Origin: Arenicellales bacterium
Lineage (GTDB): Bacteria; Pseudomonadota; Gammaproteobacteria; Arenicellales; JAJDZL01
Direction: 5' to 3'
Assembly: GCA_965214785.1 (NCBI GenBank)
Contig: OZ243975.1
Span: 56,430-120,429 of the forward strand
Length of the DNA: 64,000 bases
The notes beneath the pieces are model-generated. The model saw nothing but the letters and a program-made list of their open reading frames with translations, made no database searches and was not told the origin of the DNA. Both the position numbers and the translations under genes were made by a program. Below are positions 1 to 64,000 of the stretch, piece after piece (the stretch's first letter is position 1; every line of letters starts with the position of its first letter).

Positions 1-245
1 TGTTTCTTCAGCTGTTTCAGCCGGTGAAGTGGCATTCAAACCTGACTACCATTGCCGAATCCGGAGTCGATACGATTATTGAATTTGGAGGCGGATTGGG
101 GCAGGGCAGCAACCCGTCGGAAAAAAGGCCTAATTTGGCAGGCATGATTGCCAGAGCCTTTCGACGGGTGAAACCGCGCCCTGCGTATTATTCCGTAATT
201 AGCGAACATACGCTGCAAAACACTCTGGCACAACTAAAAAGTTAG
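1..245 (+). CDS. C-terminal fragment of a FabD-like acyltransferase (malonyl-CoA:ACP transacylase family); 5' end lies outside the window
   Basis: The frame is open from the window edge to the stop at 243-245. The peptide ..PVKWHSNLTTIAESGVDTIIEFGGGLG.. resembles the VRW...G.....E.GPG C-terminal block of FabD-type acyltransferases. Confidence 0.4.
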   Translation, partial: FLQLFQPVKWHSNLTTIAESGVDTIIEFGGGLGQGSNPSEKRPNLAGMIARAFRRVKPRPAYYSVISEHTLQNTLAQLKS

Positions 246-406
246 TCAATAACGCCGATTCTTTGCTGTCATGCAAAGCACAGCTCACACCATTGACTGC
301 GACTGGCAACGTTGGTAAACGAATCAACCGTCGATTAGCTAACCGATTTTGTCGGATACCGATTCGATTATTATGCGACGCCAAGAAAATGCTACAGGTG
401 CGTGGT

Positions 407-811
407 TCAGACCTGTTCGATTTCTATGAGCGTTCCACAGAAGTCTTTCGGATGCAAGAACAAAACCGGCTTTCCGTGTGCACCTGTTTTGGGCTCGCCG
501 TCGCCGAGAATTCTCATTCCTTTTTGGACAAGACTGTCACGTGCAGCTATGATGTCATCGACTTCGTAGCAAAGGTGATGAACTGCACCGGCCGGATTGT
601 TGTCAAGGAATCGGCGAATCGGCGAATCGGCACCGAGGGGGTGTAGCAGTTCAATTTTTGTATTTTGAAGATTAACAAATACCGTTGTAACCCCATGTTC
701 GGGAAGAGGCAGCGGGTCTGATACATTTGCGCCTAAAGTTGTGCGGTAAATTTCGCTTGCCGCTTCTAAATCAGGCACAGCAATTGCAACGTGATTGAGA
801 CGTCCAATCAT
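407..811 (-). CDS. mce: Methylmalonyl-CoA epimerase (VOC/glyoxalase fold)
   Basis: 134 aa. The N-terminus reads LNHVAIAVPDLEAA and the HHLCYEVDDI and GKPVLFLHPKD blocks are typical of methylmalonyl-CoA epimerase. It overlaps the pccA stop by 4 nt and is the last gene of the propionate operon. Confidence 0.85.
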   Translation of the reverse strand: MIGRLNHVAIAVPDLEAASEIYRTTLGANVSDPLPLPEHGVTTVFVNLQNTKIELLHPLGADSPIRRFLDNNPAGAVHHLCYEVDDIIAARDSLVQKGMRILGDGEPKTGAHGKPVLFLHPKDFCGTLIEIEQV

Positions 812-2808
812 ACGCGTTCTTGTTCAAATTCAATCATGGGTTGATCAGCAGCGACGCTTTCGCCTTTGTTCACTAGAACTTTCGCAATCTTGCCATCTCG
901 TTCACATCGAAGAATGTTTTCCATTTTCATCGCTTCGATAATTGCAACCGTGTCACCGGTTCTGACTTGCTGTCCGGATTCGACATGAACTTCAACTAGT
1001 AAGCCTGGCATTGGAGACTTCAGAAAATCCGAAGACACGTCAGACTTTTTTGTCAGCATGTAGCGGTTGTATTGAGCAGCGGTGGGTGTAAGGATTCTAA
1101 AAGTGCCTCGGCAGCCAAAATAGTCAATCTGATAAGCCATTGCTTTTCTTTCAATCTGCACCGAGTAGTCTGTGCCATCGAGTTTGAAACAAAACAACCG
1201 TTGCCCTGGATTCCATGAATGTTCAATGGAAAAGTTCTTGCCGCTTTCAGTGATTGCTTTGTGGCCATTTTTTGTTTTTAGGATTTGTATTGCAAAACTA
1301 TTGTTGTCTGTGATTGCAACCCATCGGGTAATTGCTGTCCAGTTGCGCGTATTTAACTGTCCGCCAATCGTCGCGCTGCGAATCTCGCTGATGTAGTGTG
1401 CTATTGTGACGATTGCCGCAGCCAGTTCGGTTTGTTCGCTCGAAGCGGTTTCGTGGTCGTAGCCATCCGGAAATTCCTCACCGATAAATGTTGTATTCAT
1501 TTGCCCGTTTAACACTGTGTCGTGTCGCACCAGAGTCTGAAGAAAGGGCAGATTACTGCGAACCCCGCAAATCTGAAACTGATCGAGTGCACTAGCCATT
1601 TTAGCGAACGCATCATTTCGACTTTCACCGTGAACGATAAGTTTTGCAATCATCGGGTCGTAATACATGGACACTTTTCCGCCTTCTGTTACACCGGAAT
1701 CAACGCGTACGCTGGGCGTTTGCTGCGGTGGGCGGTAGCGCGTTAATCGACCGGTTGACGGAAGGAAATTTCGCGATGGATCTTCTGCATATATTCTCGA
1801 CTCAACTGACCAGCCTGCAGCACAAATATCGCTTTGGCGTACAGTTAACTCGTCGTTCGCTGCAATTCGGATCATCCATTCAACCAGATCGACCCCTGTG
1901 ACAAATTCGGTTACAGGGTGCTCAACCTGCAATCGGGTATTCATTTCAAGGAAATAAAAGTCCTGGCTGGCATCAACCACAAATTCAACAGTTCCTGCCG
2001 AAACATAATTTACAGCCCGGGCCAGTGCAACGGCCTGCTCAGTAATCTTGTTTCTGGTTTTGTCGTTCAAAAACGGCGAGGGCGCTTCTTCGATCACTTT
2101 TTGGTGTCGCCTTTGCAAGGAACACTCTCGTTCTCCCAAATGAATGGCATGACCGTGTTTGTCGCAAAGTACTTGAACTTCAATGTGGCGGGGCTGTTCG
2201 ATATATTTTTCAACAAATACCCGATCATCTCCAAAATGTGTTTTTGCCTCACTTTGGGAACGGACAAAACCTTCCTTGCACTGTTCGTCATTGTAGGCCA
2301 GTCGCATGCCTTTCCCACCGCCTGCCGATGTGGGTTTGAGCATTACCGGATAGCCGATTTGCTGAGCCAGTTGTACTGCGTGTTGCGGATTTTCAATGAC
2401 ATCATCAAATCCTGGAATGACATTGACACCTGCGTCACGCGCAATTTTTTTTGAGGTGATCTTGTCACCCATCGCCTCGATTGCGTCTGCGCCAGGACCG
2501 ATGAATTCGATTCCTGTTTTGGCCAGTTGTCCTCCAAATTCAGTGTCTTCGGATAAAAACCCATAGCCCGGATGTACGGCGTCCGCATTGGTTTTCTTAC
2601 ACGCCTGGATAATAGCTGCTGTATTGAGATAACTGTCCGCTGCAAGTGCTGAGCCGATTCGTTGAGCTTCATCTGCACACTGCACATGCAGTGCATTGGA
2701 ATCAGCATCAGAATAGACTGCGACCGTGGCAATGCCCATGTGTTTGGCGGTGCGGATAATGCGACAGGCGATTTCCCCGCGATTTGCGATCAGTAGTTTT
2801 TTGAACAT
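808..2808 (-). CDS. pccA: Propionyl-CoA carboxylase alpha subunit (biotin carboxylase + BCCP)
   Basis: MFKKLLIANRGEIACRIIR biotin-carboxylase N-terminus, ATP-grasp core, and a C-terminal biotinyl motif EAMKMEN. The start was moved to the ATG at 2808 because the longer ORF to 2955 would overlap pccB by 140 nt. Sits 7 nt downstream of pccB. Confidence 0.9.
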   Translation of the reverse strand: MFKKLLIANRGEIACRIIRTAKHMGIATVAVYSDADSNALHVQCADEAQRIGSALAADSYLNTAAIIQACKKTNADAVHPGYGFLSEDTEFGGQLAKTGIEFIGPGADAIEAMGDKITSKKIARDAGVNVIPGFDDVIENPQHAVQLAQQIGYPVMLKPTSAGGGKGMRLAYNDEQCKEGFVRSQSEAKTHFGDDRVFVEKYIEQPRHIEVQVLCDKHGHAIHLGERECSLQRRHQKVIEEAPSPFLNDKTRNKITEQAVALARAVNYVSAGTVEFVVDASQDFYFLEMNTRLQVEHPVTEFVTGVDLVEWMIRIAANDELTVRQSDICAAGWSVESRIYAEDPSRNFLPSTGRLTRYRPPQQTPSVRVDSGVTEGGKVSMYYDPMIAKLIVHGESRNDAFAKMASALDQFQICGVRSNLPFLQTLVRHDTVLNGQMNTTFIGEEFPDGYDHETASSEQTELAAAIVTIAHYISEIRSATIGGQLNTRNWTAITRWVAITDNNSFAIQILKTKNGHKAITESGKNFSIEHSWNPGQRLFCFKLDGTDYSVQIERKAMAYQIDYFGCRGTFRILTPTAAQYNRYMLTKKSDVSSDFLKSPMPGLLVEVHVESGQQVRTGDTVAIIEAMKMENILRCERDGKIAKVLVNKGESVAADQPMIEFEQERV

Positions 2809-2815
2809 TGGATGC

Positions 2816-4348
2816 TTACAATGGAATGTTGCCGTGCTTTCGCCACGGATTGTCAAGTTTTTTGTTACGCAGCATCTCCAATCCCCGACACAGACGTTGC
2901 CGTGTTTTTCGCGGCATGATGACATCATCGATAAAACCGCGGCTTGCTGCAACAAATGGGTTAGCGAATTTCTCCCTGTATTCCTCGGTTCTTTTGTCGA
3001 TCTTTTTCTGATCCGACAGTTCCGAGCGAAAAATAATTTCCACCGCCCCTTTGGGTCCCATTACTGCGATTTCCGCACTCGGCCAGGCAAGATTTATGTC
3101 GCCGCGCAAGTGCTTCGAACTCATCACGTCATATGCGCCTCCATATGCCTTGCGGGTGATCAATGTAACCTTGGGTATTGTTGCTTCGGCGTAGGCGTAC
3201 AAAAGTTTGGCGCCGTGGCGGATAATACCCCCGTGCTCTTGCGCTGTACCCGGCATAAATCCTGGAACATCGACAAATGTAATTACTGCAATTCCAAACG
3301 CGTCGCAAAATCGCACAAATCTGGCTGCTTTGTTCGAAGAATGAATGTCCAGGCATCCGGCGAGCACCATTGGCTGATTGGCAACCACTCCCACCGTGAC
3401 ACCTTCCATGCGTGCGAAGCCAATGATGATGTTTTTGGCATGATCGCTTTTGAGTTCGAAAAATTCTTCCTCATCCACAACTTTCACAATCAGCTCTTTC
3501 ATATCGTAAGGTTGATTTGGATCTTCTGGGATAAGCGTATCGAGTGACGGCTCATCCCGAAAACGGGAGTCGTTAGAGCTTCGAGCCGGAACTTTGCTTT
3601 GATTGTTCAGCGGCAGATAGTCAAAAAACGACCTCAAGCTGGCGCAAGCTTCTATATCGTTTTCAAATGCACCGTCGGCGACACCCGATTGCTCGGTGTG
3701 CGCACTGGCACCACCTAACTGTTCGGCGGTCACATCTTCGTGGGTAACGGTTCTGGTCACGTCCGGGCCGGTAACAAACATATAAGAACTTTCCCGAACC
3801 ATGAAAATAAAATCTGTGATAGCAGGCGAATACACGGCGCCACCGGCGCAAGGACCCATAATGACAGAGATTTGAGGGATAACGCCCGATGCAAGTACGT
3901 TTCGCTGGAAGATGTCTGCATAACCGCCTAATGACGCGACTCCTTCCTGGATTCTCGCACCGCCTGAGTCATTTATGCCGATTACCGGCACACCGATTTT
4001 CATTGCCTGATCCATGATTTTGCCGATTTTTTCTGCATGAGCCTCCGAAAGAGAGCCCCCGTAGACCGTAAAATCCTGGCTGAAAACAAATACCGCGCGG
4101 CCATGAATTGTGCCGTAACCGGTAACTACACCATCCCCTGGAATCTTGTTGTCAGCCATGTCGAAGTCGGTACAGCGGTGTTCAACAAACATATCCCACT
4201 CTTCGAAACTGCCTTCGTCCAATAACAGGTCGATTCTTTCGCGCGCAGTCAGCCGTCCCTTACTGTGTTGTGCATCAATACGTTTTTGTCCGCCACCGAG
4301 CCGTGCGGCCTGTCGTTTTCTTTCAAGTTGTTGAATTATTTTTTGCAT
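2816..4348 (-). CDS. pccB: Propionyl-CoA carboxylase beta subunit (carboxyltransferase)
   Basis: 510 aa with the typical length and blocks of the family ([41 protein letters not shown]). Confidence 0.92.
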
Positions 4349-4382
4349 CTGCTTTTTTTCGGTCGCGAGGCTTTCAGTTTGT

Positions 4383-6533
4383 TCAGTTCGATTCTAGGCG
4401 CTGTTCAATCAACGAAATGACTTCGGGAATTGTATCGAGTATTCGAGTGCCAGGTCCGTAGACTGCCGACACTCCACTTTTTTTGAGAACCTCGATGTCT
4501 GCTGGTGGTACTACGCCTCCACAGATCACAACAACATTTTCCGCTCCATTTTTTCTTAAACCCTCAATTACCTGTGGAACAAGTGTCTTGTGTCCCCCAG
4601 CCTGCGTAGAGATGCCAACTAAATGGACATCGTTGTCTATAGCCTGGCGAACCACTTCTTGCGGTGTCTGAAATAGTGCACCGATATCCACTTCGAATCC
4701 AAAATCAGCATAAGCTGTAGCAATTACCCGAGCACCGCGGTCATGGCCGTCTTGTCCTACTTTGGCAATTAACGCTCGCGGCCGCCTGCGATGTTCGTCG
4801 ACGAACGAGTTGACGACACAGCGAATTTCAGAAACTTCCTGCGCCTTGCTGACTTCAGCGCCATAGACGCCGCTGATTGACTGAGGCACTGCGCGGTGTC
4901 TTCCGTACACCTTTTCTAGTGCCGCTGTGATCTCGCCGACTGTAGCCCGTTTTTGCGCTGCGTTGATTGCAAGTTCAAGCAACCCCCACTGATCCGATTC
5001 GGCACGCTGTGTGAGAGCCTCAAGAGCACTTTTGCATTGACTTTCATCCCGTTGGGTGCGAATTTGATGTAAACGTTTGATTTGACTTTCTCGAACCGCA
5101 CGATTGTCTACCTCAAGAAGTTCAATTTGACTTTCCTGGTCATCATGATAGCGGTTGACTCCAACGACTGACTCGTCACCGGTGTCGAGTCTTGCTTGGC
5201 GTTTTGCGGCAGATTGCTCAATCCTTCTTTTCGGCAATCCGTGCTCTACCGCCAGCGTCATTCCGCCGAGCTTTTCGACTTCGTCGATCAGTTTACGAGC
5301 TTCGCTAATCATCGAAGCGGTCAAACTCTCGACGTAATACGACCCGCCGAGCGGATCAACAACATGCGACAGTCCGCACTCTTCACGCAGGATCAATTGC
5401 GTGTTTCGGGCGATTTTCGCTGAAAAATCGGTTGGCAAAGCGAGCGCTTCATCAAAAGAATTTGTGTGCAGCGACTGAGTGCCGCCAAGTATTGCAGCCA
5501 GTGCTTCGATTGTGGTGCGGATGATATTGTTGTGCGGTGACTGACTGGTCAAACTGACACCGGAAGTCTGACAGTGCGTGCGCAACATCAAGGAAGCCGG
5601 GTTTTTGGGCGCAAACAGGTTTTGCACAAGGTCAGACCAAAGGTATCGCGCTGCGCGCAGTTTGGCAACCTCCATGAAAAGATTCATGCCAATGCAAAAG
5701 AAAAATGACAGCCGCGGTGCAAATTCATCAACCGCCATGCCTGTAGACAAAGCTGCGCGAATGTATTGAATTCCGTCGGCGATCGTATATGCCAGTTCCT
5801 CTACACAGGTAGCTCCAGCTTCCTGCATGTGATATCCGGAAATCGAAATCGGATTGAATTTTGGCATGTGTGCAGCACTGTGACGAATAATGTCGGCAAC
5901 AATTTTCATTGACGCAGCAGGTGGGTAGATGTATGTGTTGCGCACCATGAATTCCTTGAGAATATCATTTTGAAGCGTACCGGATAATTGTTCCGGTTTG
6001 ACTCCTTGCTCCTGTCCGGCAACGATAAACATGGCCAGCACCGGCAGCACAGCTCCGTTCATTGTCATAGACACAGAAATCTTGTCCAGTGCAATTTCGT
6101 GAAACAGAATTTTCATATCTTCAACACTGTCGATTGCTACGCCGGCTTTGCCCACATCACCGACCACGCGTTCATGGTCAGAGTCGTATCCGCGGTGAGT
6201 TGGAAGATCGAATGCGACTGACAGCCCGGTTTGTCCCATTTTGAGATTGTCGCGGTAAAATCGATTGGATTCTTCGGCCGTTGAAAACCCTGCATATTGT
6301 CTCAGCGTCCATGGCCGACCCGCGTACATGGTGGCTCTGGGCCCGCGCAGATACGGCGCAAGGCCTGGCATCGTGTTGAGGTGTTCCAGTTTCGCCAGGT
6401 CGTCTGCGGTATAAACAGGCTTGACTTCGATGCCTTCAGGCGTGTTCCAGACAAGTTCATCAGGACTCTTGCCCTTCAGTTCTTTAGCTGCCAGGTCGTT
6501 CCAGTCGGAAAGTGACGGTTTTTTGGAATTCAC
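4383..6533 (-). CDS. mcm: Methylmalonyl-CoA mutase, single-chain large form with a C-terminal B12-binding domain
   Basis: 716 aa. The mutase TIM-barrel region contains FTGELGF-type blocks. The C-terminal cobalamin motif GQDGHDRGA is followed by [10 protein letters not shown]. Confidence 0.92.
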
Positions 6534-6583
6534 TGTTAACCCTGTCAGTCAAGAATCGACTATTGTGCGATACTCTCGTCGAG

Positions 6584-8479
6584 TCAGTTTTTCGGGTAAC
6601 CGATAGAATTGAGCGCTTCGGTAATTTCATCAAGAATCACCGGGTCGTCAATGGTCGCAGGCATTTTCCACGGTTCGGCGTTTGCGATTTTCTGCATGGT
6701 GCCTCTTAAGATTTTGCCCGAGCGGGTTTTTGGCAGCCGCTTGACGACGACAGCTTGTTTGAATGCTGCAACAGGTCCGATTTTTTGCCGAACCAGTTTG
6801 ATACACTCATCAACGATTTCATTATCGCTGCGTTCACAACCGGAGTTCACAACCAGAAACCCCAGCGGCAACTGGCCCTTTAGTGAATCGTTCACACCGC
6901 TTACAGCACATTCGGCAACGTCCGGGTGGGAAGTCAGCACTTCTTCCATTGCCCCGGTAGACAGTCGATGGCCGGCAACATTGATGATGTCGTCTGTCCG
7001 GGACATGACAAAAACATAACCGTCTTCGTCGATATACCCGGCATCAGCGGTTTTGTAATAGCCTGGAAATTCCGCCAGATAGGTGTCATAAAAACGCTTT
7101 TTCGCATTCCACAGGGTTGGAAAAGTCCCAGGTGGCAAAGGAAGTCTTGCGACCAAAGAGCCGATTTCGCCAGCGGCAACCGGTTCATTGTTTTCGTCAA
7201 CCGCTTGCAGGTCCCATCCGGGAACCGGCTTTGACGGCGACCCTTCTTTTATCGCAATTGTCTCGATTCCAATGCAGTTGGAACATATCGACCATCCTGT
7301 CTCGGTTTGCCACCAATGGTCTATTACCGGAACTTGAAGTTTGTCTTCAGCCCAGTGCAGCGTATCGGGGTCGGTTCTTTCTCCTGCCAGAAACAATGTG
7401 CGAAAACATGACATGTCATGTTTTTTCAAGTGCTCTGCGGTGGGGTCTTCTTTTTTTACGGCTCGAAAGGCGGTTGGCGCAGTGAAAAGTGTGGACACGT
7501 TATGCTGCGAAATTACCCGCCAAAACGCCCCAGGATCAGGTGTTCCGACAGGTTTACCTTCATACAGGATTGTTGTGTTCCCGGCAAATAGCGGTGCGTA
7601 AATAATGTACGAATGTCCAACTACCCATCCCACATCGGAGGCGGCCCAGAACACTTCACCTGGTTCCACACCATAGATATTTTTCATCGACCATTTCAAT
7701 GCGACAATGTGCCCGCCGGTGTCTCGGACAACTCCTTTTGGCTGTCCGGTTGTGCCTGATGTGTAGATGATATAAAGCGGATCGGTTGCTTTGACTGCGA
7801 CACAGTCTACAGGTTGTGCCTGCGCCATTTGTTCATTCCAGCAGTAATCTGTGCCATCGATCATTTTTGCCTGTGCTTCAGGGCGCGGAAATACCACGCA
7901 GGCCGCAGGTTTGTGTGACGAAAGTTCAATTGCTTCATCTACCAAAGGCTTGTATTCGATGACTCGTCCCGGTTCGAGTCCGCACGATGCGGTTATGATC
8001 ACAGTAGGCGTTGCATCGTCGATACGCACTGCAAGCTCATTCGATGCGAACCCGCCGAACACTATTGAGTGAATTGCTCCTAAACGGGCACAGGCCAATA
8101 CTGCGATCACGGTCTCAGGAATCATCGGCATGTAGACAACAACCCGGCTGCCTTTTTCAACTCCTAAAGACCTCAGAACACCGGCAAATTTAGCTGTCTC
8201 GTGTGTCAATTCCCGATAGGTGTAACGGCGCACTTCACCGGTCATTGCTGAATCGTAAATCAGTGCATTTTGATCTGCACGTCCTTCGGTCAGATGCAAA
8301 TCCAGTGCGTTATAACAGGTGTTGAGTTCACCACCGCTAAACCACCGGTAGTAGGGTTTGTCAGTGTCATCAAGCACTTTGTCCCAAGGTTTGTCCCAAT
8401 GCACGTCTTTAGCGATCTCACCCCAGAATTGGACTGGATCGTTGAGAGACTTTTGGTATTCAGATTGAAATCGGCTCAT
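6584..8479 (-). CDS. prpE: Propionate--CoA ligase (acyl-CoA synthetase, AMP-forming)
   Basis: 631 aa. AMP-binding signature YTSGTTGQPKG, PrpE/Acs-like N-terminus (YQKSLNDPVQFWGE) and C-terminal RSGKILR. It is the first gene of the operon with mcm-pccBA-mce. Confidence 0.85.
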   Translation of the reverse strand: MSRFQSEYQKSLNDPVQFWGEIAKDVHWDKPWDKVLDDTDKPYYRWFSGGELNTCYNALDLHLTEGRADQNALIYDSAMTGEVRRYTYRELTHETAKFAGVLRSLGVEKGSRVVVYMPMIPETVIAVLACARLGAIHSIVFGGFASNELAVRIDDATPTVIITASCGLEPGRVIEYKPLVDEAIELSSHKPAACVVFPRPEAQAKMIDGTDYCWNEQMAQAQPVDCVAVKATDPLYIIYTSGTTGQPKGVVRDTGGHIVALKWSMKNIYGVEPGEVFWAASDVGWVVGHSYIIYAPLFAGNTTILYEGKPVGTPDPGAFWRVISQHNVSTLFTAPTAFRAVKKEDPTAEHLKKHDMSCFRTLFLAGERTDPDTLHWAEDKLQVPVIDHWWQTETGWSICSNCIGIETIAIKEGSPSKPVPGWDLQAVDENNEPVAAGEIGSLVARLPLPPGTFPTLWNAKKRFYDTYLAEFPGYYKTADAGYIDEDGYVFVMSRTDDIINVAGHRLSTGAMEEVLTSHPDVAECAVSGVNDSLKGQLPLGFLVVNSGCERSDNEIVDECIKLVRQKIGPVAAFKQAVVVKRLPKTRSGKILRGTMQKIANAEPWKMPATIDDPVILDEITEALNSIGYPKN

Positions 8480-8699
8480 AGTCGAAAATTGGTGGAAATT
8501 ACAAATTCAATAATTGTTGGCATCATTTTGATACGTGACAAAACCTACAAATATATCAATTGCGGGTGCAAAAAAGAATTTGGCAGGCGATTGATGCTCA
8601 CATATTCTTCATGTCGTAGACTTACAGCAATGATACCGTTATAAACCGAAACGTATTTTGATGGTAGTCTGTTCAGGCACTTGTTCCATATATTAATGG

Positions 8700-9241
8700 T
8701 TCAACGATCGATGTCAACGGCGGACAACACATGTACCTGATTCCAATCGATGAAGTTCGTAGCATCAAGAAACATTCCAATCGATGCCTTTACGACACCG
8801 AGGAAAGCCGCTGCGTGACCTTGTGCATTTAATGCCACGCGTCGCATTAAAGACACCGCTGGTGCTGAATTGGGTCATCTGGTTAAGACCGACAATCGCA
8901 AGTTCATTGGCAGGAAAATTGTGCTAAGACGCAGTGAGTCTGCGAATAACTGGTGTATGAAACTGTTCGCGATTCAGTTCGATGATATCGATGCTGTTCT
9001 ACCCGCGTTCGGTTGATCAAGGTGAGCAGGTTGTTGGTATTGTTACCTCGGGTGCTCATGGTCATCGAACCGGCGAATCCCTGGCACTGGTCTATTTGAC
9101 AGACAAAGCAGACATCGACGCCGGGTAGTTTGAAGTTCAGGTGATTGGGGACAGGTATCGCACGACAATGTTGGAAGACTCGCCTTCGATCCGAAAAACA
9201 GTTTAATGCGACATGAAAGCGCTGTGAAATTTCAGGCTTGA
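8700..9241 (+). pseudogene. Decayed 3' remnant of a GcvT-family aminomethyltransferase domain (C-terminus of a dimethylglycine/sarcosine-dehydrogenase-like or GcvT-like gene)
   Basis: Reading by eye gives ..AGAELGHLVKTDNRKFIGRKIVLRR..LFAIQFDDIDAVLPAFG, ending at a TGA at 9014-9016. In another frame from 9021 it reads GEQVVGIVTSGAHGHRTGESLALVYLTDKADIDAG, then an in-frame TAG at 9126-9128, then FEVQVIGDRYRTTMLEDSP. A further 1-nt shift is needed to read FDPKN.. to the stop at 9239-9241. No ORF of 60 aa or more exists here. The left boundary is approximate. Confidence 0.6.
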
Positions 9242-9328
9242 TCGATCGATTTATTTGGGTAAATTAATCTGAGTATAATAAGTAAATTAGGATACTATTC
9301 CTAATAAACTTAGTAAATGCGGATATAA

Positions 9329-10483
9329 ATGGACAATCTGTACAAGAGAGTGTGTCGGCTATCATTGCCTCTCGGTCAATCGGCTTTTCTTTGGGGACCG
9401 CGGCAAACTGGTAAATCTACGCTGCTGAAACAGCAATTTGCGAATAGCATAAATTTCGACTTGCTTAATGCCAGGACAATGCTGCGCTTCATGTCTGCGC
9501 CAAATACCCTTGGTGAAGAGCTTCGCTCATTTGGTTCAGTCGCTTATGGCGAACCGGTCATCATTGATGAGATTCAGAAAGTCCCCTCACTATTGGATGA
9601 AGTCCACCGGTTGATTGAGTCAGAAAACATGAGCTTTGTGCTCTGTGGCTCCAGTGCCAGAAAACTCAAGCGCACTGGTGTAAATCTACTTGGCGGCAGG
9701 GCTTGGAAGTTCACTTTGCATCCACTAACCTGGAGTGAGGTGCCCAGTTTCGACATGCTTACTGCGATGTCAACTGGAATGTTGCCAGGACTCTACGCGA
9801 AAAAGTTCGCTCATAGGTCACTTAGGGCATACGTACAGGACTATCTAACTCAAGAAGTGATCAATGAGGCGCTGGTTAGAAATGCAGCTGGCTTTTCTCG
9901 ATTTTTCGACACTTTGCCGTTTTGTCATGGACAGATGCTGAATTTTTCTGCAATCGCTCGTGATTGCGCTGTCGATGCGAAAACCGTTCGCGTGTATTTT
10001 GATATTCTGGTTGACACACTGGTGGGGCACCTGATTTTTCCATACACAAAGAAAACTAATCGTCGGACAATTTCGACTGCTCCAAAATTCTATCTATTTG
10101 ATATCGGAGTGGCAAATTACATTTTGGGTAATGCAATCAACAATTCGCACGGCAACAACTTTGGACAGAGTTTTGAACATTTTATTTTTCTCGAACTTGT
10201 GGCGGCCAATAGTTACCAGGAATGGGATATGAAAATCAAGTACTGGCGCACGAATAGTGGTCTTGAGGTGGATTTTGTTTTAGGTGACGGATCGGTAGCG
10301 ATTGAGGTGAAAAGCCGTATTCACCCGAGTGATTTACGTGGGATGAAAGCATTCGTTGATGAGTTCAAACCTCAAAGGTCGATCATAGTGACATCAGATC
10401 CCATCAATCGGGTTGTTGATGGGATCGAAATATTGAACTACGAGTATTTTCTTGATCAACTTAATCAGGGCAAGTTGCTGTGA
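9329..10483 (+). CDS. AAA+ ATPase of the AAA_14/DUF4143 type with a restriction-endonuclease-like C-terminal module
   Basis: 384 aa. Walker A GPRQTGKSTLLK, Walker B VIIDEIQKVP, and the DUF4143-type middle region (FSRFFDTL..NFSAIARDCAVDAKTVRVYFDIL). The C-terminus reads GLEVDFVL...AIEVKS, a PD-(D/E)xK-like pattern. Confidence 0.75.
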   Translation: MDNLYKRVCRLSLPLGQSAFLWGPRQTGKSTLLKQQFANSINFDLLNARTMLRFMSAPNTLGEELRSFGSVAYGEPVIIDEIQKVPSLLDEVHRLIESENMSFVLCGSSARKLKRTGVNLLGGRAWKFTLHPLTWSEVPSFDMLTAMSTGMLPGLYAKKFAHRSLRAYVQDYLTQEVINEALVRNAAGFSRFFDTLPFCHGQMLNFSAIARDCAVDAKTVRVYFDILVDTLVGHLIFPYTKKTNRRTISTAPKFYLFDIGVANYILGNAINNSHGNNFGQSFEHFIFLELVAANSYQEWDMKIKYWRTNSGLEVDFVLGDGSVAIEVKSRIHPSDLRGMKAFVDEFKPQRSIIVTSDPINRVVDGIEILNYEYFLDQLNQGKLL

Positions 10484-10861
10484 ATATTTGTTTGACGCAA
10501 CACGAATTCACAATGAATTTTAAGTTTTGTACCATCACCGTATGTATCGCTAAGGTGCAAGATTTGATTTTTTTATGATTAGCATCAATGCCTTTGGTGT
10601 CAAGGTTAATCAATGCATTTTTCACTGCTCCTGTTGAAGATGGAACCACTCATACTGCCTGTTTTGCGATCATGTCACAAACAACATAGTCACTAAATCA
10701 GCGCCGGCTTTGTGAATTTCGGATATCATTATTTTTGTTCATGATTTGGATGCTACTTTTGGTAGTATCGCTGGTCAATCCAGCTTGGCACATAGAATGC
10801 CGTATTTCTTGCTAATGGAGGTATCCATTTCGTTAATTGCCATCTATTAGAGGCAGTCGAT

Positions 10862-11353
10862 GTGAAGGAAATGTTGATTAAAAACCAGGCTGAGGGGATT
10901 GTGCTTCTTCTCGCCTTTTCGGCGATGGTTTTTACTCACAATGTTGCGGCAAGCAACTGTAGCGCCGAGCCTGAGGAAGACCCCGTCATGGTTGATGAAG
11001 GGGACAACGCCTTATTTAGAATCACCGTCAAGTGCGACACAACCTACTGGACATGGAGAACATTTCGCTACGTCTACAACACACAAGACGATAGTGCGAA
11101 CAGCTCAGATGACTACAACGAGAGGAGGAATGGGGAGCACATTTTTTACCCGGGAAACCATAACAGCACCCGGACCACTGGGGTAAAAACCTTCGCTGAT
11201 GATGATTGCGAAGGCGATGAGGAATTCAAGTTAATCTATAAACTGCAGGGTAAGACGAATGCAGGGTGGACCGACTGGTCTGGAGGTGTCGGCGGTTTGC
11301 CTGGCACCTTGTCCGTTAGCAGCAAGATCAATGATAAGACACCACGGTGCTAG
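10862..11353 (+). CDS. Small secreted protein with one Calx-beta-like domain
   Basis: N-terminal hydrophobic signal (GIVLLLAFSAMVFTHNVAAS). Calx-beta-like pattern DEGDNALFRITV...DDSANSSDDY...FYPGN...TTGVKTFADDDCEGDEEFKL. The start is uncertain: GTG 10862 or ATG 10871. Confidence 0.55.
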   Translation: MKEMLIKNQAEGIVLLLAFSAMVFTHNVAASNCSAEPEEDPVMVDEGDNALFRITVKCDTTYWTWRTFRYVYNTQDDSANSSDDYNERRNGEHIFYPGNHNSTRTTGVKTFADDDCEGDEEFKLIYKLQGKTNAGWTDWSGGVGGLPGTLSVSSKINDKTPRC

Positions 11354-12114
11354 TCGCTCAGCAGTTGCCAAAAAGCCAATCTTCAGCCACCAATAGCCAA
11401 CGATCGTGCGACCGGCATCTTGAAAAGGTGTCTATTTCACCGGTTGTAATTTGGGGTTAGCAAAAAGGACACTCTCAACCCACAAGCCGATGAAAAATAC
11501 ATTCAATCTGTTTGGCGAAGTGCAGTTGCAACCGTTGGGTTTGATGCGCCTGATCCAATAAAAAACACCTGCACCGGTCTCGATCCGGCATTATCTGTAT
11601 TTGGCAGATATGGTTGTACGCATTGCGAAAGAACTGGTACCCCAGTTCGCTTTGGACTTGCTTGTAATAGCTGCAGGCTGCTGAGGTAGATATGGATATT
11701 GCTGCAGCGAAATGACTATCGTTGGTTTGCAGTCAATGAAGCTTTCAATCGTGGCCACTGTTCGTTGTGTTGTAAATCTTGCACTGAATCGGTCAGGATG
11801 AAGCTATTTGATAAACTGAAGCGATGGCTCAACACTTATTTGGTCCCCCTTGCCGCAGATGCCGCCACCGGTCCTCATTAACGTTGGTAGATTCTCACTT
11901 TCGGTGTTGTAATTCCCCAGAACAGGGCTGTAAAATATCGAATGCACACAGATTCAGTTTTGGACGGTGTTTTGTCCCTGTAAGGGTACTTGGAAAATTC
12001 TAATTGCTGCGGGCATATTTAATCATTCAATAGTGCCCGGTTCACGCCGGATTGTCAACTGAACAACGAGTTGTCGTTTTAATTTCGCCACCATTACAAA
12101 AGGAGCATCCTATT

Positions 12115-12891
12115 ATGGAATTCGAGCACATAATTGCGCAAACACGAGGCAATGTTGGACTGATTACGTTTAATCGCCCGAAGGTTCTTAATGCCTTGTC
12201 TTCGGAGGTGATGGATGAGCTGGGAAGCGCAATCGATACCTTTGAAAACGACGACTCGGTCGGTGCAATCGTCATAACCGGCAGCGAAAAGGCATTTGCG
12301 GCAGGCGCAGATATCACGCAGATGAAAGACAAGACATTCGCCGATGCATACGCTGGCAATTTCATCAGTTCAAATTGGGAAAGAGTCACGCAGTGTCGAA
12401 AACCGGTAATTGCCGCAGTCGGCGGTTATGCCTTGGGAGGCGGCTGTGAATTGGCAATGATGTGCGATTTCATACTTGCAGGAGACAATGCACAGTTTGG
12501 CCAGCCCGAAATACTTCTTGGAATAATTCCCGGTGCCGGAGGTACACAACGACTCACCCGAGCGGTGGGAAAATCCAAATCAATGGACATGTGCCTGACA
12601 GGTCGAAAAATGGATGCCGAAGAAGCGGAGCGCTGTGGGCTGGTATCTCGTATTTTTCCAGTGAGCGAACTCGTCGAGCGCTCTGTCGAAATCGCACAGG
12701 GTATTGCAGATTTCTCGAGAATCGCAGCGACGATGGTTACTGAAACTGTCGACAGGGCGTATGAGACAACGCTGTCAGAAGGTGTTTTGTTCGAAAGAAG
12801 GGCGTTTCATTCAATGTTCGCTACCAATGATCAAAAAGAAGGAATGTCAGCGTTTGTTGAAAAAAGAAAAGCAAACTGGACACACAGTTAA
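12115..12891 (+). CDS. Enoyl-CoA hydratase (crotonase family)
   Basis: 258 aa from the ATG at 12115, which has an AAGGAG 8 nt upstream. Motifs include [27 protein letters not shown] and the crotonase signature [19 protein letters not shown]. Confidence 0.88.
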
Positions 12892-12997
12892 ATGATCAAG
12901 GCAATTTGCCTGCGGACAATATACTGAACTGTAGGTGGGTTAAACCCTCACTTGCGGCTGCACCTAAGTCCAAGTCAAATTCCAAACTGTGATGACC

Positions 12998-13031
12998 ATA
13001 ACGCAGGCGTAAAAATAACGCAGGCGTAAAA
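12998..13031. repeat. Perfect tandem duplication of a 17-nt unit (ATAACGCAGGCGTAAAA x2) in a convergent intergenic spacer
   Basis: Read directly: unit 1 is 12998-13014 and unit 2 is 13015-13031. Confidence 0.9.
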
Positions 13032-13054
13032 ACTTAAGCGACTAATACAAGCGG

Positions 13055-13915
13055 TTAACTCCGGTCGGCCTTAATCGGCACCTGCATACTGCCGATTTTT
13101 TCTATGTTGCACTCAAGTACATCGCCAATTGCGACGGGACCAACTCCTTCTGGTGTGCCGGACATAATGACGTCTCCTGGGTACAGTGTGTAAAAAGACG
13201 AAGCATACGAAATCAGTTTTCGGGTAGAGTAAATCATCTCGGATGTATTCGAGTTTTGCTTGGTGTTGCCATTTATGGAAAGGGAAATATCCAGGTTATC
13301 GGGATTTTCAATCTCATTGGTGGTCACCAGCCACGGACCGAGAACAGAGTGCGAGTCAGCTGCTTTTCTCATGCTGCGGTCTTCTGAACCCCGGATCGTC
13401 ATATCCAGTCCGATGGTATAACCGGCAACATATTCCAATGCTTCCTGTTCATCGACGTTGCGGCAGTTTCTGCCGATAATGATTGCGAATTCAACTTCGT
13501 GATCAGTGCGTCGCCCTTCAAACCGAAGTTTCACACCATCATCAGGACCAACTGGCACTGGTGATTTTAAAAACAGTCCGTGGGTTTCAATGCTTTTTAC
13601 GTCACCACCTGCACTGATTTCCGGATCCTCATTGACCTCTTCATGGTGGGCGCGGTAGTTGACAGTCGCCCCAATGATTTTGGAAGGGCGCGCAACGGGA
13701 CTGTTTAACTGTACGTCCCGCATTGAATAAGTCTCTGCAGTACGGCGAAGTCTGTGGATTTGCGGTAATAGGGAATCAAGATTTGCAATCAGCAAATCAC
13801 CTGGCGGTTGCGGCCATGTCGGAAGCTTAATGCTCTGAATCACCTCAGTGACATCCTGAACACCGCGTCCGGTCACAACACCGAGATTTGTTTCATTGAA
13901 TCGGCAAATTTTCAT
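13055..13915 (-). CDS. Fumarylacetoacetate hydrolase (FAH) family protein
   Basis: 286 aa. FAH-fold blocks HEVEFAIIIGR, GYTIGLDMTIRG, and MIYSTRKLISYASSFYTLYPGDVIMSGTPEGVGPV. Confidence 0.85.
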   Translation of the reverse strand: MKICRFNETNLGVVTGRGVQDVTEVIQSIKLPTWPQPPGDLLIANLDSLLPQIHRLRRTAETYSMRDVQLNSPVARPSKIIGATVNYRAHHEEVNEDPEISAGGDVKSIETHGLFLKSPVPVGPDDGVKLRFEGRRTDHEVEFAIIIGRNCRNVDEQEALEYVAGYTIGLDMTIRGSEDRSMRKAADSHSVLGPWLVTTNEIENPDNLDISLSINGNTKQNSNTSEMIYSTRKLISYASSFYTLYPGDVIMSGTPEGVGPVAIGDVLECNIEKIGSMQVPIKADRS

Positions 13916-14580
13916 GCAAGTATTCCGTGACTAAGTGCTGTTGATGAAACAACATTGGTTAAACCAAATCATCGTCTCGTTAGTTTATATGATTTGGCTC
14001 GAACTAAGGCGGGTAAATCCACTGCCAGGTCTGTAAGCAAATCCGGTGCCGCCCCTACGCGGTCAAATTCCAAGGTGCAAATTTCTGCCCGTTGGCGAAG
14101 ATCTATGCATCTTGAGTTCCATTGAATTAAAGCGGAACAAATATTTCAATCTACGCAGTGAACTGTGCTCTGAAATTCTCTATACATCATGTGCATAGTT
14201 CGGGATCTGATGAGGTCTAAGCGCAGCAAAGTTTCCAATCGATTGGCACTGCCTGCAATTGCAGTTTTCGTCTGTCAACATTGCTGCCTGACTACAACGA
14301 ATTACCGGATAGTTTCTGCTCGAATCCTCTTCATATTTACAACGCCTTTGACTTATTTTATCCAGCGCAGCAAAAAATTCGTATTTTTTTAACTCCAGTC
14401 GGTGCTGTCTGGACACGACACTGGCTGGCAAGTCTTGCTGTTTATAGAAATTCACATAACTATCTGATTGTTATAACAATAATCTGGAATATCAAATAAA
14501 AGATGCAGATTCCAAGATGATAAAAATCGGCAAAATTCAAACCGTAAATCGCAGCCAGTTTGAAGTCATGAAAAATTTAT

Positions 14581-14656
14581 TTGACATTTGCAAAATATAT
14601 CGTCAAAATATGGGGAAAAGTGCCTAAACGGGGAAAATAGTGGGATTTAGTGTGAT
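14581..14656 (+). promoter_or_regulatory. Candidate mraZ/dcw promoter with phased MraZ-operator-like TGGGN boxes
   Basis: Perfect -35 TTGACA at 14581-14586, with a weak -10 candidate CAAAAT after a 17-nt spacer. Then follows a 10-nt phased series: TGGGG (14611), TGCCT (14621), GGGAA (14631, with GGGGA from 14630), TGGGA (14641) and TGTGA (14651). It ends about 35 nt before the mraZ ATG. Confidence 0.5.
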
Positions 14657-14689
14657 AAACGAACATTTTAATAAGGACATTGTGACGCA

Positions 14690-15160
14690 ATGTTGAACGA
14701 ATTAACAGGATCTTATTCAGTCACAGTTGACTCCAAAGGTCGCGTGGTCATTCCAGCGGGTTTCAGAGATTTACTTCTCTCGGAATGTGAGGGTCAACTT
14801 GCGATTGGCCTTGACGCGACTGAAAACTGTCTGGTCATACATACCCGCGCGCACTGGGAGGAGCTCAAGTCCGTACTGCTTTCGATGAAAAGCGCCAAAT
14901 CCTCCGTCAGAGAAATGAAAAGAATATTACTGGGCAGCACCAAGTTTGCTGAGATTGATTCTTCCGGCAGACTGCTGGTGCCCAAAGAGCTCAGAATGAT
15001 TGCACAAATTGAAGTGAACCAATCCGCATTGCTAATGGGAAATGGCAAGTCCATCGAACTTTGGAACATCGAATTTTTCGAGCAAAGCGTAACCTCTATT
15101 CGCAGCAAAGTCAGGGAAGGGGAAGAACACCAGCAGATTCTGGACCAACTGGATTACTGA
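14690..15160 (+). CDS. mraZ: Transcriptional regulator MraZ
   Basis: 156 aa with two SpoVT/AbrB-like repeats carrying DSKGRVVIP and DSSGRLLVP. It occupies the first position of the dcw cluster. Confidence 0.92.
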   Translation: MLNELTGSYSVTVDSKGRVVIPAGFRDLLLSECEGQLAIGLDATENCLVIHTRAHWEELKSVLLSMKSAKSSVREMKRILLGSTKFAEIDSSGRLLVPKELRMIAQIEVNQSALLMGNGKSIELWNIEFFEQSVTSIRSKVREGEEHQQILDQLDY

Positions 15161-15176
15161 TCTTTGGTGAAACAAT

Positions 15177-16136
15177 ATGAATATCCAAAACGCAAATCCC
15201 GAACACGAAGCGGTAATGCTTCGAGAAGCGGTCGAATCTGTTGTGACCGAACAAAACGGCGTTTATGTTGATGCAACGTACGGAAGGGGAGGGCATTCAG
15301 GCGCGATCCTCAAGCACTTAGGCCAAAGCGGCAAACTGTTTGCCTTCGACTGCGATACCGATGCGATCGCTGCGGCAAAACTCAATCATCAAGGTGACCG
15401 CCGATTCGAGCCGATCGAGGCATGCTTCAGCGCAATTGAATCTGAACTGCGAAGTCGTTGCCCGTCTGTCGAGATTTCCGGCATTATTGCAGACCTTGGG
15501 GTTTCTTCTCCCCAGCTTGATCAGGCCGAGCGAGGATTCAGTTTTCTGCGTGACGGTCCGCTTGACATGCGCATGAATCCCAATGAAGGGGTTTGCGCTC
15601 AGGTGTGGCTTCAAAATGCAAGTGAAAAATCAATATCCAACACGATTCGCACGCTCGGTGAAGAACGATACGCCCGCAGAATTGCGCGCGCAATTGTAAC
15701 CGCCAGGCAGGTAGACCCCATACAAACGACTGCGCAACTCGCACACATTGTTAGGCAGTGCGTGCCCACAACTGAAAAGGACAAACATCCAGCGACGAGA
15801 ACCTTTCTCGCCATTCGAATGAAGGTGAATCAGGAACTTGAGAAACTCGAAAAATTTCTCCCTCAGTGTGTGAGTCTGCTGAAAACCGGTGGCAGACTGG
15901 TGATCATCACTTTTCATTCGCTCGAAGACCGCCTGGTCAAACGATTTATTCGAGATGCTGCAATCGGTGCACCCGGTCCGCGCGGTGTGCCGTTTCGAAC
16001 AAGCGACTTCAAGCCCACACTCACAGTAGTCGGCAAAGCGCGCCGACCCTCCAGTGACGAAGTGCGCAGGAATCGCAGAGCACGAAGCGCAATGATGCGG
16101 GTCGCACAGCGAACAGGCGTCGAAGCCAATGCGTAA
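15177..16136 (+). CDS. rsmH: 16S rRNA (cytosine1402-N4)-methyltransferase
   Basis: 319 aa. Motifs DATYGRGGHS, DLGVSSPQLD, ITFHSLEDR. Position after mraZ. Confidence 0.93.
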   Translation: MNIQNANPEHEAVMLREAVESVVTEQNGVYVDATYGRGGHSGAILKHLGQSGKLFAFDCDTDAIAAAKLNHQGDRRFEPIEACFSAIESELRSRCPSVEISGIIADLGVSSPQLDQAERGFSFLRDGPLDMRMNPNEGVCAQVWLQNASEKSISNTIRTLGEERYARRIARAIVTARQVDPIQTTAQLAHIVRQCVPTTEKDKHPATRTFLAIRMKVNQELEKLEKFLPQCVSLLKTGGRLVIITFHSLEDRLVKRFIRDAAIGAPGPRGVPFRTSDFKPTLTVVGKARRPSSDEVRRNRRARSAMMRVAQRTGVEANA

Positions 16137-16434
16137 GTTTACTTACTTTTTCATTTTTGTCACGTTTGTATCAGCACTTGGCGTGATATGGATTCGTCAC
16201 GCCAATCGCGAAGCGACTGTGGAACTCCATAGCGTGTATCACCAAAGAGACAATTTGCAAGACCAATGGAGGCAGCTGATTCTTGAAAGAACTGCTCTTG
16301 GAAGAATCGACCGATTGGAAAACTGGGTGAAGTCGAATAACGCGTTTGCACCGCCGAGCGACACGCAGGTGATTCTTGTGGGTGCTGACGAGTCAGTTTC
16401 ACAAACAATCCAACACCAACACCAACAACAATAA
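16129..16434 (+). CDS. ftsL: Cell division protein FtsL
   Basis: 101 aa with a single N-terminal TM helix followed by a coiled-coil. Located between rsmH and ftsI, with an 8-nt overlap with rsmH. Confidence 0.8.
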   Translation: MRKFTYFFIFVTFVSALGVIWIRHANREATVELHSVYHQRDNLQDQWRQLILERTALGRIDRLENWVKSNNAFAPPSDTQVILVGADESVSQTIQHQHQQQ

Positions 16435-16440
16435 GCATCA

Positions 16441-18165
16441 GTGAATTACCGCGAACCCTACATCGTACCCAGACGCCACCTGATTGCACTGGCTGTAATC
16501 TTTAGCGCGCTGGTGCTGCTCGGCGCCCGGGCCGCATACCTGCAGATATTCGCAACTGACATGCTTCAGACACAGGGCAACGCGCGCTACCTCAGAAATG
16601 AAGTGATTAAACCGAATCGCGGGCTGATCAAGGACCGAAACGGTGAACTTTTAGCGGTCAGTACTCCTGTAGATTCGATATGGGCCGAGCCGCATGTGCT
16701 GATTAATCACTCTAGTCGCTGGGATGAGTTGGCCGAAGCTGTAGGGGTCTCAAGCGGCCGGCTTAAACTGAGCCTGGATAAATACAACAATGCCAATCGC
16801 AGGTTCATGTATCTCAAACGCCATCTCACACCACAGCATGCTGCTGAAGTGGAGAGCCTTGATGTGCCGGGTGTTCACTTGCTCAGAGAATATCGACGTT
16901 ATTACCCGCAAGGCGAAATCGCGTCGAACCTCGTGGGCTATACCAACATTGACGATGTGGGGCTTGAAGGCATCGAGCGGGTGATGAACTCGCGTCTGGA
17001 AGGCGAATATGGACTGCGACAAGTCCTCAAGGATAAGAACGGTCGCACAATCGAAACAGTGCAATACGTACAAGGGGTCGAAAACGGAAAAGATGTCGTT
17101 TTGAGCATTGATGCGAGAATTCAACATGTTGTCCATAGAGCATTGGCTGATGCGCTCGCCAAAGAGCGCGCATACAAGGCAATCAGCGTGGTTGTTGATG
17201 TCGATACAGGGGAAATTCTCGCAATTGCCAATGTTCCCAGTTTTAATCCGAATATTGTCAGCGACCGAACAATTACCCGCAACTTCGCCGCAACCGATGT
17301 GTTTGAACCAGGTTCAGTTGTCAAGCCTTTTCTTGTCGCCAAGGCAATTATGGATGGTGTGGTTACTCCTCATACAGTCATTGATACCGCTCCAGGCGAG
17401 ATCCGACTCGATGGTTTCAAAATTAGCGATATTCGCAATTACGGTGAGCTGTCCGTTGAGGACATCATTATGAAATCAAGCAATATTGGTGTCGTAAAAA
17501 TCGGTGAGCATATCGACCCGGACAGCCTGATGGATTTTTACGCGCAGGTTGGATTCGGATCTGAAACCTCAAGCGGATTATCCGGCGAGCAGCCGGGGCT
17601 TTTCCCTCGTCGAAGCAAATGGCGCCCCAGCGAACGCGCAACGCTGGCATTCGGATATGGTTTTTCTGTCACTCCCTTACAGCTCGTGCAGGCGTATGCC
17701 GCGATCGCAAACGGTGGTGTTTTGGTTCCGCTTTCTATTGTTGCTGATGATTCGCTGCTGAAAAATCGCCAGAAGATTATGCCAAGCGCACTTGCGACAG
17801 ACATGATTGCAATGCTTGAAAAAGTTGTGACGCCAACTGGAACAGCCAAACGCGCTGCGATTCCCCACTATCGTGTGGCCGGAAAATCTGCCACTGTGCA
17901 AAAGCTGATTGACGGCAGATACAGCGAAAACAATCATTTGGCGGTTTTTGTCGGCTTTGCTCCGGCATCCGATCCTAAAATTGCGGTCGCTGTTGTCGTT
18001 GACGATCCCAAAGGCGAAGTGCATTACGGCGGGGCAGTAGCAGCCCCGGTTTTTCAAACCATCATGAGCAAATCGCTTCGCATTCTCGATATCCCGCCTG
18101 ACGATGTCAAGAAATTTGCAACCAATAAACAAAGCGAACTTGCTCAGACCGAGACTGTGCTATGA
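16441..18165 (+). CDS. ftsI: Peptidoglycan D,D-transpeptidase FtsI (PBP3)
   Basis: 574 aa. N-terminal TM helix, PBP dimerisation domain, and transpeptidase motifs SVVK (SxxK) and KSSN. GTG start. Confidence 0.9.
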   Translation: MNYREPYIVPRRHLIALAVIFSALVLLGARAAYLQIFATDMLQTQGNARYLRNEVIKPNRGLIKDRNGELLAVSTPVDSIWAEPHVLINHSSRWDELAEAVGVSSGRLKLSLDKYNNANRRFMYLKRHLTPQHAAEVESLDVPGVHLLREYRRYYPQGEIASNLVGYTNIDDVGLEGIERVMNSRLEGEYGLRQVLKDKNGRTIETVQYVQGVENGKDVVLSIDARIQHVVHRALADALAKERAYKAISVVVDVDTGEILAIANVPSFNPNIVSDRTITRNFAATDVFEPGSVVKPFLVAKAIMDGVVTPHTVIDTAPGEIRLDGFKISDIRNYGELSVEDIIMKSSNIGVVKIGEHIDPDSLMDFYAQVGFGSETSSGLSGEQPGLFPRRSKWRPSERATLAFGYGFSVTPLQLVQAYAAIANGGVLVPLSIVADDSLLKNRQKIMPSALATDMIAMLEKVVTPTGTAKRAAIPHYRVAGKSATVQKLIDGRYSENNHLAVFVGFAPASDPKIAVAVVVDDPKGEVHYGGAVAAPVFQTIMSKSLRILDIPPDDVKKFATNKQSELAQTETVL

Positions 18166-19649
18166 ATGCCCAAGGCGCTGAATCAGATATGACACCTCAA
18201 AGCCTGCATTCGCTGCTCGACGGTATTGCCCGCTTCGATGGCGCCGACGATGTGTCCGTAGACCACATTACCCTCGACAGCCGAAAAGTCAGCAAAGGCG
18301 GAGTGTTCTTCGCAATGCCAGGCAGCGCAGGCGATGGCAGAAAACATATCGCAAGTGCAATTCAATCCGGTGCCAGTGCAATCGTCTACGAATCAAGTGA
18401 CGGGCAGTTATTCGAAGACGAACACATCCCTTGTGTTGGCGTAGACAACCTAAGACAACGCGTCGGTCATGTCGCACATCAGTTCTATGGAAAACCGTCA
18501 TCTCAACTGCATGTCATCGGTATTACCGGAACCAATGGGAAATCGACTTGTGCAATCCTGACCGCACAGGCACTTGAGTCATTAGGAAAAAAATGCGCAG
18601 TCGTTGGCACTTTAGGCAGTGGATATTTCAACCGCCTCGAAAGTCAGGGGCTTACGACACCCGATGCGGTGAGTTTGCATCAGCAATTCGCCTCATTTGT
18701 TGAATCCAAAGCGCAATTCGTGTGTCTTGAGGTGTCATCTCATGCACTCGACCAGTCAAGGACCAATGGCGTTCGTTTTACATCCGTTGTGTTTACGAAT
18801 CTGTCGAGCGATCACATGGACTATCACCTAACTCGCCAGCACTATCGCGACAGCAAGGCAAAATTGTTTGTAGACACTTCGGCAGACAACGCAGTATTGA
18901 ATATAGACGATGATTTCGGTCGTTCAATGCTGAACCGAACCCGGGCGCAAAACGCAATCAGCTACGGAAGCGGTGCTTCCGATGTGAGGTTGATCGAATA
19001 TCAGGCCAGCCGCACAGGCTTGAAACTTGTCATTGAGATTGAAGGCGAAAAATTACAAGTTCAAAACGAAATTCTCGGTATGTTTAATGCCTTGAATATT
19101 ACTGCTGTTGCTGCAGTGCTGTATGCGCTCGGCACTTCGCTCGCAGACATCAAATGCGCGTTGAACGAATTAACACCGGTCGAAGGTCGAATGCAGAGAA
19201 TTCAAGGCGGTGACAACAGGCCCGATGTGGTTATTGACTACGCACACACCCCACATGGTCTTGAATGCGCACTTTCCAGCCTTCGGCAAATCAAATACGA
19301 AAATGTGATTTGTGTTTTCGGCTGCGGTGGGGATCGAGACATTGGAAAACGCCCGTTGATGGGGCAGATTGCCGAGAAACTGGCAAATCGGGTGATACTC
19401 ACAGATGACAATCCGCGCAGTGAAGCTCCGGCATCCATTACCGACTCGATCGCATCAGGCATGCTGCGAAGTCCGCAAGTCATTCACAACCGACGTGAAG
19501 CGATCCGAACTGCAATTTGTGAATCAGGCGCTCGAGATATCGTGCTGATTGCCGGCAAAGGACATGAGAATTACCAGATCTATGGCTCGCAAACCCTTGT
19601 GTTCAGCGACCAGGCGGTAGTTTGCGAAACACTGGGCAGCAGCGAATGA
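18162..19649 (+). CDS. murE: UDP-N-acetylmuramoyl-L-alanyl-D-glutamate--2,6-diaminopimelate ligase
   Basis: 495 aa. Motifs GITGTNGKST and the DAP-specific DNPR (LTDDNPRSE). 4-nt overlap with ftsI. Confidence 0.92.
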   Translation: MNAQGAESDMTPQSLHSLLDGIARFDGADDVSVDHITLDSRKVSKGGVFFAMPGSAGDGRKHIASAIQSGASAIVYESSDGQLFEDEHIPCVGVDNLRQRVGHVAHQFYGKPSSQLHVIGITGTNGKSTCAILTAQALESLGKKCAVVGTLGSGYFNRLESQGLTTPDAVSLHQQFASFVESKAQFVCLEVSSHALDQSRTNGVRFTSVVFTNLSSDHMDYHLTRQHYRDSKAKLFVDTSADNAVLNIDDDFGRSMLNRTRAQNAISYGSGASDVRLIEYQASRTGLKLVIEIEGEKLQVQNEILGMFNALNITAVAAVLYALGTSLADIKCALNELTPVEGRMQRIQGGDNRPDVVIDYAHTPHGLECALSSLRQIKYENVICVFGCGGDRDIGKRPLMGQIAEKLANRVILTDDNPRSEAPASITDSIASGMLRSPQVIHNRREAIRTAICESGARDIVLIAGKGHENYQIYGSQTLVFSDQAVVCETLGSSE

Positions 19650-21016
19650 TGACAATGCAAAGCGTAGCGCAATATGCATGCGGCACCAGGTTCGGTGCTG
19701 ATGCGGCCGTGTTGGGTGTGACGACCGATTCTAGAACCACACAACCCGGAGAGTTATTTGTCGCGTTGCGCGGTGAACACTTCGATGGACATGATTATGT
19801 TCAAAGCGCCGAACAAAAAGGTGCTGCAGGTGCCTTGGTTGAACATCGCGGTAACGTCAAACTGCCTCAAGTGGTAGTAGACGACAGTGGCCATGCGTTA
19901 TGTGAACTGGCAAGGCGCTGGCGGGCTGAATTTGACTTGCCTATGGTTGCTGTCACCGGTTCAAATGGCAAGACTACAGTTAAGGAACTTGTCGGAAACA
20001 TGTTGAATTGCCAAGGCAATACACTGGTATCAAAAGGAAATTTCAACAACGAAATCGGACTGCCCTTGTCGCTGCTAAGGCTTCGCGGCGAACATTGCTT
20101 TGCAGTCGTAGAACTTGGCATGAACCAGATCGGTGAAATCTCGAAACTTTCGAATATCACAGCACCTTCGGTTGCAATTATTACAAACGCAGCCCAGGCG
20201 CATCTTCAGTTCATCAAATCAGTAGAGCAAGTGGCAGTGGAAAAAGGCGACATTATTGACGGTCTGGGCGCCAACAGCACTTGTGTACTGAATCGAGATG
20301 ACAGTCATTTTGACTATTGGTCGTCTCGAGCCCGCGGTCTTGCACACACAGTAATCAGTTTTGGCTTGTCGGCCAACGCGGATGTGCACGCGCATTTCGA
20401 ACTTGGTCAGACATCTACGCACCTGGATATATCCACACCGGCCGGTTCAGTTCAGGCAACATTGAATTTACCGGGTGTTCACAACGTAAAAAACGCATTG
20501 GCAGCAACAAGCGCAGCGATCGCGCTAGACATCCCGTTGTCTGCAATCCAAACCGGATTGGAACGTTCGTCTGGTGTCAAAGGACGACTGCAAATGCGTC
20601 GTCACTTGAAAAACGGAACGCTTGTGGATGATACCTACAACGCAAATCCCGCATCTATGGAAGCCGCGATCGAAGTGTTGGCTGCTTTTCCCGGTGACAG
20701 ACGATTGGTCATCGGTGATATGTTCGAGCTCGGCGACCAACAAGTCGAGTTTCACAGGCAGGTCGGTGAAAGTGCGCGACGGCGCGGAATCGGGCGACTA
20801 TATGCGATCGGTGCTTTAAGCGCTGCAGCAGTTGAGAAGTTTGGCATCGGTGCAAAACACTATACACAACACGAACATATTGTTGATGACCTGTTAGGCC
20901 AGATTGATTCGAATACGGTTATTTTGGTCAAAGGTTCACGAGGCATGAAGATGGAACAAATCACAGATGCGCTGTGTGCGTCTGAGTCACAGCTGAAAGG
21001 AGATGCAAGATGCTGA
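19646..21016 (+). CDS. murF: UDP-N-acetylmuramoyl-tripeptide--D-alanyl-D-alanine ligase
   Basis: Contains TGSNGKTT and shows Mur ligase architecture. The start was placed at the ATG at 19646, which forms an ATGA overlap with the murE stop. The track ORF begins at an upstream TTG at 19622. Confidence 0.9.
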   Translation: MMTMQSVAQYACGTRFGADAAVLGVTTDSRTTQPGELFVALRGEHFDGHDYVQSAEQKGAAGALVEHRGNVKLPQVVVDDSGHALCELARRWRAEFDLPMVAVTGSNGKTTVKELVGNMLNCQGNTLVSKGNFNNEIGLPLSLLRLRGEHCFAVVELGMNQIGEISKLSNITAPSVAIITNAAQAHLQFIKSVEQVAVEKGDIIDGLGANSTCVLNRDDSHFDYWSSRARGLAHTVISFGLSANADVHAHFELGQTSTHLDISTPAGSVQATLNLPGVHNVKNALAATSAAIALDIPLSAIQTGLERSSGVKGRLQMRRHLKNGTLVDDTYNANPASMEAAIEVLAAFPGDRRLVIGDMFELGDQQVEFHRQVGESARRRGIGRLYAIGALSAAAVEKFGIGAKHYTQHEHIVDDLLGQIDSNTVILVKGSRGMKMEQITDALCASESQLKGDARC

Positions 21017-22095
21017 CGAGCCTTTTCCTTTCAATGGCAGACGAAATATCGGTATTCAATGTGTTTCGTTACCTGACATTTCGCGGCATACTGGCAGTGT
21101 TCACGGCACTGGGTATGGGTGTTGCGCTATACCCCTACGCCATTGCCAAGCTCAAAGCGCTGTCAATTGGCGAAGTCACGCGAGATGACGATGTGCCAAT
21201 GCATTCTTCAAAAGGAGGCACGCCAACGATGGGTGGTGTGATCATATTGTTTTCAACTGCGGTCGCGACCCTGTTCTGGGCTGATTTGTCGGTAAGGTTT
21301 GTGTGGATTGCGTTGGCTGGGATGATCGCGTTTGGTGTGATCGGGTTTGTCGATGACTACCTGAAACTCAAATCAACGCGTACAAAACGCGGGCTAAGTG
21401 TTCGGGGCAAGCTGGTGGCACAGATTTTGGCAGCGTTGGTGATTGCGCTGGTGCTTTATCAAACAGCGACGACGAGCGCAGAAACCGCTTATCTGCTTCC
21501 GTTTTTCAAGGATGTGTTAATTGATCTGGGGCTGTGGTTTATCCCGTTAACCGTGCTGGTGGCGGTTGCAACTTCCAATTCGGTCAATCTCACTGACGGT
21601 CTCGATGGTCTCGCCATTATGCCGATCGTCCTGGTGGCAGGCGGACTGGGCATATTCAGTTATGCTTCGGGACATGTCATATTTTCCGATTATCTGGCAA
21701 TTCCTTTCATCGAAGGTGCCGGAGAACTTGTGGTTTTCTGCGCATCTGTGGTCGGAGCAGGACTGGCATTTCTAACCTACAACTGTCATCCGGCACAAAT
21801 ATTCATGGGCGACACCGGGTCAATGGCTCTAGGTGCTGCACTGGCACTTGTTGCCGTGATCGTCCGACAGGAAGTGGTGCTGTTTATTATGGGCGGGTTG
21901 TTTGTCATTGAAGCGGTTTCAGTGATCAGCCAGGTCGCTGCGTTCAAGTTATTCGGACGTCGAATCTGGCTGATGAGTCCGATTCATCACCATTTTGAAC
22001 TCAAAGGTTGGCCAGAATCCAGAATTACGGTTCGTTTCTGGATCATTTCCCTGGTGTTGACATTGGCCGGCCTGTCAACATTGAAGATACGTTAA
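21010..22095 (+). CDS. mraY: Phospho-N-acetylmuramoyl-pentapeptide transferase
   Basis: 361 aa polytopic membrane protein with KGGTPTMGG and NSVNLTDGLDGLA. Confidence 0.93.
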   Translation: MLTSLFLSMADEISVFNVFRYLTFRGILAVFTALGMGVALYPYAIAKLKALSIGEVTRDDDVPMHSSKGGTPTMGGVIILFSTAVATLFWADLSVRFVWIALAGMIAFGVIGFVDDYLKLKSTRTKRGLSVRGKLVAQILAALVIALVLYQTATTSAETAYLLPFFKDVLIDLGLWFIPLTVLVAVATSNSVNLTDGLDGLAIMPIVLVAGGLGIFSYASGHVIFSDYLAIPFIEGAGELVVFCASVVGAGLAFLTYNCHPAQIFMGDTGSMALGAALALVAVIVRQEVVLFIMGGLFVIEAVSVISQVAAFKLFGRRIWLMSPIHHHFELKGWPESRITVRFWIISLVLTLAGLSTLKIR

Positions 22096-22099
22096 GTTA

Positions 22100-23485
22100 A
22101 TGCAAGGTGCTGATATGTTAAATAAAACTATTGCAAATGGAACAGCGAAAAGCGCAATTGTAGTGGGGCTCGGACGAAATGCCATTGCCAGTGCAACCTT
22201 CCTGCAGGATGCAGGTTGGGATGTCGAGGCGACAGACATGCGATCAAATCCTCAGCTCGAAGATACTTTCTACTCGGCTTTGCCTTGCGTACCAATACAC
22301 GTTCCACTTGAACCGGAGATCTTCTTGCATGCAGATCTCATCGTGTTGAGTTCGACACCTGCGGTGAACGCTAGAGTTGAAAAAATGGCTAAACAATGCG
22401 ATGTCGAGATACTCAACAGTTTGGATCTCTACTTCCAATGTCGCACTTCGGAGACGATCGCGGTCGCCGGTACCAACGGCAAAAGTACCGTTTCGTCGCT
22501 CGTGGAATCAATCTTGTCCCACCACGCAGTAGATATTGCACTGAGTGCTTCGAATACTATGCCATTCGCAGAATTGCTTAACCAGAACAAAGTGGATGTA
22601 CATTTGCTTGAACTGTCAGCATTTCATATTGAACAGGCCCGCTCAATTGATGCGGATGTCGGTGTGTTGCTCAACGTTTATCCAGAGCATAACGAACGCT
22701 ATGCGGATTTTGATGTGTATGCTCAAATCATGGGACGCTCAGTCATACACGCAAAACGTTCAGTGATCAATCGCGATGATCCGGTGATTTCCAATTTGAA
22801 TTCCAGGACAAAGGTAGTCGATGACTACATCAGTTTCGGCTTGAGTCCGCCGATGCGGCCGACGGATTACGGTCTGGTTGACGACGACGATGGCCGATGG
22901 ATTGTGCGCGGGGACGATCGGCTGGTTAATTTGAACAAATGCACTTTAGTCGGAGCCAATCGAGAAGCGAATCTGCTGGCAGGTTGCGCTGTTGCCGATT
23001 GTGCCGGCTACCCGGTGGATGAAGTCGTAAACGCAGTTGAAAAATTCCCCGGACTGCCATACCGATGCACAGAAGAAGGCAGTTGGAACGGCGTGCGATG
23101 GATTAATGATGCGCGATCCGACAATGTCGGAGCGTCAATCGCAGCTATCGAATCAAGTGCCGAACCGGTTGTGCTGATTACCGGAGGGGTTAACAACGGT
23201 GCCGACTTCACCGAGATTCCACAACGGGTGAACGGGAAGTTGAGAGGCTGTGTGGTTTTTGGCAGAGATCAAATCGATATTGCCCGAAGTTTGGGTGCAG
23301 TCTCAAAACTCGAGCAAGCCGATGATATCTGCCAGGCAATAAAGGCAGCCCAAAGCATTGCCAAAGAAGGAGACCGGGTTGTCTTTTCACCGGGCTGCAC
23401 AAGCTTTGACATGTTTACCGACTACGAACACCGCGGCAAAACCTTCAGTGACGAGCTGCATATACATTTCGATGAATACAACTGA
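22100..23485 (+). CDS. murD: UDP-N-acetylmuramoylalanine--D-glutamate ligase
   Basis: 461 aa. N-terminal Rossmann-like VVGLGRNAIASATFL and GTNGKSTV. Position between mraY and ftsW. Confidence 0.88.
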   Translation: MQGADMLNKTIANGTAKSAIVVGLGRNAIASATFLQDAGWDVEATDMRSNPQLEDTFYSALPCVPIHVPLEPEIFLHADLIVLSSTPAVNARVEKMAKQCDVEILNSLDLYFQCRTSETIAVAGTNGKSTVSSLVESILSHHAVDIALSASNTMPFAELLNQNKVDVHLLELSAFHIEQARSIDADVGVLLNVYPEHNERYADFDVYAQIMGRSVIHAKRSVINRDDPVISNLNSRTKVVDDYISFGLSPPMRPTDYGLVDDDDGRWIVRGDDRLVNLNKCTLVGANREANLLAGCAVADCAGYPVDEVVNAVEKFPGLPYRCTEEGSWNGVRWINDARSDNVGASIAAIESSAEPVVLITGGVNNGADFTEIPQRVNGKLRGCVVFGRDQIDIARSLGAVSKLEQADDICQAIKAAQSIAKEGDRVVFSPGCTSFDMFTDYEHRGKTFSDELHIHFDEYN

Positions 23486-24632
23486 AAACAGTGTTGAATA
23501 CTATGGGGCTGTGAGGCCCATGGTTCCTTATGACCCGATGTTGCTAACGGTATATCTGCTGTTGGTTGGTATCGGTACGATTGCTGTCTACTCGGCGACT
23601 ATCGCGCACGCGTTCGCAGCAGATGACCTGTTTATGTTTTTACGCAGAAATGGCATCAACGTCCTTTTGGCGCTGACCGCATTTTTGTTTATGTCAGTTA
23701 TTCGAGTGGAAGTATGGCAGCGATATTCGTCAATGCTGCTGCTGGCGGGTCTGGTTTTGCTGATCGCTGTGTTGATACCGTCAATCGGTGCGGAAATCAA
23801 CGGCAGCCGTCGCTGGATCAGTGTGGCAGGCAAGTACTTTCAGCCTTCTGAGTTATCTGAGTTTGCACTTTTAATCTTTACCGCGAACTACCTGACGCGA
23901 AATCAACACCGCATACACGACTTTGTCACCGGCATACTGCCGATTGGAATGATTTATCTGATTTTTTCAGCATTGTTGATTCTGGAGCCGGACTTTGGCA
24001 GCGTCGTTGTTTGTGGGGCAACAATATTTGCCATGTTTTATCTAAACGGCGCTGATCTCAAACACCTCGGCGGGATCATGGCAACAGGTGTTGCAGCACT
24101 TGTGGTCCTGATCGTGATTGAACCGTATCGCATGGGTCGGATGACAGCATTTTTAAATCCGTTCGACGATTCATTTGCCAGTGGCTTTCAATTGGTGCAA
24201 TCACTGATTGCATTCGGACGCGGTGAGGTTTTCGGTGTCGGAATCGGTAACAGCGTGCAGAAACTGTTTTATCTGCCTTATGCAGAAAGCGATTTTCTGC
24301 TGGCGATTATTGCTGAAGAATGGGGTTTTGTCGGCATCAGCTGCGTGATTGTGCTTTTTGGAATTCTGATTTGGAGAATCTTCTACATCTCATGGCTTGC
24401 AGGTCAGGCAGGCAATCATTTTGCAATGTGTCTGGCTCAGGGTATCGGTCTGGTCATCGCAATTTCGGCACTGGTCAATATGGGGGTCTGCATGGGTGTG
24501 CTGCCAACAAAAGGACTCACACTGCCGTTTATGAGTGAGGGAGGAACCAGTTTGATTGTTTATTCAGCTGCCATTGGATGTGTGTTTTCCATCCAGCGTC
24601 ACCTGCAATACGATTTGGAGAGCGCAAGATGA
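23472..24632 (+). CDS. ftsW: SEDS-family peptidoglycan glycosyltransferase FtsW
   Basis: Polytopic membrane protein with SEDS blocks PSELSEFALL and LPFMSEGGTSL. The start was set to the ATG at 23472, a 14-nt overlap with murD. The track ORF starts 114 nt further upstream inside murD. Confidence 0.88.
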   Translation: MNTTENSVEYYGAVRPMVPYDPMLLTVYLLLVGIGTIAVYSATIAHAFAADDLFMFLRRNGINVLLALTAFLFMSVIRVEVWQRYSSMLLLAGLVLLIAVLIPSIGAEINGSRRWISVAGKYFQPSELSEFALLIFTANYLTRNQHRIHDFVTGILPIGMIYLIFSALLILEPDFGSVVVCGATIFAMFYLNGADLKHLGGIMATGVAALVVLIVIEPYRMGRMTAFLNPFDDSFASGFQLVQSLIAFGRGEVFGVGIGNSVQKLFYLPYAESDFLLAIIAEEWGFVGISCVIVLFGILIWRIFYISWLAGQAGNHFAMCLAQGIGLVIAISALVNMGVCMGVLPTKGLTLPFMSEGGTSLIVYSAAIGCVFSIQRHLQYDLESAR

Positions 24633-25702
24633 GCCGCGTAATGATAATGGCCGGAGGTACTGGAGGACACATCTATCCTGCGTTGGCGGTAGGCGCTGCA
24701 CTGGAAAACCGCGGTGTCAGCGTGTCGTGGATGGGTTCGGCCGGCGGTATGGAAGACAAACTGGTCACTAATGCGGGATTTCCGTTTGATTCGGTGCGCA
24801 TACAAAAACTGTGGAATTCAAGTCCGGTTCGCTGGCTGACAATGCCGGTTTGGCTAAGCGTGGCGGTAATTCAATGTATTGGCATAATTTTGCGACGCAA
24901 GCCAGACGCGCTGCTTGGCATGGGTGGATATGTCTGCGGACCAGGTGGGATTGCCGGCTACTTGCTGCGTCTTCCGCTGCTCATTCATGAATCGAACGCG
25001 ATTCCCGGTTTTACCAACCGGGTGCTGGCACTGCTTGCTACCCGAGTTCTGACTGGGTTTAAAGATGTTCAAATCGCTGGAAAACCATATTTTACCGGCA
25101 CTCCGGTGAGTCAGGAAATCATCAATGCAGCCAAGCGAAAGCAAAAGCAGCAGCCAACAACCGATGAACCCCTAAGGCTGCTTGTAATCGGCGGCAGTCA
25201 AGGCGCAGCGTCACTCAATTATGCCGTGCCGGCGGCACTCGCCAAGGTGTGCGAACAATGGCGCCCTGTTGTTCACCACCAGTCGGGCATGGGTCAAAGC
25301 GAAGCTGTATCGCAAGCCTATGCATCCAATGAGATTGTTGCCAAAGCTGTAGATTACATCGATGACATGGCACAGGCATACCAGTGGGCAGATATTGTTG
25401 TTGCAAGAGCAGGTGCTATGACGCTTGCCGAAATCTCGACAGTCGGATTGGCTGCCATATTGGTGCCATATCCACATGCAGCACGCAATCACCAGCTGGC
25501 TAATGCGCAAAAAATTACCGGCGATCAAAGCGCAATTCTATGCACCGAAACCGAGGGTTTTGAACACGAGCTGGCCGCTGAACTTGGCCAGTTGCTGCAA
25601 GACCGAAGCAAGATACAACAGATGGCCGCTGCAGTGCGTCAGTCGTCACCTGGCGATGCGACAAGCAAAGTTGTTGAACACTGTGTTGAACTGATGCAGT
25701 GA
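24629..25702 (+). CDS. murG: Undecaprenyldiphospho-muramoylpentapeptide beta-N-acetylglucosaminyltransferase
   Basis: N-terminus reads MIMAGGTGGHIYPALAV, and the C-terminal domain contains ARAGAMTLAEI. ATGA overlap with the ftsW stop. Confidence 0.92.
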   Translation: MSRVMIMAGGTGGHIYPALAVGAALENRGVSVSWMGSAGGMEDKLVTNAGFPFDSVRIQKLWNSSPVRWLTMPVWLSVAVIQCIGIILRRKPDALLGMGGYVCGPGGIAGYLLRLPLLIHESNAIPGFTNRVLALLATRVLTGFKDVQIAGKPYFTGTPVSQEIINAAKRKQKQQPTTDEPLRLLVIGGSQGAASLNYAVPAALAKVCEQWRPVVHHQSGMGQSEAVSQAYASNEIVAKAVDYIDDMAQAYQWADIVVARAGAMTLAEISTVGLAAILVPYPHAARNHQLANAQKITGDQSAILCTETEGFEHELAAELGQLLQDRSKIQQMAAAVRQSSPGDATSKVVEHCVELMQ

Positions 25703-25745
25703 CTGTTGGCACGATGAGTCAGAACAATTGAAAATCGATAAGTTA

Positions 25746-26627
25746 ATGGACGGATTGGCCGGCGAACTGCGACAAGGTGAGCCCATGAGTCGCCACACCA
25801 GTTGGCGCGCCGGTGGCGTTGCCAGTTGGTTCTATACGCCAAAAGGTAAAGATGATTTGAGTGGATTTCTCAAGCGTTTGCCTTCTGGTGTTCCGGTTAC
25901 GTGGTGTGGGCTTGGCAGCAATACGCTGATCCGCGATGGCGGATTCGAAGGTGTTGTGATATCGACCTTAAAAGGTCTGACTGATTTGAGATTGATCGGT
26001 GATAACGCGGTTTACGCGGACGCTGGGGTAACGTGCGCGAAGCTGGCGCGTTTTGCTACCCGCAATTCGCTGTGCGCAGTACAGTTTATGGTTGGCATTC
26101 CCGGTACCGTTGGCGGTGCATTGGCAATGAACGCTGGCTGCTTTGGTCAGGAAACCTGGGATGTTGTACACAGTGTTGATGCGATTAACACACGCGGCGA
26201 AATCAAAACCCTCAACGCCGCTGAGGTTCGTCACGGATATCGATTCGCCAGGCTCGATGATGATCAGTGGTTTACAGGCGCAGAGTTTGTTATGCAGCCC
26301 TGTGACGCCAATGATGCAGAGAACCAAATGAAGGAGTATTTGAGAAAACGATCTGCATCCCAGCCAGTGCAGACAAAAAGCGCAGGCTGTGTGTTTCGCA
26401 ATCCGCCCGGAGATTTCGCTGCGCGGCTGCTTGAAACTGCAGGCTTGAAAAACTATACGGTCGGTGAGGCGCGCGTTTCACCTGTTCACTCGAACTTCAT
26501 TGAAAACCAGGGCAACGCTTCGGCACGGGATATTGAAGAGCTCATCACCCATGCCAAAGAGCGAGTCGAAGCGGTTCACGGCGTGCAGCTGGAACTCGAA
26601 GTGAAGATTATCGGAAACAGGGCTTGA
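25746..26627 (+). CDS. murB: UDP-N-acetylenolpyruvoylglucosamine reductase
   Basis: FAD-binding PCMH domain (RHTSWRAGGVA, GLGSNTLIRDGGFEGVVI) and MurB C-terminal blocks (SAGCVFRNPPGDFAARLLE, RVSPVHSNFIEN). The start is either ATG 25746 or the in-frame TTG at 25728. Confidence 0.88.
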   Translation: MDGLAGELRQGEPMSRHTSWRAGGVASWFYTPKGKDDLSGFLKRLPSGVPVTWCGLGSNTLIRDGGFEGVVISTLKGLTDLRLIGDNAVYADAGVTCAKLARFATRNSLCAVQFMVGIPGTVGGALAMNAGCFGQETWDVVHSVDAINTRGEIKTLNAAEVRHGYRFARLDDDQWFTGAEFVMQPCDANDAENQMKEYLRKRSASQPVQTKSAGCVFRNPPGDFAARLLETAGLKNYTVGEARVSPVHSNFIENQGNASARDIEELITHAKERVEAVHGVQLELEVKIIGNRA

Positions 26628-26631
26628 TGCA

Positions 26632-27507
26632 ATGAACCGACGAGAGGCAATTCAAATCGATAACAATAACGAGCGTTTTCGCAATCGACGCGAGCGCCAA
26701 GCCGAGCAGCCGCCTGGCAAAATATTTCGGGCATCAGGGCTGGCCGTTGTTCTGTGCATCTTGGCGATGACTGGAATTGCGGTGGATTTCGTGTTGCAGC
26801 CTGGTCGATTTCCCATGAAGCACATCACAGTCGAAGGCGATTTGCAAAACGCCCAGCCCAATCAGGTGCGCCAGGCGATTTCGAAAGCGGTGGTGTCAAG
26901 CAATATTTTAAGTATCGATATTGCCAAGGCTGCCGCTGCCGCACAGGAATTGCCTTGGGTGGAAAACGTTCAAATAGAACGACAATGGCCAGACACCTTG
27001 GTGGTTTATGTCAATGAGCGGATAATCCGCTCGCGCTGGAATGATGACCTGTGGCTCGATCAGTTGGGCAATCCGGTCGAACTGGTCGGTTTCCGCGACA
27101 CAAGCCTGCCTCATTTAAAAGGGCAGCCGGGCAGCGAACAACAAGTGCTCGCGCAATACCAAAGTTGGCAGACATTGTTCAAACCGTACGGTTTGAGCAT
27201 CGCCGGACTGAACAAGTCTGGAACAGACAGTTGGGAAATCGTCATTACAGAGATTTCCCGCCTACCCAATGATTCGACAGGTGACAGCGAGCTGCCACCT
27301 GAGAATGCATATTTTTCTTTATATCTCGGCAACGTTCAACCACAGTTGAAAATCGAACGATTTATCGAACTGTACACGGGTTCTTTCAAGCCCGTCAGCA
27401 GTCAAATACGGCGCATTGATATGCGCTATCAGGACGGTATTTCAATTCAGTGGAAAGACGAACAGCCTCAACAGTTCAGCGGATTGATCAAGGAAACAAA
27501 ATCATGA
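26632..27507 (+). CDS. ftsQ: Cell division protein FtsQ
   Basis: 291 aa. Basic N-terminus, one TM helix, and a POTRA-like region (HITVEGDLQNAQPNQVRQAI). Position before ftsA. Confidence 0.82.
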   Translation: MNRREAIQIDNNNERFRNRRERQAEQPPGKIFRASGLAVVLCILAMTGIAVDFVLQPGRFPMKHITVEGDLQNAQPNQVRQAISKAVVSSNILSIDIAKAAAAAQELPWVENVQIERQWPDTLVVYVNERIIRSRWNDDLWLDQLGNPVELVGFRDTSLPHLKGQPGSEQQVLAQYQSWQTLFKPYGLSIAGLNKSGTDSWEIVITEISRLPNDSTGDSELPPENAYFSLYLGNVQPQLKIERFIELYTGSFKPVSSQIRRIDMRYQDGISIQWKDEQPQQFSGLIKETKS

Positions 27508-28853
27508 ATGGGAGTAAACGCATGGCAGTAGCTAAGAATTCCAGCGATCGACTGATCGTTGGACTCGATATCGGTTCATCAAAAGTTACCGTAATCGTAT
27601 GTGAAGTAAACGAAACTGGTGATATCGAGGTCATTGGCGTTAGCGAAAAGCCCAGCCAGGGCATGCAGCGAGGGATGGTTTCGAACATTGGCTTGATGAC
27701 TGAGTCTATTGAACAGGCCGTGATGGAAGCCGAAATGATGTCATCGCGAACGATTGACGAAGTGTATGCCGGAATCACCGGTGTGCACATTCGAAGTTAC
27801 AACTCCTCAGGTGTCGTTGCGATACGCGGTGGCGAAGTGGCACAGGATGACGTCAATCGAGTCATAGAAGGAGCACGGGCGGTAAAAAAATCGAGTGACG
27901 AAACTATTCTTCATGTTTTACCGCAGGCTTTTACCATCGATGATCATCATGGCATTCAAAACCCGATCGGTCTCAACGGTATTCGTCTTGAAGTTAACGT
28001 TCACGTTGTTACTGCCAATACAAGTGCTGTTCAGAACATTACGAAGTGCATCAACATGTGTGAGCTCGAAGTCAAAGACATCTTCTTGGATCATCTTGCA
28101 ACAAGCTACTCGGTTCTAACCGAGGACGAAAAAATGCTTGGTGTTGGAATAATGGACATCGGCGACGATACAACGGATTTGTCAATTTATTGCGACGGTG
28201 CCATGCAATATTCAATGACTTTTCCGATGGCGGGGTCTCAGATTACCAACGATATTGCAGTTGTCGTGCATACACCGACTGAAGCGGCCAAGAAAATCAA
28301 ACATCGGTACGGTTGTGCGCTCGCCAGCGAACTGCCCCAAGACCAGAACATCGATATGCCGTCAATTGGCGATCATGCAGTCAGCGCAATACGGCAAAGG
28401 TATCTGGCCGAGGTGATTGAAGCGAGAACCGAAGAGATATTCAGACAAATTTACAATCATCTGGTCGGAACCGAATACCTGGACATGATGCGTGCTGGAC
28501 TGGTTTTGACCGGCGGCACTTCCAAGCTTAGCAGCATTGATTCACTCGCAGAACGAATGTTTACCACGCCGGTGCGCCTTGGGCTGCCAAATTACGTCGG
28601 CTCTTTACGAGAAATCATCCACCACCCCAGATTTGCTACCGCAATCGGGTTGTGTCAGTTTGGACTTGCAAATGAAAATTCTCAGCTTGCGTATTTTGAA
28701 AACGAAGATTACGACCATACCCCGTCGCTGGTTGCCAAACTGGTCGACAAGATGCGCTTTTTTCAAAAACAACCGGAAATCGCAGCGGCAGTTACAGAAC
28801 CTTCGATTCCTCACCGGGATGAATGGTTCAAGGTGAAAATCAATAACGTTTAA
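27504..28853 (+). CDS. ftsA: Cell division protein FtsA
   Basis: Actin-fold phosphate-1 motif VGLDIGSSKV and the later block GLVLTGGTSKL. The ATG at 27504 forms an ATGA overlap with the ftsQ stop. Confidence 0.92.
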   Translation: MNGSKRMAVAKNSSDRLIVGLDIGSSKVTVIVCEVNETGDIEVIGVSEKPSQGMQRGMVSNIGLMTESIEQAVMEAEMMSSRTIDEVYAGITGVHIRSYNSSGVVAIRGGEVAQDDVNRVIEGARAVKKSSDETILHVLPQAFTIDDHHGIQNPIGLNGIRLEVNVHVVTANTSAVQNITKCINMCELEVKDIFLDHLATSYSVLTEDEKMLGVGIMDIGDDTTDLSIYCDGAMQYSMTFPMAGSQITNDIAVVVHTPTEAAKKIKHRYGCALASELPQDQNIDMPSIGDHAVSAIRQRYLAEVIEARTEEIFRQIYNHLVGTEYLDMMRAGLVLTGGTSKLSSIDSLAERMFTTPVRLGLPNYVGSLREIIHHPRFATAIGLCQFGLANENSQLAYFENEDYDHTPSLVAKLVDKMRFFQKQPEIAAAVTEPSIPHRDEWFKVKINNV

Positions 28854-28888
28854 ACCAAATTAATACTTAAATCCAGAGGGAAATTACA

Positions 28889-30118
28889 ATGTCAGGAATA
28901 TTGAAAAATCGTTTCGTATTGACTAGCGATAAAGTAGTCAATCAGCAAGCAGTGATCAAAGTCATTGGTGTCGGTGGCGGCGGCAGCAATGCGGTTGATC
29001 ACATGATCGACAAACACATCGATGGCGTGCAGTTTTACACTGCCAATACCGATGCTCAGGCGCTGCAGCGCTCGCAGGTTGCGAATAAAATTCAATTCGG
29101 TGAGGAACTGACCAAAGGCTTGGGTGCAGGTGCAAATCCTCAGATCGGACGTGACGCAGCACGCGAAAATCCCCAGACGATTGCAAAACAGCTCGCCACT
29201 GCCGACATGGTGTTTATCACCGCCGGCATGGGTGGTGGAACCGGAACCGGTGCGGCACCGGTCTTCGCTGAGATTCTAAAAAAAGCCAATCCGGATATTT
29301 TGATTGTGGCCGTGGTGACGACACCGTTTGAATTCGAAGGTCAAAAGAGGATTGGCATCGCCCAAAACGGCTTGGCATGCTTAAACGGTTCAGTCGACTC
29401 GCTGATCACTATTCCGAATGAAAAAATTCTTGACGGAGAAGATTTGTCCATTATGCAGGCCTACGCCAAGGCCAACGACGTACTGCGAAAAGCCGTGCAG
29501 GGAATCGCTGACGTAGTGGTCCAATCTGGATATATCAACGTAGACTTCGCAGATGTGAAAACCATTATGTCAGAAGCAGGGGCTACCATGATGGGCAGCG
29601 GAAGCGCCACAGGAGAAGATCGAGCGACAATGGCTACCCGTGCTGCTTTCGAGAATCCTTTGATCGCAGATGTTAACGTGGCTGATGCCAAGGGAATTCT
29701 CATCAATATCACCGGAAGTTCAAGTTTGACGACAAAAGAATTTCGTGCAATTGGAGATGTTGTTAAAGAGGTTGCATCGGATAATGCGAACATTATTACC
29801 GGTCATGTATTTGACGAGTCATTGGAAGATGAGATTCGAGTTACGATCGTCGCCACCGGGCTGGATCGCGAAAGCGAAATTCAACCCGTCAAGCACAAGC
29901 TGCAAACCGAGCAGCAGCAATACGACAGCACCTATCAGCAGCCTCACCCTGAGAACCACACGCTGATCTATGATTATGATAACAGTGGTCACTTAGGTCA
30001 CGTCACCGGTGCAAGCTATGACGCCGAAGACTTGCCGGCGGTTTTTCGAAACAGCAACGGACGATACAAGCCAGAAGGCCAAGATCACGGCCAAGATCAC
30101 GACAATGTTGCGGACTGA
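28889..30118 (+). CDS. ftsZ: Cell division GTPase FtsZ
   Basis: Contains GVGGGGSNAV, the tubulin signature GGTGTGAAPV, and a C-terminal peptide DLPAVFR followed by a 22-aa extension. Confidence 0.95.
   Translation: MSGILKNRFVLTSDKVVNQQAVIKVIGVGGGGSNAVDHMIDKHIDGVQFYTANTDAQALQRSQVANKIQFGEELTKGLGAGANPQIGRDAARENPQTIAKQLATADMVFITAGMGGGTGTGAAPVFAEILKKANPDILIVAVVTTPFEFEGQKRIGIAQNGLACLNGSVDSLITIPNEKILDGEDLSIMQAYAKANDVLRKAVQGIADVVVQSGYINVDFADVKTIMSEAGATMMGSGSATGEDRATMATRAAFENPLIADVNVADAKGILINITGSSSLTTKEFRAIGDVVKEVASDNANIITGHVFDESLEDEIRVTIVATGLDRESEIQPVKHKLQTEQQQYDSTYQQPHPENHTLIYDYDNSGHLGHVTGASYDAEDLPAVFRNSNGRYKPEGQDHGQDHDNVAD
30077..30100 (+). repeat. Perfect 12-nt tandem duplication (GGCCAAGATCAC x2) inside the ftsZ 3' end, encoding GQDHGQDH
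   Basis: Read directly: unit 1 is 30077-30088 and unit 2 is 30089-30100. Confidence 0.9.
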
Positions 30119-30592
30119 TCGCGTGAAACCGGCAATTTGGTTACGTTGATAACGCAATATTGTGATTGTTACACAATCGGATCACTGAAACTCATCGCAG
30201 CACAATGAGGACGCTTTTGAGGAATGTTGATAGCCTTAATTGTCGTAAATTGGCACATTTTCAGCGAATTGCCAACATTTCGATTGCCAGATGAGATATA
30301 AAATCAGCGTTTGAAAGCAGTACAATTCGTGAAATTGCATGGGGATAGTTGATACAATTGTAAAAACTTGTTGAATTTCCAGTGATATATCTATATTATT
30401 ATTGCAATATATTATCAGACGTATACAAAGACTTGTTGTGTATGCAGGATAAAATGATAAATTTCTTGGGCCTCGCCCAACAGAAAAAACTCCGATGGTA
30501 CGCCGGAACGAAATTTTCCAAGCCCCTTTGCGATAATCAATGAGAAACCAACACAGCACCAACATGTAAACTTGGTAGAAAAAGAGTGACAC

Positions 30593-31507
30593 ATGAGTAA
30601 ACAAACAACTCTGACAAATGTAATTACAGGAACAGGTGTAGGGCTTCATACGGGTGTAAAAATCTGTTTGACACTGAATCCCGCACCAGTAAACACGGGC
30701 ATCGTGTTTCGCCGGGTTGATCTTGATCCCGTAGTGAGCATACCTGCCAGAGTTGAAAATGTTTCCAATACCACGCTTTCAACCACTTTGGAGAACGACG
30801 GTGCCAAAGTGTCCACGGTAGAACATTTGATGTCAGCGTTTGCTGGCTTAGGCGTCGACAATGCATATGTAGATGTTACAGCCGGTGAAGTGCCGATTAT
30901 GGATGGCAGTGCACATCCTTTTGTGTTCCTGATGGAATCAGCTGGACTGGAGAAGCAGTCAGTCAAACGAAAGTTTATCCGCGTGAAAAAGAAAGTCGTG
31001 GTGAAAGAAGGAGACATGTGGGCTAAACTTGAGCCGTATCATGGATTCAAGGTTTCTTTCGTAATTGATTTCGACCACCCTGTTTTGAAAAAATCCAATC
31101 AGAAGCGTGAAATCGATTTTGCCACCACTCCCTATAAGAACAGCATTTCAAGAGCACGTACTTTTGGATTTATGTCGGACTTAGAGAGTTTGCGTGAAGC
31201 TGGTCTCGCTCAAGGCGCGAGTTACGGCAATGCAATTGTGATGAATGATTATCATGTTCTCAATGACGATCAGCTGCGATACAACGATGAATGCGTGCGT
31301 CACAAAATTCTTGATGCGATTGGTGATATTTACCTTCTGGGACATCCACTGATCGGATCTTTTTCGGCATACAAGTCAGGACATTACCTCAATAATAGAC
31401 TGCTGATCGCTTTGCAGGCAGACGAGTCAGCCTGGGAAGTTGTCGAATACGACAATCAGGCCGATGTTCCTGCCACGCTGGTCGAGCCTGCGATCGCTTC
31501 TGTCTAG
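30593..31507 (+). CDS. lpxC: UDP-3-O-acyl-N-acetylglucosamine deacetylase
   Basis: 304 aa with [28 protein letters not shown] and [14 protein letters not shown]. Confidence 0.94.
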
Positions 31508-31625
31508 CGCCAACTGAAGTTTAGATACTGACGATTATTACAGTTGCTGCCAGCTGGCCGCAGTTTTGATGATTGTGTGAGCCTTCATTGCCAGCGATTG
31601 GTGCAATGCAACGCCAGGCGGCAGT

Positions 31626-32075
31626 TTAAGATTTAATTTTGCTAAGCCGCTCGAATTGCTTTTTTGTCGTCGCATCGCCACTGTTTTTTGCAATCTTTCT
31701 GAACACTGAGCGAAGTTCCGGTGTGATTGCATGCTGTGCATTGACTGCGCGGCGCTGGTATCTAATTTGTATCGGCTTTCTTACGAATATACTTACTGAA
31801 AGCGCTGTTAATTTGTGAAAACCAGATTTGTGCATGCGCTCGAGGATTGTTGTTTGTCGATTGATGACCTCATGAGCCCACGTTGGTGAGCAAACCTGCA
31901 CTTCAAGCAAGTCGTCGACAACGTTGAGGTTTTCAGTTTGTTCAGCCACCTTTTTTCCGGCTGCCTGTTGCCAGCACTGAAACAGTTCCGACTGTGTGAA
32001 AGTAAGTTTCGGCTGCGGCGGCAAGTCAGCGCTGCAAATAAAATCAGCTAGATTCTTGAATTGGTTTTGCGACAC
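31626..32075 (-). CDS. DUF721 (DciA-family) protein
   Basis: 149 aa with a GTG start. The core WQQAAGKKVAEQTENLNVVDDLLEVQVCSPTWAHEVINRQTTILERM fits the DUF721 pattern (W..vvG..la..t.p..l..g.L.v.v.s..wa.el). It is divergent from secA, as in Pseudomonas-like genomes. Confidence 0.6.
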   Translation of the reverse strand: MSQNQFKNLADFICSADLPPQPKLTFTQSELFQCWQQAAGKKVAEQTENLNVVDDLLEVQVCSPTWAHEVINRQTTILERMHKSGFHKLTALSVSIFVRKPIQIRYQRRAVNAQHAITPELRSVFRKIAKNSGDATTKKQFERLSKIKS

Positions 32076-32415
32076 GGTGACAAAGATTGGCTCGGAATAT
32101 TCAATTCACATGAATTGTTACCATTTTAATGTTTTCAAGCCACTCAATGGGATGTCTGATTGACTCGAAGACCGTCTATGGTGTTGGCCAATACAAATCT
32201 TAATCCTATGGTTGGCCGACAAAGGTCGAAAATGACTCGGCAACAACAGATCAAAGGTGCCTGATGTTGAGATTTGAGCCTCAGTTGCGATTTGGGTTCA
32301 GTTACAATATATGCCGGTTGCATATCCAGACTCCAGATTATGTATTTGGTGCTTAGCGCCGCCTGATTAACGCTGCCCGCGTTGTTGGGGCATCAACCCT
32401 CAGAACTGAACAAAA

Positions 32416-35133
32416 ATGCTTGCAAAAACCCTGTCCAAGGTATTTGGCAGCCGCAATGAACGGCTCATAAAAGAGCTGTCGAAAATCGTCAATGTCATCA
32501 ATGGGCTCGAGTCCGAGATGGAAAGCCTGTCAGACGAGCAGCTGGCGGCTAAGACTGACGAGTTTCGCGATCGGATACAAAGCGGCGATGCCATAGATGA
32601 CCTGTTACCTGAAGCCTTTGCGGTAGTCAGAGAAGCGTCAAAACGAACTCTCGGCATGCGTCATTTTGACGTGCAGTTAATTGGCGGCATTGTGTTGCAT
32701 CGTGGAAAAATCGCTGAGATGCGTACAGGAGAAGGTAAAACTCTGGTCGCAACGCTGCCAGTATATCTCAATGCGCTGGCCGGCCATAATGTACACATCG
32801 TCACAGTCAACGACTATCTTGCTAGCAGAGACGCGCAGTGGATGGGTACGATATACCAGTTTCTGGGCATTACAGTGGGTGTTGTCGTATCAAACATGTC
32901 GCCACCGGACAAGCGGGCGGCATATGGATGTGATGTCGTATATGGCACGAACAACGAATTCGGGTTTGATTACCTGCGGGACAATATGGCTTTCACTGCA
33001 GGTCATCGCGTACAAGGAAAACTCACCTACGCAATCGTAGATGAAGTTGATTCGATTCTGATTGATGAAGCGCGTACTCCGCTCATCATCTCCGGTGCGG
33101 CGGAGGACAGCACTTCGCTGTACCTTAAGATGGACAAAATCGTTCCGCATCTAAAACGTCAGGTGGACGAAGACGGTCCCGGAGACTACAGTGTTGATGA
33201 AAAAACAAGACAGGTATACCTGACCGACGAAGGGCATGAGAACGCCGAAAAACATCTTGTCTCAGCCGGTTTGCTCACCCCCTCGAGCACCTTGTATGAC
33301 TTTGCCAATGTGGGTCTGGTTCATCATCTAAACGCAGCGCTGCGAGCCAATAACCTGTTTCAAAAGGACGTCGATTACATCGTACATGATGGCCGAATTG
33401 TCATCATTGATGAATTCACCGGACGCATGCAGCCAGGGCGGCGATGGTCGGACGGACTGCATCAGGCGGTAGAAGCAAAAGAAAAAGTAACGGTTCAGCG
33501 CGAGAACCAGACTCTGGCTTCAATCACCTTCCAGAATTATTTCCGACTTTACGACAGACTGGCAGGCATGACGGGTACGGCTGATACGGAAGCCGAAGAG
33601 TTCCAGCAGATTTATGGTCTGGAAGTAGTGGTTATTCCTACGCATTTAAATATGATTCGTGACGATATGGCTGACCTTGTATATCGAACATCAATCGAAA
33701 AATTCGATGCAATTGTCAACGGAATCAAACAGTGCCGCGATAATAACCAACCGGTACTGGTTGGTACAGCCTCGATTGAAACATCCGAATACTTAGCCCG
33801 TCTGTTGAAGAAAAAAGGCATTGCCCATGAGGTGTTGAATGCAAAACATCATGAAAAAGAAGCGCTCATTATTGCGCAGGCAGGACGCCCGGCAGCAGTA
33901 ACAATTGCGACCAATATGGCGGGTCGAGGGACGGATATCGTGCTTGGCGGCAATCTGGAAATGGAATTGGCACAGTCAGGCGGTCGCGATTCACCGAAAG
34001 CTTCTGAGATTATCAAAAACTGGGAACAGCGACACAACCTGGTTGTTCAAGCAGGTGGACTACACGTGCTGAGTACAGAAAGACATGAATCGCGACGTGT
34101 AGATAACCAGCTGCGAGGTCGTTCTGGACGTCAGGGTGATCCTGGATCCAGTCGATTCTACCTTTCTTTGGAAGATAATCTTCTGCGCATTTTTGCATCC
34201 GAAAAAGTTTCAAGCCTGATGGGAAGACTCGGGATGGAACAAGACGAGGCGATTGAACATACCTGGGTGACCAAAGCGATCGAAAATGCACAACGCAAAG
34301 TAGAAGGACGCAATTTCGACATTCGAAAACAGCTTCTTGAATACGACGATGTTGCCAATGAGCAGCGAAAAGTTGTCTACGACCAACGCAATATTCTCAT
34401 GGACACCGACGATATTAGCGATGCGGTCTCGAAAATCCGTGCGGAATTTGTCCAGGTTACGGTTGATTCATGCCTGACGAGTGATGTTTCTGCTGACCAG
34501 TGGGATGTCGATCGTCTGGTGATGGAAGTCGACAGGGTGTTTGACACCAAAGTAGATGTTGCTCAGTGGCTTGAAAATGAACCGGATTTGACGCAAGACA
34601 GCGTTACAACACGAGTGATCGAAGAAACTGAGAAACGCTATGCCGAGCGGATTGAGCAAAACGGCGAAGCCAACATGCGATCAGTGGAAAAGGCAGTGAT
34701 GCTCATGGTACTGGATTCTGCGTGGAAAGAGAATCTGGCGAATATGGATTTTTTGCGCCAGGGTATTCATCTGCGCGGTTATGCACAGAAAAATCCGAAA
34801 CAGGAATACAAACGCGAAGCATTCGAAATGTTTTCTGAAATGCTGCAAAATGTGCGTTTTGAAGTGGTAAGGGTTTTATCTCGCGTCGTCGTTCAATCTC
34901 CTGAGCAACCTCAGGAGATTCCTGAATCTGCGACTCGTCCTTCTAAGATGATGGAGTTCATCCATCCAGACGCGCAGTCAATGTCGCAGGTCGGTGCCTC
35001 AGACAGTGAAGATTCACCGTCGCCTGCAAAACCCCAGACATTTGTTCGAGGAGGCCGCAAAGTAGGTCGCAATGAACCGTGTCCTTGCGGTTCGGGAAAA
35101 AAATACAAAGCCTGCTGCGGAAAATCTGGATAA
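32416..35133 (+). CDS. secA: Preprotein translocase ATPase SecA
   Basis: 905 aa. Walker [13 protein letters not shown]-like [19 protein letters not shown], and a C-terminal zinc motif [14 protein letters not shown]. Confidence 0.96.
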
Positions 35134-36378
35134 ATGGCGGTCAATTTAACTCATCCGCAAAAACTAAGTCCCGTTGCAGGAATTCGTATCGGTGCGGTTG
35201 ATGCAGGGCTTCGCAAGTCTCGTGGACAAGACCTTGCCATCATTTCGATTTGCGAGACAACGAATGTCGCAGCAGTATTTACCCAAAATCAGGCGCGGGC
35301 AGCACCGGTTGAAGTCGCAATCCGCCACCTTTATGAAAAAGGCTCCCGTGCCGGCGGTGCCATCCGTGCGCTGATTGTCAACAGCGGAAACGCCAATGCC
35401 GGACTTGGACAAAAAGGATTGCAAGATTGTTGGGATGTCTGCCAGTTGACGGCAAAAAGTCTTGGCATCGACCCACACTGTATTATTCCCTTTTCTACCG
35501 GCGTGATTGGTGAACCACTGGCGTTAGAAAAGTTTCAAGAGCATATACCGCACTGTGCTGAAGCACTCAAGCAGGACAACTGGCTGGCAGCCGCCAAGGC
35601 GATTATGACAACCGATACAGTGCCCAAGGCGGTGTCGCAGGTCGTTGAAGTCAGTGATTCGCAGGCCATAACCATAACTGCAATTTGCAAGGGCTCGGGG
35701 ATGATCAAGCCAAATATGGCGACGATGCTCGCATTCATTGCAACGGATGCCGAAATTGATGCAGCCTATGCGCAAAACCTTTTGAATCAGGCCGTAGACG
35801 CAAGTTTCAATTGCATTACAGTTGACGGGGACACGTCGACTAATGACGCTTGCGTATTGATGGCAACTGGAAAGTCAGGAGTATCGGTTGGAACCGATGG
35901 CGACAGGCGTATAAGACAAGCGTTTGGCGAGGCGCTCGTAGATGTTACGCGCCGCCTTGCGCAAGCAATTGCGCGCGATGGCGAAGGGGCGACGAAGTTT
36001 GTTACGATTCACGTTACAGGAGGCAAAGATGACCAGGACTGCAAAAATGTTGCGATGTCCATTGCCAACTCCCCTTTGGTTAAGACGGCTTTTTTTGCAG
36101 CGGACCCGAATTGGGGGCGGATCTATGGTGCTGTTGGCAACGCTGCCCGCACTGACCAGCGAATGGATCAGGTCAATATCCGTATCAACGATGTTGAGGT
36201 GATGAAAGATGGCGCACAGGCCCCAGCCTATCGGGAACAAGATGCTGCACTACAAATGAAAGCTGACGAGTTTACAGTTTCTGTTTCGTTGGGACCTGAT
36301 CTCGACAGCCAAGCCACTGTGTGGACAACTGATTTGAGTTATGAATATATCCGAATCAATGCAGACTACCGTTCATAA
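35134..36378 (+). CDS. argJ: Bifunctional glutamate N-acetyltransferase / amino-acid acetyltransferase
   Basis: 414 aa. Autoprocessing-site block ATMLAFIATDA and C-terminus YIRINADYRS. Starts immediately after the secA stop. Confidence 0.92.
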   Translation: MAVNLTHPQKLSPVAGIRIGAVDAGLRKSRGQDLAIISICETTNVAAVFTQNQARAAPVEVAIRHLYEKGSRAGGAIRALIVNSGNANAGLGQKGLQDCWDVCQLTAKSLGIDPHCIIPFSTGVIGEPLALEKFQEHIPHCAEALKQDNWLAAAKAIMTTDTVPKAVSQVVEVSDSQAITITAICKGSGMIKPNMATMLAFIATDAEIDAAYAQNLLNQAVDASFNCITVDGDTSTNDACVLMATGKSGVSVGTDGDRRIRQAFGEALVDVTRRLAQAIARDGEGATKFVTIHVTGGKDDQDCKNVAMSIANSPLVKTAFFAADPNWGRIYGAVGNAARTDQRMDQVNIRINDVEVMKDGAQAPAYREQDAALQMKADEFTVSVSLGPDLDSQATVWTTDLSYEYIRINADYRS

Positions 36379-36784
36379 GCCTGTCGAAGTGGCCGTTGGC
36401 CTGGTATTTGACGAGAGTGGAAAAATTCTTATTGGCCAGCGATCTTCACCACGCGAGTTTAAGGGAAAATGGGAGTTCCCTGGGGGTAAAATAGAGCCTT
36501 TTGAAACGACAGCAGATGCATTGAAAAGAGAGTTAAAAGAAGAATTGGGTGTAGTGGTGCAAAACTCCACTCCCTTTATGTCATTTGATTTTCAGTATCC
36601 GCATCTGTCGGTGCTGCTGAATTTCGAGAAAGTCTATGATTTCGATGGTGTGGCAACTGCGCTGGCACATCAGAAGATTCGCTGGGTAGAAGTGGACGAG
36701 TTGAGCCAATATGATATGCTTCAAGGTAGTCTTTGCGTAGTCGAAAGACTCAAACAGGAATGGGAATTGTCGATTCAGGCATAA
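36341..36784 (+). CDS. mutT: Nudix hydrolase, MutT-like (8-oxo-dGTP diphosphatase)
   Basis: Nudix box GGKIEPFETTADALKRELKEELGV. secA-proximal position as in E. coli and Pseudomonas. The start could also be the in-frame ATG at 36359. Confidence 0.8.
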   Translation: MNISESMQTTVHKPVEVAVGLVFDESGKILIGQRSSPREFKGKWEFPGGKIEPFETTADALKRELKEELGVVVQNSTPFMSFDFQYPHLSVLLNFEKVYDFDGVATALAHQKIRWVEVDELSQYDMLQGSLCVVERLKQEWELSIQA

Positions 36785-36836
36785 ATGAAGCTGATGAACT
36801 GACGACACTCTACACGATGATTTTGGTTTTAAAATT

Positions 36837-38114
36837 ATGTTCGGTTTTAACAGACTAACTGACTCATATTCAGGATTCGCGTTGGTGCAAAACGCGTTTT
36901 CCCGCCATCGAAAGTGGCCTCGCGCCTGGCGTGACCCTGAGCCCAAAGCGAGCTACGATGTTGTTATCGTTGGCGCTGGCGGTCACGGTCTTGCAACTGC
37001 TTACTATCTTGCCAAGTTACATGGTGTCAAGAATATTGCAGTACTGGAAAAAGGATGGCTTGGCGGGGGTAACACCGGACGCAATACAACCATCGTACGG
37101 TCGAATTATCATCTGAGCGGCAATGCGCATTTTTATGAGCATTCACTGAAATTGTGGGAGGGACTGTCGCAGGATCTGAACTACAACGTGATGTTTTCCC
37201 CCCGCGGTGTTCTCAACCTTGCCCATAGCGATTCGGAGATGGAAGCGTTCAGTATCCGCGGCAATGCAATGCGATTAAACGGTATTGATGCAGAGCTGTT
37301 GCTGCCTGACCAGGTACGGGAATTTGTACCGCACCTGGATTGTTCGAACAATACGCGTTTTCCTATTTTCGGAGCGTTGCTGCAAAAGCGCGGCGGTACT
37401 GCCCGCCATGACGCGGTCGCCTGGGGACTTGCACGGGCAGCCGATTCTCTGGGTGTTGATATTATTCAGAACTGCGAAGTCACCGGTATCAAAATCAACG
37501 GTAATCGGGTCACATCACTTCAAACATCAAGAGGCGAGATTCAAGCGGGTAAAGTTGGTTTGGCCGTAGCCGGCAATACGAGCCGACTCGCTGCGATGGC
37601 AGGTCTGAAGCTGCCAATTGAATCTCACGTTTTGCAGGCCATGGTAACAGAGCCTTTAAAGCCAATCATTCACACGGTTGTCACTTCCTCTGCTTCGCAT
37701 GTTTATGTTAACCAGACCGATAAAGGTGAGGTGTTGTTCGGCGGGGATCTTGACATGTACAACTCCTACGCACAAAGAGGCAACCTGCCGCGGGTCGAAT
37801 ACGTCATTCAATCTGTACTCACGCTGTTTCCATGTTTGCGCAGAGTCAGATTGATGAGAACCTGGGGAGGGGTGATGGATATGACGATGGATGGCAGTCC
37901 GATCATCAGCAAATTGCCGATTGACAACATGTATCTCAATGGCGGATGGTGCTACGGTGGTTTTAAGGCAACACCCGGTTCTGGCTGGTGTTTTGCTCAC
38001 ACCATTGCCAATGACAAGCCGCATGCCTTAAATCAACCGTTAAGTCTTGAACGATTTTCCACTGGCGAGCTGCTTGATGAAAACGGCAGTGGCGCTTTTC
38101 CGAATTCTCATTGA
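36837..38114 (+). CDS. soxB: Sarcosine oxidase subunit beta
   Basis: 425 aa. The N-terminus reads YSGFALVQNAFSRHRKWPRAWRDPEPKASYDVVIVGAGGHGLATAYYLA, typical of heterotetrameric SoxB. Confidence 0.92.
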   Translation: MFGFNRLTDSYSGFALVQNAFSRHRKWPRAWRDPEPKASYDVVIVGAGGHGLATAYYLAKLHGVKNIAVLEKGWLGGGNTGRNTTIVRSNYHLSGNAHFYEHSLKLWEGLSQDLNYNVMFSPRGVLNLAHSDSEMEAFSIRGNAMRLNGIDAELLLPDQVREFVPHLDCSNNTRFPIFGALLQKRGGTARHDAVAWGLARAADSLGVDIIQNCEVTGIKINGNRVTSLQTSRGEIQAGKVGLAVAGNTSRLAAMAGLKLPIESHVLQAMVTEPLKPIIHTVVTSSASHVYVNQTDKGEVLFGGDLDMYNSYAQRGNLPRVEYVIQSVLTLFPCLRRVRLMRTWGGVMDMTMDGSPIISKLPIDNMYLNGGWCYGGFKATPGSGWCFAHTIANDKPHALNQPLSLERFSTGELLDENGSGAFPNSH

Positions 38115-38133
38115 TCACTGGGGGCTGTAGAGT

Positions 38134-38406
38134 ATGTTAATCATTCCCTGTCCATGGTGTGGAGACAGAGCGCATACCGAGTTTTCGTATCGCGGAGATG
38201 CCACTGTTGAAAGACCTCAACCGTCTGATTCGGATGAAACGTGGTATGATTTTGTTTACACCAGAGACAACCCTCGTGGCGAGCACACTGAATGGTGGCA
38301 TCACACAGCTGGTTGTCGCAGATGGATTAAGGTGCGTCGAAACACCTGGACCCATGCAGTATTGTCGAGTTCATTCGAAACTGCAGACACCGCTGAGAAG
38401 GAATAA
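38134..38406 (+). CDS. soxD: Sarcosine oxidase subunit delta
   Basis: 90 aa with the MLIIPCPWCGDRAHTEFSYRGDA zinc-ribbon-like N-terminus characteristic of SoxD. Confidence 0.9.
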   Translation: MLIIPCPWCGDRAHTEFSYRGDATVERPQPSDSDETWYDFVYTRDNPRGEHTEWWHHTAGCRRWIKVRRNTWTHAVLSSSFETADTAEKE

Positions 38407-41406
38407 ATGGTGATGCACAATTCCTTTCGCCATTCATTCGGCGGTGCAATTGATCGAAGCAGTACCATCCGTTTTACATTCGATGGGGTTTCCTACAACG
38501 CATACCAGGGAGATACTCTGGCCTCGGCGTTAATTGCCAATGGGGTCAAACTGGTAGGCAGAAGTTTTAAATACCACAGGCCACGCGGTATTTTCGGTAT
38601 CGGTGTTGAAGAACCAAGTGCAATGGTTCAGCTTCGATCCGGTGCCAGGTGGGAACCGAACTTGCGCGCCACCGAAATCGAGGTATTTGACGGCTTGGAA
38701 GCGGTTTCGCAAAACCGTTGGCCATCACTTCGTTTCGATGTCGGGTACCTGTCGAATCTGTTGTCTGCGTTTTTGCCGTCGGGGTTTTACTACAAAACTT
38801 TCATGTGGCCAAAAACGAAATGGGTGTTTTACGAAAAAATCATCCGTGCAGCAGCGGGTTTGGGTAAAGCGCCAACCGAGCATGATCCAGATTCATATTC
38901 CAAACTCTACCAGTATTGCGATCTTTTAATTGTCGGTGGCGGTCCTGCAGGCATTGCTGCTGCTTTGAGTGCAGGGGCAAGCGACGCGAAAGTCATCGTG
39001 CTTGATGAATCCTGGCCGTTAGGCGGGAGACTGAAATACGATGAAGAAAGTATCGACGGCAAAGCTGGTGATGAATGGCTTGCTGAATCTGTCAATACAC
39101 TTCAGTCAATGCCCAATGTTCAAATCTATACAAGAACGACAGCTTTTGGCTACTACGATCATAACCTGGTGGCTGCTCTTCAACGGGTTTCTGACCATTG
39201 CCTTGAGCCACAATTGTGGCAGGATCGGCAAAAAATCCACTGGATTCGAGCCAAGCAAATCATTTTAGCAACCGGTGCAATCGAACGATCAATTCCGTTT
39301 GACGGCAATGACAAACCCGGTGTGATGCTCGCTAGTGCGGCGCGCAGCTATGCTCGCAGATACGCGGCACGCTGTGGTAACAAAGCGGTGGTGTTTAGCA
39401 ACAACGACAGTGCTTATGAGACAGTTTCTGCGCTGAAAAACATGGGCGTAACAGTAGTTGCTGTGATCGATAGCCGCATTGCCACTCCAGGGAAGCGGGC
39501 AATGAAACACCTGGGCGATACCACATTGAAGCAAGGATTTACGGTTGTCAAGGTCAATGGGTTTTCTTCAATTAAATCCATCAGTGTTGCCCGGACTTTG
39601 GGCGAAAACGAAGTTCTCGGTTCAACCGAACAGATTGTGTGCGATTCATTGTGCATATCCGGTGGCTGGACACCGACAGTTCATCTTTTTTCCCATGCTC
39701 AGGGAAAGCTTGAGTTTTCCGATGCAATTGGCGCTTACGTGCCAGCCGAACAAATTGAGTCGATTCATGTGGTCGGTGCTGCCAATGGCGCATTCGGTCT
39801 GGGAGAATGCCTTGAACAAGGTGCTCAAAGCGCAAATAAAAGCCTCGGAAATATTGGAATTCCGTGCAATTCGCCTGCTGCACCTCCACAGACGCAAAGT
39901 CATGATGAAACTCCCATGCAACCGCTTTGGCGTGTGCCTGCTGTCGGTCGAAAACGATCCAAGAGATTTGTGGACATTCAAAATGATGTTACTGTTGAGG
40001 ATATTGAACTGGCACATTCCGAAGGGTATGTGTCTGTTGAGCACTTGAAACGCTACACAACCCTTGGAATGGGCACAGATCAGGGTCGAACAAGCAATAT
40101 CAATGGCTTGGCCAATCTCGCTGATTTGCGCAAGTTGGAAATACCCCAGGTTGGTCACACAACATTTCGCCCGCCATACACTCCTGTTGGGCTCGGTGCG
40201 CTTGCCAATTGCGAGTTCGGACATCACTTAAGTCCATTGCGCCGAACCGCATTGCACGACTGGCACGTTCAAAACCATGCAAAAATGCATAACACCGGAC
40301 TTTGGCAGCGTCCCTATTACTATCTCAGGTCAGGCGAGCGAATCATGGACGCGATTAATCGAGAATCAGTGCATGTCAGAGACAAGGTCGGAATCGCTGA
40401 TGTGTCTACACTCGGAAAGATCGACGTTCAAGGACGCGATGCCGCTGAGTTTCTCGAACGAGTCTACATTAACCGCTGGACTTCTTTGCCGGTTGGTCGT
40501 GTCCGATATGGTTTGATGCTGCGAGAGGATGGGTTCGTCTTCGATGATGGAACCACAACGAGAATTTCAGAAAATGAGTTCTACATGACGACGACCACCG
40601 CAAATGCCGGTCCAGTCATGGAGCATCTGGAATTCTACGCGCAAACGGTATGGCCGCATTTGCATGTGCACCTCACTTCGGTGACTGATCAGTGGGGTGG
40701 GATTGCACTGGCTGGACCAAACAGCCGCGATGTTTTATCGCTGCTAATTGGGCAAGACAAGGCCAGTAACGACAAATTGCCTTACATGAGTTTTGCTCAG
40801 GCTCAGATCGACGGAATTGATGTGCGAATTTTCAGGGTGAGTTTTTCCGGTGAACTTGGGTTTGAGATACATGTGCCATGGAAAAACACCGAAGAAATTT
40901 GGAAAACCATTCTTGCAGCAGGTCAAAAGTGGGACATCACACCTTATGGAATGGAAGCGCTGACGGTATTGCGTATCGAAAAAGGTCACGTGGTCAGCTC
41001 GGAACTTGATGGACGAACAACTGCCGCAGATCTGGGTTTCGCTGCAATGATGAAAAAAGACAAGGATTTCATCGGCAAGCGACTGGCTGAACGCTCAGCA
41101 CTTGTTGCCAATAACCGCAAGCAGCTTGTCGGTGTTCGCTCAACTAACGGGCGTCCCATCCCCAAAGGTGCGCAGATTGTCGAGGAAAGCCAGATTAGAT
41201 CGCATATGGATATGAAAGGACATGTCACATCGATTTGCCACAGTCCAAACCTGGACCAGGAGATTGGTTTGGCACTAATTGCGAATGGACGACAGATAGA
41301 AGGCAAAATTCTTTATGCAGCGTCTCCATTAAGTGATCGAATCGTACCGGTTGAAGTCATGCACCATATCTTTTTCGACCCTGCAGGAGAACGCACTCGT
41401 GGCTGA
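38407..41406 (+). CDS. soxA: Sarcosine oxidase subunit alpha
   Basis: 999 aa. Dinucleotide-binding LIVGGGPAGIAAAL and a C-terminal GcvT-like folate-binding domain (FRVSFSGELGFEIHVP). Confidence 0.93.
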   Translation: MVMHNSFRHSFGGAIDRSSTIRFTFDGVSYNAYQGDTLASALIANGVKLVGRSFKYHRPRGIFGIGVEEPSAMVQLRSGARWEPNLRATEIEVFDGLEAVSQNRWPSLRFDVGYLSNLLSAFLPSGFYYKTFMWPKTKWVFYEKIIRAAAGLGKAPTEHDPDSYSKLYQYCDLLIVGGGPAGIAAALSAGASDAKVIVLDESWPLGGRLKYDEESIDGKAGDEWLAESVNTLQSMPNVQIYTRTTAFGYYDHNLVAALQRVSDHCLEPQLWQDRQKIHWIRAKQIILATGAIERSIPFDGNDKPGVMLASAARSYARRYAARCGNKAVVFSNNDSAYETVSALKNMGVTVVAVIDSRIATPGKRAMKHLGDTTLKQGFTVVKVNGFSSIKSISVARTLGENEVLGSTEQIVCDSLCISGGWTPTVHLFSHAQGKLEFSDAIGAYVPAEQIESIHVVGAANGAFGLGECLEQGAQSANKSLGNIGIPCNSPAAPPQTQSHDETPMQPLWRVPAVGRKRSKRFVDIQNDVTVEDIELAHSEGYVSVEHLKRYTTLGMGTDQGRTSNINGLANLADLRKLEIPQVGHTTFRPPYTPVGLGALANCEFGHHLSPLRRTALHDWHVQNHAKMHNTGLWQRPYYYLRSGERIMDAINRESVHVRDKVGIADVSTLGKIDVQGRDAAEFLERVYINRWTSLPVGRVRYGLMLREDGFVFDDGTTTRISENEFYMTTTTANAGPVMEHLEFYAQTVWPHLHVHLTSVTDQWGGIALAGPNSRDVLSLLIGQDKASNDKLPYMSFAQAQIDGIDVRIFRVSFSGELGFEIHVPWKNTEEIWKTILAAGQKWDITPYGMEALTVLRIEKGHVVSSELDGRTTAADLGFAAMMKKDKDFIGKRLAERSALVANNRKQLVGVRSTNGRPIPKGAQIVEESQIRSHMDMKGHVTSICHSPNLDQEIGLALIANGRQIEGKILYAASPLSDRIVPVEVMHHIFFDPAGERTRG

Positions 41407-41920
41407 TGCAGTAACACTTCCCAGTGTCTTGCTAGCAGACCGACAGGTTGCCTGTTTGCTACAGATACACGGTTTGCCGGCAGACAAATGCTCGGCATTG
41501 ACGAAGGAATTCAAGCTGAAGAAATCCCCACTCGAACGCAAATCAACGAAAGGACACAATATTCAATTGCTGTCAAATGGTCCTGGAATGTGGTTTTTTG
41601 AATCGGATAAAGTAGCGCCAGCGAAGTTGCTCGATTCGGTCAGGTCAACTTTGGAACAAACTGATGCTACTGTAACGGATCTGAGTTCAGCAAGAGCGAT
41701 TGTTCGAGTCTCTGGAGTCTGTGCCAATACGTTGCTGAAAAAAGGCTGCCCTATCGATATCGATGCGATGCAAAACAACGATGTCGCTTCCACGTTGATC
41801 GCGCATTTCAGTGTGACAATACACGCCAAAAAGGATTATTTCGATGTGTATGTCATGCAAAGCTTTGCAGCTGATTTTTGGAATTGGTGTCGAATCAATG
41901 CGCGTGAGTTCAACTTCTAG
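41399..41920 (+). CDS. soxG: Sarcosine oxidase subunit gamma
   Basis: Operon position after soxA. SoxG-like blocks VTDLSSARAIVRVSG and YVMQSFAADFWNW. The start was placed at the GTG at 41399 (8-nt overlap with soxA). The track ORF starts at ATG 41333, inside soxA. Confidence 0.75.
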   Translation: MADAVTLPSVLLADRQVACLLQIHGLPADKCSALTKEFKLKKSPLERKSTKGHNIQLLSNGPGMWFFESDKVAPAKLLDSVRSTLEQTDATVTDLSSARAIVRVSGVCANTLLKKGCPIDIDAMQNNDVASTLIAHFSVTIHAKKDYFDVYVMQSFAADFWNWCRINAREFNF

Positions 41921-42003
41921 AAAAACTGCGTATTGGTTGTAGCGTTACCGTTCGAATTTATTTTGAAACTGATCATTACCGACTACTTTATCGGCCGCGT
42001 CTT

Positions 42004-42771
42004 TTGAAAATTGAAGCCGTAACTTTTGATCTTTGGGACACTGTGATTCACGATGATTCTGATGAGCCGATTCGCGCGCAAAGACGAATGCGCACGAAAC
42101 TTCAGGAGAGAATATTTCTTATTTGGCAAGCTGCGGACAGCGAATATGACGTATCGCTTCAATCCGTTGAGCGGGCTTACACTGCAGTGGACAGTCAATT
42201 CAAACGGGTGTGGCACGATCAGTTCGTCACCTGGACAGTCAATGAGCGAGTTCAAAGAATCTTTAGTGAATTAGACCTTTGTTTATCGGATCGCAAAATC
42301 GAAAATCTGATCGATGCACTTGAATACATGGAAATCGCAGTGCCGCCCAAACCAATCGACGGTATACAAAAGGCGCTCGAAACGCTCGCAGCTCAGTATC
42401 CGTTGGCCATAGTTTCAGATGCGATTTTCACTCCGGGCAAGTATCTGAAGAAGTGGCTGGAACTCCACGACATGCTGCAGTATTTCAGTGGATTTGCGTT
42501 TTCCGACGAGGTGGGTCATTCCAAACCGCATCCGGATATTTTCAATAGTGCAGCTGAACAACTTGGAGCGAACTTGAAAAACTCGGTGCATATCGGAGAC
42601 CGGGAACACAACGATATCGAAGGGGCGCATGCAATGGGAATGAAAGCTGTACTGTTTTACGGTACACGCGATGCAGATGTTGCAAACACAACCGCGGATG
42701 CCAAATTCAACTGCTACACTCAGTTGCCAGATATACTCAACAGTTTGGTTGACAATTCAAGGTCGAAGTAA
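42004..42771 (+). CDS. HAD-superfamily hydrolase
   Basis: 255 aa with a TTG start. HAD motif I FDLWDTV and motif IV GDREHNDIEGA. Confidence 0.75.
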   Translation: MKIEAVTFDLWDTVIHDDSDEPIRAQRRMRTKLQERIFLIWQAADSEYDVSLQSVERAYTAVDSQFKRVWHDQFVTWTVNERVQRIFSELDLCLSDRKIENLIDALEYMEIAVPPKPIDGIQKALETLAAQYPLAIVSDAIFTPGKYLKKWLELHDMLQYFSGFAFSDEVGHSKPHPDIFNSAAEQLGANLKNSVHIGDREHNDIEGAHAMGMKAVLFYGTRDADVANTTADAKFNCYTQLPDILNSLVDNSRSK

Positions 42772-42787
42772 ACAGACGGAACAATTA

Positions 42788-43651
42788 ATGATTCGCGAAT
42801 CACTGACATTTCTTGTTATCGACGGCTATAAGCAGTCGTCTCGGGAATTAATGAGCTCGAATGGCTTAATTGCCGCAAGCGAGCTATACAAGCGCACGCT
42901 GCATAGCATCGCGCCGAATGCTGAAATCGATATTGTGACTCCCGCAGATCTGCACGCTACGTGGCCGGTTGGGGCTAAACTGGACAAATACCATGGGGTC
43001 ACAATGACAGGTTCTGACTTATCTGTACTTGATGCTCAAGACCCGTCAATACGTTCACAAATTGAGCTTCAGCGCGAGGTGTTCAAGCGTGGAATTCCAA
43101 GTTTTGGAAGCTGCTGGGCCGCACAGGTCGGTACAGTAGCAGCCGGCGGTGAGGTTCGGGTCAATCCAAAGGGGCGGGAAATGGGTTTCGCGCGTAAGGT
43201 GAAATTGACTGATCAGGGTCTGAATCATCCGATGTATGAGGGTAAAAACCCGGTGTTCGATACATTTGCGAGCCACGAAGATGAAATTAGTGTTCCACCG
43301 CCGAATGCTCAAATTTTATCTGGCAATGCGGTCAGTGAAGTTCAGGCACTGGAAATTACCCATGACAAAGGAACGATGTGGACGGTGCAATACCATCCGG
43401 AATTCGACGCGAAATATATGGCTGACCTGATACGATGCCGTCAGTCTCGGTTGATTGCAATGGGGTTTTTCGCTGATGAAGATGAAGTCGCCAAATATGC
43501 CGACCGACTCGACGCAGTACATGAAAACCCTCAAAGCAAGCATGATGCATGGCAATTGGGCATTGATTCTGATATTTTGGATGCCAATTTCCGACAGCTA
43601 GAGATTCGAAACTGGATCCAACATCTGGTCTTGCCGGAGAAAAACCGCTAG
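42788..43651 (+). CDS. Class I glutamine amidotransferase-like protein
   Basis: 287 aa from the ATG at 42788. Nucleophile elbow FGSCWAAQ and a His/Glu block VQYHPEF. Confidence 0.75.
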   Translation: MIRESLTFLVIDGYKQSSRELMSSNGLIAASELYKRTLHSIAPNAEIDIVTPADLHATWPVGAKLDKYHGVTMTGSDLSVLDAQDPSIRSQIELQREVFKRGIPSFGSCWAAQVGTVAAGGEVRVNPKGREMGFARKVKLTDQGLNHPMYEGKNPVFDTFASHEDEISVPPPNAQILSGNAVSEVQALEITHDKGTMWTVQYHPEFDAKYMADLIRCRQSRLIAMGFFADEDEVAKYADRLDAVHENPQSKHDAWQLGIDSDILDANFRQLEIRNWIQHLVLPEKNR

Positions 43652-43962
43652 ACCAATTTTACGAGGCTTATGCCTGTGCCTGAACCTCGGAAATAATCCC
43701 CCCAACACGTGTCAAAATGAGCAAGAGTTGAAGACTTGCCAGCACCTGGAGCACCATAAATCAAACGGGTAGGTGCCAGCCTTTGAAATCCTCTGTTTTT
43801 GTGCAGTTGCCAGATGGCCGTACATGTGGACTCAATATCTTTGAGGATGTCTTTTCGTCCTGCAAAATACGGTGGCGGCGTGCGATCTCGATGCGTCTGG
43901 ACGTAGACTTCAAGACCTTCAAGTCCTGCAGGAGTTTTGAACAAGTTGGAAACCGAAGCCAT
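43648..43962 (-). pseudogene. Truncated N-terminal fragment of a P-loop NTPase (AAA_16/ORC-like style)
   Basis: 104 aa. The peptide ..YFAGRKDILKDIE..RLIYGAPGAGKSSTL stops about 25 residues after Walker A, with no Walker B or downstream domains. The ORF end overlaps the convergent GATase stop codon. Confidence 0.5.
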
Positions 43963-44200
43963 GAAATTTCCAAGAATAATTCTTTAAACGGTTCTTGGAA
44001 TAATAGCCCCGGGGTGACTGGAATGCAAAAAATCGGGGAAGATAATCAGAACCACTTACGCGTCAAAATTGAAAATAATCTTTCTTCACACAGAATCAGA
44101 TGTTATTCGATTTGTTTTCCCTCACCTTTTACCATCCTCATCCGCACTGAACGTCATAACAGTTTTAAAAGTTAATCCAGTTGACCAATTGGCGATTGTT

Positions 44201-45577
44201 TTACTGACTGACAATCCCGTATGTTTCATCCAGCGTATCAGATATGATTTTGACCATGTCGTCAATCTCAGAGTGCGAAATGATAAGCGGAGGTGAAAGT
44301 ACCATCGTGTCCCCTACCGCTCGCATTACCAGTCCTCGGCGGATGCTGATTTCCCTGCACTGAATTCCAACTTTCATTGACTCGGCATACCGTTTTTTGG
44401 ATGTTTTGTCTTTAACAAGCTCAATTCCGGCAATCAAGCCGACCCCGCGAATTTCTCCGACTAACGGATGGTCCTGTAATTGCCTGAGTCGGTGCTGAAA
44501 ATACGGTCCAATTGTCTGGTCGACAGTTTCGATGATCTTTTCGCGGCGCAAGATCCGTATGTTTTCTGTCGCCACCGCACAACATACAGGATGTCCGGAA
44601 TAGGTGAATCCGTGGACAAACTCACCGCCTTGTTCAATGAGCACCGAAGCGATCGTATCGGAGACAATCACCCCGGCAATGGGCAAATAGCCAGAAGACA
44701 ATCCTTTAGCGACAATTACGAAATCAGGATCAAGATTGAAATAATCACTGCCAAACCACTTTCCGGTGCGCCCAAACCCACAGATTACTTCATCTGCGAT
44801 CAGCGGAATCTCATACTCTTTGCATATACGTGAAATTTCAGGCCAGTAGGTTGCCGGTGGAACGATTACACCGCCTGCCCCTTGTATGGGTTCTGCAATA
44901 AATGCCGCAACCCGATCAACACCAACAGTGTTGATTCTCGCCTCGAGTGCTTGTGCCACTTCAATTCCGAATTGATCGGGGCTGCGCTCTCCACCATCGC
45001 GATACCAGTAAGGTTGGCGAACATGTTCAATATTCGGTATGGGCAATCCTCCTTGGGAATGCATTTCCGGCATTCCTGTTAGGCTGCCTGCGCCCATCGT
45101 ACTGCCGTGATAGGCGTTTTCGCGGCTGATGATGATGTTTTTCTCCGGTTTGTCCAAAATTTCCCAATATCTTCGAACCATTCGAATGACCGTATCGTTT
45201 GCTTCAGAGCCCGAATTTGTCAGAAATACGTGATTGAATTTATTTGCAGTCACCTCGGACAGCAATTGTGTCAGTTCAACCGCAGGGGGATGAGAAGTGA
45301 GAAAAAATGTGTTGTAGTATGGCAGTCGACGCAACTGGTCTGCAGCGGCATCAACCAGTTCGCTTCGGCCATAGCCGATATTCACACACCAAAGCCCGGC
45401 CATGCCGTCGATAATCAGGTTGCCGGCACAATCGCGGATGTAAATACCCGAACCTTCTGTAATGATTCGAGTGCCGACTTTTTGAATATGCTTTGAATCA
45501 GTAAAAGGATGCAGGTGGTGTTCGCTATCGATTTTTTGAAGTTGTTGTGTATCGAATTTCGCGAGTCGATCAGCCAT
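44201..45577 (-). CDS. Class III (omega-type) PLP aminotransferase, amine:pyruvate family
   Basis: 458 aa. Motifs HLHPFTD and GLWCVNIGYGR, with the PLP-lysine block DFVIVAKGLSSGY. Confidence 0.85.
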   Translation of the reverse strand: MADRLAKFDTQQLQKIDSEHHLHPFTDSKHIQKVGTRIITEGSGIYIRDCAGNLIIDGMAGLWCVNIGYGRSELVDAAADQLRRLPYYNTFFLTSHPPAVELTQLLSEVTANKFNHVFLTNSGSEANDTVIRMVRRYWEILDKPEKNIIISRENAYHGSTMGAGSLTGMPEMHSQGGLPIPNIEHVRQPYWYRDGGERSPDQFGIEVAQALEARINTVGVDRVAAFIAEPIQGAGGVIVPPATYWPEISRICKEYEIPLIADEVICGFGRTGKWFGSDYFNLDPDFVIVAKGLSSGYLPIAGVIVSDTIASVLIEQGGEFVHGFTYSGHPVCCAVATENIRILRREKIIETVDQTIGPYFQHRLRQLQDHPLVGEIRGVGLIAGIELVKDKTSKKRYAESMKVGIQCREISIRRGLVMRAVGDTMVLSPPLIISHSEIDDMVKIISDTLDETYGIVSQ

Positions 45578-45680
45578 TTAAAAATCTCTCAGTGCAATGG
45601 TAATAGCGCGGCGCTTCGGTTGGTTAAGCCTGTGTTTTTCAGACAGTCAAACCGTTAAGATTCAGTGACAAGCGATTATT

Positions 45681-46310
45681 TTAAATTCTCGGGTCGTCAA
45701 TAATCTTGATTTCCTGTTTGTAAGGAGTGAATCCGGCAATCTGATAGATCGCCATCGCATTTGGTGCGTCAAAATTACATGTATGCACCCAAACGCGGTC
45801 GGGCTCGTCGGCCCAGGCTGATTCGACGAGATGGCGCAGAAAATACTTTCCAAGGCCGCGTCCGAAGTACTGCGGCATCAATCCAAAGTATGCAAGCTGA
45901 ATTTGTTTTTTTACCCGGCAGTCGAGTTCGCCAAATCCGGCTGGAGTGCCATTGATATACAAAACATAAATCTTCACTTTTGGATGCTGAATGATTTTCT
46001 CAAGTTGTTTGTCGGAAAGCAGATTTCGTTCATACCACAGCCACCGCTTTCCAACCGAGTTGTACAAGTAGCGGTAGAAACCTGCATCCGGATCATGGGA
46101 GCGGATAACTGACAAATTTTCACTTCTCGAAGGTGCGCGAGCGTAGTGCTTGGATTGTGTCATTTCCAGATAGGTGATAATCATACGCAATTTGCCAGGT
46201 GGCAACTGAGTATCCGCCTGCTCAGAGAATTCATCGGATTTGTGAATCAGAGTAACGGGATTTTCTGGTGGTCGATCGCGGGTCATCGGTTGTCGTTTAG
46301 TCTCAGTCAA
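45681..46310 (-). CDS. GNAT-family N-acetyltransferase
   Basis: Acetyl-CoA binding motif QYFGRGLGKYFL. The true start may be an internal Met (MIITYLEM..). Confidence 0.7.
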   Translation of the reverse strand: MTETKRQPMTRDRPPENPVTLIHKSDEFSEQADTQLPPGKLRMIITYLEMTQSKHYARAPSRSENLSVIRSHDPDAGFYRYLYNSVGKRWLWYERNLLSDKQLEKIIQHPKVKIYVLYINGTPAGFGELDCRVKKQIQLAYFGLMPQYFGRGLGKYFLRHLVESAWADEPDRVWVHTCNFDAPNAMAIYQIAGFTPYKQEIKIIDDPRI

Positions 46311-46540
46311 TTAGTTTCGCCAAGCCAGCTGTTCAAAGATTGCTCTGCCTTCAATTGCCGATTGTTGCAAGAAGCTCAATTCAATGAATTGTCCGAATCA
46401 ATAGACTCATAACCGGTTGCTTATCGGATAGTATATTGCCAACGTGAGTTTGCCCAAGCCCAATCGCGATATGCTATTGAATGATGCCAGTTCATCGCGT
46501 CTATAATCGCTGTGGGTCAAGAAAATGAAAGTCTAAGCAA

Positions 46541-46987
46541 ATGGATATTACCGGCAACAAAATTTTAAATGCTACGGTCGAACAGGTTTGGTTGGCACTG
46601 CATGATATCGAGATTTTACAGAAGTCGATATCCGGTTGTGAATCGATGCAATGGGATTCGGAAAACGAAATATCAGCGAAACTGAAGGTTAAAATCGGTC
46701 CGGTAAAAGCAAATTTCAAAATGAATCTGACAATTAAAGATCCGATGGTAAATTCAGGCTATACATTGGTTTGCAGTGCCGACTCAGGTGTTATGGGTAA
46801 TGCCTCTGGACAGGCAAAAGTTACGCTCTGTGAAGTAGAACAAGGCTGCGAGCTCAGTTATGTTGCACAAGTCAGTATGCGTGGCAAGATTGCACAAATC
46901 GGGGCAAGGATGATGCAGCCGGCAGCAAAAAAAATGACCAATGATTTTTTTACTGCGTTTGCCAACAATTTGCCGACACAAAATTAA
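46541..46987 (+). CDS. coxG: CoxG-like SRPBCC protein (CO dehydrogenase subunit G family)
   Basis: 148 aa. The N-terminus (ILNATVEQVWLALHDIEILQKSISGCES..KIGPVKANF) is typical of CoxG. It lies directly upstream of coxSLM. Confidence 0.8.
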   Translation: MDITGNKILNATVEQVWLALHDIEILQKSISGCESMQWDSENEISAKLKVKIGPVKANFKMNLTIKDPMVNSGYTLVCSADSGVMGNASGQAKVTLCEVEQGCELSYVAQVSMRGKIAQIGARMMQPAAKKMTNDFFTAFANNLPTQN

Positions 46988-47134
46988 ACGGTTTATCAGA
47001 TTCAGCAAAAAAATCTTAAATGCAAAAAACAAGGGTAATAAACTATGGGGAAAATCATCTGAACACATCGTTTACGGTGTAAGTTCAGTTCAATCCACTG
47101 TGGAATTTACATCAGATAAAAAAAGGAGTATTTT

Positions 47135-47608
47135 ATGAGTGTATCCGTAACAATGAAGGTCAACGGCGAACAGATTTCGGCTGATGTCGAAGCCAGAACG
47201 CTGCTGGTTGATTTTTTGCGTGTTGACAGAAGGTTGACAGGAACACACGTAGGTTGTGACACAAGTCAATGTGGTGCCTGTGTGGTTCATGTGAATGGAA
47301 AATCTGTTAAGAGCTGTACCATGCTTGCGGCGCAGGCGAACGGAACAGATGTCACCACAATCGAGGGTGTCGCCCAAAACGGCAGCTTGCATCCGATGCA
47401 GGAAGCGTTTCGGGAAAATCATGGACTGCAATGCGGGTTTTGCACCCCTGGAGTCATCATGAGTGCCCTTGATCTGATTAACAACAATGCTGACCCTTCC
47501 GAACAGGAAATTCGACATTGGTTGGAAGGCAATCTATGTCGCTGTACGGGTTATCACAATATCGTGAAATCCATTCAAGCCGGCGCAAAAGCTATGAGGG
47601 GCGATTAA
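47135..47608 (+). CDS. coxS: (2Fe-2S)-binding small subunit of a xanthine-dehydrogenase/CODH-family molybdoenzyme
   Basis: 157 aa with two cluster motifs, [15 protein letters not shown] and [10 protein letters not shown]...CRCTGY. AAGGAG RBS. Confidence 0.92.
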
Positions 47609-47609
47609 G

Positions 47610-49973
47610 ATGAGTGATACAGGAATTGGCGCCTCAGTACGCCGCAAAGAAGATATACGTTTTGTTCGAGGTGCAGGGAAATACACCGACGATATGAATC
47701 TGGCGGGACAAGTTCACGCCTATATTCTGCGTTCTGCGCACGCCCATGCAGCGATCAAATCAATTGATACCTCTGGAGCAAAAGCCTGTCCAGGCGTAGT
47801 TGCAGTTTTTACCTCTGATGATCTGTCACAAATCGGCGGTTTACCGTGTGGCTGGCAAGTGCACAGTAAAGATGGCAACCCGATGGCAGAGCCAAAGCAT
47901 CCGGTATTAGCCGAAGGCAAAGTCAGACACGTCGGTGACCCGGTCGCTGTTGTCATTGCCGAAACTAAAATACAAGCGCGAGATGCAGCCGAGGCAATCG
48001 AAGTTGATTACGAAGTGCTCGATGCAGTGATGGATATGCGTCATGCTGTTGCAAATGGCTCGGTTCATGTTCATGACGACATCGCAACCAACGTCTGCTA
48101 TGACTGGGAACTCGGTGACAAGGAAGCAACCGATCAGGCATTTGCGAATGCAGCTCGAGTGGTATCTTTGGATCTGATCAACAACCGGCTGATTCCAAAC
48201 GCAATGGAACCGCGCTGTGCAATTGGCGATTACGACCAGTCCGGTGGACAATATACACTGCACACAACGAGTCAAAACCCGCATGTAATACGTTTGCTGA
48301 TGGCAGCTTTCGTAATGGGTTTGTCGGAAAGCAAACTGCGTGTTCACGCACCCGACGTCGGTGGTGGATTTGGTTCAAAAATCTATAACTATGCCGAAGA
48401 GGTGATTGTCACCTGGGCAGCCGCCAAGGTCGGAAGGCCGGTAAAGTGGACAGCAGATCGCAGTGAATCATTTATGTCTGATGCACACGGCAGAGATCAC
48501 GTAACGACTGTTGAACTGGCGATGGACGACAGTGGAAAATTTCTGGGATTAAGGGAAACAACCCTGGCCAATATGGGTGCTTACCTGTCAACTTTCGCGC
48601 CTTGTATTCCGACTTACCTGCACGCAACTTTGCTGGCAGGTCAGTATACAACCCCTGCAATCCATTGCGGCGTAAAAGCAGTTTTCACCAACACGGTGCC
48701 GGTAGACGCTTATCGTGGAGCCGGTCGACCGGAAGCCACCTATCTGCTGGAACGAATCGTTCAGGTTGCAGCGGATGAAATGGGCATGGACCCGGTTGAA
48801 ATTCGGCGCAAAAACTTCATCCAGCCAGACCAGTTCCCGTATCAGACTCCGGTTGCCTTAGTTTATGACACAGGCAATTACCAGGCAAGTATGGATAAGG
48901 CACTGGCAAATTCAGATTACGCAGGATTTGCACAGCGAAAGGAAGCGTCCAACCGGGCAGGGAAGCTGCGCGGAATTGGCGTTTCAACATACATTGAAGC
49001 TTGTGGAATCGCACCGTCAAACGTAGTCGGTTCGCTTGGTGCTCGTGCAGGTCTGTATGAGGCGGCAACCATCCGCGTCAATCCGACAGGTTCTATCAGT
49101 GTTATGACCGGCTCTCATTCGCACGGACAAGGACACGAAACCACTTTTGCCCAAGTTGTTTCCGAAAAACTTGGTGTGGATATTGATAACGTGGAAATCA
49201 TTCACGGCGATACTGACAAGATTCCATTTGGTATGGGTACCTATGGGTCAAGGTCGATTGCTGTCGGTGGAACTGCGATTGTCAATGCAATTGACAAGGT
49301 CGTTGCAAAGGGCAAGAAAATCGCCGCACACCTGCTGGAAACTTCAGCATCCGACATCGAATTTGAAAATGGCATGTTTGTGGTACCTGGTACCGACAAA
49401 GCAAAAGCGTTCGGTGAAATATCGCTGGCTGCATATGTGCCTCATCAATATCCGCTGGAGGAACTGGAACCTGGACTGGAGGAAACGGCGTTCTATGACC
49501 CGAAAAACTTCACCTTTCCAGCTGGCACCTATATTTGTGAAGTGGAAGTGGATCCGGAAACCGGCGTGGTTGAGATTGCAAAGTTTCACGCAACCGACGA
49601 TTTTGGCACGGTGATTAATCCAATGATTGTTGAAGGACAGGTTCACGGCGGTTTGGTACAAGGCATCGGTCAGGCTCTGCTTGAAGGGTGCCAGTATGAC
49701 GCCAACGGACAGTTGCTTTCTGGATCGTTTATGGACTACACCATGCCGCGAGCGTCTGATGTGCCTTGTTTCTCTGTAGATACTACGGTGACAGAATGTT
49801 CGCATAACCCATTGGGTGTAAAAGGCTGTGGTGAAGCCGGCGCGATTGGATCGCCGCCTGCAGTTATCAACGCAATTTTGAACGCACTCGCGCCAGTGGG
49901 TGTAAAGAATCTGGATATGCCGGCCACGCCGCATCGCGTCTGGCAGGCAATTCGAAACGCGCAAGCATCGTAA
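47610..49973 (+). CDS. coxL: Molybdopterin-binding large subunit, form II CoxL-like
   Basis: 787 aa. The active-site loop reads [14 protein letters not shown] (AYRGAGR is the form II signature, not the form I AYxCSFR). Confidence 0.88.
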
Positions 49974-49987
49974 CAGGAGGTATCACC

Positions 49988-50785
49988 ATGTATGCGTTTG
50001 AGTATAAAAATCCCTCAAGTCTTGATGAAGCTGTTCAAATGTTGCGCAGTTCGCAAGAAGGGCAGTTATTGGCAGGCGGACACACTTTGCTTCCAACCAT
50101 GAAACAGCGTCTTGCTGCTGCGAGCGATCTAGTTGACCTCGGCGCAGTCAGTGAACTGCGGGGAATCTCGACAGATGGCTCAACTGTTACGGTCGGTGCA
50201 ATGACAACCCATGCTCAAGTAGCTGCGAGCGCCGATGTGCGCGGGGCTATTGCTGCCTTAGCTGAACTTGCAGGCGGTATTGGTGATCCTCAGGTTCGAA
50301 ACTGTGGAACCATCGGCGGTTCAATTGCCAATAACGATCCGGCTGCAGATTACCCGGCAGCTCTGGTCGCTCTGAAGGCAACAGTAAATACGTCGAAACG
50401 GTCTATAGGAGCTGAAGATTTTTTCACTGCAATGTTTGAAACTGCGCTTGAGGAAGACGAAATTATTGTCTCGGTGAGTTTTATGGTGCCGTCTAAAGCA
50501 GCGTACTGCAAATTTGCAAATCCCGCTTCCCGTTATGCGGTGGTCGGAGTTTTTGTTGCACAATACGCAGACGGCGTTCGCCTTGCCGTAACCGGTGCAG
50601 GTGCGAGCGTGTTCAGGGTCAGTGAAATGGAATCAGCACTAGATCAATCATTCTCGCCTTCATCTGTCGAAAATATTCAAATTTCGAAAGATGGCTTGAA
50701 TGAAGATATCCATGCCAGTGCTGAATATCGTGCTCACCTTGTGACTGTCATGGCAAAGCGGGCTGTGGCCAAAGCAAACGGTTGA
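49988..50785 (+). CDS. coxM: FAD-binding medium subunit of the CODH-family enzyme
   Basis: 265 aa. FAD-binding PCMH-type domain (LLAGGHTLLPTMK, GTIGGSIANNDPAADYP). S-L-M gene order. Confidence 0.9.
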   Translation: MYAFEYKNPSSLDEAVQMLRSSQEGQLLAGGHTLLPTMKQRLAAASDLVDLGAVSELRGISTDGSTVTVGAMTTHAQVAASADVRGAIAALAELAGGIGDPQVRNCGTIGGSIANNDPAADYPAALVALKATVNTSKRSIGAEDFFTAMFETALEEDEIIVSVSFMVPSKAAYCKFANPASRYAVVGVFVAQYADGVRLAVTGAGASVFRVSEMESALDQSFSPSSVENIQISKDGLNEDIHASAEYRAHLVTVMAKRAVAKANG

Positions 50786-50809
50786 TATCGTTCGCTTGTC
50801 TGATTCGAA

Positions 50810-50843
50810 TTCAGGCATCTGGTGCAAATGCCAGGTGCCTGAA
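50810..50843 (+). other. Intercistronic stem-loop (13-bp arms with 1 mismatch, 8-nt loop) between coxM and the MoxR gene
   Basis: TTCAGGCATCTGG (50810-50822) pairs with CCAGGTGCCTGAA (50831-50843). No U-tract follows. Confidence 0.5.
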
Positions 50844-50899
50844 CCGTATATGAAATCGTTTCACCTTCTCAAGTTGAAGTTCGCTGGCGCAGACGAAAC

Positions 50900-51808
50900 A
50901 TGAACCAGCCAACAGACATAGCCAGTGTTATTTCGCTGTTTGCTGATGAAAACTATATCGCAGAGCGAAGTCTCGCGACTGCGCTCTACTTATCGCTGAA
51001 ACTTTCGCGCCCATTGTTGCTTGAAGGTGAGGCCGGTGTTGGAAAAACCGAAGTAGCAAAAGTATTGTCGGCAGTAACCAACCGACCATTTATACGCCTG
51101 CAGTGCTATGAAGGACTGGATGTGTCATCGGCGGTGTATGAATGGGACTATCCGCGTCAGATGATCGAAATTCGTTTGGCCGAGACACAAGGCAGTCAAA
51201 ACAAACAACAAATTTCAAGTGACATCTACTCAAAAAAGTTTCTTATCGCCCGCCCATTGCTGCAGGCTCTGGAAAGTGACGGTGACAATGCTCCGGTGCT
51301 TTTGATCGATGAAATTGACCGGGCCGATGAACCGTTTGAAGCTTATCTGCTGGAAATTCTGTCCGATTTCCAGGTCACCATTCCCGAGATTGGTACAGTA
51401 AAGGCAGACACTCCACCCACCGTCATTATCACTTCGAATCGAACCCGTGAAATTCATGATGCATTGAAACGACGCTGTTTCTATCACTGGGTTGATTATC
51501 CTGATGCACAAAGAGAGTTGAAAATACTGGCTTCCAAGGCGCCGGATGCCAGCCAAAGACTGGCGAATCAGATCGTGGGGTTTGTTCAACAGCTTCGCGA
51601 CGAAGACCTTTATAAAGCACCCGGTGTGGCAGAAACTATTGATTGGGCACATGCGCTGATTCAAATTGATGTCGTTGACTTAAGTCCTGATGCAGTTGAT
51701 GACACCCTAGGCGTGCTGCTGAAATATCAAGATGATATCGAACGGATTCGCGGACACGAAGCGACTCGAATTTTGCAAACCGTACAGACTATGGCAAGTG
51801 CCGGATAA
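50900..51808 (+). CDS. coxD: MoxR-type AAA+ ATPase (CoxD-like)
   Basis: 302 aa. Walker A EGEAGVGKTEVAK and Walker B LLIDEIDRA. Position downstream of coxSLM. Confidence 0.88.
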   Translation: MNQPTDIASVISLFADENYIAERSLATALYLSLKLSRPLLLEGEAGVGKTEVAKVLSAVTNRPFIRLQCYEGLDVSSAVYEWDYPRQMIEIRLAETQGSQNKQQISSDIYSKKFLIARPLLQALESDGDNAPVLLIDEIDRADEPFEAYLLEILSDFQVTIPEIGTVKADTPPTVIITSNRTREIHDALKRRCFYHWVDYPDAQRELKILASKAPDASQRLANQIVGFVQQLRDEDLYKAPGVAETIDWAHALIQIDVVDLSPDAVDDTLGVLLKYQDDIERIRGHEATRILQTVQTMASAG

Positions 51809-51824
51809 CAATGGAAAAATTGCC

Positions 51825-53099
51825 ATGGAAGCGGAAAATGGCAACGGAAAACTTGTTGCGAATCTAGTTCATTTCGGTCGTATTTTACGTTCTTGCGGAT
51901 TACCGGTTGGCACGGGAACCATTTTGCATGCGGTCGAAGCTGTCAGTCTTATTGGCTTGCATAATCGAGAAGATTTTTATTGGACTTTGCATGCTGTTTT
52001 CGTCAATCACCCCAGACAACGACTGATTTTCGATCAAGCGTTCCACATCTTCTGGAAAAATCCTCGGATACTCGAAAAATCGATATCGAATTTGCTGCCG
52101 CAAGTTCGAGTTCCACCAGATGCAGAAAATTCCAGACCAATTGTCAGAAGATTAAGTGAGTCTTTATTACAGTCGCTGGTAACGCAGGAGACAATCAGTG
52201 AAGATGACCAGCAAGTGGATTTTAAGGCATCACTGACATATTCAAATGCAGAAAGGTTTATGGAAGTAGACTTTGAGTCAATGTCGCAAGACGAGATGCG
52301 CCAGGCAAAGAAAGCCATCGAAACGATGAGAGTTGCGTTCCATAAAGCAAAGACCAGGCGATATCGAGTTCACCAAAGCGGTGAACGGGTAGATTTGCGA
52401 AATACAATGCGCCAGTCGATGCGCTGCGGTGCAGGTGAGATTGCACTGATTCGCCGAAAGCGACGATTTCGAACAACTCCGGTTGTGGTACTTTGTGATA
52501 TATCCGGTTCAATGAGCGAATATTCCAGAATGGTTTTGTATTTCGCACATGTACTGATGATGTGTCGAGCGGATGTGTGGTGCTTTGTATTCGGAACGCG
52601 TCTTACCAACATCACCCGACAGCTTCGTAGCCGAGATGTTGATGTGGCGATGGACAAAGTGTCCGACTCGGTGCTCGACTGGCACGGCGGTACGCGTATC
52701 GGTGATTGCTTGAAAACCTTCAATAACAACTGGATTCGACGACTGCCAATGTATCTGGCAACAGTGCTGGTTGTAACCGACGGACTGGATCGGTCGGAAA
52801 ACAACAATTTGAAATCTCAAATCAGTTTGTTGCACCGCTCGTGTCAACGCCTAATCTGGCTTAATCCGTTATTGCGCTATGAGCACTTTGAGCCTCGAGT
52901 CAGTGGAGTGCGAGCGATGCTCCCGCATGTTGACGCGTTTTTACCCGTACATAACCTCATTAGCCTGTATGAACTGGCTGAGAAATTCAGTTCTGGGGCG
53001 TTTGACAATGATTCTGAGCTAAGAAAAAGTCGAACTTTGTGGAAAAATAAAATGAACCAGGCCACATTGAATCAACCCCAATCAGCGGATGTATTGTGA
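51825..53099 (+). CDS. coxE: VWA-domain protein (CoxE-like)
   Basis: MIDAS motif LCDISGSMS. The start was placed at the ATG at 51825, after the MoxR stop. The track ORF starts at 51732, inside the MoxR gene. Confidence 0.82.
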   Translation: MEAENGNGKLVANLVHFGRILRSCGLPVGTGTILHAVEAVSLIGLHNREDFYWTLHAVFVNHPRQRLIFDQAFHIFWKNPRILEKSISNLLPQVRVPPDAENSRPIVRRLSESLLQSLVTQETISEDDQQVDFKASLTYSNAERFMEVDFESMSQDEMRQAKKAIETMRVAFHKAKTRRYRVHQSGERVDLRNTMRQSMRCGAGEIALIRRKRRFRTTPVVVLCDISGSMSEYSRMVLYFAHVLMMCRADVWCFVFGTRLTNITRQLRSRDVDVAMDKVSDSVLDWHGGTRIGDCLKTFNNNWIRRLPMYLATVLVVTDGLDRSENNNLKSQISLLHRSCQRLIWLNPLLRYEHFEPRVSGVRAMLPHVDAFLPVHNLISLYELAEKFSSGAFDNDSELRKSRTLWKNKMNQATLNQPQSADVL

Positions 53100-54136
53100 C
53101 GAATGGTGATAGCGAAATTTTGACGCTGTATCAACAGGTCAGTGATTGGATTGAAAAAGGCCATCGCGTTGCTATAGCAACTGTGATCTCAACTTGGGGC
53201 TCGTCTCCACGACCCGTTGGCAGTCAGTTGGTGGTCAACGATGAACGCAAGTTTGAGGGGTCAGTATCAGGCGGCTGTGTAGAAACAGCGGTCATTGCAG
53301 CTGCTATGGAGGTAATAGAAAGCTCACAGCCTCAGGTTCTGAAATTTGGTGTCAGCAATGACACAGCCTGGGAGGTGGGCTTGTCTTGCGGAGGTGAAAT
53401 TCAAGTGCATGTTGAATCGGTTGAAAGTCATTATCATTGCGATACAGGTTCACAATGGAAACTGTCTGATATTCATCGCATTATCGAAGCGCAAAACGAC
53501 CAGCATGCCATTGCCATCGTAAAGTCTCTCGATGGTACGATCCGCAGGATATACACCAAAGTGCCATCGGAACCCCTGTCATGGCTCGGCCGAGCAGTTG
53601 CAGAAGGATTTCGAAAAGATGCAAGCCAACTCATCGATACCGCTGGCGGCAAAGTGTTTATCCAAATTATTAATTCACCCTTGAAACTGATTATTGTCGG
53701 GGCAGTGCATATTGCGAAACACCTCATTGCACTTGCACAAATATGTGGATTTAATGTTGTTTTAATCGATCCGAGGCGGGCATTTACCGAGTCAGAATTT
53801 CTTTCGGAGACCGAGGTTATCACCAAGTGGCCTGACAAAGTGATTTCCAATTTGAAGTTGAATGCCAGGGCTGCAGTTGTAACACTCACTCATGACCCGA
53901 AAATAGACGAACCGGCACTGATTAGCGCTTTGAATTCTGAAGCTTTTTATGTCGGTGCGCTTGGAAGTCGCCGTACGCATCAAGCTCGGTGCGACCGACT
54001 CGCTCAGGCTGGTGTTTGCGAGGACGATATAGCAAGAATTCATGCGCCCATCGGGCTGGACATCGGTGCTCAGTCACCGGCAGAGATTGCATTGGCGATA
54101 ATGGGTGAAATCACCCAATCGCTGCGACACAGTTAG
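53096..54136 (+). CDS. XdhC/CoxI-family molybdenum cofactor insertion accessory protein
   Basis: 346 aa. XdhC_CoxI N-domain (VAIATVISTWGSSPRPVGSQLVV..GSVSGGCVE) and a Rossmann-like C-domain (LIIVGAVHIAKHL). GTGA overlap with the coxE stop. Confidence 0.85.
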   Translation: MTNGDSEILTLYQQVSDWIEKGHRVAIATVISTWGSSPRPVGSQLVVNDERKFEGSVSGGCVETAVIAAAMEVIESSQPQVLKFGVSNDTAWEVGLSCGGEIQVHVESVESHYHCDTGSQWKLSDIHRIIEAQNDQHAIAIVKSLDGTIRRIYTKVPSEPLSWLGRAVAEGFRKDASQLIDTAGGKVFIQIINSPLKLIIVGAVHIAKHLIALAQICGFNVVLIDPRRAFTESEFLSETEVITKWPDKVISNLKLNARAAVVTLTHDPKIDEPALISALNSEAFYVGALGSRRTHQARCDRLAQAGVCEDDIARIHAPIGLDIGAQSPAEIALAIMGEITQSLRHS

Positions 54137-54142
54137 GCAAAC

Positions 54143-55801
54143 ATGAAATTTGGCAGAATCAGTGTTGAACACGGTGAAGGAGTGATTCTTGCGCACTCAA
54201 TCAAAGTGCTTGGACGAAAGTGGAAAAAAGGTCGAGTTTTATCAACACACGATATTGATGTGCTGCGTCAAGAAGGTCATGAATCGGTTGTTGGTGCGAG
54301 CCTTGAAGAAAATGATGTCGATGAGGATTCAGCAGCGCAGGCGATTGCCCGAGTTATCGCCGGACATGGCGTTGAAGTTCGAACCGCTGCGACAGGTCGA
54401 TGTAACATCTACGCATCAGTGCGGGGTTTGCTAGACATTCGCCACCAGGCGATCAATCGCATTAACACGGTTGATGAAGCTTTTACGGTTGCGGCTTTGC
54501 CGCCATATACAAGTGTCTATAGCGGTCAATTACTGGCAACAATAAAAATTATTCCTTTCGCTGTGAGTCGACAATTGCTCAATCAGTGTATTGCGGTTGC
54601 ATCGAAAGGTGCAACACCAATCAATGTATACGAGTACCAACGCCATTGCGTTGGACTAATACAGACTCAAACACCATGGTTTCAGTCGAGTCTAATCGAA
54701 AAAGGTGCGCGCATGCTAGAGCAGCGGGTAGAAGCGCTGGGCTGTGAAATTGTAGAGCATCGTGTTTGTGACCACCACGAACAAGCAGTGGCTGGCGCCG
54801 TCGATGAGATGTTGAAACTCAATGTCGATCTTATTTTTGTTTTAGGTGCTTGCGCAATTCAAGACAGGTGTGATGTCGTTCCACAGGGCATTGTGGATGC
54901 CGGCGGCAAAATCGAGCACTTCGGCATGCCAGTAGATCCGGGCAATTTGCTGTTGCTTGCCAGACATCGTAAAACAGTGATCCTCGGGCTTCCGGGTTGT
55001 GTGCGATCTCCAAAACGAAATGGATTTGATTTTGTCTTTGAACGAATAGTAGCGGGAATGGATGTTCGCCGCGAGGATATTATTGAAATGGGAGTGGGCG
55101 GTGTGCTGACTGAGCCGTCGCGACGCCCCGAGCGCAGGAGCGCTGACAGGTCTGTCAAACAGTCCAAATCTAAGAATATTGTTGCGATTGTACTGGCAGC
55201 TGGTCAGTCTCGACGTATGGGAGAGGCCAACAAACTGGTAATGAAGATCGATGATCATCAATCAACGGTCATTCGTACGGTAGTGAGAATTTTATTGCAG
55301 TCGAATGTCAACCATATATACGTAGCGACAGGACACGACCGCGACATGATCTGCGCACAACTGAGCGACTTGCCAGTTACTTTGGTCCACAATCCGGAGT
55401 ACAGTCGCGGTTTGAGTACATCACTTCGAACTGTATTGGCCGCATTGCCTGAAAGTATCGATGGAGTGCTTGTGTGCCTAGGTGATATGCCTTTCGTCAA
55501 AAGCAGTCACATTAATGTGTTAACAGACGCATTTGATCCGGTATCTGAAAATAGCATTTGTGTGCCAACCTATAAGGGCAAGCGTGGAAACCCAGTGCTT
55601 TGGGACCGGAAATACATTCAGGAAATGATGGAGGTGCGCGGTGACACAGGCGCCAAACACATGATTGGAGACTATGAAGATTTTGTCATTGAAGTTGAAA
55701 TGGACAGTCCCGGGGTGCTGATCGATCTTGACACGCCGCAAGCGTTTGCCAGCTACGTTAATTCACCGGCTAAGCAGTCAGCCAGCAACAATCCGGAGTA
55801 A
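54143..55801 (+). CDS. Fusion of a molybdopterin-binding (MoCF-biosynthesis-like) domain with a MobA/MocA-like nucleotidyltransferase (probable molybdenum cofactor cytidylyltransferase)
   Basis: 552 aa. The C-terminal about 200 aa begins IVLAAGQSRRMGEANKL, the NTP_transf_3/MocA signature. The N-terminal about 340 aa ends with GLPGCVRSPKRNGFD, typical of MoCF_biosynth-like domains. Confidence 0.75.
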   Translation: MKFGRISVEHGEGVILAHSIKVLGRKWKKGRVLSTHDIDVLRQEGHESVVGASLEENDVDEDSAAQAIARVIAGHGVEVRTAATGRCNIYASVRGLLDIRHQAINRINTVDEAFTVAALPPYTSVYSGQLLATIKIIPFAVSRQLLNQCIAVASKGATPINVYEYQRHCVGLIQTQTPWFQSSLIEKGARMLEQRVEALGCEIVEHRVCDHHEQAVAGAVDEMLKLNVDLIFVLGACAIQDRCDVVPQGIVDAGGKIEHFGMPVDPGNLLLLARHRKTVILGLPGCVRSPKRNGFDFVFERIVAGMDVRREDIIEMGVGGVLTEPSRRPERRSADRSVKQSKSKNIVAIVLAAGQSRRMGEANKLVMKIDDHQSTVIRTVVRILLQSNVNHIYVATGHDRDMICAQLSDLPVTLVHNPEYSRGLSTSLRTVLAALPESIDGVLVCLGDMPFVKSSHINVLTDAFDPVSENSICVPTYKGKRGNPVLWDRKYIQEMMEVRGDTGAKHMIGDYEDFVIEVEMDSPGVLIDLDTPQAFASYVNSPAKQSASNNPE

Positions 55802-55805
55802 GTTT

Positions 55806-56612
55806 GTGGACTATGAAGTTTTCTGGCGACTGGGCGTTTTTGCCGTAATTTTGGCAGCAGTAGCGCTGTGGGAAACGGTATTGCCCAAGCGCGAATGGCA
55901 CTTGGCGCGTCTGTCGCGATGGGGCAATCATCTGTCGCTGTCGGTGATCAATACCCTGCTTGTTCGTGTGCTTATTCCGCTGACTGCCGCGGCCTATGCG
56001 GTGGTACTGGAGGCAAAGGGAATCGGACTTCTAAACTGGATAACAATGCCAGCGATGATTTCGGTCGTCGTAGCAGTGATGCTGCTGGATATGGCAATAT
56101 ATGCTCAGCATTTTTTATTCCATAAAATCAACATATTTTGGCGCTTTCACAGAATGCACCACACCGATCTGGATTTTGATGTCACTACCGCAGTGCGTTT
56201 TCATCCTGTCGAAATTCTCGTTTCGATGCTGATCAAGTTTGCCGTTGTGACAGTGCTGGGTCCGTCTGCGCTGGCTGTAATTGTGTTTGAAATCTTGTTG
56301 AATGCCACTTCAATGTTTAATCATGGCAACATCAAGTTGCCGGCGTCAGTTGATCGATGGCTGCGATATGTGATCGTCACTCCCGACATGCACCGAGTAC
56401 ATCACTCCGTTATCCGTGGCGAAACAGACAGCAATTTTGGATTCAATTTGCCTTGGTGGGACCGGATATTTGGAACTTATACCGATCAGCCGTCGAAAGG
56501 GCATTTGGGGATGACAATCGGCTTACCGATTTTCCGGCAACAGCGGGAAAATAGAATTGACAGGCTCATTACACAGCCGTTTAGAAATGCCTCTGCTGTC
56601 GCAGAGGATTGA
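55806..56612 (+). CDS. Fatty acid hydroxylase / sterol desaturase superfamily membrane protein
   Basis: Histidine boxes HFLFHK, HRMHHTD and HRVHH, with several TM helices. The GTG at 55806 was chosen because the upstream part of the track ORF overlaps the preceding gene. Confidence 0.8.
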   Translation: MDYEVFWRLGVFAVILAAVALWETVLPKREWHLARLSRWGNHLSLSVINTLLVRVLIPLTAAAYAVVLEAKGIGLLNWITMPAMISVVVAVMLLDMAIYAQHFLFHKINIFWRFHRMHHTDLDFDVTTAVRFHPVEILVSMLIKFAVVTVLGPSALAVIVFEILLNATSMFNHGNIKLPASVDRWLRYVIVTPDMHRVHHSVIRGETDSNFGFNLPWWDRIFGTYTDQPSKGHLGMTIGLPIFRQQRENRIDRLITQPFRNASAVAED

Positions 56613-56635
56613 CATTCATATCACGGCTTGTGCGG

Positions 56636-57976
56636 CTAAACGTAAATTTCTATTTCAGCCAGACTTTCGTTTACTGCAACGTAGAGGATATTAACGATTT
56701 TGTCACAGGTGGCATGATCGACAATGTAAGGTGGAGCGAGCACGACATGATCTCCGGTAAAACCGTCGATGGTACCGCTGCCAGGATAACAGAGCATACC
56801 GTGTTGCAGGCATAGGCGTTTTAGGCGCGCATGAAATGCGTGTTTCGGGTCCAGCGGTTGTTTGCTTTGTTTGTCTGCGACAAATTCCAGCCCAATGAAA
56901 AGACCGCGCCCGCGGATGTCACCGACATTCGGGTGGTTGTCAAACTGCTCACGCAATTGACCGATCAGATAGTCTCCTTGAAGCTGGACATTTTCGAGCA
57001 GGCGGTCTTTGTCAAGTGTATCAAGCACTGCCAAAGCAGCTGCACTCGCCGCCGCATGACCCATGTAGGTAAATCCATGAGCAAGAGCTTGTGTACCGCG
57101 ATTGAGTGCACTACGAATTTCTTCGGAGCACAGTACTGCACCGATTGGCTGATAGCCTGCGCCGAGCCCTTTTGCGATAGTCACGATATCTGGAACAATT
57201 CCGTCCTGGCTGAAGCTAAAAAATGTTCCAGTACGTCCGCTGCCGCACATCACTTCGTCAAGAATTAATAAAACACCGTAGTTGTCGCAAATTTTTCGAA
57301 CGTGTTCTAGGTAGCCTTTCACTGGAGGCAGAACTCCTGAGGTTGCGCCTCCGACTGTTTCGGCGACAAAACCAATTACATTGTCGGGACCAAGTTCAAT
57401 CAGTTTGCGTTCCAGTTCGTCAGCCAGACGAATTGCATATTGACTTTCGGTTTCGTGTGGCAACTGATCTCGATACGGATAACACGGGGATACGGCGTGT
57501 GACGGGAGCAAAATAGGATTGTAGGGCAGTTTTCTGCCTTCGTGATTACCTACTGAAAGCGCGCCTAGCGTGTTGCCGTGAAAACTTTGCCTGCGTGAAA
57601 CAAAATACTTGCGAGATGACTCACCTGATTCAACAGCAAACTGTCGTGCGAGTTTCAGAGCTGATTCCATTGCTTCTGAGCCGCCTGACACCAAAACAAC
57701 GCCATCGAAACTTTCTGGACTCAGTGAGATTAGCTTGTCTGCCAATTGTTCTGCGCTGTGCGAAGTAAAAAAACCGGAATGCACATAGGCTAGGTTTTCC
57801 ACTTGATTTTGAATTGCTTCGATCACATTGCGATGGCCGTGACCCAAACACGATACCGCAGCACCGCCACTTGCGTCTAAGTATTCTTTGCCATTGGTGT
57901 CGTAAATGTATGCGCCGCAGCCGCTTTTTGCGACTGGCATGTCAGTGGTTATATTACGATGGATGATATGGGTCAT
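56636..57976 (-). CDS. Class III PLP aminotransferase (aspartate aminotransferase superfamily)
   Basis: 446 aa. Motif SGGAAVSCLGHGH, with the PLP-lysine block DIVTIAKGLGAGY. Confidence 0.85.
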   Translation of the reverse strand: MTHIIHRNITTDMPVAKSGCGAYIYDTNGKEYLDASGGAAVSCLGHGHRNVIEAIQNQVENLAYVHSGFFTSHSAEQLADKLISLSPESFDGVVLVSGGSEAMESALKLARQFAVESGESSRKYFVSRRQSFHGNTLGALSVGNHEGRKLPYNPILLPSHAVSPCYPYRDQLPHETESQYAIRLADELERKLIELGPDNVIGFVAETVGGATSGVLPPVKGYLEHVRKICDNYGVLLILDEVMCGSGRTGTFFSFSQDGIVPDIVTIAKGLGAGYQPIGAVLCSEEIRSALNRGTQALAHGFTYMGHAAASAAALAVLDTLDKDRLLENVQLQGDYLIGQLREQFDNHPNVGDIRGRGLFIGLEFVADKQSKQPLDPKHAFHARLKRLCLQHGMLCYPGSGTIDGFTGDHVVLAPPYIVDHATCDKIVNILYVAVNESLAEIEIYV

Positions 57977-58141
57977 ATTGTGTTGCTGTCAGCGGCGAAG
58001 CTGAAACCTGTCTTGTTTAGTATCTGGGCTGAAGCATGCTCACCAAGGCGCGACTGGGGCGCAAATTGTGTATGTTGTGCGACAGATGGACAATGTTTTA
58101 CAGCCTTTATGTTGCACTTTAAATAAAATTCTTCTTGTGAA

Positions 58142-58852
58142 TCAGTCTGCAGCAGGGCTGATCGATTTTCGAAGCATGTCAATACTTCTGGCATATGCCA
58201 TCTCAGCCGCCTGTTCGTGATAGCTGTCTCGTCCTGGAGTAGCAAAAGCGTGGTCCAAATCCGGATAGGTGTAAATTTCGACATCATCAAAAGATGAGAA
58301 GGCTTGTCGAATTTGTTCGACAGCTTGTGGTGGGACGAATGAATCGTTTTCAGCAAAATGCAAAACCATGGGGCATGAAATATTGCTGATTTCGTCCAAT
58401 GATTCCTCGATACCGACACCGTAGTAGCAAACGCAGCAGTCCGCATCAGTTCTTGTGGCCGTAAGGTATGCGAGTTTACCGCCCAAACAATATCCCAAAG
58501 CCCCGACTTTTCCAGAGCATTGCGCCATCGCCCGAAGAGCATCAATTGAAGCTGCGGCGTCTTTGATTCCTAGGTCTACGTCAAAACGCCCGTAGTAATC
58601 GAAAGCCTGTTTAAGTGATTCATCATCGTAACCGAGCACGATACCCGGCTTCATTCGCCAGAACAGATCAGGCACCAAGGTAACGTATCCTTCGCTTGCG
58701 AACTGATCGGCCATGTTGCGCAGAAACGGATTGATCCCGAAAATTTCCTGTAAAAGCACCAATCCTGGACCTGAACCGTTTGCAGGCTTAGATAAATATG
58801 CTTCGAATTGACCGCCGTCCGATGCGGTCAATGTAATCATCGAGCCAGCCAT
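58142..58852 (-). CDS. Dienelactone hydrolase family protein
   Basis: 236 aa. N-terminus FEAYLSKP...GPGLVLLQEIFGIN and nucleophile elbow LGYCLGGKLAY. Confidence 0.85.
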   Translation of the reverse strand: MAGSMITLTASDGGQFEAYLSKPANGSGPGLVLLQEIFGINPFLRNMADQFASEGYVTLVPDLFWRMKPGIVLGYDDESLKQAFDYYGRFDVDLGIKDAAASIDALRAMAQCSGKVGALGYCLGGKLAYLTATRTDADCCVCYYGVGIEESLDEISNISCPMVLHFAENDSFVPPQAVEQIRQAFSSFDDVEIYTYPDLDHAFATPGRDSYHEQAAEMAYARSIDMLRKSISPAAD

Positions 58853-59006
58853 ATTATTTCCTCAAAGGTGATTTGAATTTTAAGTCCTGAAAATAGCGAT
58901 ATTCTATAACCTTTGCAGTTTTATAAATGGATTTGCGTAAACAAAGTCGTATCATGTAAAACATCGGTTGCCAACATTAGGTTCAACAACCAAAAGAAGG
59001 ACAATT

Positions 59007-59981
59007 GTGGATCGTACTGAACGCTTTTATAAGATAGACAGATTGCTGCAGCGGTCTGAAGGCATCTCGATGAACGATTTGCTCGGTGAGTTGGAGGTGT
59101 CCAAGGCAACGATCAAGCGGGATTTGACTTATATGCGCGATCGGCTGCACGCTCCGATCATATGGGACTTAAGTAGTCGAAGGTATCGATATGAAGATCC
59201 TCGTCCTGGATTCAAGCGGTTTTCTCTCCCTGGTCTTTGGTTCAATAGCAGTGAGTTGCATTCACTGCTGATAATGGAACACCTAATCAAACACCTCCAG
59301 CCGGGGTTCTTGGCATCACATGTTGACCCATTGCGCACTCGGGTGAGAACAATTCTTGAAAAAGGTGAGCGGTCGGTAGAAGAAATTGTTCATCGTGTAA
59401 GGATTGTTTCAGGGTCTAATCCGCCGGTTGATTCGGAAATCTTTCAAAAAATAGCAGATGCGGTATTCAATCGCAAGCAGATTTACATCAGCTACTTCAA
59501 TCGACATGACAATCAAACTGTGTTTCGTCACGTATCGCCGCAAAGGCTGGTTTACTACAATGAAAATTGGTATTTAGACAGTTGGTGCCATTTGCGAAAC
59601 GGGCTTCGCACGTTTAGACTGTCGTATTTGTCCACGGCTGAACTGACGCAAAAAGATGCGACTGAAATTGATGATGCGCAAATGAATTTGGAACTTCAAG
59701 CTGGCTTTGGAATATTCGGCGGTACAGATACTTCGCAGGCGGTTTTAAGATTTAGCGCTGCCGTTTCCCCATGGGTGAAGCACGAGTATTGGCATTCCGG
59801 TCAAACACAGCATTTCGATGACGACGGGACAATGGTGATGACTTTGCCTTTTTCGAAAGACCCTGAACTGATCATGAAGCTTTTGCGTTATGGACCTGAT
59901 GTAGAAGTTCTGGAACCGGTGAGTTTACGACAAAAAATTGCAAAAAGCCTTCGCGCAGCCAGTGCGCTCTACAGCGACTGA
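59007..59981 (+). CDS. WYL-domain transcriptional regulator (wHTH-WYL-WCX architecture, YafY/PafBC-like)
   Basis: GTG start at 59007 with an AAGGA 5 nt upstream. N-terminal HTH (ISMNDLLGELEVSKATIKRDLTYM), WYL core (YYNENWYLDSWCH), and a C-terminal block YGPDVEVLEP. Confidence 0.8.
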   Translation: MDRTERFYKIDRLLQRSEGISMNDLLGELEVSKATIKRDLTYMRDRLHAPIIWDLSSRRYRYEDPRPGFKRFSLPGLWFNSSELHSLLIMEHLIKHLQPGFLASHVDPLRTRVRTILEKGERSVEEIVHRVRIVSGSNPPVDSEIFQKIADAVFNRKQIYISYFNRHDNQTVFRHVSPQRLVYYNENWYLDSWCHLRNGLRTFRLSYLSTAELTQKDATEIDDAQMNLELQAGFGIFGGTDTSQAVLRFSAAVSPWVKHEYWHSGQTQHFDDDGTMVMTLPFSKDPELIMKLLRYGPDVEVLEPVSLRQKIAKSLRAASALYSD

Positions 59982-60248
59982 AACAGTCGTTTTAGTCTCA
60001 ATAGGTTCTGCCAGTCTGCCTGAGCCATTATTCGTCAAAATATCCAACCTACATTTCCAACCCCCCTGTTACTGACATCTGTAAGTCAAACAAATGGGGC
60101 CCAGTGGTTCAGTGACTCAATAACGTTCGTTTAGACTGACTATGTGTCAGTATTTTTAACTGGCATTGAATATATTTTTCAACAGGCTCACGCTATGAGC
60201 CACCTAGCACTTAGAATACTTCCACTAATTCACAAATTGGAGTATTTT

Positions 60249-61301
60249 ATGAACACTATTACAAGCCATTTCGACGAGGTTACGTGCGCAGAGCCTCAGT
60301 TGTTTAAAAATTTAACAATGATTCCGCTATTGAAAGACGCCGGTATCGAATCGGATTACTTTTTGTTGGACGAAGCTTTGCAACAAAATGTTTTCGAGGT
60401 CAAGGAAGTTTCCGAGTCCGGCAGTGTGCCGGAGCTCAGTGTATTGAATAAATCTGACAAGCGGATATTGCTTCTTGATGGTGAAGAGTTGGTTGGAGCG
60501 AAGCAAAACCGCATTCTCAACATCACCGTGATGGTTCCTGCCAAAGCATCGATCACGGTACCGGTGTCTTGTGTGGAAGCCGGTCGCTGGGGATACCGTG
60601 ATGCACAATCCCACAGACCTTCTCGAAGTGAATTCGAACGCATGCGCGCTAGAATGAATTTCGACAGTGCGCAACGGATACATTACTCCGAGAGTCGACG
60701 AAGAAATCATTATCGTGTCAGTGAGACTCTTCGAAGTGCGGGAACAAGACACGGAAACCAAGGGGGAGTGTGGGATGACATTGCCAGAAAGTCTGAGCGT
60801 ATGAACGCCAGATCAGAGACTCGTGCTTCAGAGGCAATGTATGACAAGTTTCGAAGCGATTTGAATGAATATCTCAGTTCTTTCGAAGCGGTTCCCAATC
60901 AGGTCGGAGCGGTGTTTTCGGTGGCTGGGTCAACAACAGGTGTTGATGTTTTTGAATCCCCTGAAGCATTGTCCAAGAGTCTGAGCAAGCTGATCCAAAG
61001 TTATTCGCTCGATGCGGTTGACCAACTCAGGTCAGGCGTAGATGAAACCCCTGATATTGATGTTGATAAATTTTTAAAACAGATTGTCAGCGCCAATTGT
61101 GAAGTCTACGATGGAGTAGGTGAAGGCAACGACTATCGAATTGAGAGCGAACAACTCATTGGCGGAGCTTTGGTGGTTGACGAACGCGTAATTCATTTAT
61201 GTGCATTTGCCAAGTCCAGTGATGAAGACGAATTGTCGATCGGTCGCAGTCGGATGACGAGAACTTCTCATCGAATTCGCAACCGTTCCCGACAAGCCTA
61301 G
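60249..61301 (+). CDS. DUF6569 / ARPP-1-like protein of unknown function
   Basis: ATG at 60249 with a GGAG 8 nt upstream. The N-terminal pattern LFKNLTMIPLL...DYFLLDEAL...VKEVSESGSVPELSVLNKSDKRILLLDGEELVGAKQNRILNITVMVPA...VPVSCVEAGRW matches, from memory, the conserved core of this uncharacterised family. An HMM check is needed. Confidence 0.6.
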   Translation: MNTITSHFDEVTCAEPQLFKNLTMIPLLKDAGIESDYFLLDEALQQNVFEVKEVSESGSVPELSVLNKSDKRILLLDGEELVGAKQNRILNITVMVPAKASITVPVSCVEAGRWGYRDAQSHRPSRSEFERMRARMNFDSAQRIHYSESRRRNHYRVSETLRSAGTRHGNQGGVWDDIARKSERMNARSETRASEAMYDKFRSDLNEYLSSFEAVPNQVGAVFSVAGSTTGVDVFESPEALSKSLSKLIQSYSLDAVDQLRSGVDETPDIDVDKFLKQIVSANCEVYDGVGEGNDYRIESEQLIGGALVVDERVIHLCAFAKSSDEDELSIGRSRMTRTSHRIRNRSRQA

Positions 61302-61314
61302 TGTAAGCGATCTT

Positions 61315-61362
61315 AGCAGCGTCACATGCAAGTCGAATGATTTGCTGTGAACGCTGCTTTTC
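61315..61362 (+). terminator. Candidate intrinsic terminator after the DUF6569 gene
   Basis: AGCAGCGT (61315-61322) pairs with ACGCTGCT (61351-61358), with further imperfect pairing inside the loop. It is followed by a short T-run, TTT(C). Confidence 0.4.
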
Positions 61363-61495
61363 GCACAATGAAATTGCACGATAGTCGGATTGAACCGGTC
61401 GTCTTGGATTGTCACAGAACCGGTTTTATCATCAGGCTTGTGTTTGGCTGTTGAATGACAAAGACATCAATTGAAATTAAAAAACGGAAATCACA

Positions 61496-62452
61496 ATGAA
61501 ACAAAAAATAGGCAAAGATAAAACGCACAATTGGTTATTTCGGACATTGGCTGAAATCCCTGTATTTCGGTATGAGGCATTGAAGTTGTCTCTGACTGAA
61601 GAGCAGTTTAAGATTGTTGACGCAAAAAATGCGAAACTATCCCCTACTTCGATGCCGATGGCGGACGGGTCAGTAAGAGATGGTGACGTGGTTATGGAAG
61701 TTCCGCTTAAACAGCAAGTAGGATCTGGGCGAATAATCAAGACAAGATTTTTGTTTGAGCACAAAAGCAGGATCAATCGAAGGGGACTGGTCGAACAATT
61801 AATCCGGTATCAGCATGGATTGTATAAACGTGAAAATACCCCGGTTATCAACGTGGTGGTTAACAATGGCGCGGTGCCTCGATTTGGCGAGGTGTTTCAG
61901 TTCCGCGACTGGCTTGAGGAGATGGATGAAGAGTTTTGGCGTCAATACGGCCGCTTTGTGATGAATTTTGATGCCAAAGTATTAAACCTGCGAGACCCAG
62001 TGGTACAGGGACGTTTGATGAACGTTGAGTTCTCAACCGCTATAGGTTGGTATGCAATGGGCAAGGTGAAAGACAGGATTGACGCGGAAACAGCACAAAA
62101 TATGATCGAAATGATTGGGCGGTTGGATGAACACAGCAATGCGCAAATTGTTCAACCGTCACTTGACTATTTACACACGTATCACGAGGAGGTTACAATG
62201 GAATGGTTACGGGACTTGGAAATTCAGGAAACTGGGAGTGACAAAGTTATGGCACGGGCATTGAGTAGTTTAGAGTTAAGAATGCAGGAAAGCAGGAACG
62301 AAGGCATCAACAAAGGTAGGACTGAAAGCAAGTCAGAGATCGCAATGAGGCTGCTTAGTAAGGGACTAGATGCTCAATTTGTCGGTGAAGTTACGAAATT
62401 GAGTCAAGACCGGATCGAACAAATTCAGCGCGAACTGAAAGACAACCAGTGA
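61496..62452 (+). CDS. Rpn-family (YhgA-like, PDDEXK_2) recombination-promoting nuclease / putative transposase
   Basis: 318 aa. The layout is THNWLFRTL N-terminus, acidic DGDVVMEV, then FLFEHKS (ExK) and LIRYQ, matching the Rpn/YhgA PD-(D/E)xK core. It has a helical C-terminal tail. An in-frame internal ATG at 62249 is preceded by GGGAG. Confidence 0.7.
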   Translation: MKQKIGKDKTHNWLFRTLAEIPVFRYEALKLSLTEEQFKIVDAKNAKLSPTSMPMADGSVRDGDVVMEVPLKQQVGSGRIIKTRFLFEHKSRINRRGLVEQLIRYQHGLYKRENTPVINVVVNNGAVPRFGEVFQFRDWLEEMDEEFWRQYGRFVMNFDAKVLNLRDPVVQGRLMNVEFSTAIGWYAMGKVKDRIDAETAQNMIEMIGRLDEHSNAQIVQPSLDYLHTYHEEVTMEWLRDLEIQETGSDKVMARALSSLELRMQESRNEGINKGRTESKSEIAMRLLSKGLDAQFVGEVTKLSQDRIEQIQRELKDNQ

Positions 62453-62469
62453 CTGTCTTCATTTGTTAG
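62195..62469 (+). repeat. Direct repeat copy 1 (3' end of the Rpn gene plus 17 nt downstream)
   Basis: Aligned by eye to 62489-62750. It shares the ends ACAATG..CTTGGAAATTCAGGAAACTGGGAG and ..ATTTGTTAG. Confidence 0.85.
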
Positions 62470-62488
62470 TGATGGCTATTAGGCTTTA

Positions 62489-62750
62489 ACAATGAAGTGG
62501 TTTAAGGCTTGGAAATTCAGGAAACTGGGAGCGACAAAGTTATGGCACGGGCATTGAGTAGTTTAGAGTTAAGAATGCAGGAAAGCAGGAATGAAGGCAT
62601 AAATGAAAACAAGTCAGAGATCGCAATGAGGCTGCTTAGTAAGGGACTGGATACTCAATTTGTTGGTGAAGTTACGAAATTGAGTCAAGACCGGATCGAA
62701 CAAATTCAACGCGAACTGAAAAACAACGCGTGATCGTTGTAATTTGTTAG
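62489..62750 (+). repeat. Direct repeat copy 2 (extragenic, diverged)
   Basis: Same unit as copy 1, separated from it by 19 nt. It carries scattered substitutions and a 12-nt deletion relative to copy 1 (GGCATCAACAAAGGTAGGACTGAAAGCAAG versus GGCATAAATGAAAACAAG). Confidence 0.85.
62509..62733 (+). CDS. Free-standing ORF encoding a copy of the Rpn C-terminal tail (possible RpnS-like small protein)
   Basis: 74 codons from the TTG at 62509, or 63 from the ATG at 62542, which has a GGGAG 10 nt upstream. The product, EIQETGSDKVMARALSSLELRMQESRNEGINENKSEIAMRLLSKGLDTQFVGEVTKLSQDRIEQIQRELKNNA, is near-identical to the last 78 aa of the upstream gene apart from a 4-aa gap. Whether it is translated is unknown. 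Confidence 0.45.
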   Translation: MEIQETGSDKVMARALSSLELRMQESRNEGINENKSEIAMRLLSKGLDTQFVGEVTKLSQDRIEQIQRELKNNA

Positions 62751-63235
62751 AAGCGTTCGTTCAATTGAAACAATGGGACGCAACAAAGTGACTTAACCGC
62801 TTGGATGATGTCACAGCGTTTCTGAAAATCATCAAACCGCTATCCTGAATCAATACTGCGCCTTGCTAAAGCGTTCGGTCGAGCCGCTTGAAATTTATCC
62901 GAGTTCACTTTGTGCTGTTTGAGAGTCAACAGTCTTTTGCTTATCGTTTTACTCACTTGGTCGCAAAAATCACACAGCGGTAAATATTCCGCAGACTCCT
63001 TTGACCATCTGTAAATTCATTACTGCCGCACCATTACCGATCGACTGAAACGAGGAATACACACAACAAATGCAAGCTCGCAACACTCTCTTCAAAAAAA
63101 CCTCGTGACAAGTGTCAGATGTATAGTGTCATAATGCGTTCGCTTGGCAAACGAAAAAATACAGAACAACGGTTTGGGAAACTTTCAAAGCTCTTCTTAA
63201 AACCGTAAAACACATAATCACCAAGGAGCAGCGCA

Positions 63236-63817
63236 ATGTCGCCAGATGCAGTTGTCCGGAAAAAAACTAATCTTGTATGGATAGACCTTGAAATGACGGG
63301 ATTGTCTCCTGCCAATGACCGTATCATAGAAATCGCAACAATTGTTACAGACATACATCTGAAAATTGTTGCTGAAGGACCAACGATGGTGATCCATCAA
63401 AGTAACGAAAGAATTGACAATATGGATGATTGGAATACCAAAACCCATACCGAAAATGGATTGATCGAACTGGTGCGAAATTCTACGATCGATGAGCACG
63501 AAGCCCAACAGCGTACCCTATCGTTTTTGCGAAAATATGCGACTAAAAAGCGGTCGCCGCTGTGCGGTAACGCAGTGTGTCAGGATCGCCGATTCCTTGA
63601 TCGGTACATGCCGGAAGTGTCAAATTATTTGCATTACCGCCATCTCGACGTAAGCACGATAAAAGAACTAGCGAAACGCTGGCGACCAGACCTTGCGATT
63701 GAAAAGGATAAATTCAGCAATCACCGCGCACTGGATGATATACGCCAATCGATCAAAGAACTTCAGGTGTATCGAGACAATTTCTTTTTAACCAACCCGA
63801 TACTGGATGGGTCGTAG
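63236..63817 (+). CDS. orn: Oligoribonuclease
   Basis: 193 aa. DEDDh exonuclease motifs [23 protein letters not shown] and [17 protein letters not shown] lies 7 nt upstream. Confidence 0.93.
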
Positions 63818-63928
63818 AGCGTTTGTCCATTCAAACCGGTTATTCTGAAGTACGTAACAACTGGAAAATCTTGCGCACTTTGACTTGGCTGTTAATGAAA
63901 ATCACCAGCTGTAATTTTTCAAGTTGAT

Positions 63929-64000
63929 GTGAAGCTCAATTCTTACGAAAACGAAATGCTCAGCGGAATACACGGCTATCCGCGTCAGTGGGCTATTGAG
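63929..64000 (+). CDS. First 24 codons of an aconitase-X (DUF521)-like gene, continuing beyond the window
   Basis: From the GTG at 63929 the peptide is VKLNSYENEMLSGIHGYPRQWAIE, resembling the M.L...E..ML.GE.G.A...AM N-terminus of aconitase X catalytic subunits. It is very short, so the call is weak. Confidence 0.3.
   Translation, partial: MKLNSYENEMLSGIHGYPRQWAIE

Follow-up and report, generated by a model that had tools for sequence, protein, structure and literature searches.

The window analysed here is a stretch of 64,000 nucleotides from an Arenicellales bacterium. On its forward strand lies rpnL (61496..62452), which encodes an Rpn-like PD-(D/E)xK protein of 318 residues that is a predicted toxin or nuclease, as judged from the ORF, HMMs, hhalign and an AF2 model. 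Within the gene is an in-frame internal ORF, rpnS (62249..62452, +), whose 67-residue product is the predicted cognate intragenic antitoxin. The gene is followed by a free-standing tail gene, rpnSs (62542..62733, +), that encodes 63 residues. Both ORFs named in an earlier, sequence-only reading were found again, at 61496-62452 (+, 318 aa) and 62509-62733 (+, TTG start, 74 aa).

The curated models recognize RpnL at low scores. An hmmscan of 61496-62452, proposed as a check of the sequence-only reading, gave matches to both TIGR01784 (E 9.3e-9, 35.5 bits) and PF04754 (16.7 bits), but both lie below the curated cut-offs of 52.1 and 21, respectively. In hhalign the protein aligned with E. coli RpnE over 273 columns at 23% identity (E 9.6e-5), and its FLFEHKS sequence aligned with the VIEHQS motif of RpnE. 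A search with a profile of the clade yielded 719 homologues, and 53 of the 64 that were sampled match PF04754, with a best E value of 7.4e-45. The predicted catalytic core, D64 ... E88-H-K90 (FLFEHKS; 61685..61765, +, codons checked), is well conserved in the 64 homologues, among which neither D64 nor K90 varies and E88 is nearly invariant (at least 90%). By sequence, the protein consists of a PD-(D/E)xK nuclease-type body that carries D64, E88 and K90, and a C-terminal three-helix domain; its AF2 model is confident (pLDDT 93.6). Searches with the full model in Foldseek gave weak matches to PD-(D/E)xK proteins, all with E > 1e-3, of which PaqCI (prob 0.89), McrC, ACE1/Cas4, NucS and Mus81 were the best; the PDB holds no full-length Rpn protein. 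A full-length RpnL profile found no match among PDB sequences, and PADLOC returned no match for Rpn, RpnSs or ARPP-1. Transitive homology and the catalytic residues, although the scores stay under the curated HMM cut-offs, place RpnL as a distant, divergent member of the Rpn/YhgA lineage (PF04754, TIGR01784, COG5464), as had been supposed.

The tail of rpnL is duplicated, and the similarity of the two units is far beyond chance. Global alignment of 62195-62469 with 62489-62750 gives 275 columns, of which 241 are identical, 21 mismatched and 13 gapped, and in a self-blastn the units match each other at E = 3e-90. Tandem Repeats Finder reports a single array at 62215..62750 (+; period 281, 1.9 copies, 89% matches, score 876) in which about 255 nt of the end of rpnL plus a short flank recur head to tail. 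All three methods agree with the recurrence noticed by eye. The limits first given to the units hold except at the 5' side, where some 20 nt (62195-62215 and 62489-62508) are only weakly similar. In the coding parts, 62216-62452 and 62509-62733, 214 positions are identical, 11 carry substitutions and a single gap of 12 nt is present, with a dN/dS of 0.19 between rpnSs and the in-gene tail, so that the exact alignment upheld the estimate by eye. The indel corresponds to one four-residue repeat unit, and the peptide difference had been read correctly as INKGRTESKSEIA versus INENKSEIA. A tandem duplication reaching from just 5' of the Shine-Dalgarno sequence to just beyond the stop codon produced the second, free-standing gene (ATG 62542, 63 aa), one four-residue unit shorter.

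The in-gene repeat region (62285..62332, +) has four units, QESR NEGI NKGR TESK, and that of the copy (62578..62613, +) has three, QESR NEGI NENK. The repeats begin at residue 13 after the internal Met, inside the range of 8-20 residues that is used to recognize RpnS. The number of in-gene units varies among relatives: there are four in the window, one in L001, L007 and L008 and about 10 in L005. Overall, the unit numbers are 4 and 3 in the window and 1 and 2 in strains with proteins of 89-93% identity. Gene and copy have unequal numbers of repeats in all nine pairs examined. One additional repeat abolished inhibition in E. coli RpnC (PMC10400941); by this rule the mismatched copy of the window would not neutralize the resident RpnL. 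Because the repeat number differs, RpnSs probably has an altered or weaker affinity for RpnL, by analogy with the E. coli proteins. The idea that the copy is an antitoxin of altered specificity fits the mismatch, and to that extent it stands.

RpnL appears to carry the signals for a separate tail protein, namely an internal promoter, a Shine-Dalgarno sequence and an in-frame start. A promoter scan detected TTTACA-N18-TACAAT at 62170..62199 (+), with 10/12 matches. The TACAAT element is made of the same nucleotides in the window, L002, L003, L004 and L005 despite differing codons, and in these five lineages it is preceded by the -35-like hexamers TTTACA, TTTGCA, CTTGAA, TTTGAA and CTTGCA. An internal transcription start site has been described for the rpn genes of E. 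coli (PMC10400941). A GGGAG sequence follows at 62234..62238 (+), the GGAG core of which is kept in relatives, as is the internal ATG. Both units have the same GGGAG-N10-ATG arrangement (62234-62251 and 62527-62544), as had been noted. The internal Met252 aligns in hhalign with Met244, the mapped start of E. coli RpnE-S, which supports the proposed likeness to the internal starts of E. coli Rpn genes, and in the AF2 model it lies at the beginning of a long helix (250-288). The conserved TACAAT/-35 pair, GGGAG and ATG 62249 would thus direct synthesis of a 67-residue RpnS with the same sequence as the RpnL tail.

The start of rpnSs is likely ATG 62542 and not TTG 62509. The frame is open from the equivalent of ATG 62542 in all relatives that have the copy, and in-frame stops occur 6-13 codons upstream of it. 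The TTG is merely the first start codon past the in-frame TAA at 62503, and it was rejected because the relatives carry stops between its position and the ATG. The Shine-Dalgarno sequence of the copy is GGGAG at 62527..62531 (+). The region between the genes (62453..62541, +), which consists of the spacer and the 5' edge of the second unit, contains a degraded -10 element (AACAAT, 62488-62493) and the stops TGA 62470 and TAA 62503, and no terminator; its junction sequence is common to the window and L001. A sigma-70 promoter of its own was ruled out for rpnSs because only 3-4/6 hexamer matches are available. As there is no terminator or good promoter between rpnL and rpnSs, RpnSs would most likely be made from rpnL and rpnS transcripts that run on into its gene. 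A weak, low-confidence hairpin (62723..62740, +) of 6 pairs with a poor T-tract overlies the stop codon of the copy, and no other terminator-like site was found within the locus. An Rfam scan of the window found nothing.

The small protein is supported by the frame that is open in relatives, by a match of 31 bits to the C-terminus of TIGR01784 and by its presence as a called gene in a protein collection, where it has a precomputed match to PF27070 (HTH_Rpn_C). The Pfam copy that was scanned lacks PF27070, and the assignment therefore stands on the precomputed data; in that scan the 74-residue ORF matched no family at E <= 0.1, PF14261 (DUF4351) included. The best PDB match of a tail sequence profile is 7TH0, E. 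coli RpnA-S (E 7.9e-4). The predicted structure of RpnSs has three helices and superimposes on 7TH0 in Foldseek (prob 0.98, TM 0.84, rmsd 0.9 A over 42 residues). Profile and model thus assign the tail an RpnA-S-type fold. In Foldseek this fold is also similar to DNA-binding domains of the HTH kind, TrpR-like and DeoR among them, a likeness that has been noted for E. coli RpnS as well (PMC10400941). The suggestion that the copy is silent is unlikely to hold because the Shine-Dalgarno sequence, ATG and open frame are conserved.

The downstream copy was found in L001, L007, L008, L002 and L004, and of six related lineages four carry it; L002 has at least two further copies with differing repeat numbers. 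L001, L007 and L008 are strains that co-exist in sample ERZ25070917. It is absent from L003 and L005. L005 is a distant Arenicellales MAG and the sole locus from a clade-profile scan of genome contigs; the same scan of metagenome contigs found nothing. For P0115, a further tail gene of the window's genome, exact look-up returned no contig. Copy presence and repeat number thus vary among relatives, which the sequence-only reading had proposed to examine. ARPP-1/WYL genes lie adjacent to Rpn in near relatives, and this adjacency is absent in L002-L005. Since it is limited to near relatives, the idea that ARPP-1/WYL and Rpn are functionally linked was not adopted.

Independent duplications in the window and L001 were ruled out because the two share a diverged junction, and the duplication predates the split of the window genome from its 89%-identical relatives. 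Since then, gene conversion has carried sequence both from gene tail to copy and from copy to gene tail. The rpnSs gene is 94% identical in nucleotides to its own in-gene tail versus 87-90% to the tails of other strains. Within the units, 10 interior sites unite the copies of one genome and none unites orthologues; the sites that do follow orthology, 5 in number, are confined to the 5' edge. The in-gene tail of the window compared with L007 is gene-type at 9/9 edge sites and cassette-type at 16/19 interior sites (Fisher p 3e-5). The window and L001 are 87% identical in the tail and 98-100% in the body. The proposed role of the copy as a cassette for recombination fits these mosaic tails. The dN/dS values between gene tail and copy are 0.19, 0.36, 0.25 and 0.16 (pooled 0.25, p 1.6e-7), and the value between orthologous copies is 0.58, which is not significant (p 0.22). 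Repeated conversion from a constrained gene could keep even a non-functional copy looking clean.

The sequence-only reading knew of no extragenic copy of an RpnS-like tail, but precisely such copies, termed rpnSs, have been described in E. coli: ypaA (rpnESs) after rpnE and rpnCSs after rpnC (Zhong et al., PNAS 2023, PMC10400941). Its account of that work was otherwise accurate. The E. coli copies are derived from the upstream tail and can disappear, either through deletion or by becoming fused to the N-terminal domain, and RpnESs has been detected as a protein by SPA tagging (PMC10400941). In E. coli K-12 the rpnE and ypaA units are 88.7% identical with one 12-nt gap and a 12-nt spacer. L012, an E. 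coli locus, is a fused single-copy form, in agreement with PMC10400941, and RefSeq calls the E. coli equivalents pseudogene or incomplete. As in rpnE-ypaA and rpnC-rpnCSs, the Rpn gene of the window contains a promoter, Shine-Dalgarno sequence and ATG for an internal start, read here from sequence, and a small tail copy that begins at the internal Met lies on the same strand directly after the stop. The window and the E. coli loci also share about 89-94% nucleotide identity between the units, indels in multiples of 12 nt within the repeats, and strain polymorphism that includes fused single-copy forms. However, the body of the window protein is only remotely related to RpnE and falls under the HMM cut-offs. 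The stop-to-ATG spacer is 89 nt, and the host belongs to an uncultured gammaproteobacterial lineage. The tail is predicted to form a bundle of three helices like that of RpnA-S (7TH0), the first of them long and bearing the repeat insertion point; it is 24% identical to RpnA-S and its first helix is longer (residues 8-33) because of the three or four repeat units. Stand-alone RpnS genes carry a DUF4351 annotation in some species (PMC10400941). Small proteins with the Rpn C-terminal domain alone, annotated as DUF4351 (PF14261) or HTH_Rpn_C (PF27070), resemble RpnSs, but the window protein has no PF14261 match.

We think it probable that this is an rpnL/rpnS/rpnSs locus, arranged as rpnE-ypaA is in E. 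coli, and that it belongs to a divergent clade of Rpn genes found in uncultured Gammaproteobacteria. [quoted passage not shown] RpnSs would be translated, as in E. coli, and act as a second dimerizing protein of the RpnS type, and its DNA may also serve as a template for altering the rpnL tail. The arrangement itself has been known from E. coli since 2023; what is new is its occurrence in a remote Rpn clade.

The copy may instead have been selected as a donor, that is, as a reservoir for recombinational tail switching, with its protein secondary or non-cognate. In such a system one switch would re-specify the toxin and the intragenic antitoxin together. We regard this as possible but unlikely. 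Its support comes from the two-way mosaic tails in strains with >89% identical bodies, the faster divergence of tail than body between the window and L001, the repeat mismatch of all nine pairs, the additional copies in L002 and the fused form in L012. However, any tandem duplicate undergoes gene conversion, and exchange alone is therefore no proof of selected switching. The conserved Shine-Dalgarno sequence, ATG and frame and the translated RpnESs of E. coli argue that the protein matters. Most loci have a single cassette, and the analysis found neither recombination machinery nor a hotspot. In silent-cassette systems such as Neisseria pilE/pilS, a partial copy beside an expressed gene donates variable-region sequence by gene conversion. 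The likeness is one of analogy: unlike pilS, the cassette of the window has its own Shine-Dalgarno sequence and ATG, is probably translated and is usually single, and we know of no dedicated recombination signal for Rpn cassettes.

A more specific and more speculative proposal is that Rpn downstream tails are deliberately mismatched cassettes that switch the dimerization helix of the toxin by conversion. The intragenic antitoxin would switch alongside because of the gene-within-gene layout, the locus would escape phage mimics or inhibitors while staying self-immune, and RpnSs would be a modulator or a guard against the alternative tail. The two-way mosaics and unequal repeat numbers are consistent with this proposal, which we hold with little confidence.

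It is doubtful that RpnSs is a modulator rather than an antitoxin. A mismatched RpnSs would then pair with RpnS, or bind DNA through its HTH-like fold, and tune the supply of free RpnS or the transcription of the locus. Every pair examined is mismatched, mismatched RpnC partners do not inhibit, and the fold is like that of HTH DNA-binding domains (TrpR-like, DeoR). These points are indirect, however; the mismatch rule comes from one protein, and hypervariable repeats should differ in number by chance fairly often.

Improbable, too, is the reading of the copy as a functionless by-product of the duplication that is decaying and stays similar only through occasional conversion. The non-significant dN/dS between orthologous copies, the degraded -10 and lack of a promoter, the RefSeq calls in E. 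coli and the loci without a copy (L003, L005) would suit a relic. Yet the window, L001, L007, L008, L002 (two copies) and L004 all keep an uninterrupted frame from the same ATG, with dS between paralogues of up to 0.37, stops accumulate just upstream of that ATG, the pooled dN/dS is low, the Shine-Dalgarno sequence is retained and the protein of the E. coli counterpart has been detected. That the repeat was collapsed or expanded in assembly is extremely improbable: a scaffold gap (run of N) within the L002 array shows that such arrays can trouble assemblers, but 21 mismatches and a 12-nt indel separate the copies in the window, and the identical junction in three other independently assembled contigs from different strains (L001, L007, L008) indicates that the duplication is genuine.

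As a single instance the locus carries little weight; the exchange between tail and copy and the unequal repeats could merit a wide survey. That a mismatch of a single repeat abolishes RpnC inhibition in E. coli raises the question of what a downstream copy is for. The locus extends the rpnL/rpnS/rpnSs architecture to a remote clade of Rpn genes, one that escapes the curated HMMs. This helps annotation: ATG 62542 should be taken as the start of the 63-residue gene, which should not be labelled a pseudogene.

The C-terminal tail of the Rpn-like gene rpnL (61496-62452, + strand, 318 aa) is duplicated downstream of the gene. The sequence-only reading that had claimed this was confirmed by pairwise alignment, by blastn of the window against itself (E = 3e-90 for the tail repeat) and by Tandem Repeats Finder, which reported a sole array at 62215-62750 (period 281, 1.9 copies, score 876). 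In the alignment of the two units, 62195-62469 and 62489-62750, 241 positions are identical, 21 are mismatched and 13 are gapped. Between the coding parts of gene tail and copy there are 11 substitutions and a single 12-nt indel, in agreement with the dozen or so substitutions and one 12-nt indel counted by eye, and the GGGAG-N10-ATG arrangement is indeed found in both, at 62234-62251 in the gene and at 62527-62544 in the copy. A small ORF with a TTG start (62509-62733, + strand, 74 aa) is separated from the large-ORF stop codon by 56 nt. This open frame exists as claimed, but its probable start is the ATG at 62542. In-frame stops occur 13 codons upstream of the copy ATG in the window and the related locus L001, 9 codons in L002 and 6 in L004, and downstream of the ATG the frame is open in every case; therefore the free-standing gene, rpnSs, is probably 62542-62733 (63 aa) rather than the TTG-initiated ORF.

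The assignment of the large ORF to the Rpn family is borne out by the TIGR01784 (Rpn family) E-value of 9.3e-9 but not by the curated cut-offs, since TIGR01784 scores 35.5 bits (cut-off 52.1) and PF04754 (Transposase_31, YhgA-like) 16.7 bits (cut-off 21). The C-terminal end of TIGR01784 is matched by the small ORF alone with 31 bits. A word-indexed search with the large ORF found only four related clusters (89, 59, 47 and 39% identity). The clade profile made from its protein and these clusters (five proteins) matched 719 representative clusters at E <= 0.001, and 53 of 64 sampled full-length profile homologues match PF04754 (best E 7e-45). D64 and K90 are invariant and E88 nearly so in the 64-homologue alignment (FLFEHKS), and hhalign with E. 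coli RpnE (273 columns, E = 9.6e-5) places all three on the D ... E-H-Q motif of that protein. The AlphaFold model of the large ORF is confident (pLDDT 93.6). No full-length Rpn structure is present in the PDB, and Foldseek matches to the full model were weak, none with E < 1e-3, and enriched in PD-(D/E)xK nucleases. The ORF is filed as a divergent member of the Rpn lineage because homology, catalytic motif and tail domain all point there while the curated threshold fails. Sequence comparison supports both this assignment and a putative gene-within-gene organization.

A profile of 15 tails found E. coli RpnA-S (7TH0) as its best PDB match (E = 7.9e-4). The model of the 63-aa copy has three helices (residues 8-33, 38-45 and 49-62) and superposes on 7TH0 with 0.9 A over 42 columns, probability 0.98 and a target TM-score of 0.84. 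The tail varies in a stretch built of four-residue units, which read QESR NEGI NKGR TESK in the gene and, in the copy, QESR NEGI NENK. Counted from the internal Met, this stretch starts at residue 13, inside the range of 8-20 residues reported for Rpn proteins (PMC10400941). Unit number changes fast; in strains with 89-93% identical proteins the gene carries a single unit and the copy two. L005, an Arenicellales MAG (OZ241837.1, 4001-4969), has about ten QEGL/QKGL/RKGL units in a row and is the only clade member found among 185,579 species-representative genomes. Three other proteins of 278-323 aa from the representative library (P0097, P0139 and P0148) each have three or four distinct segments that match the tail profile, as several RpnS-like domains fused in tandem within one polypeptide; the tail profile does not recognise a nuclease body in them. 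A third small protein of tail type (P0115, 59 aa, two repeat units) is 76% identical to the window's copy and is apparently encoded on the same 2,960,598-bp contig, outside the window.

Zhong et al. (2023) showed that in E. coli RpnS, made from an internal start, inhibits the toxic RpnL, that the number of four-residue repeats differs between tails and that the system defends against phage (PMC10400941); the first reading had stated all three points correctly. The belief that no extragenic RpnS-like copy had been described was wrong, because such copies are known from the same paper and are seen at rpnE-ypaA of E. coli K-12. A separate gene can also encode RpnS: ypaA (rpnESs), directly downstream of rpnE, encodes a second RpnE-S copy, some strains have rpnCSs downstream of rpnC, both cluster with their own upstream tails, the RpnESs protein has been detected, and strains can lose rpnSs when it is deleted or becomes fused to the N-terminal domain (PMC10400941). 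In K-12, ypaA begins 12 nt past the rpnE stop codon and shares 88.7% identity with the rpnE tail across 142 nt. Like the window's copy it is a downstream tail copy with one 12-nt gap; it has one four-residue unit more than its gene, and the window's copy has one fewer. At least 80% of the K-12 rpnE-tail and ypaA segment lies in one place in 3,887 of 5,426 complete E. coli genomes. RefSeq names rpnE 'ISNCY family transposase' and annotates ypaA/rpnESs (L006:7817-8002, and L009-L013) as a pseudogene or 'hypothetical protein, incomplete', in contrast to the experimentally detected small protein.

Relatives vary in copy number and indels, as the first reading had proposed to look for: the copy is present or absent, and repeat number differs between loci. 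The loci with a downstream copy are L001, L007 and L008, which belong to the window's clade (several strains from one metagenome), together with L002 (59%) and L004 (39%); L003 (47%) and L005 (37%) have none. The array of L002 (6724-7877) holds, besides the in-gene tail, two or more full downstream copies and a partial one, a count made uncertain by a 100-N scaffold gap inside it at 7623-7722, and its repeat regions differ (QKALQKGID / QKAWQKGWQEGID / QKAWQEGWKEGCKQARQEVID). Flanking genes differ among L002, L003, L004 and the window, so gene and tail copy travel as a unit.

Gene tail and copy, once aligned exactly, gave a dN/dS of 0.19 in the window (p = 0.012), 0.36 in L001, 0.25 in L002, 0.16 in L004 and 0.25 pooled (p = 1.6e-7), values to be read knowing that each pair includes the constrained gene and that gene conversion can refresh the copy. 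For the orthologous copies of the window and L001, dN/dS was 0.58 and not significant. These two loci have a diverged gene/copy junction in common, so the duplication is older than their split. Ten informative sites within the units group same-genome copies and none groups orthologues; the five sites that support orthology all lie at the 5' edge of the units. With L007 as the reference, the in-gene tail of the window matches the gene type at 9/9 edge sites and the cassette type at 16/19 interior sites (Fisher p = 3e-5), and its 3' half has 5/126 differences from the L007 copy and 18/126 from the L007 in-gene tail. In L001 it is the copy that contains a gene-type patch; therefore sequence has moved both ways. 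Identity between the window and L001 is 87% in the tail and 98-100% in the middle of the gene.

Met252, the predicted start of the in-gene rpnS, aligns with the mapped RpnE-S start and begins a long helix (250-288) in the model. A promoter-like TTTACA-N18-TACAAT lies inside the gene at 62170-62199. Its TACAAT (62194-62199) is identical at the nucleotide level in all five in-gene versions (window, L002, L003, L004 and L005) with differing codons (GTT, ATT or CTT, then ACA, then ATG or ATT), and a TTGACA-like hexamer lies at equal distance upstream in each. This constraint fits an internal promoter, which all E. coli rpn genes have (PMC10400941). The codons of the V/I/L-T-M/I motif always spell TACAAT, even in L005 with Ile instead of Met, and the protein motif may be conserved partly through overlap with the -10 box of the putative internal promoter. 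The copy is, we infer, most likely co-transcribed with rpnL and rpnS because the -10 is degraded in the downstream copies, the -35 is outside the duplicated segment and no terminator was found between gene and copy.

Two genes directly upstream of the Rpn gene, at 58968-61301 (+ strand), encode a 337-aa regulator of HTH-WYL-WCX type and a 385-aa protein with an ARPP-1 domain (PF20208, E 9e-94). In L001, L007 and L008 ARPP-1 is likewise found ahead of the Rpn gene, and only an 82-aa WCX fragment is left of the WYL gene; L002-L005 lack ARPP-1. This stretch may represent a small islet of defence genes flanked by housekeeping genes; the WYL protein is the only one that PADLOC recognises. The molybdenum hydroxylase cluster (CO or xanthine dehydrogenase type; 47610-55801, + strand), with genes for large and FAD subunits, AAA ATPase, VWA CoxE-like, XdhC and MobA-like proteins, is ordinary metabolism, and oligoribonuclease (orn, 63236-63817) lies downstream, so the islet sits in a chromosomal housekeeping context.

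A single unit separates gene and copy in the window, in the L001/L007/L008 type, in L002 (first copy) and in L004. Five two-copy E. coli strains have 0/1, 5/2, 6/4, 8/4 and 5/1 extra units in gene and copy, and a sixth has a fused single-copy form. Repeat number is equal in none of nine pairs, which may be due to chance, the repeats being hypervariable. It is not self-evident that the copy is an antitoxin for its own neighbour, because a one-unit mismatch abolished inhibition in RpnC (PMC10400941). An rpnL/rpnS/rpnSs locus in a divergent clade best explains the observations, with a downstream gene that is probably translated and that exchanges sequence with the in-gene tail. The arrangement itself is already known and what is new is this instance in a divergent clade; a family-wide survey of the conversion mosaics and of the consistent mismatch in repeat number would be worthwhile.
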